Numbered from the whole stretch's first letter, positions 1 through 63,739 are shown. The stretch: DNA of 63,739 bases, filler included, from Perkinsus chesapeaki ATCC PRA-425 (GCA_013115145.1; 10 parts of 10 records of this genome joined end to end with filler, not necessarily neighbours in it), one strand, 5' to 3'. Notes: generated by a model from the sequence alone, not told the origin. A program made the numbers and translations.

Positions 1-79
1 TTATATTGCGAGGTAGACAATTGAGTCAGAGGTATCACTAGCAGACAGTTCCCAATGGTAAGCGCCATAGATGGACATG

Positions 80-125
80 GGCTCAGCCAGTGGCTCAGCC
101 AGTGGCTCAGCCAGTGGCTGAGCCA
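80..125. repeat. 12-bp tandem repeat TGGCTCAGCCAG, about 4 copies; last copy inverted (TGGCTGAGCCA)
   Basis: Read directly. Each unit is the palindrome TGGCT-c-AGCCA plus G. Confidence 0.9.
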
Positions 126-842
126 CAGAGAACCTTCACCGGTGGCTTTAAGAAGCTGTTGAGAGCTTCAACTTGGAGTGGTGCGCCGCGCTGGCGCCAC
201 GACGCGTGACGCCAGCACGGCCCATGACATAAGCATGACATAAGTTATGTTTGATGAGTAACTCATCAGCAAGTTCCCAGTAGCGGTTGCCCAAGCGTCA
301 AGCCCCGTGCCATGTGTACACGTGCGAGGCAAGCTTGTGGATGGAGGCGTGATCGATAAGCCGATTGATACTATCGATAGACGATGGCCGGCTCTGGTAA
401 CACAATCCCAAAGGCCTTATACAAAGTAGTGCTTAGCGGGCAGGCAATACAACTTCGAGATACAATAGCTTCAGACTTCGCCGAGGTCTCAAGTGTGGTA
501 AAATATGTTCTCCATCGGGTACACCTGTGCGTGAGGAAGTCACGGTGCTGAGGAAACGAGTTGTATTAGATAAAGGGCCAAAGCTGGCTCTCATAAGCTT
601 ATTCCAGCAGTTGAATCTTTCAACTCGAAACGCAGTATTGAGTCCGGCTATTTAAGGTATGATACTTCCGCATCATCAAGTAAACGAAAGAAGCCATCAG
701 GACTCGAGGAAGGACCTCCACATCGAAGATAATTTGATGCAAATCTCTCTTCCTTCAGTGGGCGCTTATGGAAGCAGCAAATTTGTGGGTAGTTATCAAG
801 AATTGAGAACAAGTTCAAGGGAGCGGTCATCGTCGCGAGGGA

Positions 843-1529
843 GTGTGGCGGAGTGAGAGAACTTCAGAGCTGGTAGACCAGTGCGGGAAGCCAGTGGGCG
901 ACCGCGATGTGGGAGGACAAGATAACTTCGATTGGATTGGCCACGCTCGAAAAGTACTAGAAACATTTGATGACCGAGTAATAGGCATGGTGGACGGTAC
1001 GGGAGTACCCGCTGCAGTTAAATGGGAGGGACCCATGAAGGTGGATGAGAGGTACCAACGAGTGAGTGAGGCCTTAGCAGATTGCGTGTGGGAAGAAGCG
1101 CGGAGATGGATGACGGAGCCTGGGGTGGCGGAGTTTTTACATGTCTTCCAGCGAAGTAGTAGGGAGGAACAGGAGACGCTCAGTTCTGAGTGGAGAGAGC
1201 TAGGAATAGAGAGAGTAGGCGAGAGACTAGCGAGGAGATTTGCGAAAGTGCTATCCGTGGAAGGAATGGCGGACGTTGACACGCTACTCAAGAGGGCATC
1301 CCCGGCATCCCCTATTCGTGGGAGGTTATTAGAATGCTTATGCCGAGCGACGAGTGAAGGCACTAGCTATGACGATTTAGATATCTGCTACGCTATAATG
1401 GGCCTGGGTGGAGCCCCGGTGGGTATTGAGGCTCCTAATCTGTTGGAGAACGAGGATATTTGGCCAGCATATAACCAAAAGCCTCTTAAGAAAGGGGAGT
1501 GTGAGGGGATACGGTGGTGTGGCAAAGAT
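843..1529 (+). mobile_element. Partial ORF, possibly a retroelement polyprotein fragment upstream of RT (runs into gap)
   Basis: Intronless open frame of about 229 codons with no stop before the gap. The segment DDLDICYAIMGLGGAPVGIEAPNLLENEDIWP resembles, from memory, the pre-RT region of DIRS-like elements. No RT motif is visible. Confidence 0.3.
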
Positions 1530-1629
1530 NNNNNNNNNNNNNNNNNNNNNNNNNNNNNNNNNNNNNNNNNNNNTTAATTAATTAANNNNNNNNNNNNNNN
1601 NNNNNNNNNNNNNNNNNNNNNNNNNNNNN
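1530..1629. other. Artificial contig-joining spacer (N-run + TTAATTAATTAA + N-run)
   Basis: The same 100-nt all-frame-stop linker recurs at 22124-22223, 26898-26997, 31747-31846, 35557-35656, 41073-41172, 42760-42859, 51016-51115 and 61033-61132. Confidence 0.98.
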
Positions 1630-1698
1630 GCCTAGCTCAGTCGGTAGAGCGCAAGGCTCTTAACCTTGTGGTCGTGGGTTCGAGCCCCACGGTGGGTG
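1630..1698 (+). tRNA. tRNA-Lys(CTT); first ~4 nt lost in the gap
   Basis: D arm GCTC-AGTCGGTA-GAGC; anticodon arm CAAGG-CTCTTAA-CCTTG with CTT at 1659-1661; T arm GTGGG-TTCGAGC-CCCAC; followed by TTTT Pol III terminator. Confidence 0.93.
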
Positions 1699-4600
1699 TT
1701 TTATGTTTTTGATACTATGGCGGTACTGCCATATTACCCAACAGATCTCACACTGTACAATATGAGTCATCCTTACCGACATAGGCTCCGTGATATACCC
1801 ACAGAACGGTCTGCTCAAAACTTTCTCTCGTGTGGTCGCAGTCTTGATACACCTGATAAGTACCAATAACACCACGTACAACCCTAGCCTAGGGTCCCCT
1901 GGGTATCTTAGAGGTCTCACGCTTCGGGATTATGGGTTCCGTGAGCTCTGTTCTTGACGGTAATATCAGCCAAACAAATGCGAAATTGTTCCGGGTGACT
2001 CGAACAATATTTAGCAGCGTATCTATAGGCAATCGTTCACCAATCTTCATAAAGTCCAACACGCATAAGTCAAATAACATCCGAGTAAGCAAGCTTAGAG
2101 ACGAAGCCATATGGCCATGATATCCTCCGCAATTATCACCAGCGGAATTTAAAGGTTCGAGCGGAAGCTACTTGCCGTACTCATCAGCTGCACCAGCAAA
2201 CATCCTGCATACATCTGAGGTCCACTGATTCATATGAGGTTTGATCAGCTCCGTCGAGCTGCCCAGCTTGTGCACATGTTTCAGCTAGGCAGATATTTTA
2301 TCAAATCGAGTACCGGCACGGTCATGCCTACTTGGGGACCGACCGGATTCTCTCTATCAGTGTACTTAGCATCGCTCAAACCGCGTTCCATTCGTTCCAC
2401 CCCCAGAACTAGACATACGTCGCCTACACCAAAGAAGCTCACATAGCCACAAAATACAATCTTACCACACAAACCAGCCTTGAGGAGGCTGCGAGCAAGG
2501 AAGAGTCCGCCGCTCCCTGCTGAGCAGTTGAGGTTAGTATTAATAATCTGGTGAGCAAGTGAGCGAGGTCAATCGTTATGGTTACAGGGATGCCAGTAAG
2601 CCCCATCTCATACAGTGCTCTATGACCAGCGGCTGTATCACCATAGTTCCACCTGAACACAAACCGACACTTTAAAAACATCTTGCAGGATTGTTACGAT
2701 CGGATCAATCGTAAAGAGCCAGACAGTAGCGACCAGAACGTTTGAGCAGCTTCAGAATGAAATGGCTAACCCTCGTACGCTGCAACGGCAACGGTAACAT
2801 CCTTGTATTTAAGGCCGCTATCCTGTAAGGCCTTGGTGCATGCTATTCGAGCGTATTCTGTATAGTCCAGACTAAAGCACGATGCATCGTGACTGAATAG
2901 TTAATGTTTTCGCTACCTGTCTTTTGATTGCGGCATTCTAAATGGACACACCCCACCGCCAATAACATAAACTTTGTTGCCGTTTGACATTATATAAAAT
3001 GCCCAATACACCATTCCGGTGATTATAACACAAAGGCTCAGCGGAAGGAAACTAATTCATTAAGGAGGACGCGATCATGTTGGGGTGTTCGGAGGAGTCT
3101 TCTCAATTCGCGCTCTGAAAAGCAGTAAATTGGCAAGTTTAGTCAATACGGTTATAGAGCCATGCAGGGGACGCTTTTGACCCAGCTGACGGAGGTTTAC
3201 CTTGTTTGGAAAATTGCTTTCCATTTCACAACACCTAATGCTTCGTGAACTTCGCTCATCACATTCCCATCACCATCTTCGTTTGTAAAGTACGGCGTTC
3301 GCTTTCCTAATTGTAAGACATTCCTCACATCAAGCGAGAAATTCCTGAGCTTGCCCACCGGTCTTCTTGAATACGATTAAGTGCTTCTTCAGCGGTTCCA
3401 TCTTCCCTTCGAGGACGTGATGGCCCAAGATAATCTCAGGGTTACCCTGAAGTGGCAATCATGCGACAACCACGTACCCCCCGAGACGCTTACAGCAGAG
3501 TTGATGGTGAGTTGGCCTAGAACACGCCCATCAAACTTGCCATCAGGAGAACGTATTGCACCCTGAAGGCCGGCAATGAAACGTAGTCTCGCCGGTGGGT
3601 GTCTACCTGGAGTTCAATCAGGAAATAACCATCTGTGAAGGTGCCCTCTGGGGCCGGCAACATTACACACGCCATACAGCGTGAACAAACAAATTCCGCC
3701 AGGTTACCAGCATCGGCTACTAGGAGTCAACTCAAATCATTGGGCACGACGGAGATACGATAATGCGCTATGCGATAATCTGTTATGCATGCTGTAGTAT
3801 TTACGCATGAGTCAGATCTTCTCGTGAGCAACACGCACAGACGCCCGAGAGAAGTAGGGGTACGCGGACCTTGGACGAGATGGCCGAGCTTGCAGCCTAA
3901 AGCCGTAGATCAGCCGGTGACACTATATAAATGCTTACCCACTAGATGCGAAGGGTGGCCATGCAGCCTCAGACGCCTCCAGGGGATCTGGGTGTGTTAG
4001 GGCCTCGGTGGTCACCAAAGCTGATGCGCCGAAGCGGAGAGGGGCAGGCTTCCCCGGACAAGAACCCACGTAGGTCCTTCCTGATATAAAAGTCAAATAT
4101 GGTCGAAGTTGGCAGCCGAAGATCCATACCGGACCCGACGCAGCGTCCAGCCGACTGGGGCCTGGACGAGCGAGGTGGCGGGGCGTAGATAGCCCTTGGT
4201 GGCGGTTTATACTCGACTCTGGGTGGTGAGTCTGATAATTATAAGCTAAGTCCACGCTATACAAAGCATGTTACTCGCCGAGGAGCATTTCTCTTCCTCT
4301 TGGCTCTTTTTCATGTCACTTATGAGCTTCTGCATGTAGGCATCTCTTTGTGCGAGCCTCTCATTGCGAGTACGCATATCCATGAACAAGCGTGGTGATG
4401 ACTGCCCCAGTCCACGTGGTCGGAGGACTTGCCTGTAGTTCGGAGCATGGCCGGCAGACAAGGGTGACGCAGATACTGCAGCATCACCATCAGCAGTTGG
4501 GGTTGTGACGGTGAACATGTGTAAGCGAACTGCCTTAAGCTCGACTGACTTCGTGCGCCGCATGGCAAGGCACAGTCTTCGACTATTTCTTAGCTGAGCT

Positions 4601-5306
4601 TCGCGAGTACTTTCAGTACAATACACAGTGAACCCTGAGTCTCAAGGAGATCGTGAATCTACGTGTAGCGTAGGCGTTGTTGAAGTGAACCATCCCAGCA
4701 ACATCTCCGACTGTTAAGAATGATTCAATAAGGTCCACAGTTGGACTCCACATTCTCGCAGTAGGGCGGCATAAGGCGTGACGCAATTCCCTGGTGGAAC
4801 TCTTGTAACGTTAGCATGATTTAGTTCACGTACTATACTTGAATTTGTCGGCAGCATTGGAGCACTGTCCCCTATGGATCCATCCACAGTTGCAGTGTCC
4901 GTCTAACTGTTCGTTGATGGCTCGTGCATTCGAGACCCCGTTTTCCGCGACTAAAGCCCTCCAGGCGCGATGCGCCGCTCCATGGCCGCCCTGCGCTGAG
5001 CTTAAACGATGCGCTTGCGTGTATAAGAACACTTTTTAATTATTCATAGTTCGGGTAGTTGTAGGCGCTGTGCCTGATAGCGGTGCTCGCATTAGTAGTC
5101 ATTTCTCCCATTTCCTAATGAGTAACCAAAACATCCCCGATCCCCTTTCTTAGAGTTGTCACTGGGAAGACTCGGTTTAGAGCCACAACACGCTACAAAG
5201 TGGACTTGGTGACTCACCAATGGTGTGGGCCTCAGCGTGAGGCTATGTCCATCCTTATGGGGTGATGGTTTTACTTTCTCCGTAAGGTATTTATTGATTC
5301 CCCCAC

Positions 5307-6368
5307 ATGCTTGCCCGTGATATCAGTGGTACCTTGTTCCTTCTCGTAGCCCTGCAAGGTTTAACCGCCGCCAACAAGCTGATGAGGGCTCCACTGGTGC
5401 TCGACAATGAAGACCCGATAGTTCACATCAAAGTGGACGGTCAAGAAGTGGGTTTACTGGCTGACACTGGTGCATTGTCACTCTTCCTCATTTGGAAGGC
5501 CTGGTACACTGAAACGTACCAGAAGCCTTGTGATTCCTCAATATTCGGTTGTTATGAGTGTAACCCCTCGCCATGTCAGGAGGGGCCTACCGAAACCATC
5601 GAGTTCGATGAAGGTTCCAACGTAACCGTGTTCGATCACAGCGGTTTAATCAAATTCGCCGAAGGAGTAGCTGGAGGCATAAACTTTGGACTTATTTGCG
5701 GTTTCGGGTCACCGGACCCAACTATGGAAGTGTGGGCTTCTTTGGGATTGGGGCCACCCGACGGTGGCCCGACTTATACCTCGATCACACAGCAGCTAGC
5801 TGATAAGGGGCTCATCGCTGCTTCATCCTCATCGATCTACATGAAGCCCGATGGTGCTAGAATGGTTGGAGAGGTTATATTTGGTGGTGAGGACAAGAGC
5901 AAGTATGACGGTCCGATGAGATTCATCAAAGTCATGAGCGACGACTTCGTCCAATTTTTTACTACCTCTATTGAAGGGCACAAGATACTAATGGGGACCC
6001 AATACGCCAGGGTCGACTCTGGCAGCTACAAGCTCGTAATCCCCAAACGCTTTGAGTCGCAAATCGTGACGCTCATACGGAAAAGGATACAGATAGATAA
6101 AAAAGAGGATATGTTCTTCTTCCATTGTGAAGACTTCAAGTCCTTACCGACAATCACATACACTTTCATGGGCTCACAGGGTGAAGGGGTCCCATTAGGT
6201 ATATCGTTAGGTGCTTTATTCTTGCCTTATGAGCAAGGGCTGTGCTACCTGCCCTTGTATTTCGTTGACGAAGACATTTGGATACTTGGATCAATTGCCT
6301 TTGTTAATCACTACTGGTCGTTCGATTGGGGCAACTCTCGTATCGGTGTAGCCAAAAGTAAATCGTGA
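5307..6368 (+). CDS. Secreted pepsin-like (A1) aspartic protease, intronless
   Basis: 353-aa ORF with hydrophobic signal peptide, two catalytic motifs (LADTGA, VDSGS), and the family-typical WILG..F and RIGVA C-terminal motifs. Confidence 0.9.
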   Translation: MLARDISGTLFLLVALQGLTAANKLMRAPLVLDNEDPIVHIKVDGQEVGLLADTGALSLFLIWKAWYTETYQKPCDSSIFGCYECNPSPCQEGPTETIEFDEGSNVTVFDHSGLIKFAEGVAGGINFGLICGFGSPDPTMEVWASLGLGPPDGGPTYTSITQQLADKGLIAASSSSIYMKPDGARMVGEVIFGGEDKSKYDGPMRFIKVMSDDFVQFFTTSIEGHKILMGTQYARVDSGSYKLVIPKRFESQIVTLIRKRIQIDKKEDMFFFHCEDFKSLPTITYTFMGSQGEGVPLGISLGALFLPYEQGLCYLPLYFVDEDIWILGSIAFVNHYWSFDWGNSRIGVAKSKS

Positions 6369-7272
6369 TTCTCAAGTTGTCTGCGATTGCCACGGGCTCA
6401 TCGTACATTTCTTACTATGGACCGTAAATATAAGTCTTCTATGTGACACTTGGACCTTGCATCCGAGTTGCTCGGTGGCTGTCTGGTTCCACAACAACGG
6501 CATTCCTCAGTCAGGCCGTTCGCAACTACAGAAAGAACCATCAGGCAGCCAGCCAGCAACATCATGTACAGTTCATAAGAGTCTTATGATTAGACCGCTT
6601 TTTATTTACAAAAGATCCTCTATCCTTCAAGGATTCTCAGACTCCTTGCTCACGCTTCGCGTTGTAGTCCTACCGGGTAGAGTCAGGAAAGGCGCTGCGC
6701 GGACTCAGGCTCCACGAGATTCTGCTGTTCTTGGCTCACGAGCTTTCCGCAACCAGGTAAGGAGTGCAAGAAGGCAGTAACTCAATAGCTATTTCATGTA
6801 ACACAGGCAGGTGCCACCTCCGGGTCCCGGAGTCCGGGAACTCTGTAACGTAATTTTTCAAGAGAATAACGCAGCCGTTTGGTGAACCGAAGCTCATGCG
6901 TGGCGAGTATTTCAAGTGTCGCTTGAGCGGTCATATCCCTCGTCCAGGGCACCGGGTGAAAGGCTGCGCACGGCAAGACTCGTAAGATAGAGTATATAAA
7001 TCATATAAGACTCATATTATAAGTATAAAGTATAATACAGTATAATTTGTGACTCATAAATTATGAGAATATATATTTGATATATTATATGTAATATATT
7101 TAATATAATATATTATATCACGTAATATATTCTCACCTTACTCTTATCAGCCCCCCCCCGCTTATGGCCACCTATATTATTAAGTAACTCGACAACGAGG
7201 AATGGAAAGGAACTCGTATTTGGGGTAATAATAAACCGACAACAGTGGTAGTGGCCTAACTGACAGCAACAT

Positions 7273-7964
7273 CTAATCCTTCTTCTTAGTCTCGCGTTTC
7301 TTCTCCTGAACTGCTGCCCAATCTCTCTTTTCTTCGCGGTACCTATCCCAGTGCTTCTTGGAGAGCATTTGCTGGAAGACTTACGCATGTAGCGCGTATA
7401 GAGCCATGATGATGTTCGCTGAGATCACAGCGCAGATTCCGGAGTAGCTGAGGATCTAGGGGACGACAAATATGGTGAGTTGAACTTCATTAGCGAGTAT
7501 CTTACCTTGTTCTTGTCAGTGATACCGAGATCGGGCAAGGCCGATTCTACTACGAAGAACACAGCAACAGGCACTATAAGCATAGCGAGCGCTGTGAGGG
7601 CAAATGGGACAGCAACGCTCCTGTTCTCTCCGCGAGTAAGCAAGCTAAATAAGGTGTATCTTAAAGAGGAGAACTGGTAAATTTCCTCAGAAACCTACTG
7701 AATGTCGTCTTACTTGGGACCTTCCTCGGTAGCCTGAGCATTCTTCTCTACCGTCTTCCCCTCCTTCACGTTCTTCTCTACCGTCTTCCCCTCCTTCACG
7801 TTCTTCTCTGCCGTCTTCCCCTCCTTCACGTTCTTCTCTGCCGTCTTCCCCTCCTTCACGTTCTTCTCTACCGTCTTCTCCACCTTCACGTTCTTCTCTG
7901 CCGTCTTCTCAGTGCCGTTCTCCTCAGTATTGAGTTTTTTCTCGCTGGCTTGTTTTTTTGCCAT
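7273..7964 (-). CDS. VMA21: VMA21-like V-ATPase assembly factor, 4 exons, 176 aa
   Basis: Exons 7964-7714, 7644-7506, 7455-7385 and 7342-7273 join in frame across GT-AG introns. Two hydrophobic helices (FALTALAMLIVPVAVFFVV; YSGICAVISANIIMALYALHAY) and a C-terminal KKKD di-lysine ER-retrieval motif. Confidence 0.78.
7741..7910. repeat. 30-bp coding tandem repeat, ~5.7 copies, encoding EKNVKEGKT(A/V)
   Basis: Unit ttcttctct(a/g)ccgtcttcccctccttcacg read directly; lies in VMA21 exon 1. Confidence 0.95.
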
Positions 7965-8328
7965 GATTAAGCTTATGAACTGAATCAAATCCATTGCCTA
8001 TCTCAATAGCCACTCAGACTGATCCGGGCATCCCCTAGTAGGGGACCCCTACATCGCCTTACGATAGTGACAAGACACCACAACAGTATATAGTTACACT
8101 TACAATTGTGTAGTGCGCACAAGTGTATAGTGTCTTCTGAAGAAACACTCCTCCTCAATGGCGAGTCGTATCGGGTAAGAACCTCTCTCCCTTACACGCA
8201 ACTTGAAGATCCACCGTCCGAATAAGAATAGGAGTGATCATTCCCAACTTCACTCTCAAACCCAACACAGCGCAGCTCATACCAGAAACGTTTCCATTGT
8301 GGCATGCCTTCCCTAATGTCTCAGCCAG

Positions 8329-9031
8329 CTAACCATGCTCTCTTCTTGCGTCGGAGAACCTAACCAGCTCGCCTTCCTTCAATAAAAGACATCTTTCTAC
8401 CGGAGGCGGAGGGATTGGTGCGTTGCCCGGTATGAGCTCTCCTGTATTATAAAAGTGCTTTTTTCTATCGTACGGTGTATACAACTGCCGCATCCGCATC
8501 CTCCATGTTCGCTGACACATAACCTCTGCACGCCTATTCGGACGCCGATCGCCTTACGACAGGATGCTTCTTCACGCCATACTTCGATCGTCTGGACCGC
8601 CGGTCCTTCACAGGGAGGCAGTCAAACTTACCTCGAACTACCTGCCATGCGCATGCGTGCAATATTATTGTGTTACGGGGACAAAAGCTATACTTTATAA
8701 TTGCAGCCCGGGATATCATTAGCTCGTCCGCCTCTCACCAGCACTACACTATGAACCTGGAGATTATGCCCGATGCCGGGGATAAACCTACGCCATATTA
8801 TTCACTCGCCCCGAAATGTAACGCTTCTACGCTAGCACGACGCGCTTGTTGCTGAGCCTGACTCTAGCCACCTTCCTCAAACCCGAATGTGGCTTTCTAG
8901 GTGACTTCACTGTAACCTGTAGTTGACTTCTAAACTCGTTACCAAACTGACCAAGATACGCACCTTCACGCAAATACCTTTTTTGAAGGGGTTCCCTTCC
9001 AGCCATTTTGATCTGGTATTCCAGCCTCTTC
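8329..9031 (-). CDS. MRPS12: Nucleus-encoded mitochondrial ribosomal protein uS12m, multi-exon; 5' exons probably extend to ~9250
   Basis: Spliced translation [104 protein letters not shown] is bacterial-type S12 with a C-terminal extension. Both ends are uncertain. Confidence 0.9.
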
Positions 9032-9399
9032 CTGAGGGCAATAAAACGGCTATTAGAGATAAATATTGAGATAGGAGATGAATATATTCATAGAACCACA
9101 TGCCCGGCCTTTTTCAAAAGACACCTGTGTACTGTAGCTGTGTTGATAACAGCAGGTATAAGGTATTAACCACAGTACTGTTATCACGAGCAAATATAGA
9201 TGTAGCCAGCTGGACACACACACATAAGCTTGTTGCGTGGTAACATTGACTGTGCCAGCTATTTAATCAATATAAATATACATGGTAAGGAAGTATATAA
9301 TAATATGTATGATGAAATATTATTGAATTATCAACTTACTAAATTTATATACTATGTGTTCAAGTTGATAAATACTAACAAAGCTGATAAGAGCAACTA

Positions 9400-10248
9400 A
9401 TCGACCATCGACCGTTCAACATTCTCCCTGCCTAAATCACGGTACTATTATTCGTTATTAGCAATGCGAAGGCACCTTGATAGTACAACCCTTCCTTATC
9501 AATCAGAATAGTGTCTTATTGCTTATTGAGACTAGCACTAGAACGCGTAACAAGTAAGCATATCCGAGCCGATTAACTACTGCTTCCGAATATACCCGCA
9601 TCACTGCTACCCGCGTACGTCAAAGGATACAAGAGGTAATGCCGAGAAATGAACAAGGCCTCACGGAGGCACTTTGGAGTGTTCAAAATGCGACAGCTGG
9701 AATCATCAAAACGCAGACTGGGTATTACTTGGTACGAATTTAGGAACTCTTTTATAGAATAGTCTGCCTCGCAGTCTGAAGGTGTATCCTCGACTACCCA
9801 GAGGCACGGCTGTATCGATTGGTGATGACAGAATCGAACAGGATGCAATAGGACCCAATACCGATGTCCGCGAGAGAGGCGGCTGGCTTACAATACCAGT
9901 AGGAAACTAAAACCAACAACAAAGGGTTTACCACTGAAGGATACCTTGAGAAGGGAACGAGACTACTTGGGAGCCCTCCGAGGAAAAGCCATCTGGATTA
10001 ATGAGATAGATAATTTCCGTATCTTTGCAGTCTAAAATAGAACTCTATTACACATACTAACACAGGGGCCTTCTCAGGATTTCAAGATGCTCTCATGCCC
10101 ATCATTCTCTCATTGGTCTCACCGCGATTTGTCCACTATTTCCGACAAAGCCCCCCGTCTTCTGTGCACCGGACATAAATCCCCTCAAAGAAGAGGTACA
10201 GCACAGTTTGACTGCCCCAGACCGCCTCCCCAAATGAGCAGCTAGCAT
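9400..10248 (-). CDS. Possible small multi-exon gene with a mitochondrial-targeting-like N-terminus
   Basis: ATG at 10248 gives MLAAHLGRRSGAVKLCCTSSLRGFMSGAQK followed by a GT donor. Downstream exons could not be resolved and no family was recognised. Confidence 0.25.
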
Positions 10249-10390
10249 TCGCACTATACAAAAACTGCTGCAAAAACTGACGAACGATCGCCCAACACAA
10301 AGCTGCTTCGCTCACAGAATCACCATTGAGATGATATCAAGTATTAAAGGTTTTAAAATTCTCATTCCGCCACTTCAGAAATTATTTTAC

Positions 10391-13300
10391 TCAATGGTTC
10401 GTCAAGGGTGTGTACTCTGCCATCTGGGACTTAACCTCTAGCATCACCTCCTCCCTGAGCTGTGCCTGACAACAACAATATCGACAATTCGGCTTCCCAG
10501 CCAGAACAACGTTAGAAGATCGTTGCAACCAGAACAAAACAAGCTCTGTAACATTAAGGCTTTATAAAGTGAGAATAAGCCTCATCCTGAGTACAAAGGT
10601 ATATACCTGAGTACTATGTACTATACCATTAGTACATACCACTAGTACTTTACCAATAACTATACGATTAGATATACACTGTCTGGGAACTACTCATTGC
10701 AGGATACTACCAGCCTATCCCCGTCCGGCCTATTACCTGCAACGATCGTGTTATAAACTTCTTATAGATAAGCATACCGATACCCAAACCACCTATGATA
10801 CCCAATAGAATCAGCACCACTGTGCCGAAGGTTACTCCTCCTTGATAAATTCTGAAAAGCGGGCATCAAATTCTACTGTTTAAAATTACAATTCGCCTCC
10901 AAAGAATATCTACAAGAATTCACAGTTTATAATGTACATGAACATGGAGTCTATGCGCGACGATTCTCCCTCTGTTCTCATTGCCAACTCAACGTGAAGC
11001 GCAGGAGCCCCCAACAGCCTCCCTCATCTTCACGCTTTCTTTTATTGCCATTATAACGGCAACCATTAGTGGTGGAATTGCAAAAGCCATCTCGAGATTC
11101 CCTCGTGAAATTCTCTTCACTCGTTAACATGTGTACCTCAACTACGTCGGAGCCAGGAAGTCAATTCCCTTCTCTAATTCTTATAGATATTTTATAGCCG
11201 TATTACATGTCCGGAGATTGATATTTACCGCATGCTGCCGGAGGATCTGTGAAAGCGGAACATATAGCCCGGATGATAGGATCGGCTTCTAGGTCCCCCG
11301 CATATCTGATAGAAAAACCGGAAAATATGGAAATTAACATTCTTATCAGCACTCCCCTACTACCTCCAACCATTGATTCTTATAGCCGACGGACTCCATG
11401 CTTTAGTCTGGACTTGAGCGTTCAAAATTGTCTGAACACAAATTCCTACTTTGCAATCTTCCGCACATATTCATTTTGATTTACTAAACAATTTATATAT
11501 TAAACCACAACCTTCCTCATCCATATCACACATTTTGCACACTACCATTAACCAACCAATGCATACAACGGGACATTCACTTCATAAAGTGCCGCCGCAT
11601 GCTCACCGTGCGCACTGAGGTAGTCTGCTGCACAACTTCCAACACTCAACGCTCTGCAGTTGAAGACTCATATTTTTCAGAATTAAACAGAAGGCGGAGA
11701 AAAAACAAGCTTGAAATCATTCCCATGCATAAGACTACCGACTACGCTGTAAAACAGCACTAGCGACGTACAGAGGGCAATACACTCACCAACTACGAGA
11801 ATTCATTGCACTCACCAACTACGAGAATTCATTGCGCTCACCAACTACGAGCATTGGCAGAAACTCATGGGCAAAGTGTCATCCTATCATGTCCTTTCCG
11901 ACCTGTCCCGTTCGACATCTCTCCCAAAACCCTCCTACCTTCCTAGAAGTATTATCAGTCATACATGCATTCACCTTAGGTACATCGATGCCCAATTTAT
12001 TCATCACCTTACCAATGATAATTGGATTGATGATACAGCAACACCTATCGGCAGGCTCACCCTCTCAGCACACTTGTCCCCGAAACGCTTGTCCTCGGCT
12101 TTTTTCTTCCACTGGTCATGTGACATCACAGCTGGGCACCTGTACAAGCATACCATGGAGCCCAATGAGTGCAATTACAATTCAGCACTCACAATGCGCA
12201 TTCGTACTCGGACACTTCTAGTACTCTTCGAATGAGATGGATCGGTTTGTTCCCTCATTTCCACCAATATGATCGAACAGTCATGAGATTCTAAAACGCT
12301 TGTCCGAATTTCTACCAATACAGCCCCGAGTTCAATATTTCTCACCCGTAAGATTGATGCGGTTACCTCAAAAAACGAATTCACAGTTTTATTCACACTG
12401 TATAAAAGCTAGTCTCATCGATTTTCGAGATTATGTTAGCTGCCCCTCAAACTGGTAAACGTAGTACCCACAGAAAATGGTAATGAACAAGAGCGGAATC
12501 TCGACAACTATTAGACGATTGATTATGGCACACTTCCGTATAGCCAAGATACCCAAAGGCTTTTGGTGGCTCCTTACTCGTCGAGGAATGAAGACTTGTA
12601 GTCTATATAGGCATCGGAATGCTTGAAGGCACCAAAGGTGTCACCTAAGGAAGGATTCATGGAAGGTGGAGGTGAAATGAAAGAGGTACTGTTGAATGAG
12701 AGAAAGCCTTAATAGAGAAGGATGATGCTACAACAAAGGTAATATAATATAATAAAGGTAATATAATATAATAAAGGTAATATAATATAATAAAGGTAAT
12801 ATAATATAATAAAGGNNNNNNNNNNNNNNNNNNNNNNNNNNNNNNNNNNNNNNNNNNNNNNNNNNNNNNNNNNNNNNNNNNNNNNNNNNNNNNNNNNNNN
12901 NNNNNNNNNNTAATATAATATAATAAAGGTAATATAATATAATAAAGGTAATATAATATAATAAAGGTAATATAATATAATAAAGATATTGTAATATAAT
13001 AAAGGTAATATAATATAATAGAAGTAATGCTAAAGCTTAGTGTTACCAGCTGATAAAGACTCTGCTGTCATTTCTCTGATACAAAGCTGTCTCAGTCCTT
13101 CATAAACCACCATGCGACCAGTAAGCTGACTGCTGCCTTCTACATCATCCGAGCAATATCTAACCATCCATGTATCATGCACGCTTCAACCTAAGATTCT
13201 ATTACGTATGCTCCTCCTCTGATAAACACATGTCCTCATATGCCTTATAATCTAGTGAGAATACATTGTAATGTGGCCTCAGATTAATTCTTCCTTTTAT

Positions 13301-15861
13301 TTCACGCATGAACGGTGCCTGAAACCTATCATGTTGAAACCTTGTCGAGCGTATATTTTTCCAACTAAACTTGACAAATGCAACCGCGACCTCTGTTAGT
13401 AATCAGAATGAGCAATGCCCCACAACCGTTGATAGACCTCATTTCCAACCGTGAAACGCGCTTTTTGGTAAGTAACAAAAAGCTAATTTTTACCATTCAA
13501 TTTTTTACCGAGTTTTCACTATACATTTTATTAATCTATAAATACCGTACAAGGGTTTACATACTCCGAAAACAACCCCCAACCAATACTGTCACGAATG
13601 TTATAGTAATGCTGGACGCTTGCTACCTTCACAACGCACTCCACATTAAACTGCCTACCAGTTCCTTGAATAGTTTATAACTATCCTGTCTGCCTGCACT
13701 AGTCCACCAATCAAATACTACTACGTGTTGAGCTGGCAGATTCCATGATAGCTCTACAAGAATATACCTGATATAACAATACAACGCTACTACCGAGCTA
13801 TCAGAACCTTACTTATGCATCCGAACATCGGTAACTCCTAAATTATCCTTATTAAATCGATCAAGCCAGGACCTGGAGGTAAACCACAAAGGTGATACTA
13901 TACAACATTAGCAATAATCCATTCTAAAACTTGCTACTAAATGTTATATTGGATACCAGCGGCTGAGGATAATACAAATGCCATTAGTAATGTTCCTTTA
14001 TAAAATATCATACAATATGCTATATTATAAACTAGGGCAGCACACTCCTTTATTATATGTCGCGTTATGATGATAATAGGTGGGTAGTAATCAACCAGTA
14101 GTCCACTTTTCAGATGTTTGCAACGGTTAAGTCTAATAACGCTCCGGAGATCCTCCCGATGAAAACTATAGCGTAGTGCATTCAATGCACTGCATTGTCC
14201 GAATCGCCCTCACAACTTGCCCTACCAGAGCTTACAGCAAAAGCATGCCAACAGAGGCTTGGGCAACTTAGATGGCAGTCCTTCAGTTACAGTTCAAAAA
14301 TTTCATCCGGTGTGCCCCTTGCCTAACTGCAACGTTGTAGCGTAGTGTAAGTTATACTACACTACAACGTTACTGTATAACTTCCCCATTCATGAACTAT
14401 CTCATCCCTTACAAAAGAAGTGATCTGGCAGCCTCTCGCCCAACATTCCCTCGGCGGTAGTGCCACAAGCCACTCACCTCAAAACCTCCGAGTCATTCCA
14501 ATCCAACAATATAGTAGGCACATTAACTCTGGAGCCATATCCATCATCAGCTGGGACGACATTGGACACCTAATAAGCTACAAATGACATCTACTGCAAG
14601 TTAAGTGAAACATATATAAATTATTCAAAGTAAACGCCTCATTTAAGTGATAAAAATAATCTCACTTTCCAAACTACACAGTTAAAGTTGGCAGCACCAA
14701 TTCCTACCAGGTGCGCGTGAGCCCGATCACGTGGTTACCTAGACGATTTAAAACGAAGCCAACAATCAATCCCCTAAGGCATTGTTTTGTGTCGCATTGT
14801 CCCTATTACATCCTGATCACGTTTATCGTATGACTGCAATATGATGACCGCCGCAGCATTCTTCTTCTCCTCAGCCACCCGAACTTTGGATACAAAAGTG
14901 CAAGTGCCCCTAACCACTCACCATTTCGTGGCGCGTGACTTTTTCATTACTACCTGTCTACCACCACAATATTAAGTGGGATATTGGAGCCATCTGCAGA
15001 TGTCGGTTCGCCAACCTTCTCATTTTTCGAATTGAACTCTTGACCGTCGACGTCATAGTCGTTTTGGCAGTGGTTACTAGTGGAGCTAGCGTACACCAGA
15101 CGACCTGAACACGAATACAATGATATGAGCTTTGTTACACTAGCAGAAATGCTTCGCGCTTTCCACAGAAAAATTCTTATATGATGTCGGCGTGACAAAA
15201 TGGTATACGGAGCTACTTTGATGAACTCTCATTTCATTTCACGGTATTAGTGACTTGCTATCCTCCATGCTGTTTGGCAAGTAGTGTCCGACTTCTAGAG
15301 AGATTTCATTTTCTGGTCTTACCAATTTGTTGTTTTCAAAACAGTTAGGTGAGTTTGCCACCACCTTACAACCACTGGAATTTCACTTGCATTGAGCAAA
15401 CAATCAATACTGGAGTACGAAGGTATTTATACCGGAGGCAAGAGCGGGACACGAGTGAACAAGTGCACTCTGTAATAGCCAGCCACTTTCGAAGTTTTGG
15501 CGATTGGACACTTTCAAACATACACCACTGTCATATCCACTAATGTGTGTGCAGCATAGCCCTCAAAGCTTTAAAGGCATCTCACAGTGTGCCTATCCGA
15601 GTACGAGTACATCACCATTGCCACTTACCACGTTGTCGCTGCCCATAATGCGGTGTTCCAAAGGTGGCCGTAGCGCCAAACATAAATCCATTATTCTGTA
15701 TATTCTTAGCTTTCCAAGGTTCATCTATCTTTTGCACCTTATCAAACAGCAACTCTTCCCCTTTTCCTTATCACCCGAAATATTACCAACTCCTCTGGCT
15801 TGATAACTCTGACTTGGCCGGTTGATAGGGGGAATATGGCGAGTAAGGCGATGAGCCGCAT
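10391..15861 (-). CDS. Vacuolar sorting receptor (BP-80/VSR)-like type I membrane protein, many exons, spans an N gap in an intron
   Basis: Signal peptide MRLIALLAIFPLSTG-QVRVIKPEEL; ATATFGTPHYG; PA domain VVVDRGTCTFVSKVRVAEEKKNAAAVII; VPADDGYGSRVNVPTILL; LVELSWNLP; PHYNVFSL; GLRQLCI; AWSPSAIRINGWRYAGDL..ICSAF; TM VTFGTVVLILLGIIGGLGIGMLIY; tail LREEVMLEVKSQMAEYTPLTNH*. Confidence 0.85.
11783..11851. repeat. 26-bp tandem repeat, ~2.7 copies, intronic in the VSR gene
   Basis: Unit cactcaccaactacgagaattcattg. Confidence 0.85.
12735..13020. repeat. 19-bp AT-rich minisatellite spanning an N gap (12816-12910), intronic in the VSR gene
   Basis: Unit aaaggtaatataatataat present on both sides of the gap. 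Confidence 0.95.
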
Positions 15862-16637
15862 AGGAATGTATTAAACTATACACCCTTCAATGGAACAAAA
15901 AGGGACAGACAAATTGTGTCGGGAAGTTAATCAGAATAACACTGTAGACTGGTCTGCGTAGTTTTTATTATTATCATCAACTGCGTACGGAACCAGCTGG
16001 AAAGATAGCAAGATAATAGCGAATAGAATTGCAAAAGATAATGAAAAGTGACGGTCAATAGAAACCCTTCAATGTTATGTTTACGAAACAAAGAAAGGAA
16101 AAGTTTAATCATTCAAAGTGGAGGCATACAGTCTCGAATATATATATTATTTCAAGTGATGACGCACAGTAAATTAAAGAGATGTAGGACCAATAAAAAT
16201 GGCATATAGAGCAAAGGTGACAGCAAGCATAGGGTGCTGAATAAGTCCATACTTCAGTAGTACATGGCCCTAAAGGCGGCACGATTGTTGATGAGTGGCT
16301 AGCTGGATGGGAATTTATACACAGGGATTACAGTGATAATTAATAAACTATGACTCCTATAAAGAAATTATGATCACAAACGAATGTATATTATTACCGT
16401 ATAATAAATGACAAAACCAAACCTATTCATGGATTCACCTACCACCACAACGACCCCACCGCCTTTAACACAATTGGATACTTCCAACTCGAGAAGATAT
16501 AGAAATGGTAGTTGTGGTAGTGAACAAATGGAATGTTTTATTCATCATAAGTGGCATACACATCTGCCTCCTCCTCCACCTCCTTCGACTATCAGCCTTA
16601 ACCAGCTACCAAACTATTATTGTTGGTAAGCATCATT

Positions 16638-19600
16638 TTAATGAGTACGATTATCGTCCCTTCGAGGTGCCACTGGCAGCTCATCTTCAAGATGGCAATA
16701 ACTGAAAGACAGATAAGAAGTATATTAAATACACAAGCACGGTGGCTCTGAAGCTCGGAAGGAATTTCAGAGGCAATTACACAATCCGATAGAGACAGCT
16801 CCAACGGCCGTGTGGTGATTCGACCGCAAAACGTTCCGCTCCCTATTTGTCTTGTCCAAATTAAAGAATTGCCAACTTTGTCTAACTTTGTTAAACGCAA
16901 ATTTAATCTACCAAATTTCCTACACAAATTCTGTACCCATTATTACTCAAACTGAAAGTCCTTTTTGATTTTCTGTGCCCACTCGTCCGCATAGCAATCG
17001 AAATAGACATAAGTGCCATACTCGAATTTCGGATTAACCACCGAAGGCTCACTATGACGCTTGAACCATGTACCTGCCCACACTTCATACCAACTTTTCC
17101 CCAGATCCTAGCCTACCATAGCGGCTATGGAACCTCCAGCTCATGCGCTTAAGCTCCCTTGCGGCCAAGTACCTACAAATAGGCCTCTTAATACCGCTGG
17201 CGATGCAGGATATTACTGGGCATATGTACCCGGACGATAGTAAAAGACAAACATAAGTGTATCAAATGGTAACTTTTGGAACCTGAGTAAGAATAGTTTT
17301 AATTCAACAACAAAATACGCTCAAAAAGCGCTAAGCCAATATAAAGTGTTAAGCATATATATATCACTAATATCATGTATTCACCAATATAAGTATTAAG
17401 CATAACTAACACTAGCGCCCACCATTATGCCATAATATTCGATATAATCTAGTTACATCACTTCCATATACATTACAGATACCTTCTGATTCAAGGCGTT
17501 GATTTATTACGGTAATTAAGGTACACTATGTAGTGCCGCTTAAAATGAGATAAAGCATGTGCCCGACGGCTATATAATTTCCATTCCTTATTACATGTAA
17601 GCTTTAAAATAAAACTAATATGAACTTCACCCCTACAACCATACCAGATAGCAAGATTTTGCGGAAATTTGGTAGAATTTCCCCCACTACATACACTGCC
17701 TCTGAATCTACTGCCTCCACTGATCGCTGAGGATAAGGGCTCTTCCTAGCTGCACTCGATGGTATAGGATTTGGGGGAATCTGTACCAATTAATCAATCG
17801 AGTATCCAGCTTCCAGTTATAGCACTACATAAGATTCCTCAGTAGTGCACAAGTCCGTTGGCATCGGTCTGTTCTCAAAGCTGCGAAGTAGCACTTCCAT
17901 TGCCGGATCGACTGGTGCAGTCTGCCTTGGAGTGTTCTCCTGGTCGACATGATTGCCTCCCCGGACTGAACACGAAATTCATGGCGATATTTCCAGATAT
18001 CCTACTTTGGGAAGTAGAAGAAGAAGCTGAACTAAGCGGTGTTGCGGCTTGCGGCGGAGAAATGGGCAACGTAGACGAGGTGGCCTAAACGACGGGTGCC
18101 GGGATCAAGCCAGGGACCTTCCAATGACCCTACATTAGTCGGCGTCGGCTCCTTCTCAGCTACCTCGACCTTCTCCTCCTTACTATCAATTGGCGTATCT
18201 AAATACTCCCCCCATTGCCTACACATATACCCTCATTATTAAGCTCACCATCATATTCCTCAATTGGTGGTGGAGGATAGCTAGGTACCGTTGGTGGGCT
18301 AGGCGGTGCCGGCGGTGATATCGATGGCAACGCAGGCAACGTGGGCATCGGAGGCGACTGACAGATACCATTATCGCGCTCCAGCGTTCTTACACCTCAA
18401 CGTTAGACCCTATCGCTAGTTTAGTATTCTCGGCAATTTCGAAGGACGTACGTACGAGTATCACAGCACACCCGAAAGCATCTTAAAACCAAAGCTACTA
18501 TCGAAAGGCGCTTGTCGAGGTAGTCTCCCTAGCAACGTATTCCTCTCGTGTGTTCGCAAAATTGACCGAGTTGCTATATTTAGTATCAGCAAATGTTCGG
18601 GTAGTATAATAATGGACTTCAATAGTAATCTTATTACACAGAGCTTCAATGTAATTGACAATAGTAAATTTTATTTCAATGTACTCTGTACGCTATATAT
18701 AGTAGAATCACCATCAGCAGCAACATTAGTGCTCCTACCAATCATGGTAAAATATTTTCTAAAAAAGCTGAAAAGCAGCTGATTCTCATAATAAGTTGTC
18801 ATGATCATTAAAACAGCTGCACTGCTCTATTCCCTACCCTACCTTCGAGGGCGGTTGATGTCCAGCTGCCTTGGCTGCCAATGCCTTCTGCATCGCTTTA
18901 GCACCGGCCGATAAAGGTACCTATCAACCACAGTTACATGAATGCCTCAATTTAAACCTCAACAGACGCGAAGAGTTCTAATTATCACATAACCTTCCTC
19001 AGTTGTTATACTACACTTAACATAACAACACCTTAAACTTCAAGCACCCTGCACCATACAAGTGCTTGACATAGCGCTCTGCTCGGTACTGGAGTACCCC
19101 CTACTCTTCAGAGCAATAGTGAATTAAGAATAAATTATAGTGTTTTACTCGTTTATAGTGGGTGACCATTTTTATATCATACAGTACAACATATACCCCT
19201 CAAACTGCCTCATTTCTAATCAAAGCGATCCACAGTCACTGATATGCTTGCTGGACGCGGTCTCATTTCCGACTCTTACTCCAGCTGCTGCCCCGTTTGT
19301 GTTCGCTGTCCCCCTAGTACCTCCTTGACCGGTTTCTTAGGCTTGTCCTCATCAGAGCTCTCCTGTGACTCCTGAGTATCCGTGGGCTCTTCCTCCCCTG
19401 GAGCTGGCTCTTCAACATCTATTGGCTTTGTATAGGCATTAATCCTATTATCATCCAAGTTGTGATTGGCATACAGCTCCTCGTCATGGTAGTAGTCAGG
19501 GTTCTCGTGCTCCTCTAGATAGTAGCTGCAAACAAGGCATGAAATTCTCTCCACCAAGAAGGGCTATAGGCTTCAGCCCCTCTACATCACTGGGAAGCTA

Positions 19601-21431
19601 ACACGCCATTCGAAGGCAATAGTAACCTACTCCAGAGCTTGCTCCGTTATTTCCAGTTCGTCATAGTCGACATCCTCCTCATTATCAAGCTTCCTTATCA
19701 ACTGTTCAAGCTTGGCCTGATGCCACTGGTGCCGGGCAATCCAGAGCTCTGCATATCAGATCACTGTCAGTATAGTTCACCCTTTATTATTACTCAGCTC
19801 AGCCACTCTAGTAGACTCTGCTGGCGACAACTTAGCGCCCTTAGACTTCTTCTTTTTCCCTGAAAACAGGCAAGCAGTAACTTCATGCGTCTACGAAGAG
19901 TATCATATCTTTCATCACTTTCAGCTAAAAAGGCGCTAGTTTTAAATCACATTAAACTACTGATTTGTATCAAATACAGCTTCGCAAAGCGATATATGTT
20001 CCATTATATTCATAAGCTATCAAAGCCGCTATATTCAGATAATTATTAGTAAATATTCATATCAACGCATATAATTATAATAAAGATCGATATATTAGAC
20101 TTAATGAATCTAATCTATACCTCTACATCATATCTTATTATATATTATAATATAATATCTACCGTATACGATCGATATTGCCCTTACCTTTTTCTCGACC
20201 TCCTTCTCCCATTATCTTTTCCACTTCTGCAGTGTACTCATCAATCTGCCCATTTAATACTATATTATATTATATTAAGTACCACTACCTGTTGAGTGAG
20301 CTGATCTACATACCCTTCAAGACGCCCTCGAGTCTCCATCCGCTTTTGTTCGGCCGGGTCCAACTTATCCTAAAATCAAAGCTCCCATGAATCACCGACT
20401 GGAATAATTTACGCCGCATTATAGTCAACAGAATCGGTGTGCCACCAGTAACACTAGTGGTGTAAAATATAGTCTATCAAGGTCATCACAGCCAAGGCAA
20501 GGAGCAGGATACATAGTCATTCCAAATGTAGATGAGATCCTATAACCATTGACAGTCAACACCGTGAGGATGTCAGACTAAATGAGAAAATGTCCTCGGA
20601 TAGCCACCCATCGAGTTACGATAGCATACGATAGCAATGTTATATATTACACAAGTTGTGACCATTGTAAAAGCTTGCAATTAGGCACCAGTGCAGAGAG
20701 TAAGCCCTATGCAACCTATTTATGTTACACGAAGCACATACGTGCCACATGGCCTAATATTAGAAATAACTAGTTATAATGTCATTATTGATATATTAAT
20801 ATCAATAATATTATCTCACAATAATACTGTTGTGATCATAGATATATCAATACTATAATCACGTATAAAAATGACGTATCACACAATGTAAAATACCAAT
20901 AATAATAAAGTACACCTTCGCGCAGTCCCTATATGCCGTATAACATCTTCCCACTTCTACCTGAGCTTGAAGTCCCATAAAGCTAAATGGCTTAGTTTTG
21001 CTCTCTCGTTCAAACTCCTTGAACCGTTCCATCTCAACCTATCAGAGCCAGCCTTTTCCCAATCAATCCGCCACTACAGCTCACCTCGATTTTCCGTCGA
21101 GTATCAGTAAGCTTTACTTTGTCTTTAACTTCCTGAATCAATCGCCATATTTACCCTTAACCTCGCTGTAATTCATCACTACCGTTCCACTTATCCATTT
21201 CATTATCTCTTCTCTATACCGTTGAAGCTTTTTTATTTCCTTTTTGAGGTCCATCTGGTTCTTTTCCTAAACCAAGCATTCCCCCGCACTGCAAAGATTC
21301 CAGCTCACCCGTTGGTTCTGGTTTTGGCTCTCCTCGACTTTCCTCCAGACTTGTTGAAATTCATCAATGCCTTCGTCCACCTTTTTAAGTGTTACATCGA
21401 TCGTCGCCTGCAGCTTTCGTGTGGCAGACAT
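16638..21431 (-). CDS. NOT3: CCR4-NOT complex subunit NOT3/NOT5 (CNOT3), multi-exon
   Basis: N-terminal Not3 domain MSATRKLQATIDVTLKKVDEGIDEFQQVWRKV..DLKKEIKKLQRYREEIMKWI..RRKIEVEMERFKEFERESKTKPFS. C-terminal NOT box [74 protein letters not shown]. Low-complexity exons lie between. Confidence 0.93.
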
Positions 21432-22337
21432 GCTTAACTGATCCTATAAATGGTCAGTGTGAGGAAAAAGGACAATAACTATTGGAAAAGAGTAAACGGG
21501 ACGCATCTCGTATTTCATTTATTCAGGAATTTTAAGAGGCTTTTTTCAAGTCGATCAGAACTGATTCAGTAACATCTTGCCGCTGCAACGATAAGCGTCG
21601 GCTGCTCTTCACAAACTGTGCATGAAGATTCCAAAGGAGGTTGATTAGTTAAGCTTGCTAATGTTGCTCATTTTCCCATGGCCAGCGAATTTTTATATCG
21701 AATATTGTATTAAAAATTATGACTGTTGATTAATGAAAAGTCAATCTCAATCGTCCCAGCGTCTTTGGATACATAAAAGGCACTGGCAGATATCGATATA
21801 TTGAAAAACACCAAGTCGACTCCACAGTAGCTTCTCTTTAGTATTTTCGGCGTCCCGCATCGGTCCACAGTGTTTTTCTCGTCTTTAACGAAGACAGCCT
21901 CCTCCGATTGAGACGACTACGATGTGTTTTTGCGACCTGGAAAGAATTTAAATGCAAAACCTACTATTGTCCTTGCGATCAGATTGCTTTACAAATCAGA
22001 ACGGTTCTCAAGCGATTATCAACGAGTAAACTACTCCGATCATGAGACATTTTGTCAGGACTACGAATAAGACCCGACCCAAAGATGTACTGCTAAACCC
22101 AAGAACAACCAAGATATAGACACNNNNNNNNNNNNNNNNNNNNNNNNNNNNNNNNNNNNNNNNNNNNTTAATTAATTAANNNNNNNNNNNNNNNNNNNNN
22201 NNNNNNNNNNNNNNNNNNNNNNNGTAATATCAATTCCATATGATCCCCCATATGCTGTAGGCTATATCACCAGACTACTCATATGTTGCTCGTGTTTCCG
22301 TTTTTCGTCTCTCGTTTTCTCTAATTCTCACTCCAGG

Positions 22338-24145
22338 TGACGATCATGAGTTTGATTCTGATTCTGATCACGAGCCCGAGGACGATGATTTTGATATGCA
22401 ATGGAGAATTGTTCCTTCTACACGCCGGTCCAAGAAAACGGGAAAATTCGGCAAACTTCTCATCATTGATGGCTATAAGTACTGGAGGCGACCAACTGCC
22501 AACACTGAAAAGGTACTGGGCATTAATGGTGCCGCAACCCCGCTTATGAAGCTTGTTCGAATGATCCAATCAAGCATTGCTTGATGCCCGCCAACATCTG
22601 CAGTTTCTTTGTTCAGGTCAGATATATTTGCTCCACTGCAGGATGCAATTCCACTGCATATACCCTCATCATTGAGAAACCGGACTCCAATGATGTATTA
22701 GATGATGTGGAAGAAATGCTCGATCTTAGCTCGGTAAAGGTCCATGATCATGCTCCACCCGACATGTAATAACTCTCTGCTTGTACAATACGCATTATGT
22801 TAGTGCGTTCATTCACATAGTATATCTTTATCGTAGATCCAAGGGCTGGAATCGCATTGTTGCTCATCGCGTCCGTGAGATAACCAAGGAGACACCATTC
22901 CGCTGTGCGTCCTCTATTTATGATGAAGCAGTCAAGATAGTTCCAAAGGAGTCTCGCCATCTCGTGGGAAGTTTGACCCGGTTCGGTCCTCTCATATATC
23001 GGCAACGTTCTGAACATCTCCCTCCTAACCCGAAATCTGCCAAAGATGTTACTCTCCCTGATGATCTCACAGATGCTGTCGGAGAGTCCTTTGTTCTTGC
23101 CAACCAAATGGTATCTGGCGAGAGATTTGTTATCCTAGGATCACCTAGCGGTCTGGCACAGCTCATAGAGGCTTGTACTTGGGTCGTTGATGGGACTTTC
23201 AAGGCAGCAGGCGGCATTTTCCATCAATTGTTGGTCTTTCATAAGCCTGCCACACCGGTTAACACTCCTTTGGTCTTCGCCTTCCTCGAGGGCCGTTCTA
23301 CTGCCACATATTCGACTCTACTCTACCTGTTGCAGAATTGCTGTCTGAAGATACACAGGAAGAAACCGTGTGTGCAAACTATCATATCTGATTTCGAAGG
23401 TGGTATTGTGAAGGCTTTCCCTTCAACTCTGGGGCAAGTGCACCACCACCTTTGCCTTTTTCACTTCTCCCAGAATATCATTCGGCGTGTAGACAAGCTT
23501 GGCCTCGGGAGACTACATCGGGCAAATGCACACGGATTCCGTTCTCTATGTGATATGATCAGAGGTTTGCCTTTCGTCCCACTTGACCATCTGCAGCCCG
23601 CTTGGGATTCCATTAATGAATTCTTCTCTAAGAATATGGATAGCATCAGCGCTGCGGATAAACAAACGGTTGCCAAATTTTTGAAATATATTGAAAATAC
23701 TTACATCTCTGGTAATCAGATCTCACATGGTCAACCTCTTTTCCCCCCGCCGCAATGGAACGCTGCGGATATTGCTGGTGGCGGAGACGCGGGTCACCGA
23801 ACGTCGAATGTGGCCGAGTCGTTTAACAGGAAATTAAATCGAAGATTAGCTAGCCATAATCAAAGTTTTTTTTTCACAGTCTTCGTGTTGCTGGAGGTAC
23901 ATGATAAAGCTCAAGTGCAACTGAAGAGGGCTACTCTAGGAGATAAGCAAAGGGAACAAAGCAAGAGAAGACGTGATTGCGAGGTTGACCTGCAGAATTT
24001 ATACAAGAATTATTTTTCTCACGGCCTTAATCGTCTCTCCTCCCCGCAGTATCAGAGATATACAATGCTTTGTGCGAGCTGTATAGCACGTGCAAGAACT
24101 GCTGATAACACCGCATCGCGTGTGTCCAAGCGACAGAAAAAATAA
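22338..24145 (+). mobile_element. Mutator-like (MULE) DDE transposase with N-terminal FLYWCH-type zinc finger, spliced (at least 2 introns); first exon not resolved
   Basis: LIIDGYKYWRR..K/VRYICSTAGC..VHDH, then an uninterrupted core with VDGTF (D1), PLVFAFL, ISDFE (D2), CLFH and NVAESFN (E). GT-AG introns after 22512 and near 22766 restore the frame. Confidence 0.9.
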
Positions 24146-24418
24146 CTATTCTTCTTGTATCGCTAAAGACTAATTAAGTAGCTGCTCTGTCTTGTAACGA
24201 AACTGTCGTTTTATGTTGACCGTGCTTCTGTGTTTCTGACAAACTACAAAGTATTTGGGTTATGTAGTATAAGTTTGCGAACAATGCCACCTACTTCTGC
24301 ATCGCAATTCTACCATTAGTGAGCACGATCATCGTTGATCACCACAGACATGGTAGAACGGGACTCCCGTACGGGAGCGCTCGATGTCAAATTCTTCAGC
24401 TCGCTATTCGCAGATTAC

Positions 24419-24494
24419 GAGGCCCTACCTGGATTCGAACTCGCGGTCTCCGGATTAAAGGTACCGCGCTCTGCCAGTTGGACAGAAAAGACTC
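24419..24494 (-). pseudogene. Degenerate tRNA-like sequence (Gln-like 3' half)
   Basis: Minus strand reads GAGTCTTTTCTGTCCAACTGGCAGAGCGCGGTACCTTTAATCCGGAGACCGCGAGTTCGAATCCAGGTAGGGCCTC. A-box-like TGTCCAACTGG and B-box GTTCGAATCC are present; stems are imperfect. Confidence 0.45.
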
Positions 24495-24499
24495 AGCGT

Positions 24500-24750
24500 A
24501 AGTGTACGAACACTTGTGTGTACGACTTTGAGATGAACGAAATCAAACTGAACCGAATTTTAGTGTACGACATAAAAGTGAACGAGATTTTTGTGTACTG
24601 CTTGGCCCTGAACCAATTTTTGGTGTATCACATTTTGTCGACAGAGATTTGAGCGTACGGGAATTTGGTGTACCAGTTAAAAATCAAAAATTCGGTGTAC
24701 GAGTTTCATGTGTACCTAATTTATGTGTACCAATCGTTATACACCCACGA
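24500..24750. repeat. Degenerate ~15-bp periodic array (core GTGTAC/GTGAAC), probable MULE subterminal/TIR array
   Basis: Core recurs near 24502, 24517, 24533, 24549, 24563, 24579, 24593, 24609, 24623, 24653, 24668, 24695, 24710 and 24725, downstream of the transposase. Confidence 0.7.
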
Positions 24751-24904
24751 AATCTAGGAGGATTCCTTCTGTTATTTCATCTTGGTTAGCTGGGAATGAT
24801 ATTTGGGAAACTTAGCAGTGACTGGAGTGGACTATTTAGCGTTGGTGGTCCTCGGGACCCATAAGTTATTAGTCTCTTCAGTTGTTGTGATTTCAAGTAT
24901 CACC

Positions 24905-26737
24905 ATGAGTTTTCCAACTACTTTCTTCGTTGGTAACATCCCCACTTCGGTTGATGTTGTTCCGGCCCCTGACCTTGTACATGGTCCTCGTAGATGGTTG
25001 GCTACTACCAGGCCACATTGGTCTTACTTCATCTCCTCAAGCTACCAGACGGATCCTGAGAAATTCCATCTATATCAGGATCTTGTTGTCCCTCAAGCTA
25101 GGGGTTACGTTCGTGGTACTGTTTATTGCAATGTGGCGGTGATGTATCGTTCTGGTTTGGAAAAGGGCTTGTGGGACTGGCTTAACAAACAGCCTATCCC
25201 ACGCAAGGAACGTAAGGAAAAGGAGGCCTTTGTTCGTGCTGTTATCGATGACGCTATCTGGCCTGTTATTGATATCTGTGGTAGCACTCCTGGCCCCTGT
25301 CCTTACGAGCATGACATCGCCCACATGGGCCAGAAGTTTTGGAGTATGTTGGAGTCTGATGGGAACGAGGTGCCTTCAAACTTCGTAAATTATGATGATT
25401 CCAATTATCGTATTCCTTACTCTGATCCAGGATTGATATATGATCCATTAAGTGGTTTTCCTGTTGAAGAAGCCTTCCCCTTGGGGGAAATGGCTGATTT
25501 AGATAGTGAAGAGTCTCTGAATCGTTTATATTTTATGGGGGCCCAGTTATTATGGGGTCGCTCAGCGTTTGAACATGTTCCTCGTAACATTTCTTTTTTA
25601 TTTCCGCCGCACTCTGCATTTAGGCCATCTACTTTGGCTTTTGATTTTACGTTATTACAACGTTCTTATCGTTTCTATTGTTCTGAGTGGCCATCTCTAA
25701 ATTACTATGATGTGTTAAATTTTACTCTTGACACTCATTTGGATTTATCCTCTTTAGATGTGCTTCTAGAGAACTTTCTGAAACGCTGGGTTCCTGTAGA
25801 TCGTGCCTTGCAGGGTGCTTTTATTTTCGCAGCTGATCTTAACCTCGGCTGCTTTAGCCATGGGCTAAACCTAGGCCGTAGGTATAGGAAGTCTGGGAGC
25901 GCTACAGAGTCAGCCATACATTTCTGTGGTGACCAATGGTCATACCTTTTTTCCGATGTAATGTTCAGTGACTTGTACATTGCTGTCGGTTGTGGTGAGA
26001 AAGGTAAATTCTACTCGGCTCTCAATGATACCTACGTGCTTATGGCTTCATTGCTGCCTCGTTCTATGGGCTTGTCTCCTTCAATGAGTTACCTTTTGCA
26101 TAAGGCAAGTTTTGGCACTGCTACTGATACTGATTATGAGATTATTGGTGACTTCTTCGAATTCCTATTTGGGATTCTGGTTCTTCAAGGAAGTGGTGAT
26201 ATCATCAGTCTTATGGTGTCTGCCTTGGTTCTCATTCAAGGTGTCAAGAATAGCACCAAGGAGCTTCAGCTTGCCGTGTTGCCCGATTTCTCTGTTGACA
26301 TCGAAGATCTACGAGTTCCTGCTCAAAGACTTGGTTTATCTCCGCCTACTTCCTCTTTGAAGAACTATGTGTTGGGTCTCCGCAGCAGTGCTAAGCCCCA
26401 AGGATGGAAACGTCTTTCCGCCTTAGGCTCTAAATCGTATTCATCCTTCTATTCCTTCGACTGGAGAACATGCGGCCACCCAGATCATCGAGTCTATTCT
26501 TTATTCCGCCGAATGAAGAATTTTAGAGGATATATTCTATATTTTGACGGTTCGACCGTTAAAGATCGGCCCACAGAAGGCCGTCATAGAAGACGGATTA
26601 GGGAATCTGATTTCCGTAAAGTTATAGACTCATCTTTGGCTAAGTTTGTCCACAGCAAGGAGTGCAGGCAGCTGATGAAGAGATTTTTCCCTACATTTGC
26701 TAGTAATGTTGATATTTCTGATACTATTCAACCTTAG
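24905..26737 (+). CDS. Intronless ~610-aa protein with two tandem divergent RNase III-like motifs (candidate minimal Dicer-like)
   Basis: Long ORF, first ATG at 24905. NRLYFMGAQLL (~25520) and SAIHFCGDQWS (~25910) resemble ERLEFLGDAVL. EIIGDFFEFLFGILVLQG (~26140) matches the ADxxEAxxGAxxxDxG motif about 73 aa after the second GD. Confidence 0.6.
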   Translation: MSFPTTFFVGNIPTSVDVVPAPDLVHGPRRWLATTRPHWSYFISSSYQTDPEKFHLYQDLVVPQARGYVRGTVYCNVAVMYRSGLEKGLWDWLNKQPIPRKERKEKEAFVRAVIDDAIWPVIDICGSTPGPCPYEHDIAHMGQKFWSMLESDGNEVPSNFVNYDDSNYRIPYSDPGLIYDPLSGFPVEEAFPLGEMADLDSEESLNRLYFMGAQLLWGRSAFEHVPRNISFLFPPHSAFRPSTLAFDFTLLQRSYRFYCSEWPSLNYYDVLNFTLDTHLDLSSLDVLLENFLKRWVPVDRALQGAFIFAADLNLGCFSHGLNLGRRYRKSGSATESAIHFCGDQWSYLFSDVMFSDLYIAVGCGEKGKFYSALNDTYVLMASLLPRSMGLSPSMSYLLHKASFGTATDTDYEIIGDFFEFLFGILVLQGSGDIISLMVSALVLIQGVKNSTKELQLAVLPDFSVDIEDLRVPAQRLGLSPPTSSLKNYVLGLRSSAKPQGWKRLSALGSKSYSSFYSFDWRTCGHPDHRVYSLFRRMKNFRGYILYFDGSTVKDRPTEGRHRRRIRESDFRKVIDSSLAKFVHSKECRQLMKRFFPTFASNVDISDTIQP

Positions 26738-27771
26738 TTAAAACCCTGAGGGGGAGTTGTCTGTTCTCGTTTGACTGACTCCAGTCTACACTGGGGGGGT
26801 ATGTTATAGTTTAGAGAGTTACGTTGTACGGGAATTGAATCGGTGGTCGTAGATAGGTGTAAAGGCGTATGGTGTGATGGTGTAGAGGGGGATCCTANNN
26901 NNNNNNNNNNNNNNNNNNNNNNNNNNNNNNNNNNNNNNNNNTTAATTAATTAANNNNNNNNNNNNNNNNNNNNNNNNNNNNNNNNNNNNNNNNNNNNGGA
27001 GCATCCTGGCCCTGCGATACCTTATCGGAGCGTTCTAGCAGAACTTACTCCTGATCCAGGTATCGCCTCTCCCCAAGCTCCCGGAGAGGAAAGCGGTTTT
27101 ACGGGTAGGCCTCTACTTTTTCCTACCCTAGATCGACTCTAGAGGGAAACTTACATTCTACAGTAGTTTCGGTATCGACTTCACGCTACGACCCGACCAT
27201 GGCGGTGCCTGACCCGACTCCTGGAAAGGAACTAGACCCTCCAGGGTAGAGAAGCTACTGTGACATGGCTTCGATGGTATTGTTTGTACATGAACTTGAT
27301 CCGGGATGATCTGACAACGCTGAGGACCCCTCACTGAAGAGCTTCACCGGTAGCTGCCCCGGTAGCGATTACTATCGTGTATTTAAGGGTGCAACATATT
27401 GCTAACTCATCACCATTGCTAATTTAGCGGCTAAACTCTAATATAAACAATCGAATCTGTCTCGTGCTAAAACAGAAGCGCACGATGTGTACTAAAGTTG
27501 CTATGATGATGAGTGTGATAGATTTCACTCGCGCAACGGACTGCTGTCAAAACCCTGCTGTACAACATGTTGAATGGGTGATATGGTTCGTTTCATTGGC
27601 ATTGACGAAAACTCGGAACAGCATACTAATTACATAATAACGGAAACCGTATTGTAACGGAAACATAGAGGGAAAATATGAGATGATAGCGAGGGAAAAA
27701 GTCGAAGCTTCCAGTGCCTATCCGGCAAACAAAGCTGTCTTCCATTCACTTCTTAATCAACTCCGGAGCAA

Positions 27772-30700
27772 TCACAAGTAGAAAAGGGTCTCCTTGAGTC
27801 TCGGATGCGGTGCTGAAATGACACCATAAAACGATCACGGAATGTGGACATCACTCACCTTGGAATACAGCTGTCCCCATCAGATGCGCTAATTTCTTGG
27901 CGTATTGAGCGGGTGCTGGAAGCCGAATACCTCCTGGGAAGTTATAGTAGAGGAAAGCTAATTTGTATGTCAGCGTCTGTATGGCCTCAACTGGGTAACT
28001 GCCGAATGGTATTCTCCCCCACCACCTTCATTGACAACTTACCCGGTATCATCGTAAGCCACTGTGTAGTGTGTTGGCGAGGCGCTTCCCCGTGACACAT
28101 GCTGATTAACTAGGTAAAAGTTGTACGTACCGCCTGTAACCGCGCCGATACCGGTTATAGAAGTATCGATGACAGTGCCTGAGACGAATACAGCCTGTCC
28201 CACAGAGGAAACCATAGGAATTGCTCGATGCTAAGATGCCTTCAGTTCAGAGGATTGCTAGTTCCTCAACTTACCAGAAACAGGATTCCGTAGGCCATGA
28301 AAGTGACCAGATGAAGATGTTGATTTCCCCGACGCCTGAGTTAGGCGAATAACAATAAGCATACGACTCTTGAAGCCTTCCTCACATTGCTGGATGATGT
28401 CTGCGGTGAGGACTGTGACTCCACCGGCAGGAAGAACCGAGCTTGAACGTTCTGCGTGCACAGTATGTACCTGAACACATTCACTTCACCATACCCAGCA
28501 GGTATGGTTACGTAAGCCTGGGGCAGTATAGTGATGGCCTGGCTATAGTGGCGTCATCATCCCACTCCGCAGCCGAGGTCTCCGAGAACGCTTCTTGAAC
28601 CTGCACCGGGTTAATGCGTTCAAGCTTTGACTCCACCAACTGAGGCACCAGCCTACAGCTTTCACTTCCAAGGCCCCAACTTCCTTCATGTCGTTCATGG
28701 ATACTGAGGCTCGATACACTACAACTCGCGTAGGCAATATACCTTCGTTGCTGTCACCGAAGTAAAGTAGCGCTTCTGAAGAAGGCGATCATTAAAATAT
28801 GCTACTACCACTCGAGCTACCTTTCATGCACTCCTTAATGGCTCTAGCGACATTCGCTGCTCTGCGTTCTTTATTCGACGAAGTTGAAGGCGTACTGCCA
28901 TTGGGGGGCGCTGAAACTAACAAGCTTGATTAAACAGCTATAATTTAGAGGGAAAGTTCCACCACAGATTTCAATACATTTTATTGAAGAAACGTACAAA
29001 ATGTGGACGAAGATGAACCTCAGCTTATCTCTAGATTCTACATTGAGCTCGCTGGGGGAGGCCGATTAAAATCGAATGTCTTACGTTAAAGTAAGCATGA
29101 ACCTTAACGACCAGAGCTATGATAGTCGAGACGCGCCACTGGTGTGACACTGATAGGTATATGGTATATCGTATTGAGCTTGAAAGTTTAATCAAAGAGA
29201 CGTACGAAATTCCATTAATGAATTAAATATAGCTAAGAATTTAGCGGCACTGTTGGGAGACCTTTCGACTTCAGGCTAACGGTGCGTCACTCACTTGTCT
29301 GACTGTGTTCAGAGTAACGTTGGTCTCCGCGGTCACTGGACATGGCCGATACATCGAATTGATCAGACTCCAGCGGCACCGCCTGAAAGGAATATCAGCA
29401 CCGTCCACTGAACCATCATACACCGCCTCACCTTGCTAAAGTATTGGCTGGAAGCCGAGTCCAACGAGCAAACAAAACCCAAAACCGCGCGCCTGAAAAT
29501 GACTGTTCTACCCAACAAGATTCTTCAGCATACGCACCTTGTCTCCTTCGCAACAGCAGTGTCTATTCCGACTAGCATACAGGGCTCGTTCATCATCGGT
29601 GTTAAAGATGTATGAAGATCGATATGCCACAAAGGTCCCAGGAATTTGGCGGATATCTGATACACACCGCTATTAGCTACAATGTACTGGCGCACACCGT
29701 GGTCTTACCTGCATAATAATTCTCGTAACAATCGCGACAATACTTGTTCTTTTCCTCATGGTCTCACTTCGCACCACTTGAGTAATGCACGGCCGTTCAA
29801 CAGTACACACTTGTTTGAATAGCTGATAAACCCTTTTGCAGTCCTGACAATCTTATCTATTCTGTGTCTCTGCCACTGCCTGGCTCACCTTCACCGGCGT
29901 GAACAGCATCACCAGCTGCGTGTCCACTTTCACTTTCTCCAACAGAAGGGGACGAAGCTCAGTTAACTGATTCGTGCACACCAATCGCTCAGGCTCCGCA
30001 ATATGCGTGGCGAAACCCTGATGAACACTATTTCTATTTCCAAGACCGCGCAGTAGTTATTCACTTGAGCGGCCAGTTCCTTCATGCTCCTCAGCCACAT
30101 ATCGACCAGACCGATGTCCGACTCTGGAAAAATCAGTATCCAGTTAACCTGAAGCCATAGACTTCAGTCTTACATCCGTGAATCGGGGAAAACACACGCG
30201 AAGACTAATAATATATCATTATGAATTTTTCGTGAGATTGTAGTTGAATCGGTTTTGCGTGAAACATGGAGAAACAAGCCGATCAAATCTTAATCGTCGA
30301 CCCAAGCCTGGAGCGCACAGCCTGCTCCTGGCAGTACTGTGCGGAAGTCTCACCAAGTTGACAGGGCACTGGGCACCGTTTCTCGTCCATCGCTGGAAAT
30401 TACCATCCTCCACGGTATATCTCTTCATACCAAAGGACACTTCAACAGGATCCATCATACGCCCTTGAACTTCGATCGGTCTGTGCAATAATGCCGTACC
30501 GCGTATAAGACTGTCGAAACTTACTTGTCGGATACAGTGCACTTCCAATCCTTGAGAGCTCTGGAAACTTTGCGCGCTCCCTCAGCAGCTCTCTTGTCTC
30601 TGAAAATTATTTCACTAATGATCGCGATTTCGGTCAGCTCACCGCTCCTCCGTTTCCCCTCGAAGTCGGCGCACAATATCCACACAAGCGTTCATACGCT

Positions 30701-31590
30701 CATCGACCGTACAGCGCGAAAGCTGCAGGACTTCTTGCATCAGCAACCTGAGGAGAGATATGCGACAAAGCGAGCAGCATGTTATCAGAGCCGACCTGTC
30801 CTTGCGCATCTCCTCGGTGAGTCCGGTGAGGGCGCAGAACTCCGGTACCATGAAGACTTGTTCGCCTTTCCTTTCGCTGTAGCATTCCAGTAGAGGCTGG
30901 TCGGTATTCATAACCACCAAGTTATACCATCTCCGCATAAACTAAAGCAAAAATGGGCCCCTCTCACCACACAGACCTACATCAACAAAAGATATGTGGT
31001 TGACCTTGCCGCTCTTCTTGTCCTTGTATGGGAACGTCGAATTAGGGCTCATATCGAACCTGAAGGACGCTCACTGGCTCTTACCCACCCACCGACCCAA
31101 CTTACCTTACACACTTCACACGATACATCCGCCTATTATGAAGGGCTAATATAATAGAGTTATCGCATCTTCGGCTCCATTCGGCAGCTGTAATCCAAAA
31201 ACCATTGATAGCGATGAACTATACCAATCCAAGAACCTACCTGAATCGATGGTCATAGCGTCCAGCCCTGAGCTCGCCACGCTCCCCCTGTCCGAGTCTA
31301 GTCCCATAGTCGCCAGTCGCCCCTGGAAAAACGGAAATGTCTGCAAGGCTCTTCGGCAAAGTCCCTCCCACCTCAGCAGTATGTCTGGTCACCGCTTGCA
31401 ACATTGCCTCGTGCTCTAATATACTTGTAATAGTGGATAAGATATCTTTGCGGTGCACTGCTCGGTATAGCACATCTATCCTCAGTTGATGACCGTAACC
31501 GGGCACATTACACACCGAACACGAGAAGCCAGAAACCACCTTGCACTGAGGAGGAGGGATCGCACAAACAAACGCTATACACTTAGAGCT
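27772..31590 (-). CDS. Piwi/Argonaute-family protein, multi-exon, 5' end lost at the repeat/gap
   Basis: PAZ: [45 protein letters not shown]: [20 protein letters not shown]: [71 protein letters not shown]. Ends ETLFYL*. Confidence 0.93.
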
Positions 31591-31600
31591 TCCAATAATG

Positions 31601-31746
31601 CCTACCAACATAGAGAGCATTAGTATTATAAGGGAGCCTAGTAACATAGAGAGCATTAGTATTATAAGGGAGCCTAGTAACATAGAGAGCATTAGTATTA
31701 TAAGGGAGCCTAGTAACATAGAGAGCATTAGTATTATAAGGGAGCC
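31601..31746. repeat. 36-bp tandem repeat, 4 or more copies, runs into the contig end (probably a Piwi intron)
   Basis: Unit cctagtaacatagagagcattagtattataagggag. Confidence 0.95.
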
Positions 31747-32815
31747 NNNNNNNNNNNNNNNNNNNNNNNNNNNNNNNNNNNNNNNNNNNNTTAATTAATT
31801 AANNNNNNNNNNNNNNNNNNNNNNNNNNNNNNNNNNNNNNNNNNNNGGCCTCAAAGGACAAGTATCTGGTTTATTGCTTTGCGCGTTTGAGTTGGTTACA
31901 GTTCTACGGAACAGCATAAGGGACCAGAAGGAAGGATTTTCCTTGAAAAGTCAACCTGCCCCGCCTTTTTATGTCCTAATCTAAAAATCGTGGAAATTGC
32001 CAGATCAAATTAGTTTTTATTGCTATATTTATTGCTTCAAACTTGTTGTCAAATTTGGTTTGGTACGTGACCCTCGAGTCTGATATGAAGAAAATCGAAT
32101 AGGCACTGTGCTCAGCACAGTGGTGGCGCATAAAGTGCGCCATCAGTATTCTACGGCGGCGTCGAAAGGCGCCCTCTACACAAGGGATTGTCTGTAGATT
32201 TTCGGATGTCTGTCGCCATGCATTGCTGCAATGGTGCAGTGATTGAGCGATGAAATTACTATTGCTTTACTCTCTGAGAAGGCTTTCCTTTTTCCGGTTA
32301 AAGCCCTTGTAGATTGGGCCCTTCTGTTACGTGATTTGTTGATATCTTAGTAATATGAGTATGCGTGGGAGTTGGTCCGCACGCAGGCGATAAGCGCCAT
32401 GATCGATTATCGCTTAGAAAAGCTTCAGACCAACTGAGTTATATCTTTAAGTTTTCCCCCATTCGGGTATAAGTGTCGAGTTGACAAACAACGCATAACG
32501 CTCGGCAGAACGCTGACATCCACGCGGGGCGCGGGTCTCCACCCTACTCCCCAGTGGCCATGGCTCCTAGGCCATCATAAATGTTGACTAATTTGAAATT
32601 TTCAAATTAGCAAATTAGTAATTTCTTTCAACCTAGTTGATTTCCCAATTGGGTTGTTGACGAGGTTTTACTACGTTTGACGTTGTTTGACCTACACAAC
32701 ACATGGTGTTCGTTAAAACAGGCTTAACCTCATGGGGAGCACCTTCAAAAGAATATACAATATATTTTACAGTATGAAATTGTGTTCGAGTAAACATACC
32801 AGTATCTAATGATAC

Positions 32816-33238
32816 CTAACGGGCCTTGAAGATATCAACCCATCGTCCTTCTTCATAGATCTTCAACTGGTTAACATCAGAGATAACCTTGTAAGTTGCG
32901 AAATCGTCCTTCTTAAACCTCTTTCCGTAGCATCTGAAGTTAAGGTATTCGAGAAACTCTCCATATACGGAGGCTGCATGAACATTGGCGACAACAAAAG
33001 TATCATCTGCTGATCTTTCCAACTTCAGGGGTTCCAAGGTCTTGTGCCAATCCATGCTGCCATCACAGTTCGCTTCAATCACCACGGTAGGCTTTGGCCC
33101 AGAAGAGTTGAAGTGGCACTTGATATTAATATAAGGGTCCGAAGCCCCTCCGTCAAACTCCCCGTCAGGGAAAGGCCAAGCGGGAGTGATAATGATTAGT
33201 TGGGTGAAAAATACAATGAGCAACATTTTTAATAACAA
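32816..33238 (-). CDS. Small secreted hypothetical protein (140 aa, 3 Cys), intronless
   Basis: ATG-to-stop ORF with signal peptide MLLKMLLIVFFTQLIIITPAWP and protein-like composition; no family recognised. Confidence 0.65.
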   Translation of the reverse strand: MLLKMLLIVFFTQLIIITPAWPFPDGEFDGGASDPYINIKCHFNSSGPKPTVVIEANCDGSMDWHKTLEPLKLERSADDTFVVANVHAASVYGEFLEYLNFRCYGKRFKKDDFATYKVISDVNQLKIYEEGRWVDIFKAR

Positions 33239-36112
33239 TGTGTAAAGTATGACACTTGACAGAGAATAGTAGTTATAGAATTGTTGTCTGTTGAGCTACT
33301 ATCGTTGCACCGTTCAATGTGCCTTTTGAACAGGGGGTTGTGACACAACCGTTCTGTAGACTGTCACAAACGTACGTCTGTAAGTCACAGTATGTAAGAG
33401 AACATCGAAGGTAACTGAGCCCAACTGGGGGATGCAGGGCCTCAAATGTCCTGGAATTCCCGACTACCAACTGCTTGTTATTCGTCAATGAGGAAGAGCA
33501 CAAGCAAAGGCTTACTTAGCTTACTCTCGCAACCTGCCAGTCGCAAGGGGAAGTAGCTGTGCACGCATGAAGGTTTTGGCGGGCGGCACACAGTGAATAA
33601 CTCTTTCCCCTCCGAATTAGAGAAGTGGCTCAGATAACACTGAGCTCAAGATAATGATTACGAATGGCGAGGTAATGATTCATTACTAATGAAGTACCAA
33701 AAACTGGAGCGAGCAAGGAAGTACAGTATCTCTCTCCTCCATAGGGTAGTTAGTTAAGGCTGTCGCTCGGAGTCAATCCAGGCTCAAAACAAAGTGCTTG
33801 CGCTTTGACGGCTTCTTCAGTATCATCGTAAGTTACGCTTCGTAACCAAGTAGAGTAACTCTGTGGTCAGGTGCGGTCTTCAATCAAGACTTGCGAGTTT
33901 ATGAAACGGATGAATCATTGAAACGAAAGCTCGCGCCAATGGCGCAGCACCATCACCAAAATGGTTCGGTGTTCTTCCAAAAAAAGCATATTCCCATAGC
34001 TTATCGGAAGGCTCTTATCGAAATATCTTTGGCTACATGACCCGCAGTCGGACTGATAAACTGTAGTGACCTGCAGTGGACCTGTAGTGATTATGACTCA
34101 GAGTAGTCTTGGCAAAGACTACGACAGTGTCGCCACGACACGGGCACTACACATCACTCAATAGGGTGCACAGTGAACACTGCACATATAAAAACCTACG
34201 AAAAAAAGGTCAAGAGCTGCTGGAGCCTGCTACAGGTTCAGGCTGAACCGTTCAGCCTCATCGTAGCCTACGATTCACGTGAAGCAGCTCTGCTCTTGGT
34301 AAGATCAAAGATGCAGGTCCTGAGGAAAGCGATATATTGAGTATCTGGTAAACGATCAGACGCCGTCTGATCGTCTGATCGTTTCAGGCACCCGTCGGGT
34401 GGCAAGATGTTCCACAATATTCTGGACTTGGTTCTACATGACCGATTCTTCCAGTGTTCACTTGGGGATACAGTCTGGGACATTCCGAATTTCGCGACGC
34501 ACACGGTGCAACATGCACCAGTTGTAGCGATCTTTTCTCTTCGCTGCGATTTCTCCTCAACTACTTACGACTGCTCAATGATACTTTAAGGGGTGAGTAC
34601 TGTATATGTTAGGTGTCAGATACTACGAGAGTTATAATCGAACTCTTCTATCTCGGGGTACTTCCCTAAGAAAAATTGTGATTTTTGGGCCAAAATTAAG
34701 GTGTGTATTCTAAGTTAATTTGGCAACTTTTGCCAAATTTCGTGCCGATTTCTCAGTTCTCAATAACCAGTGAGTGTTAGGCGCTGGAACTTCGGTGGTA
34801 TATTGAAGGCCATGTTAGAACGAGGCTCTCTGAGTTGGGGCACACAGTCGCAAATCTGGCAGGGAATGGTCACAAAAACGTGATATTCTAAGTTAGTTTG
34901 GAGGACTGTATCGTTGACTGAGTATCACGTTTGACATTGTGAGAAAATCATCTGGTCGTGTTCCAAATGGGAGGGTGGCTTCAATCTCGTCTACTATGCT
35001 AGTTTATCGAGAAACGTTCCCGGTGTTGTGTTAACAACTGAGTAGCAAGTGCGTTGGACCCGCAGTATGAGTAATTCCCTCGTTTGAGCCCACTAGTTGC
35101 ACGGCTGTGAGAGTCTTGCTTACTGGTATGAATTACGTCCCCAACAGGTTTTTATCTTATACAACAATCAAAAATCAGTCGATCTTTTAGCATTTCTAGC
35201 TTAGCAGGTCCATCTTGGAACCTCAGTTCATGGAAGATCACCGAAGTTAACTAAGCCCAACTGAGTACGTAACACGCCAAATGTGCTGGGAATCTCGAGT
35301 ACCTTCACAGCTTCTATGTCACGGCGCACACTGTCTATTTTGCGCATGCGTGTATGGGACAAGATATCCCGGACATCTACACGCTTCCCGCTTTGCCAAG
35401 ACAAACCTTCCGGTGAGGTTCTTGCGCTCTCTTCCACATATTCTAGTTTTGGCATCTCAGGTGATTACACATCAGTCCAGTGCGACCGTCTCGAGCAGCA
35501 GCGTTGAATGGCCAAGTCATTCTCATTCGGGTGGAGCAGATGACGTCGAAGCCCAGNNNNNNNNNNNNNNNNNNNNNNNNNNNNNNNNNNNNNNNNNNNN
35601 TTAATTAATTAANNNNNNNNNNNNNNNNNNNNNNNNNNNNNNNNNNNNNNNNNNNNCAACCATCCTAACATAATGCCAGGTTCTTGTGTTGATGAAACTA
35701 CTGTTACGTCTCGGGATGACTTGCTACATGAAACTATCGGCGGAGCGGAGCGATTCGTATTATCAGCTTTTGAATGGTCAATTAATCCCCGCTGGCCCGC
35801 GGCGCTGAGGTATTCTCCTAGTGTTCAGGCGATAATTGCGGTGCTTTAATACATTTTCGCCAAACTTTTGTAAAACGCTGTAGTCGCATGAGCTTGATAA
35901 AACGCTGAAATTTCTCCATCAGAAGAGGATTTTCGTTGCTAAATCGCTAGCGCTTATGCGCGGCGGCAGTTTCGATGTCTCACGTTGTTCGCCTTGCCTT
36001 TGTCCGAGCGACTGACCTATCTTGGTATCGGATATTGTTGTGGGCGTGCCGCGAGCTAGCTCGGTGTATTCTTGTAGAGCGCTTTTCATCCTCCTTGTAG
36101 TTACTTAGCATC

Positions 36113-37921
36113 ATGCTTTACGAAATTATGGCGAAGTGCCCCTTCGGGTTTACCTCGGGGACTCCTCCTCCTTGGGTGTTTACAGGTAGCACTCCTGCCC
36201 CGGCCGACCCGAGTGCCCCCACCAGCGCTCCCAGTCCAGAGGACGATGAAGCCAAGCTAATGCAGCAATGCATAGTCCCACCAGAGAACCCCGATTTCCC
36301 CGGATGGGCTCAGTGGGCATTTCCCTTCTTCTGTGCTCTTGCCATTATCATCATGATAGTGGCAGTGCGTATGAGACGGTTCCTGCCTAATTGGTTTCAA
36401 AGACCATGCAATCGTGTATTTGCCAGTCGCGCCAATGCAGTGAGCTTTGTTGTTCTCATTTCATCTCTTGCTATTGCGGCCATCATTCAGCTGGCTACAT
36501 ATGATACCCCCGAGGGGACCAAACGGGCCAGCGTTATTTTTGCAAGGATATCCACTTGGTCCATCGCTGGTTGCTTCTTCCTGTCTATTCGCCCAGTTGC
36601 TCGCCTCTTCAAGGTTGGCTTCGAGCGTCTTACTATTCTTCATGCATTGCTCGGTATTAATGCTTTAGTATTTGGTATTATGCATATCATTATGATAGCC
36701 CCAAGAGTATCTGTTCAGTGTGCTCTCATTCTGGGTGGGAACGAGGCCATCGCTGCCGGTGTTCTCTTCTTGGTGACCTTCATATGTGCGTTCATCTATA
36801 AGTTCGTTCCGCATGGTTATCGTGTATTCCGTTGGTCTCATTGGCTGGTCTACATCGCCACTATCGTTCTCCTAACCCACACTGTCCAGCATGAGCTCGT
36901 GCAGGCCCAGTTCTCTCACTCTGCGGGTCCCTATATTACCTCGGCAGTGTTGTTCGTTGTGTGGTTCGTCAGTATCATCGAGAGGCTCGTGGAGCTCTTT
37001 GAGACTATCGTGCAAGCTGTGTCAACTCGTTCCAAGAAGCACTTCGATGAGCATCCAGAGGCGGCTCCTGGCACCACCTATTGCTCGAAGGTGGAGTCTA
37101 TTACCCCTCTTACTGATGGTGAGGCAAAGGAGGACGCGCCAGCCTGCGAGATTATCCTAAGAACTCACGTGAAGCCCAGACCGGGTCAGTGGGTGTCGGT
37201 AACATTCCCCGGTAAGGACTGCGTGGCACACGCTTTTTCGCCTCTCCCCAATCCGAAGGACGAGAACACTATGAAACTGCTGGTCTCGTGCGATGGTTAC
37301 ATGACCAAAAAGTTCGTGGCTGCCGACTACGAGAGGTTTATCAATACGAGGGTTTATGTCCAAGGACCGTATGGTGCCTCGGACCTGCCCAAGCAGGTTG
37401 CCGGGCCAGGCGACTATACGGTGATGATAGCAGGTGGCACTGGAATTAGTCCCATTGCATCTGTGATAGCCTCCTTGCCGAATGAACAGAAGGAGAAAGT
37501 GTCCCTTCTTTGGGCCTTTAGAACCTCCGGCGAGTTTGTCTCGGTTCATCAGCTATTGGCTGGTGTTGGTCATCGTTATCTTATGTACTCTGGCAATGAT
37601 GAAGTTATGCGTCGAGCAACTACAGATTTGGAAGCTTGCGAGTGCCCTGCTCATTACGGTCACATGACTGTTGGCGGAGAAGCTTTGAAGGATACTCGTC
37701 CGAGCCATTTTGCTCATCATGGAAATAAAGAGATTGCGGATTTCGTCAACAAGGCCATAGCCAAGGCAGAGGAGAGCAACGCTAAGAGGATCAACTTTTA
37801 CATGTGTGGCCCTCCTTGTATGATCAACCTTACCGTAGAAGCTGTCAGGTCGGCTGAGATCCCCAAGGGCCTCGAGCTCGGCGTGGTTAAGCGTGAATCT
37901 TTCGGTATGATGCCGTGGTAG
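36113..37921 (+). CDS. Ferric reductase-like transmembrane flavocytochrome (FRE/FRO/NOX superfamily), intronless
   Basis: 602-aa ORF with haem-ligand pairs H-x13-H (HALLGINALVFGIMH) and H-x12-H (HWLVYIATIVLLTH), FAD motif HAFS, NADPH motifs GPYG, AGGTGISP, LLWAFR and YMCGPP, and terminal ESF. Confidence 0.92.
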   Translation: MLYEIMAKCPFGFTSGTPPPWVFTGSTPAPADPSAPTSAPSPEDDEAKLMQQCIVPPENPDFPGWAQWAFPFFCALAIIIMIVAVRMRRFLPNWFQRPCNRVFASRANAVSFVVLISSLAIAAIIQLATYDTPEGTKRASVIFARISTWSIAGCFFLSIRPVARLFKVGFERLTILHALLGINALVFGIMHIIMIAPRVSVQCALILGGNEAIAAGVLFLVTFICAFIYKFVPHGYRVFRWSHWLVYIATIVLLTHTVQHELVQAQFSHSAGPYITSAVLFVVWFVSIIERLVELFETIVQAVSTRSKKHFDEHPEAAPGTTYCSKVESITPLTDGEAKEDAPACEIILRTHVKPRPGQWVSVTFPGKDCVAHAFSPLPNPKDENTMKLLVSCDGYMTKKFVAADYERFINTRVYVQGPYGASDLPKQVAGPGDYTVMIAGGTGISPIASVIASLPNEQKEKVSLLWAFRTSGEFVSVHQLLAGVGHRYLMYSGNDEVMRRATTDLEACECPAHYGHMTVGGEALKDTRPSHFAHHGNKEIADFVNKAIAKAEESNAKRINFYMCGPPCMINLTVEAVRSAEIPKGLELGVVKRESFGMMPW

Positions 37922-38838
37922 TCTGTTCCTCACTTAACTTTGTTCTCGCCTACTTCCTATGTTATTCCTGATACGAACCTGCCATTCTACGGAACTGTCT
38001 ACACGCCCAAACGACGGCGGTTTATTCGACAATTCCCATTTCCAGATTTATATCGAGCAGTAAGGTTTTCAGGTGCCCGTTTTCCGAGCCCTGATTGCCC
38101 AGCTCTTGTAGGCTGCTTATCGAGGTTAGTATTACCTCGTCAGTAGCGCATTGATAGTATTATGTGTAATTCCTGATATATAGTAGGGTGTTCTCCTGCG
38201 CAGTTCGTCGTCTGCGTCAGTGCCCGTTCTCGTGAGATTAGACTTATGTTCTCGGATGCTCAGCTTTCGGTTTCTCTCGGGTGCGTGGTAGTCTGTCGCG
38301 ATCGATGGACATGCCCCGAGGAGTCCTGCTGCTGCTGAGGATTTGTGCATATAGAGGCTTGCTGTTTGCTGAACTCTGAGTGTCTCAAGTTTAATGTTCC
38401 TCCGAGTTTATGTTTCCAAAACTCACTCAACCAGCTTTGTTCTGTTAGTCAGCATACCATTGTGCTCGATGCATAAGATCACACGGAACCGGCATCCCTT
38501 ACCTTCACCGTGCCACTATATGTGGACCGCGACTCTGGCTGCCTTCATAACGACTTGCATACATTCCTGTTGACTACGCAGTGGAATGCAAACTAATATT
38601 CTTCAAGGATTATTGATGATATGCCGAACATACTTTTACGGTGTTAGTAATCAACAGAACTCACGAATGAAGGTTCGTGAGTTAAAGTTGGTTGGAGCCT
38701 TCAATTTGGGTTTTGTTGGAGGTATTGGGTATCATACCAAATGATTGCGGCAGACTGTCGCAACAAAACACTCGAAATAGTATTACTCCTCTCTTGAAAA
38801 AATGTAGTACGCTTTTACATGGTGGGATGATGACTCTT

Positions 38839-40700
38839 TTAAAGTTGGTTAGTTGTAAGGCTCGAATCGGATGTGAGAGCATATAAGCACCCAAGGGAAC
38901 CAAGACACCACAGCGAACAAACGGCCCCGATTGTTCCACCATAGGCCAGGCCGATGGGGGCGAACGTTGCGCACCGCAAGAACTCATATCTCGTCTTGCC
39001 GTCGAAAAGGAAGCCTTGAGAGATGTAAGAAAACACACAGTAGGCGGCCAAGACGCTATCATGGTTAGAGCGGATCAGCAAGAGTCCGCAGACGGTTGAT
39101 AACAAGAACTGGGCCGCAATGTACCACTTGATGCCAGATGAGACTGCAGTGTGCCGTGTTAATCTTGAAAGCCGAGGTATGGTGGGGCAGATGCGAGGAA
39201 CGGTCGTAGTGTAGTATCTGATTACATATAGCCAGAGCGTAGGAGGCTCAGAGCGTACCCGGGTCCCTTCCACAATGAACGTGATTGTCGGGTGAACGCA
39301 TTGAGCTGAAGGACGCTATCTGCCCAAGACTTCGCGGGAATTGTCCAGCCGTAGACACAAGCCGTCGGCGTCGGCTCCCTCAAATATGTGCCTGCGCAGC
39401 GGTCGATAGTATCTTTGCTTGAAGCGAGGCCTTACCGAATAACCTGTCATAGACAACGAGAGTGCCACCAAAGTTCTTGTGGAAGCGTCTATCGTGGTGT
39501 ATGCGATGATTGGAGGGCGTCATGAAAACCTCGTCCAACGGCCATGGGAGGAATCCAATGATTGACGAGTGTACCCAAAACTGGTACCTGCCACCAACAC
39601 GTCCGAACTACGCAATGCGTTTCAACGTTACATGATGTTCCATGAGCGATATGTCATAGACAGGTCTGTGGGTACACCCAAAACCGCAAGAGGCAGGTAG
39701 AATATCCAACTGACCGCTTGTTGGAGGTACCCTTGACGGAGCGCCGTGCCTAGCAAATGGCAGGGAGAAAGGGAAGTAGATGTAGCGGGCTACTGAAGTT
39801 ATAATGTTCACTGCTGTGATGGTTGGCGTGTCCCATAGCCCATAATAGACCGTTCTCGTGGGACACTCGATGGAACCAGTAATAGCATAGTTCGATGAGG
39901 GCTCCGAATATTATCAACCTCACCCAGTGCGGCGCCCCTAATCGAGGGCCATCACAGAAGGGATTTCTTAGATTCCCGTACATGACAGTTCAAGCTCGGT
40001 AACAGCGTAATTCTGATACAGGTATTCATACCTACAAAACTTCAGACTGCGAGTCCCGAGCCATATCCAACTATAGCGGATGCGCGGACGGAAGGAATCG
40101 AGCTGAGTCAACAGGTTGGTCCTACACGTAAGTCTTCAAGGGGAATCTCTCTATGAACATAACAGTAAATACAATGTCCATTGAACCAGCAGCTATTGAC
40201 GACCAGCTATCCGCGACTTCATGGTAACTAAACCATGGAGGAGTGAATGTCCTGCACACGAATCTTGGGTACTACCCAGATTCTGGTATCCAATCGACCT
40301 CGTTCGGTGAGAGGCGCCTCCTATGTAAGAACAGTACTGCCAACTCCAAGGATATCAAAGTGAGATATAAAGGAATGGCCCCTTCTATATAGTTATAGTA
40401 TGTCATCTTCCCTACAAATGATAATAATATGTCAATAGCTTTCAGAAAGGATTTGTCGCACTACTGTTCGGCTCAGAACTATCACGATCATAGTATCATT
40501 CGGGCAGACCGTCAAGCCACCCAGCGACAAACCTACTCTTTCCTATGTCAATGGCTTTCTCATCTGCGAGGTACTCGGCAATCCAAAAAGACAACACCAC
40601 ACCTGCTACACACACGGCGACTTCCCACCGCGGCAGATGCCACCCAGAAGACGGCTTCGCAGGGGACGTTGTCATTCAAGGACAACTAAACTACATTGCG
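38839..40700 (-). CDS. Alkylglycerol monooxygenase-like / fatty-acid hydroxylase superfamily protein, multi-exon; 5' end approximate
   Basis: His boxes YYWFHRVSHE, GHANHHSSEHYNFS/TALRQ, YQFWVH and TPSNHRIHHD..KNFGGTLVVYDRLFG; WKGPG; AGMO-type C-terminal TM region YIAAQF..GFLFDGK..EFLRC. Confidence 0.82.
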
Positions 40701-42881
40701 CAGAAGCATCTCATGGATGGGTTAACCGCCTCGCTTATACGCCCCTTTTCCCTTTTAATTAACACTGGGTCGTTGAGCCGTCCACGACGGTCTCGACTGA
40801 GGTCTCACTCTCGTCTTCTTACCAGAGTGATTCACCTGAGCTCCCCTCCTAAATCGAAGAGGGCGGTTCACAGCCTACGTACAGTCCCATAGAGAAACTG
40901 TAACGCGCAGCGAGACCCGAGCACACGGCATTTATAGTAAAGTACCGTAGCAAAGGCAAAAAGCACTCGGTGGTGATTCACCTACAATAGGGAATGCCCA
41001 GCGGCAGCCCTTTCGACGATGAATACACCAGACAGTTCGCTCCCTTCGCAGGCATTACCCTGTTCAGGTTCCNNNNNNNNNNNNNNNNNNNNNNNNNNNN
41101 NNNNNNNNNNNNNNNNTTAATTAATTAANNNNNNNNNNNNNNNNNNNNNNNNNNNNNNNNNNNNNNNNNNNNAAGAAAGGCTTAAAAAGACAGAGCGAAC
41201 CACCGGAGACCGATTAAAAATAATAATTCAAAGTCTGGTCATTTATGAAAAAATCGAAATCGGGAAAGTAACTTGTAATATGTCGGGGGAACTATGATTT
41301 TGCGTTAAAGTGCAACGATCTCCTAGTTTACCATTCCACGGACGTGCATCCGCGCACTGGGACAGGATTCCATGGCTGCCTGACTCAGGTGCGGCGCCAC
41401 CTGAGGTGTCTAGTGCGCTTGCCACATTAACGAATTTCAACGCCAGTCGGCTAAGCCCAGTGGAGAACATAGGTCTCATTTCACATGGCAGAACACTCGT
41501 ACGCCTGTTTATGAAACACATCAAACCGCTTGTTCAAGGTTCAATGGCGATATCGGCTCTCTCCTGCTATCCGCAGTCACAACTGACATATCACTGGATG
41601 ACTCAACAGACATATTTTATGGGTTAATATTTTTTTCAATATAACAGATAGGACAGTGTGCCAGATAATGGCTATCGACTAGTTGATCGATTTAGTATTA
41701 TATAATGGGAACATTGTCACAAGGTTCTCATAGCTAAAGTTGACACTTGCTTGGATCGAACGCGGGCCGGCTGTACGGCCACCCAACGCATTATCTCACT
41801 CAGCTATCAGAACAGACGCTAATAGAACAATTGAAGTAAATAGACTGTGCCTGAAATCTAACACGCTCCCGTCAAGGGTGGTAATTCAGATCAACATCAA
41901 TGATTAACCGGAAAAGTTGAATGAGTGAAGCATGCCAAGTGACTACAATCTTTTCGCGGAGGGAAATGTATGCCGAGTCGGAAAATATAACATATTTACA
42001 ATTAAATTGACTGTTACTAAACCCAGCAACTCAGATAAGTAACATCGTTGACATTGGTCATGAAGTGCACAAAGGGGCTGCTGATGCTGCTGCTAGTCTA
42101 GACAGATCGGCACACAAATCTCGAGCGGCATCGACCAACCGAGGTGAGTCACCTCAGGTGACCGCCCTGGAGGGTCTGAAATAAGAGTATTCTGCAAGTT
42201 TCGATAAGACTTCTCACCGTGAAGCTTCACAAAGGTGCGCTCAATCTCGGTCTCCTCGAACGGCCTTCGGTTCACCACCCACCTGAGGAAAGGATTATTG
42301 CTTCTTGTGCACAATGGAGGTCAAACATGCATAAGCCAGGTAATCCCCTCTCACCGAGTTATCTCATCAACAGTTGAGACAGTAAGCTTTACACCATTTG
42401 TGTGTGTCCCATGTTCAACATGGAGCCAATTTAGACCACTCTGTTGGGCCATTGATGTCTCGAGCAACATACTGTAGTACATTCGAAAGACTTTAGCATT
42501 CAGGGGACCGGGCACTTGGTTGATCGATCTTTTATAATCTTCCTGGAATCGCCAATAAACCTGATCCGGATGTCGGGGCTAATATCTGCCTTGAATAGTA
42601 GTTGGGCTAAGTTAAATAACTGGCTTACCGTAAGCCAGTACCTATAAGTCGTATATATTATGAGTAGTACAGTTTCCATACGGTTGTACCGATCGATCTT
42701 TCAAGTAACTCACTACCGTTGTCTTGAATGATGAGGAATAACGGCGAGGCATGGCATTCNNNNNNNNNNNNNNNNNNNNNNNNNNNNNNNNNNNNNNNNN
42801 NNNTTAATTAATTAANNNNNNNNNNNNNNNNNNNNNNNNNNNNNNNNNNNNNNNNNNNNGGAAGGTGTCCGAAGAGCCCTC

Positions 42882-43346
42882 ATGAACCCTAACTCTACTC
42901 TAGCTGTTGATGAAGTTCTGGGCACTCTGAGGACAGCTTATGAAAAAGGCGGCTTCAATCCCAGCTTGGTTATACATCTTTTGATTGTTCATGGTGCTGA
43001 GCTCTACGCCCCTTACAGTAGTCAGGGACTGAGGCTACTCACAGAAGAACTCGCAGAACGTATCCACTCCCAGGTCAACGTAGTGATCCGAAGGTCGCAA
43101 GTGAAAGACGATCTGCTGAAGCAAATAAGCTTGTGGAACTGGCAGCATTCTGCAGATGAAAATTGCCAGGAGGGAGGGGAAGAGGCCGAAACGCCTCCAG
43201 CGAAACGACAACGCAAGCCTTCTCGTATGTCACCACAGGTGTCCGGCTGGTTGCCGGAAAGCGATTTGTCTGGTATATTGAGTGCGGTCAACTCGAAGTC
43301 AACGCATTCCGAGTATCAGGATACGGGAGAGAGTGAGGAAGACTGA
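42882..43346 (+). CDS. Hypothetical protein (may be the 3' part of a gene cut by the gap)
   Basis: 154-aa ORF right after the spacer, with an NLS-like PAKRQRK and an acidic tail; no family recognised. Confidence 0.4.
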   Translation: MNPNSTLAVDEVLGTLRTAYEKGGFNPSLVIHLLIVHGAELYAPYSSQGLRLLTEELAERIHSQVNVVIRRSQVKDDLLKQISLWNWQHSADENCQEGGEEAETPPAKRQRKPSRMSPQVSGWLPESDLSGILSAVNSKSTHSEYQDTGESEED

Positions 43347-43689
43347 TAGGGAGTGCCCGGTTGGGTCTTTCGCATCGATTGTTGCGAACCAGAGCTCGGT
43401 TCTGCTATATTTTTAAGTAGTTAGTGTTGTGTTCAGAGTACAAAAACCAGCACATCGAGTTTGAGTCACCCAGATCGAATATGAAGCTAAAACTTTGGGA
43501 ATAGAGCCCTGACTCACCCCTGTGTATGGCGATTTTCTCCCAGGGCACTTTGTATTTTGGCGCCACCGTGCGTACGCCTCAGCAGTAGTCTGCTTTTCCT
43601 TTGACTCAACATGTGTCTGCCTTACGGCTTTGAATGCTTCCTGTTCCCGAGGCCTGTCACAGTAGCGTTATCTCGTGTGATGTCTCCGC

Positions 43690-44444
43690 TTGCTTTCTCA
43701 CAGCTGTTGCTCCTCAGCCTTCTTTTGTGTATCGCGTTCGATAGCAATTCTTTGTTCGATCGTTTGGTCCACCAAGTGAAATCGAAGGTGTTTCAGGCGC
43801 TAATAAAATTCGCGCAATTTTTGCACTATGGTGGCATCGCCCTTACCTGCTGGAACATTTTCAGTTCAATTTGCTGCCGCTCATTCAGATCCTCCAGATC
43901 TCGTTCCTTATTGCGAAGCTCGGCTTCCCGCTCGTTACGTGTCTTCTTGGCACCTTTCAACACGGTACACTTCCACGAGCAAGGGGAACTCCTTACAAGT
44001 CCAAAAGTAGTTTTTTTTCTCTCGTTCTTGGAGGAACTGATTTTAAAGTTTCTCTTCATCCTAAGAACCGGCCATGTAGAGCCATTTTCGTGGAAGGTTT
44101 ACTTCGTAATCTTCTCGTATACGCTTAGCTTCCTTCTGAAGTGCCAAAAGCTTTTCTGCGGCTTCAGCGTCCTGCCCTGAGTTAACAAAACGATCCCAAT
44201 CTTGGCTGATATAGTCCATCATGAACGCAGTGAACGAATGCCAAGCTTGTACATAAGATACGATTCCAAAGCTCGTTTTCACACGTTCACTGTCGCTTAA
44301 CTTTGGGGTACTTCATCAAGCAGGAGCTTACACTAGTTTTTTTGAACACTATGATATCTACTAGAAGACAGAACACTAACTGTTAGCATTCTCGTCGTTA
44401 TTGCCGCCCCCTTCTTTCCCTTTCTTGGCCTTTTTTGGTGGCAT
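43690..44444 (-). pseudogene. GAS8: GAS8/DRC4 (dynein regulatory complex)-like N-terminal fragment with an in-frame TAA
   Basis: MPPKKAKKGK..; REDYE/DEEKL*NQFLQEREKKNYFWT/..EAELRNKERDLEDLNERQQIELKMFQQ/RLKHLRFH matches the GAS8 N-terminus. TAA lies at 44043-44045. No C-terminal half before the convergent ORF. Confidence 0.65.
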
Positions 44445-45302
44445 CTTACCGTTCAATCCACTCAACTTGACCTGCGCAAATTATCGATTACTAGGGCGAG
44501 CGCTTTCTTTGACTCGGCCTGCGCGCGCCCGATCTTTGAAGTTCGCGAGAGCATTACGAGAAAATGCCGTGTCTTTCAGGCGTATGTATGGTATCTAGTA
44601 GGATGGTGGATTGCTGATGGAGCTATGCGGTCTTCAATGTTATTAGGTGGTGTGTGAAATCGACCGTAAAACTGAGTGTATCGGTTGATATATGATACGT
44701 TTGCGAGGGCTTTGTTTGGCCGATGTTATCATTTGTATTCACGTTTTTACGGTCTTTTGTTGCCCTAGTACCGTCAATGTTGGTTAACAAGGATTAGAAG
44801 CTCCTTAATATACGTTAAGCACCTCTACGTTCGGTAACTACCGAGTGACCCTTACCACACGAAACTGCGTTTCTCGCAAGTTGAACTGCAAGATGATGTA
44901 AAACAAGACCTACTCACGACTGGGTCTAATAGTGGTTGTGGATAGATAGTTGTCTGATATATTTTCCCGTGGGTTTCCCAGTCGGTTGTGTGCAGGTGTT
45001 TTACTAGCTTTGATGCCCCTATTATTTTAGCGTCTAGCGTGGCCGTCGCTAGCTTGCCATCCAAATCATTTTCTCCATTCTGAGCAAGAAGTACGGTATG
45101 TTCGGTTTGCTGTACCTGATCCTAGTCCTTTGTATAGTGCTTGTTACAAACATGATAAGGTTCACTCCGTTCGATTGGCGCTGTATATTCTTTCCCTCGT
45201 AGATTCGTAATCGTTTCCCCCTAGAATCTTATTAACATTCTTGCTTCCCTTGCTCCCGAATGACTCTACTGGTAGTTTTTATTTGTTATAAGTGATTTCT
45301 TA

Positions 45303-46793
45303 ATGGTTGAATACTCTGTTGACAGTAGCTTCGTCCCCGATCTCAAAAGTAGCGAGATCGTAGTCCTCGCCAACGACCAGCTCAAGGTCACCATTGCTGA
45401 ATATGGCCTGTATATTATCAGTATTGAGACTCGTGATCGTGATGGGAAGTTCTCTCCTGTTAATCTGAATTATGGCCATGATTGGACTAAATATCTTAAT
45501 GATGATGTTTACCTTTGCTGCATTGCCGGAAGGTAAGCGATGCATATTTGTTGCTGAGAAATATCATCATTCTCAGTGCTACAGAGTAGCTGCTATGCGA
45601 CTCGTAATGTATTAGCATTTCTAAGTTTTCATGTATCTCTAGTCGCTTTCTAAGTACCCTAATAATGTAGAGTGATCGGCATTCGTAGATCTTTTCTTAT
45701 TTTTGTGTAGCCTTTTTTCTGTATTTCTTGGTAGATTTCAAGTACCTTGCGTGCTTACCCTTATTATCTCCATTGCGTTACACTGCCACATCTATATATT
45801 ATATTGTAATATATTATTCATATTGCCAAATATATATTTTACTACTTAGATATGCAATAGAGCGTTCTCTGTTTATATTTTACTATTTGTCAGATATGCC
45901 AACAGGATTGCCTACGGTAAAATGACTATCGACGGCAAGGAGTACCAGACCACTATTAACAACGGCGAGCACTGCAACCACGGTGGCATCAACGGCTTCA
46001 ACAAGAAGGTCTGGAGGCACACCGATTCCTACCGTGATGGTGAGCCATTGTATATCTTCCGACGGTTAATATTTCCTATTTTCAGAGAATTCGGCCTCGG
46101 CCACGTTCCAGGTTCGATCCGAGGACGGTGACGAGGGTTTCCCAGGCAACTTGGACGTGACTGTTGTCTTTACTATTGCTGGGAACAAGCTCTCCATGGA
46201 GTACTTCGCTACGACAGACGCTCCCACCGTTGTGAATCTAACTCACCATGTCTACTTCAACCTAGATAATGACCACTCACAGACTATATATAAACACGAG
46301 CTCTGCATGCCCACCGCCGACAAGTTCTTGAAGGTGGAGAACGGCGGCATCCCAGTCGAGGGCCCTTCTTGTGAGGTCAAGGGTAAGCGTAATTTAGCGG
46401 TGCGGCTGTTTTTATGACTGCTTTTGTGTAGGTACTGTATTCGACTTCACGTCGCCCAAGGCTCTTGGAAAGGTTCTCTCCCAGAACGATGAGCAACTGA
46501 CCGAATGCAAGGGTGTCGATCACACATTTATCCTACCTGGCAAGGAGGGTGAAATGCGCCCCGTTGGCAGTCTCTATTGCGCTGCTTCCGGCCGTCGTGT
46601 CGACATCAGTACGACCGAGCCCGGAGCGCAGGTGTACACTGGTAACTACTTGCCGAAGGAGAACAACGCCGTCGCTATTGAGACACAGCACTACCCGAAC
46701 TCCCCCAATCGCCCTGATTTCCCTTCGACCTTGCTGAGGCCCGGCGAGAAGTATCATTCTAAGACTGAGTATCAGTTCAGTGTGGAGGCGTAG
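45303..46793 (+). CDS. galM: Aldose 1-epimerase (galactose mutarotase), 4 exons
   Basis: IAGR/YANRIAYG, NNGEHCNHGG, DGDEGFPG, TVVNLTHHVYFNL, DHTF, TTEPGAQVYTGN and IETQHYPNSPNRPDFPSTLLRPGE. Confidence 0.95.
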
Positions 46794-47190
46794 ATAAATT
46801 TATATTGATAATGAAATTGGGGAAATATTATTACCCTTGTTTATGTCACCGTTTCTGTCGCGCCGTTAATGGCGCGTATTGGAATGCATATGGAGTGTTT
46901 GTTGTTAATTACATGCAGTGGTGGAGATTTTATGTGCTAGGCAAGTGTCTCGACGACCAGGGGTAGAGTATCGAGATTCGATAGTATAATTCTTCTATTG
47001 GAAGCTAATCTGGGGTGGTATCTCCCTGCCTTGTTGCCTTCTGTTAAGGCAACTTAATAAGTGGGCTTTCGGTAGGCTACGTCTCAGCTAGTTGAAGGCG
47101 CCTAATTGATAGTGGCTGGTGAGCCAGGCTTAGGAGTAATCTAGAGTCGATTGCGCGGTTATCAAAGACATCGTTGTTGGTTCTGTTTAC

Positions 47191-48738
47191 TTGTCCTTTC
47201 AAGTAAGCATGGAAATGCGAGGACCGTTGCCGGCTTTCCTGTCACGACCCTCCAGGGAGCGTGAGGCGAGCAGTGCTGCCTCTCACGAGAAAAAAAAGAG
47301 GGCGGTGCCGAAAAGGCGAGCTCGACGACCTGTCGCTGAGGACAAGGCCAACGATCCGAGCTTGATCCGAGGACAGATAGGAGAGTGTTCGCTACAACCG
47401 AACGCTTCAAAAATAAACGAATCGGTTGGATTGACGGAGCGGAGCGATACTGATATAAGCCTAGCAAAAATTGTCGAGTCTTTGAGGGCGAGAATCAGGG
47501 CGATGGAAAAGGAGAAAGAGTTCGAGGCGAGAGTGCTGGACGAGTTCAGGCTGGAAGCAGGGAACGAGGGATTTACTGAACGACGTGTTATCTTTTTGAA
47601 GGTTAGTGTGGGAGCAATTCTAGTGTGTACTTGTACACCATTTCAAGAGCAGATTGGATCCTGGAATGTACAATATTAATGCATTAACAATATGTAAAAA
47701 CCATTAAGACCATTAAAACCATTAAAACCATTAAAACCATTAAAACCAATAAAACCATTAAAACCATTAAAACCATTAAAACCATTAAAACCATTAAAAC
47801 CATTAAAACCATTAAAACCATTAAAACCACTAAAAACCATTAAAACCATTAAAACCATTAAAAACCATTTGAAATTTCAAGTGAAAACTCTTAAAATGAA
47901 ATGCGTGAGACCCGTTAAAAGTTCGACCGTCTTTAGATGGCGGGTACTGTATCAGTTGTTAATAACAACTTGGCATTGCTTATCATTGTGAAAGTTATGA
48001 TGCATAAAGTGACATCCCCGCTTCCGAACGGTGTCTCGTTGGAAGGACTGTTTGTTGATTCGACCCAAGCCCTCCGTTGTTGACTGCATTCTTGGGAGGT
48101 TAACTTGAAATAATAATGATTGTCCTATTCTCTGGAACCGTTTCTCGTTCCGGCCTATGCGACAATACATCCAAGTTGTCGGTTTTTCCTTGCAATAGAA
48201 AATCAGTTTCGTCTGCCAGGCACAACTGCTCTGCATGGAGCGCCAAATAGAGAAGCTTGAGCGGGCTCTGGCACGTGGGCAAACCCCACCATGCGGAGAG
48301 ACAATCGCAATGAAATCGATAATGCTCGAGTCCGAGTCGGTGATCGCTTCAGCCGTTCAGGCGCTACAGGAAGCTCACTCGGCAGCGGTTGGCTGTGAGA
48401 AAGTTGAGATGGACAACCTCTGTGAGGTTTTGAGAGAAGCGTGTTACCATCTTTTGAAAACGTGGCGGAACGTGAAGTCGGGACACGCTGCACAAAGTCC
48501 TCCTCTGGGAGTCAGGGAGCCAGAAGGGTGCTGCAAGGAGTGCCAGAAGAAGATAGAGGAGTGGGTAAAGGCCCACTCGGCGGCGAGTGATTTGCGAATT
48601 GATCAGATGCGAGACGAACATCATATAAGGAACGTTTCCAGTTACAGCGTCGGTGTTTTGTCAGTAGTACTAGTGACTCTAACACAGTCTATTCTGCCTG
48701 GTACATCTGAAGCCGACTGGACTGTCGGGGTTAGGTGA
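47191..48738 (+). CDS. Hypothetical charged/coiled-coil protein, probably multi-exon
   Basis: Two protein-like ORFs (47191-47679 and 48235-48738), each with a GT donor near its end, separated by a repeat-containing intron-like region. Confidence 0.35.
47697..47869. repeat. 9-bp minisatellite (AAAACCATT)n, ~19 copies
   Basis: Read directly; a few variant units. Confidence 0.95.
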
Positions 48739-48947
48739 ACTGCACGACCAAGCGTAGGACATATACACTAGGATCATCTAAGAGCGCATTCAGTGTCCGA
48801 GCGGTGAAGTTCAATAGTCGGATGTTTGCGGGTGTCATTTGAAACCAATGGCCTTCATACATCTGGACAATCAAGATGTGAACTAGGTCTGGGTTTGGGT
48901 TAACATCTACTTACTTATCAAAATCGCGATCTGCGAATCGGCATACA

Positions 48948-49560
48948 TCACGGTGACACCTCGGCACCATTCGCCACTGCGAAGTTCAGTGCACGTAGGA
49001 TATCAAAGAGCGAGGCCCCGAGATCGACATCAAAGGCTTTCAGGACCATCACTTTAACGCCGACGGCTCCAGCAACACTTGCAATTCCGATGCCGTTGTT
49101 AGTCTCAGCGGCGGTTACTCCCGCGCGCATTGTGCCGTGACCAATGGCATCAGTTAGATCGTTGCTATTGTAGTTGTAAGCAGAATAAGCATCCCTCGGA
49201 TTCCTCCACAAATGATTCACAAGATCGGGAAGAGTAATATCAATACCAGCATCTATAACGGCTACCACAACTCCTCTGAGGGGCCTGGTCTCCCTCACTC
49301 GTCTGATATCTTCCCACGCATGGGCCATACCTATCAGTTCTAGATAAGGCTGACATGAGGATAGTGGGTCATTAGTGCCAAGCATAAGGCTTACAGTACT
49401 TTAAGTGATCTCCAGACCCGGCGAGATGGAATACCTCATCATCAGCCTCGACAAAGCTGATGATGTCCAGGGCACCTTCCGCCTTTTTCATATAACTGGT
49501 TGCGAGTGTCCCGCTACTAGTGTAGAATGTAGAAGGAAAGATTGAAGATCGAGAATCGAG
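48948..49560 (-). pseudogene. Subtilisin (S8) protease fragment, truncated before the catalytic Ser
   Basis: VVVAVIDAGID (Asp), DAIGHGT (His), TNNGIGIASVAG and ALNFAVANGA, then a stop. No GTSMA motif downstream. Prodomain-like exon at ~49430-49530. Confidence 0.75.
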
Positions 49561-51115
49561 GTAAGTGGACGACAGTTACCTCCCACACCAATGTGTGGAG
49601 ACTAATGATGGGTTACTACCCTCTTACACGCATAAACAGAGGGCGTGCGTGCTGAACTATGACGGCATAATTGTCTACTTTCTATTCATGCGGGCAATGA
49701 CTCCTCAGACCATCGTGTCCTGGTCCAGGACAGTCTCCAGGACTCCTGGAGACTATATCTGGACAACAAGTGTCACATATTTTAGCTGAGAGCCGGTAGT
49801 TTGCCTCACTTGTCCTCTATTTCCCCCCAATGAAGGATGTGAGTTGACCACAGACGTGAACATCGAGCAGTGAGTATGACCTTGGAATAGCTGGATGTAT
49901 ACGCTGAAAAGAACACAGCTTCCGGGAGACTCCCGGAAGCGTGTACTTCTTGCGGTTTATCCCAGCTGCGTTGGGGTGTCAAGGCTGAGCGTATATTGTC
50001 AAACTTGAGCATATAGTGTCAATCTTGAATGCAACAGTTTTTGCCGTGTCAAACTTGCTTTTGATACAGTCAAAACTAGATGTAATACTTCAGTAGGTTG
50101 TCAAAGTTGAACACAACAGCGACAATCTTGAAGGCCGTGTCTGAGAAAGTGTCAAACTTGTGCGTTCATTTGTCAAACTTGGCTGGGAATAGGTGTAGTC
50201 GCACCGTGTGCAAACACACGTAGCAAGAATATATTTGTCATAGCGTTTGTTAGGGTAGGTTATGACATACTATGTGCACCAGTTGTGGATTAGCTCAGCT
50301 ATGTTTTCGGTAAAGTCAGACTAGAAAGCTGAGAATGGTTGTCCATCCATGGCGATAGTTTCACAATTTGCAATCACCTACGTACATATGTCAGCCAGAC
50401 AATTGCACGCACCCTCAATCAGCCTTGCATCGGAAGTCCTCACTTGCACTCAGCACAGGCTGTTCACCATTTCCTCTACTTGAGGAAATAGGCTTGAGGC
50501 CTATCCATGCAAGCTAACGTACTTAGTCAAAGTTATAGCCTCCAATCAGAGGCTTTGATTAAAAGCTATATTCCTATTCGAACCATCAACATGAGAGACT
50601 TTCATGGAAAGTGCACAACTACGTATTATTACTTTAATCAAGGCACACGAACTAAGCGAGGAACAACAATCGCAAGAGTGTTGTTGTGTGAGTTGCAGTG
50701 CAACTGTTGCACAACAATGGAACCTTAGCTCAGCTTGACGCTAGTACTGATGATAGTGTACTAATTTAGTGATTAGATTCTTAGATTCTTGCCTCACTTT
50801 GGTTCCTTGAATTCCCTGATGGGCCATCAGTGATGGCTAACGAAGGACTCCTTTGCTTGAAATAAGCTCTTTCTACCGTAAGTAGGGCATATCATACTGC
50901 TGCCCCGGGAAGATAAATTGGCTACCATTGGTAGCCTACCACTGTTAAGATTTACAACGAAAGTAGACAAGTATACGAGGGTAAAAAACTAAGATGATGA
51001 GAAGGAAGGAACCCGNNNNNNNNNNNNNNNNNNNNNNNNNNNNNNNNNNNNNNNNNNNNTTAATTAATTAANNNNNNNNNNNNNNNNNNNNNNNNNNNNN
51101 NNNNNNNNNNNNNNN

Positions 51116-51509
51116 CTCTTTAAGCCTAGCTACGGTATAGTCACTCTTCAACCCTAGTTACGGTATAGTTACTCTTTAAGCCTAGTTACGGTATAGTTAC
51201 TCTTTAAGCCTAGTTACGGTATAGTCACTCTTCAACCCTAGTTACGGTATAGTTACTCTTTAAGCCTAGTTACGGTATAGTTACTCTTTAAGCCTAGTTA
51301 CCGTATAGTTACTCTTTAAGCCTAGTTACCGCATAGTTACTCTTTAAGCCTAGCTACCGCATAGTTACTATTTAAGCCTAGTTACGGTATAGTCACTCTG
51401 TAAGCCTAGTTACCGCATAGTTACTCTTTAAGCCTAGTTACCGTATAGTTACTCTTTAAGCCTAGTTACGGTATAGTTAATATTTAAGCCTAGTTAACGC
51501 ATAGTTACT
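51116..51509. repeat. 28-bp minisatellite, ~14 copies, starts at the contig edge
   Basis: Consensus ctctttaagcctagttacggtatagtta with variant units (ctcttcaaccctag; ttaccgcatag). Confidence 0.96.
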
Positions 51510-51600
51510 CCGCTTCCTCCTGGTGTAAACCTGTTTATCTGTGTTCCAGTCAGCACAGAGTTGGACTCACATTGCTCGTTACTATGCAACTTGATTTCAG

Positions 51601-54600
51601 AGAGCCCTCCAATTTAAACAGCAAATGAAGGACGACGAGGAGATTGAGAAAAATATGGCGAGGCGAGTGAAGGTGAGATCCTCCTGTGGCGGATTTGCCG
51701 AGGGTTGGTCTCTAGGAAAAGCGAAAACGCAGGGCGTCGGATAATTCAAACGGATCCTCTCCGAACGCCTCCGCCGCCAACACGGTAAAGAAGAAGAGAC
51801 GAACGTCCAAAAAGAAGGACACAGAGAACGAAGGAGAGGAAGGCTCGCCGCAGAAAGCCGCTCGGAAGAAACGTGGGAACTGATGTTGGCGAGGGGGCGT
51901 GATTTATTTCGAGCACAGGCGAGAATCCGAAATTCGCCGGCGAGCGAAATGCTATGGCGGCATTCTTGGCGAAAGGGAAGGCAAGCTTGAACGGTCAGCA
52001 GCATCAAAGCGGCAGTGGGAACAGTTCGCCGGCGGTTAAAAAGGCGGAAGTCGATCCTAGCGCATTTTTTGGAGGTGGACCAAGGGAGCTTGTGGAGAAG
52101 TCCACTGTGTTTTCTCAGCAACGGCGTCGGAGAATATGCCCAACAGCTCGAATGGTGCCGCCGTGGCACCCCCGAAAAAGGCTAAGTTTTCGTAGGTCTT
52201 CGTGGGAGAGGTTTGACCAGCGCGTGTTCAAGGCGTGTTACTTATTGAGGGAGACCACAACTGCTTACGAAACCGTAATCAGATAAGGCTCAGTAGACAG
52301 ACGGCACGAATTAAGTCACCGAACGTCTCTTGACCGATAGTAGAGGACACGAGGCCTGCTGCTTGATCCTACTAGTAGTTATTGATAGTAACTTCGCCGG
52401 CAGATACGACTCCTCCGCTGGAGTGGACTTCAGCACTGGGGTGGTGCAGGCGCCGCCCCCACCGCCTGTGAAACGGACGAAGTCTGAGCAGTCGCCGGCA
52501 GATGTAAGAGCATCGATGATGGCTTTTTTGATTTGCTTGTGGGTAGCCTGAAAATAAGAAGGCGAAGTACATCTCGGCAGATAGCTCCAATGACATCGAC
52601 AGCATAGCGGCCTTCTTCGGTGCTGGAACAGCAGCAGCGGCTGCGGCACCGAAAGAGAGGAAAGGTGGGGTGGGAGAATGCTGGAGGTGCGACCTTAAGT
52701 GCCGAATCGAAACCATACCGGCCATTCTGGACTGAATTGTGCTGCAATGGATTAGGCCGTCGACTTCACTCTTCTGGTTTCGCATAGGGCTTTTGATTCA
52801 CTAACCTGGTTTTCAAAGTGGTGGGAGCTACTCGTTTCCACAAGGTGGTCACGTTTTTTGAACAACTACTGTGATCCCTGAAAGATCTCTATGGTCTCCC
52901 TTTGCCTCAACAATACTAACTGACAGTTAGTAACTTCACTAGTATTTATGATAGCACTATATCTTTCCGTCACGTGCCGGTGCTATAGCCCAAGTCCAAC
53001 TAGCTTTCGCGCAGCGGCCCCGCTCGAATGCCTGTCTACTCAGGTGTTCCTGCGGCAGCTGCACGTGAGATCCCGGCCAAGCCGAGTGAGCCTATTGCAC
53101 TGGGAAGCAGCTCCGATGAGAGCTCAGCGCCTCTTAAGAAGGAGATGACTAAGCGTAAGAGTGAGCTTGAGTTACTCCAGGCCACACAAGTGCGTGTCTG
53201 TTAGGGTCACCGAAAAGCTCTGGAGCGGCGACGCCTCGATCGGCAAGCAAGGTGCGGAAGCAACCTGCTAGCCCTCAACCTAAGAAGGCACAACAGGGCA
53301 AGAAAGGTAGGCTGGTAAGAAACTCTTGTAGGTAATGTCTGTAGACGCGGTTGCTAACCTACAGGCATCGACTCGATGTCATCGAGCACATTAGCGTTGC
53401 CTTGACAATCGCCAGTTGGCGCTTTATCGAAGCGACACAACTGCGTTGGGGGACCCTTCACAGATGAGGGGGTCCGTTGAGTTACCATTCTACGGATTGA
53501 TGGGAAATGCTTACACGCTGTTCAACTACAACCGGCTTATCCAGCGTCTCCTCTAGAGGTCTTAGAGCTCATTGAATCACCCTATTGTGATCAGTTGCTT
53601 CACCGAAGCCGAGGAAGTCAACCAAGTCTCCGCCGCCATCCGTTACTGATGACAAGCCTTTCAACGGCATGACTCTGGTGTTCACTGGCAATCTCGAGCA
53701 CATCGAGGTGAGAGCCTGCGGTGGCCTGCTCGTTTATCGAAGCTCTCATCGAAAACGACTCCTGCTGTTCTCCGACGATAGGAACTTCTCTTACTTAGCG
53801 CGACGTTGCTGTGACGAAGGCGAAGCTTGCCGGAGCGAAAGTCACTTCTGCCGTATCTGGTCGTAAGTCGGCTTCAAAACGTCAGAGCTCCGTAGTGCGT
53901 GTTTGTCGTATAGGCACTACCTATCTTGTGGTTGGCTCCGTGCTGGAGGATGGTCGGCCTGTTGAGGAGGGATCCAAGTAAGCCCCGTCTGTGTTCCACT
54001 CTACGCGTTTACTAATGATTGTGCACTGGCGCTGGAACATGGCACCATATCGGTTTAGTACAGTACAGTGGTAGTTGTTTGAGTGGCAAAGTACGATATA
54101 GTACGTACTACTGGCAGAAAGATATTGGAAATTATTATATATATGAATTATTAATTTAAAAATATATTAATTTATTATATTGTTATTATATACTGAATAT
54201 TACTTATTATACTTTTTATATTATTCCCCTGCCGGCGCGCCTTTCTGCACCACTGCCTTCACGTTGAAATAGTCGCATGCCTCTTTCTGACCATTTGAGG
54301 TTAATACAGCTTTGGCTCGGCTCCTCGTGCTCAACTGCAAGGATTCATCACCATTACTGGTCATAACATTTATCAGGTTTAGGAAGACGCAAGAGTTGAA
54401 GGAGGCAGGGAAACCAGGGCCGAGCCTCTTGCAAGAGAGCGACTTTATTGATAAGCTCAAAAAGGCTGGCCTTATGAAGGCCGGTGGTGCCACTATAGTG
54501 AGTGAAAGAGGGAAGGCTGTGAAATGCTCAGCATTTAGTGCTGCTCTGGGTTTTTGCTATGTCCTGAAAAAAAGGAATCGGTCAGCCATTGGTCTTTCGT

Positions 54601-57600
54601 CTGTGAAGTACAAATATATAAACGGCTCGCTAGCTTTGATAAATCACGGATCGTACGAAGGCGTTCCGCCGGGGGAATCGAACTCTGGGGAACTTCCCTG
54701 CATGCAGCATCCGCTTGTGGTCGAGTGGTGATGGCACACACTTTGGTCGTCAGGAGCAGACCAAAGTTACCGTCGACGCCGTGAAACCTAAATCCGCAGA
54801 TAAGGATGCTAACGGAAAGAGCACCAAAGGCATGCTGTGGACGGATAAGTGAGCGGCCCAAATTACGGTTTCTCACGGTATCACACGCCGCAGGTACAAG
54901 CCGAGAACACTGAATGACGTTGTTGGAAATAACGCACCGATCACGAAGCTCAGAACTTGGCTGCAGGATTGGGAGAAGGTGAGCCCTCTGGCAGACTCTG
55001 TCGTGGCATGCAGCCTGACTCTACATTAACTGTGACTCTGCTTTTGCAGGTTCACGTAGAAGGACAAAAGAAGCCTGTAGCCTTCCGAGGCCGCGGGGTA
55101 AGTGGGAATTACTCAAGTCTTCCATATTGCAGTTCGTTTTCATTTGATCCAACTTTTTCCGGTTGATGCGTAGAGCTTTCTGGACCGTATCAGCACTTAC
55201 TTCTATTCGATATGGCGAGTGTTCCCCACAGGCCTGGATGCATGCTGCTATTTCCGACACGCTTTGCTCCTCGTCCGTCTGTACACTGTCCTTCGCCAGA
55301 TACCTGAGAATGTAAACGCTAAAGCTGTCCTGGTATCGGGTCCACCAGGCATTGGAAAAACAACTGCCTGCAAGCTTGTGGCTCAAGAGCTCGGATATGT
55401 ACAGTCACTATGGTTAATCCCAACTTGTCTAGAGTTCTTGGGGCTTCCTCAGGTGCCAATGGAATTTAACGCATCCGACCAAAGGAACAAAGCGACTGTG
55501 GACAACCTGGCCTCAGGGCTTGCTACCAACGCTGTGATCGGGAAGAACTATTCCATCAAACAGTAAGCGGAAATCGCTTGGTATTTTTCGCTGAACGAAG
55601 CCGATAGGAAATCCTGCCTTATTATGGATGAAGTAGATGGCATGTCTGGCGGTGACAGAGGCGGTGGTGCGGCTCTTATCCAGCTGATAAAGAAAACCAA
55701 GGTAAGGCACCCGTGCATACCGGTCTCATGGCTTCTTGGCAAGCCTCACCAACAAAGGACTGCGGGGCGCTGAGATGTAGATGAGATATTGGCGAGTGTT
55801 TGTTGCTCAGATGCCTGTGATGTGCATTTGTAATGACAGGATGAGCACGAAGGTACGGGTGTGATTTGGGACACTTCACGACTGTTGTTGTCGGTGTAGG
55901 TCCGCTCCCTGGCGAACTCCTGCTACGATATTCGATTCCAAAAGCCAACTGGTGCTCAGTGCTCTCAAAGGGTAGCTACGATAGCGAAGGCAGAGGGAGT
56001 TCACGTAAGCCTCGGCAGAGCCGTGGCTCCGTGTTTCGATGGGGCCTGAGCAGGTTGATACTGATGCTGTCGCAATGCTCGCCGAGCAGCTTGGAGGAGA
56101 TATGCGACAGGTGAGTATAAACGTGCTTTATACACAGTTGAAGGCTGCCATACGTTTGAGCGGGAAGTCGAGACCGAAATCTGAAAGTGGCCTTTAATTG
56201 GCACTAAGGATGCTTTTTGTATCTTGTCAGATTATCAACAACCTTGAGATGCTCAGCATGGCTGCCGAGTCAGGCAAGGCAGCATCGGTTTCGGTGAACA
56301 CTAGAGGCGGTGGAAAGGACGTACAAAACATGCTTAGTGAGGCTCGGCATTGCCAAACGGGTTCGTGATTGTTCTCCTTTTTTCAGGCCCTTTCGAAGTC
56401 TGCAAAACTTTACTTAGCTCTACCTTGGCTGGACGATTGTCATTTAAAGAGCGATGTGACATGTACCGTTGATTTCCTTCCCTGATTCCTCCGCACTTGT
56501 ACTTGTAGGTATTATGTTGACTATGATCTAATCCCCTTATTAATGCAGCAAAACTACATCAAGTGCGTTGAGAACGTGAGGCTTCAGCAACTTTCGGTGC
56601 GTATAGTTGCGTGACTGCCAGGTGGTGGGACCAGCTAGCAAGCGAGCGCTCGCTGGAGTGGCCAAGGCTTCTGATCTGATGAGCGAAGGTGACATGGTCT
56701 CTACTGCAGTTCGAAGTGGTCAGGAGTGGACTCTTCTTCCTTCTCACTGTGTAAGCCTCCTAATAGAGTATTTCGTATTGATTGTCGAAGGTCTTGTCGA
56801 CTGTTGGCCCTTCGTTCTACTGCAACAACTTCATTGGCTTTCCTGAGTTCCCTCAATGGCTGGGAGCCAACTCATCTACCAATAAAAGTGCTCGTCTGGT
56901 AAGGTCACCGAGTCGTGGTCACGCTTCCCAGTTTCCCTGTCTAGGTACGAGAGCTGCGCGGCGTGCTGTCTCAAACGACCAAAATGTCTGCACGAGACCT
57001 CCGGACTTCGGTACGGTGCAGCCTGTCCTATGAAACAGTAGTGGTGTAACCTAATTCAGGGATACTTGGACCTGTTGTACGATAGCGTGTTGCAACCGCT
57101 GAAGGATGGAAAAGAAGACACTCATGCCTCGGTAGTCTAATTTGCTCTTGAGAGTTTTTGACAGGCGTTACAGGTCGCTAGCTGCATCGCACTGCTTGAC
57201 CAATTGGGCGTATCCAAGGACGGATTGCTCGAGAGCCTCACTGATCTGCGGCTACCTACTCAACCAGACGAGTAAGAGCTAGAGTCATTTGGTAGGCTTC
57301 CATGCCTGGCACGGTTTGCTAGCGTCAGGCTAGTGCCATAATATAACAGCTCGTGTTGGAGTCCTATTTTTCTTAATTCTCGATAGGACAAGTGATGGAC
57401 TATTGACAGATACAAGTCGATCGATGCTAAGACTAAGAGTGCACTAACTCGAAGGTCAGTTGTAACTCCGGTATATTCGACATTTACTCTCTTAGTTACA
57501 ACAAAGGCTCCCATAAATCCAAGGTGCTTTTGCCAGGCAGCGCACCGAATATGTTCAAAGTGAAAGGCGCGAGTGCAGCGAAAGTGAGTCCGTAATTATT

Positions 57601-57823
57601 GTCTGTACTTCCGAGTGGCCTCAGGGATATTTTTATCTTTCGTAGACGCCTTTTTGCGTTTATTTTATCACTTATTGCATAGAAGATGCCACTCTTGCCA
57701 TATCAGGGATCAAAGGGTCGCAAATCAGCTGCCTTGGCGAAGGAGTCCCAAGAAGATGAACAGGCTCCGATTGACGAGGAGGCGAAGGAGGCTGAGGATC
57801 CTCGAATGGCTGGAATTGTCTAA
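51601..57823 (+). CDS. RFC1: Replication factor C large subunit, many short introns, 5' partial
   Basis: Low-complexity N-terminal exons; BRCT (GMTLVFTGNL..AKVTSAVSG/TTYLVVG); Walker A SGPPGIGKTT; EFNASDQR; Walker B IMDEVDGMSGGDRGG; CICND; RFC1 C-terminal motifs (DYDLIPLLMQQNY, FPEFPQWLG.NS, KSALTR). Confidence 0.92.
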
Positions 57824-57885
57824 TTGGCCAGTCCGTTTCTTGCACGAATACGCTGCATTTTTGCGTTAACCTCGAACCCGAAAAT

Positions 57886-60800
57886 ATGTCTCAGATTTTT
57901 CCAGATAAGATGGTTGCCGCCACTGTGAGCTGTCCACCAGTGGATCCGACTCTCAGTAATTGGACCTACTTCTACCCCTTCGCCAATACTCCTCTAAGAG
58001 ACCTCTGCGCATCTTCGCGCGGTGCTGGAGAGTCCCTACCTACCCGGGCGCTGCTACTCGGTTGTAGTGACTTGCCTTCGGTGGCCCATACTCTGCATCT
58101 CAACGAGATCTCTAAGACCTGTGGTTCCGATCCAGAGCGGAAGCTTACCCCCATACATGCACTTTGCTGTGATATCGAGCCCCGCCGTAATCGCTCGGTC
58201 ATGAGCTGCTGAACGATGCCGAGCTGTCAACCAGGACTATGGCTGTGGCCTGAGAAGTGGTATATTTTGTTTCTATTACCCCTAAATGTTCAAGTATACT
58301 ATCCAAAGTGATAGAAAAAGTTATGAAGCGTTTCAATTCTGACCGGGATACCGACAGCGCTCTGAAGCTCGTAGGTGATCGCCAAGCGGTGATTGATATC
58401 CTTATGTGATGGAAAACGCTACTGACAGGCGAGTGTGAAGGTACCGTTATCTCCAATAAGGTCCGCGATGTACGCCTCTTGTGGTTTAAGAAGACCGGTG
58501 CCCCTTTGCCCGGGTCTTTTGATAATGGTCGGGTAACCTTGTGGCCTGACATGGTTGCTGCCACGATGTTTAATGGTGACAATACCTTTGAGAAGTACGT
58601 CAATTCTTACCGAGAATTGGGATATGCTGGAGTTGCCTCTGTAACTGTTGAAGATGAAGTCTCGGAGTACTCCCCTTCCGGCAGCAGCAATTCTCGTACC
58701 GTCATCAACCCAACGCTGATCTCTGTCGCTTCGAACGAGCAATAGAATCGGTACATGAATCCCTATATGTGTATCCCTGGCAATCTGCGGAAGTTTTACC
58801 AGGAGACTACCTTCAAAAAGGCGCAGTATATGAAAGCGCCTAAACGAAAAGGTGTAACTCCTTTACAATGGGCGTTTGAGCTCTTTAGTTTGCGATCAGC
58901 TGCTTTCGCAACGGCGTTGACGGGTGCCGTTGATCATCGTATCGTGCTTCACTGTGGAGATGCATTTGCGCTCTGTGATGCGCTCCTTCCGCACCCGAAG
59001 GCTTGGCTGTCGACTGACGTCCCGAAAGTGGAAATGCTGGTTCAAGATCTCCGGAAAGTGGAGGTGCCGCGCGAGTTTGACATCATCGACACTTCTAGCA
59101 TTGCTGACTATTCGATGACACTGCCTCTGTTAATCGACGCGGGCCCTCACCTCGCCAAAGAGACTAGTAATTCCCGAGCAGTTATGGCTACCGACTTGAT
59201 GAGCCCGAAAGGAGAAGATTACAGTGACTTGTTTCGCCAGCAGTTGTGTGAAGCTCCACTGTGGCTGATTCCTTTCGTCTGTGGCCTCCAGGTCGACTTT
59301 ATGCATGCTGAGGAGTCTCGAGATACCCTCGCGAATCGGGATCCCAGCAGGCTGTGGACGTCATATCCGCAGTCATCTGTCAGCATCACTGCCGCAGCGC
59401 TTTGCCCGGGAATTTTTGGTGCTACGCAAGTTCGATGGAGGCGGTGTCATGCAGCGTTCGATACGATAAACTTGAATCAGTTCCCAGATTTGAAGGCCGT
59501 CATTAAAAATGTTATTATCAGTTCAACGGGCTCCTCCCGAAGCTCGCCATGTGGTGTCACGACCTGCCTGCGTTTTTTGGATATGTTAGCCACATCAGGA
59601 TCACCTGCTTACGTACTGTAGAAGAGCTGTATGCCTTAATTGATGATGTCCTTCGTGCCGGTAACGCTGGACCATGGGAGTCGGCGTTCCAGATGTTGCG
59701 TCAGCTCCAGCACTTGTGCCTGATGCCTGAAGCCTCGTTCAGCGAATTGCTTTTGGAACCTGAGCGTGGCTGGTTATGCATGCGTGGTGATGATTTGAAG
59801 AATTCTATGCTGCCGGACGTCAGGCTTCCTCAGGCTGTCTTGCATTTGAGAAATGGCAGCAGTGTGGTCTTCTCTGTTGATAGGGCCGATCCAGTTGGTT
59901 TCAGGGTCATGGTCCCGATTGACTTGGACATCGATCGGGCAATCATTAAACTCGCTGCCATGCAGTCTATGCGCAACAGTACTGGTGACACTATTGAGGT
60001 TCCTGCTACCATTAAGAAAGTTTGTGCTGGCATTCGTATAGCGGTTGAGCGGACGATTCCTCGGAATCGTGCTAATGAAGCTGATAGTGGCAGTTCCTTA
60101 TCTCTTCGACAGTCGAGTCGAAATGGTGCAGTGAACTTGGGGTTGAAACTCAATGACGAAAAACGACAAGCCGCTCCAGGGCTTCGCGAGAAAGTTGAAG
60201 CGAACCTGCTTCCTGGCCATCCATGCACAGTTAAGATCTCGACCTACGGTGTCAGACTGGCTACTCACTCGCTGCCAACTCCAATCTCTCTCAACGACAT
60301 CAATATTAAGGTCGGCCGGACGAGCGCGACCTTCGAGGTGTCCCTTCCAGCAGCCCAATGCTCCCCTCTAGGCGCTACGACCCCGCTTCCTCGAGCTATA
60401 TCGGATGGGCGTGCTAGCGGTCTGCTGAGTGCCTTACCGTTGGCGTCCGACGACATATTGGGTTCATTGTCAGATCCCAATAGTGGATGGCTCAATAGGG
60501 ACCTGAAAGGCCGTACTGTTGCACGAGCGATTCGCATGAGCCGAGTCGGGAATGTTCAAATTGAGAGAATCTTTGGATGCACAGTACGGTCAGTCTCGTG
60601 TGTTGGGGGACAGAGTTTGTGGCGAGTATTGGGGTGGTCGAGGCCCGGTACTTCTACTTGCTAAAGATGGCTCACCTGATGTACTTGTTCTACTCGCTTC
60701 TGATGTCCGCTACGACTGGGCCTATGGACTTCTTATTACTGGTGCAGCTTGTATCTTGACGGAGGAAATCATGCGGAAAGTTGCTGCTGAGATTTTCGGT

Positions 60801-60920
60801 TCGCTGTCACCCAAGATCCGACCAGAGTCTATGGATCCACTCTCCGATGAGGCCTCCTTGTGGAGAGAGCATTATTTGCCTGCAGCGGTTGAACTAGCTC
60901 GGGTCACTCGACTCGAGTGA
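57886..60920 (+). pseudogene. Intronless DUF4470-like gene (MYND-associated family) disrupted by stops and frameshifts
   Basis: YFYPFANTP, LLLGCSD, CCDIEP-AVIAR, INPTL, FDIIDTSSIADY and LASDVRYD..W..LPAAVE match the family from memory. In-frame TGA at 58251 and 58407, TAG at 58743; frame changes near 58180-58200, 59600 and 60550. Confidence 0.65.
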
Positions 60921-63739
60921 CTCGAGGGTTGCCTGTAGTGGAGAGAAATGGAGACACAATGACACAATTTGCCATTGGGTCAATAGCACACAATGCCAGA
61001 ACACCCTAATAGATGTCCAGTAGGTTCTGTATNNNNNNNNNNNNNNNNNNNNNNNNNNNNNNNNNNNNNNNNNNNNTTAATTAATTAANNNNNNNNNNNN
61101 NNNNNNNNNNNNNNNNNNNNNNNNNNNNNNNNGATTTTGGTGAAGTGAAAAGTGGAATAGGGTTTTCACTAGCGGTTCTCATATCACGGGTGCATCTCCA
61201 TTGAATTCCGCGTACCTAAGAACTTTACCGACGTGCTATCGGGTTCACAGCTTACTGTTGTATTGTGGTGGCTGAGACTCTATTGGGTGATGACGGGGAG
61301 CTTGTCGGGCCTCCGTTAGAACATTCCAAGCCGATGGCATCGGCCCGATGCTACATCGGAAGGTGGCAGACATGGTAGTCTGAAGATCTGATCATACGAT
61401 TCTGATGGAGCTCCTAGTTCAGTATCGAGACTTGATGATCGAGTGCGGCAGCCCCGTTGCAACCTTCTTTCTGTAAGCCTTCGAATCCGTACTTGCTAGG
61501 GCGTTGATACCAGGCTCTCCACACGAGTCAAGCCGCCACGCTTGATGGCGGTCGTCTTCGATCCAAGTTGAATAAGTGATTGAATTAATTACTCAAGTCA
61601 AGTCAAGACTGACAGATCTCAAGAGCGGGTGAATATCAGATATTCTACAGTCACTGACTATTCAGTAATACTGAATCAGTATCCGAGCACCGAGACGGCG
61701 TTGGACGAAGGTGCGGTGACCTGAGATGTGAGGGGTGCGATGGTTATTGGATGTTGTCTTAACTCAAGACGAGACTCTTGAGAATCTGGCTCCTATAGAT
61801 TATAGCTACTATTGTTGGTAGCTTCGGTTCCGTGACTCACGTAGTACGTGACACGTACCATAAGTCTCATGGCATGAGAATCTCATGCCATGTACTGTTG
61901 TTGGAACATTGGAAAGAGGGTACACCTTACTCTGGCTCTCTGGCGACTCGAGCGCTTGATCAGCCGGAGAATCTAGCTCGTTCGATGGGATATGCTGGGC
62001 AACTTCCAGTGCATCATCGTTCTTCACGATAGGAGGGCAGGCCCTGCCCTCCCGTCTATCCCCTACCCGGCATGAACGGCAGCAGCCGTAGCGGATGATG
62101 AAGATGAAGACGAAGATGAAGCGGGTGGAGGAGTGCCTTTGAGCGATTTGTTTTATCCCGAAGCAACTGAGAAGTCATGAGCAGTGTATCTTATATCAGG
62201 CCCGTAGCGTGCGTAGCGTTCTATGCCATCTCGCGAAGTAAATGTACTTCAGGCGTTAAATTGGTTTGTGAGTCTGTCCGTAATTTCTTATCTTTAAGCT
62301 CGTTATCACTCTCCTGTCGGGTGCGTTTCTTTGGGAGAAATGCATGGAGTGACAGACCTCTCATCACGACCAATTCCTATAAGTCTTGGATTGAAAAGTC
62401 TGATGGGAAGCGAAATGCAGCTGAACGAAGTAATATAATATATAATACTGAAGAGAACAAAAATGTGATACGAAGCTCGGGCAGTTCTCAATACTGCCCA
62501 AGAAGTCGAGCTTGATGGGAAGTCTTTCTCTGACTGAAAAAGTCTGAGGGGAGAGAAATGCAGTTCAACTGCGAATGGAGAGTCTCCATTGGAGACCGCC
62601 GGCTTCAGACCGGAGGAAAAAGTTACGGTAGAATCGATTACGCCGAAAATATGGTTAAACACGACTCGAGGTGTGTGAAAATTTTGCGGTACAGTCTTGA
62701 GGAAAATACCACAGACGATACCACTACTAAGTCACAAAATCGAAAAAGTTGTACCAAAAAAACGAATTTGCATAACGGTTTGGTTTGTGCCAATATTAAG
62801 AACCCAACTATAGTGGTTGTGGTTAATGAAGTTGTAACTGACTTATGAATTTAAGTAAAGGTGCTAGTGTGATACAGTAGCGCGCTTAAGTATCTTAGCG
62901 GCATATCACAAGGAGTTGCACGCGTGCGCAAATGGAGACAGAACAGCACAGAAAGTTAAATAACATCGGTCACTGTTCTTCTTAAGAGGGAATCTCGACC
63001 CTCGGCACAGGTTCGCACTGCATATTGATTTAACAGTTACTATGATCAATACTTAGAGTAGGATTATGAATATAATAATATTATAGTTTTTATTATTTAA
63101 TAATGTATCAAACGATGTTTCTTTAAATGGTTCAAGCTCGACAAGTCCATTGCGTACTAACCCTCCTGGTCTTCCGCCAACTATTAAAACCGGTTTGGGG
63201 AAAGATCCTACGACAAGTTTTAGCTCTTCTTCAGGCTGGATGTCTCCCCTTGGATCTCCTATCGGGTTCCGGAAATATTCCTAGTCATTGGATCATCCAG
63301 AACTTGAGAAGATCGTTGGGGATGCAGTGAGCCGGGCTATGAATAACTTGGTGCCTACTCTTGGTTTAAATGATGGTCAAGAACATTCTGCGACTTAGCC
63401 TCGAGCCGAACACCAAAACTTGCCTAGAATTCGGTCTGTATCGGCTAACGGTGACTATCAACAGGTACGGCTCGAAACTGGCCGCAAGTCTAGAGCAAAT
63501 CGTCGTCAGAGAGATGAAAATCTTGGCGCGGATGAAGCTACTGACTATTATGATAGTGGGTTGAGCGACAGCGATGAGGAGTTGTTCCCATTGTTGCCTG
63601 CTCTGGAGGGTGTGGGGTGGAGCCGTAGGCCGGACACTGATAGTACACCGGGAGTAGTTGGCTGGAACGAAACCGTGCCAAGCTACACCAGTACACATCA
63701 GTGACCGTGGCAGCCTGCAGCACATCATGCAGTGCGAAG

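Follow-up and report, generated by a model that had tools for sequence, protein, structure and literature searches.

Among the described RNase III systems, a close comparison for the protein analyzed here is EhRNaseIII of Entamoeba histolytica (PDB 5f3o; PMC4521922, PMC5357909), which is recognizable as an RNase III by sequence. Class 1 enzymes (Rnc; Aquifex 1jfz/1yyk), with their ERLEFLGD signature, and Mini-III (4oun) function as homodimers, whereas the Dicer-like proteins of Giardia and trypanosomes, which are helicase-less protist proteins of the RNase III type, contain two RNase III domains that form an intramolecular dimer, complemented in Giardia by a PAZ/platform ruler. The editosome complex of T. 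brucei includes non-catalytic RNase III-like subunits. Finally, MuDR, a two-gene transposon of the Mutator type, combines the mudrA transposase with the accessory gene mudrB, and the product of the latter is not RNase III-like.

Here, we explored how an ORF of Perkinsus chesapeaki compares with these systems. The window, that is, the whole stretch of DNA that was analyzed, comprises 63,739 nucleotides, filler included; its positions 22224-26897 represent an entire P. chesapeaki contig of 4,674 bp, which holds two long ORFs on the same strand:

22781..24145, + strand: ORF of 454 aa for a MULE (Mutator-like) transposase (PF10551, E 2.3e-9), located 760 nt upstream of the ATG at 24905

24905..26737, + strand: uninterrupted ORF of 610 codons plus stop, starting with the ATG at 24905 and encoding a member of a Perkinsus-restricted family (GenBank FOL47_001102)

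For the second of these ORFs, an initial annotation had proposed a minimal Dicer with two tandem, divergent RNase III domains. Our analysis points instead to a Perkinsus-specific protein in which the central ~170 residues form one extremely divergent RNase III-type domain, likely dimeric, a reading to which we assign a probability of roughly 0.55. In contrast to EhRNaseIII, the Perkinsus family is not recognizable as RNase III by sequence, has the first catalytic Glu replaced by His, and includes conserved extensions of ~280 aa at the N-terminus and ~155 aa at the C-terminus. The Perkinsus domain is like the class 1 enzymes and Mini-III in the whole-domain alignment and in the register of the motif pair, and homodimer function would be expected for the Perkinsus protein too; however, this protein is much larger than either, displays no significant sequence similarity to them and has no demonstrable dsRBD, and the class 1 signature gives way to IHFCGD in the window copy and to HN[IV][SA]D in the paralogues. 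With the Dicer-like proteins of Giardia and trypanosomes, the protein shares the lack of a helicase, but it has a single RNase III-type domain and no PAZ. As far as the predicted structure goes, the Perkinsus protein would follow the class 1, Mini-III or Entamoeba-type logic, pairing with a second subunit.

The only database protein identical to the product of the ORF is FOL47_001102. When 1.84 billion representative proteins were scanned exhaustively with HMMER, six matched at E<=0.001, namely, the GenBank product of the query (P0001) and five relatives, all of which come from Perkinsus records or from a single sequencing run, SRR12548988. These include a full-length P. chesapeaki paralogue of 614 aa (P0002; 29% identity in an end-to-end alignment, E 3.8e-49), a partial paralogue (P0004), fragments of 357 aa and 122 aa from SRR12548988, and a 113-aa relic from P. 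olseni. A word search recovered nothing beyond the protein itself, or P0002 and P0003, and no relatives turned up when family patterns were run against viral and metagenome contigs. The family is small, intronless, and restricted to Perkinsus. P0002 and the copy from SRR12548988 (locus L002) are 62% identical at the amino acid level, with a pN of 0.23 against a saturated pS of 0.80 over 591 codons (pN/pS 0.29, for this single pair of paralogues), which implies that the family evolves as a protein. Judging from these sequence comparisons, ORF 24905-26737 is a real, conserved gene that belongs to a family under purifying selection. As for expression, no sequencing run was found to include the locus, and two small runs from the same species gave no coverage of it, which does not imply that the gene is silent.

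The L002 copy (1049-2958) consists of two overlapping ORFs with a frameshift near 1729-1741, which reflects either an assembly error or a pseudogene. In P. olseni, only a ~76-aa relic is found, at 8150-8371 of locus L004; it spans the D..E helix region, shares 44% identity with the protein of the window, and is annotated as a hypothetical protein of 113 aa between two ordinary host genes, PCIF1_WW and MmgE/PrpD.

The GenBank model of FOL47_001102 comprises 552 aa, given that it excises one segment of the reading frame:

25584..25757, + strand: in-frame GT..AG segment of 174 nt without stops, an "intron" in the GenBank model that is conserved as coding sequence in the paralogues

This segment encodes the family-conserved residues PHS.F.P, YR, and SLD, the last of which opens the RNase III-like domain, and for this reason the intron call is probably wrong and the segment probably coding. 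Hence, the earlier description of the gene as intronless holds for the reading frame, which is uninterrupted from 24905 to 26737. The model of a paralogue, FOL47_004171, likewise contains an in-frame, stop-free "intron" of 48 nt (L001 9420-9467), which is probably false as well, given that another copy conserves the protein sequence it encodes. The GC3 of the ORFs, compared with that of neighboring genes, was uninformative.

All motif strings quoted in the initial annotation are present at the positions given there: SLNRLYFMGAQLLWG at 25514-25558 and LDVLLENFL at 25751-25783, for the supposed first RNase III domain, and, for the second, IHFCGD, with H339 at 25919 and D343 at 25931, and IIGDFFEFLFG, with D416 at 26150 and E419 at 26159. 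Their placement relative to the predicted fold is as follows:

25514..25558, + strand: SLNRL... helix, previously taken for the first RNase III signature; LNRL is conserved in three paralogues, but none of the RNase III structural matches includes the helix

25748..26263, + strand: predicted RNase III-like endonuclease-fold domain, aa 282-453, seven helices (AlphaFold2 models)

25919..25933, + strand: H339-x3-D343 (IHFCGD), at the start of predicted helix 3, aligned with E41-x3-D45 of E. coli RNase III

26150..26161, + strand: D416-x2-E419 (GDFFE), in predicted helix 6, aligned with D114-x2-E117 of E. coli RNase III

The AlphaFold2 models were built on the very shallow, six-sequence alignment of the family. 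The full-length model is poor (pLDDT 40), and that of aa 196-455 reaches a pLDDT of 61 and a pTM of 0.64, with core helices at 70-88 and helix 3, which bears H339 and D343, at only ~50-55. The latter model contains the all-helical fold of ~150 aa typical of the endonuclease domain, and the full-length model, computed separately, yields the same domain at aa 282-453 (9dei_B 7.5, 5f3o_A 7.3). Residues 5-147 of Aquifex 1jfz_A, that is, the whole endonuclease domain, align with aa 282-453 at 16-17% identity, and the structural matches further include DCL1, Dicer-1, Dicer-2, the RNase IIIb domains of Dicers (2eb1, 3c4t, 7yym), and the mitoribosomal protein mL44 (6ywe_5, 3j6b_5). Chains B and D of the T. 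brucei RNA-editing catalytic complex (9dei) match as well; no sequence relation to them was detected, and Perkinsus is not known to have an editing complex of the T. brucei type. Among the top 26 matches, and setting aside two chains (9hlz_99 and 9ya0_DA), all alignments of more than 100 residues involve RNase III-type domains, and the rest are helical hairpins of 40-56 residues. Thus, the RNase III helical bundle that the initial annotation called for is predicted for aa 282-453, whereas Foldseek produced no match at E<=0.001 in either PDB or BFVD. A second pass (VIA) over the PDB list of Foldseek recovered short helical hairpins only, and in the ESM Atlas, the shape search gave a TM of 0.29 or less and the search with whole-protein features no usable match. 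On the strength of the models, we consider it probable that aa 282-453 is a true homologue of the RNase III fold.

In the model, H339 and D343 lie near the start of the third helix of the domain and D416 and E419 in the sixth, as do the corresponding residues of bacterial RNase III. A single colinear hhalign alignment, obtained at a relaxed threshold, superimposes IHFCGD on LEFLGD (H339 on E41, D343 on D45) and GDFFE on ADTVE (D416 on D114, E419 on E117), so that three of the four metal-ligand positions would hold carboxylates (D343, D416, and E419) and the first a His (H339). H-x3-D is kept in all four copies that cover it (window, P0002, P0003, and L003), as is D-x2-E in the four that cover that motif (window, P0002, P0003, and P0005), even though the copies sharing these residues are otherwise only 27-36% identical. 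Invariance at this level of divergence speaks for a functional site, binding metal or substrate, and against decay. The second motif pair of the initial annotation is supported, falling inside the predicted RNase III-type domain in register with the bacterial catalytic residues, as does the claim that three of the four metal ligands are kept and the first Glu is replaced by His, a pattern conserved in all covering copies.

Sequence searches did not place the family among the RNases III. No Pfam match was obtained at E<=10 for any of the six family members, PF00636 and PF14622 included, and searches of NCBIfam, PHROGs, and PDB sequences with the protein and with family profiles were empty or irrelevant. 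An 8-sequence profile, which combines E. coli rnc with seven diverse homologues from bacteria, recovers Drosha, plant and animal Dicers, the Giardia Dicer, yeast Rnt1, Dcr1, and mL44 from the PDB; with the Perkinsus family, the same profile gave P 0.09-0.13 in hhalign and about -1 bit in HMMER with filters off. The best local alignment in hhalign and HMMER always involves the same 23-31 residues, matching EIIGDFFEFLFG to the D114..E117 helix, in line with the initial annotation; taken alone, this match is at chance level. Protein-language-model neighbors of aa 280-460 include three Ribonuclease_3 clusters, with scores of 0.79-0.81, a weak signal that we treat as a lead only. In place of ERLEFLGD, the window copy has AIHFCGDQ and the paralogues have LHNISD, IHNIAD, or VHVLAD, so that H/E-x3-D is all that is shared, and the glycine of FLGD is not kept in the paralogues. 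A match of the C-terminal tail to AriA (E 0.036) spans only 67 residues and was dismissed as chance.

Two other readings of the domain have to be weighed against that of a divergent RNase III-type protein. The family could be a lineage-specific, all-helical orphan unrelated to RNase III, in which case the AlphaFold2 model and the motif would reflect coincidence, or a model bias set off by a short stretch resembling the D..E helix; this strikes us as unlikely. Alternatively, the RNase III fold could be real and the protein a catalytically inert pseudo-nuclease that serves as a dsRNA-binding or protein-pairing scaffold, in the manner of the editosome partner proteins and mL44. Such a role would fit with the His found in all copies in place of the first catalytic Glu, with the lack of conserved counterparts of E. 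coli E38, E65, and E100 in the relaxed alignment, and with the ranking of chains of the T. brucei RNA-editing complex and mL44 among the best structural matches. However, strict conservation of three of the four carboxylates and of a His capable of binding metal, at 27-36% overall identity, is unexpected for a dead site, and the one substituted position, E41, is said to be the least critical of the four carboxylates in the 2004 E. coli mutagenesis of Sun, Li and Nicholson. Thus, we regard an inert scaffold as rather unlikely.

The tandem architecture fares worse, given that only the second motif pair lies inside an RNase III-like fold. Single-domain RNase III structures align from aa 282-285, that is, from the LDVLLENFL helix, so that this motif, previously assigned as the partner motif of a first domain, is actually helix 1 of the sole recognizable domain. 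The LNRL helix (aa 202-217) has a pLDDT below 50 and is separated from aa 282 by just three helices; the acidic pair of the supposed first domain has i,i+4 spacing, and in one paralogue Tyr replaces the second residue of this pair. Structure comparison of aa 1-252 produced generic helical hairpins only, without an RNase III-fold match, and comparison of the models revealed no second RNase III domain in aa 1-281 or 454-610. PAZ/platform and helicase modules are without a Pfam or NCBIfam match of any kind; indeed, the product of the ORF contains no Pfam domain, and the lack of a helicase agrees with the initial annotation. With one RNase III-like domain only, the protein is not a minimal Dicer in the Giardia/trypanosome sense, a reading that loses its support together with the tandem domains. 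A helicase-less Dicer with an intramolecular pseudo-dimer, in which a dead domain (NRLYFMGAQLL plus LDVLLENFL) would pair with a second, possibly active domain, can draw on the existence of both motif strings, on the conservation of LNRL and LD..L[DE].F in the paralogues, and on the whole-Dicer chains 7yym, 7ele, and 7v6c, which align over 160-167 residues, back to model residue 1-18; these whole-Dicer alignments, however, have lower Z, and we consider this architecture very improbable. At most, they hint at a few helices ahead of aa 282 that may pack in the way part of a partner domain would. Furthermore, Perkinsus marinus has been reported to encode BLAST-detectable Dicer-like proteins (PMC6027434), and hence ORF 24905-26737 is not needed to explain dicing in Perkinsus.

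Under the preferred reading of a single, divergent RNase III-type domain, H339, D343, D416, and E419 would occupy the metal-binding carboxylate positions of RNase III, and a homodimer, or a heterodimer with a paralogue, would clamp double-stranded RNA. A dimer is the likely mode because one RNase III domain is not enough to form a processing center; both strands would be cut by the dimer, provided that the His variant can still bind metal. The regions flanking the domain contain two conserved features:

25262..25315, + strand: C-x4-6-C-P-[YF]-x-H motif in the N-terminal region, conserved, with a further conserved Cys upstream at aa 75

26351..26680, + strand: conserved C-terminal region, aa 483-592 (W.R.SALG, GHPD, RP..EGR), colinear with dsRBDs at a level that is not significant

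The N-terminal 280 aa are conserved and, in the poor full-length model, helical, and the Cys/His motif may form a zinc site. In the C-terminal region, W.R.SALG, GHPD, and RP..EGR are colinear with LQEYLQ, GPAH, and G.G.SKK of bacterial dsRBDs in a relaxed hhalign comparison (P 0.1), and Pfam detects no dsrm domain in the product of the ORF. Substrate choice or partners would be provided by these two flanking regions, of which the N-terminal one bears the Cys/His motif and the C-terminal one (155 aa) may be a decayed dsRBD. Taken as a whole, dimerization, dsRNA binding, and catalysis form a tentative scheme, within which the protein, as modeled, would most likely bind dsRNA as a dimer and might also be a nuclease.

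The DNA transposon that had been noted beside the gene is indeed there, in the form of the MULE transposase ORF at 22781-24145, and the adjacency of the two genes is not confined to the window. At L003, the same-strand neighbor of P0004 is a PHD-MULE gene, the end of which lies 843 nt upstream, and at L001, a PHD-MULE ORF of 1,187 aa starts 1,163 nt downstream of P0002, likewise on the same strand, so that the gene order is inverted. A MULE transposase gene is thus found within 0.8-1.2 kb and on the same strand at all three intact loci (window, L001, and L003). The three transposases are 24-28% identical to one another, compared with 27-29% for the three RNase III-like proteins, the pattern expected from co-inheritance of a gene pair. 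The Perkinsus loci are like MuDR in that a MULE and a second, lineage-specific ORF adjoin each other in the same orientation, as seen in three diverged copies. In contrast to MuDR, terminal inverted repeats were found neither at the ends of the contigs, two of which are too short to include element ends, nor flanking the L001 pair, no target-site duplications were found, and the order is inverted in one locus. No DNA similarity was detected among the loci, and the L002 copy has no MULE within its 1-1.9 kb flanks. It is conceivable, though improbable, that the RNase III-like gene and the MULE are inherited together, as a two-gene element of the Mutator type or as a domesticated derivative of one, with the protein acting on dsRNA of the element. 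The inverted order at L001, the lack of inverted repeats and of shared DNA, the MULE-free flanks of L002, and the location of the P. olseni relic among host genes speak against the notion of transposon cargo. Viral class 1 RNase III silencing suppressors are known to blunt small-RNA silencing. If the two genes formed such an element, the Perkinsus protein could similarly blunt small-RNA silencing of the transposon, or else feed such a pathway, and a lineage of DNA transposons would carry its own RNase III.

Several other features were observed around these transposases. Those beside the paralogues (L001 11056-14619; L003 411-3079) have an N-terminal PHD finger (PF00628), and the one at L001 is a single uninterrupted ORF of 1,187 codons, the GenBank model of which stops at 727 aa. 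Upstream of the MULE ORF of the window, at 22224-22780, two short ORFs (22396-22584 and 22581-22769), which differ in frame, may represent earlier transposase exons cut by the contig end; by eye, one of them resembles a GY.Y...W zinc-finger DNA-binding module, for which Pfam gives no match. Between the MULE and RNase III-like ORFs, eight exact copies of GTGTAC, all on the + strand, lie within 230 bp (24502-24730), embedded in imperfect direct repeats of 26-30 nt and ending 175 nt upstream of the ATG at 24905. The hexamer occurs nowhere else in the window, none of 100 shuffles reached eight copies, and no comparable cluster is present upstream of the paralogues; the cluster could be a regulatory array or subterminal repeats of a transposon. 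On the - strand, at ~24395-24480, a box-B-like GTTCGAATCC and a D-arm-like segment are reminiscent of a tRNA that has decayed or of an element derived from one; neither ARAGORN nor Rfam gave a match at this location, and Rfam was also negative over the whole piece.

The results presented here supply no new minimal Dicer architecture from ORF 24905-26737, and they lead to the correction of two GenBank gene models, FOL47_001102 and FOL47_004171. The repeated pairing with MULEs raises the idea of a transposon-linked dsRNA nuclease. If the predicted fold holds, Perkinsus, a genus of mollusc parasites, would harbor an RNase III-type family that is confined to it and lies beyond detection by Pfam, HMMER, and profile-profile comparison, the His-Asp-Asp-Glu site of which would extend both the sequence space and the active-site chemistry of RNase III, and which would be a candidate player in RNA processing or silencing in these parasites.
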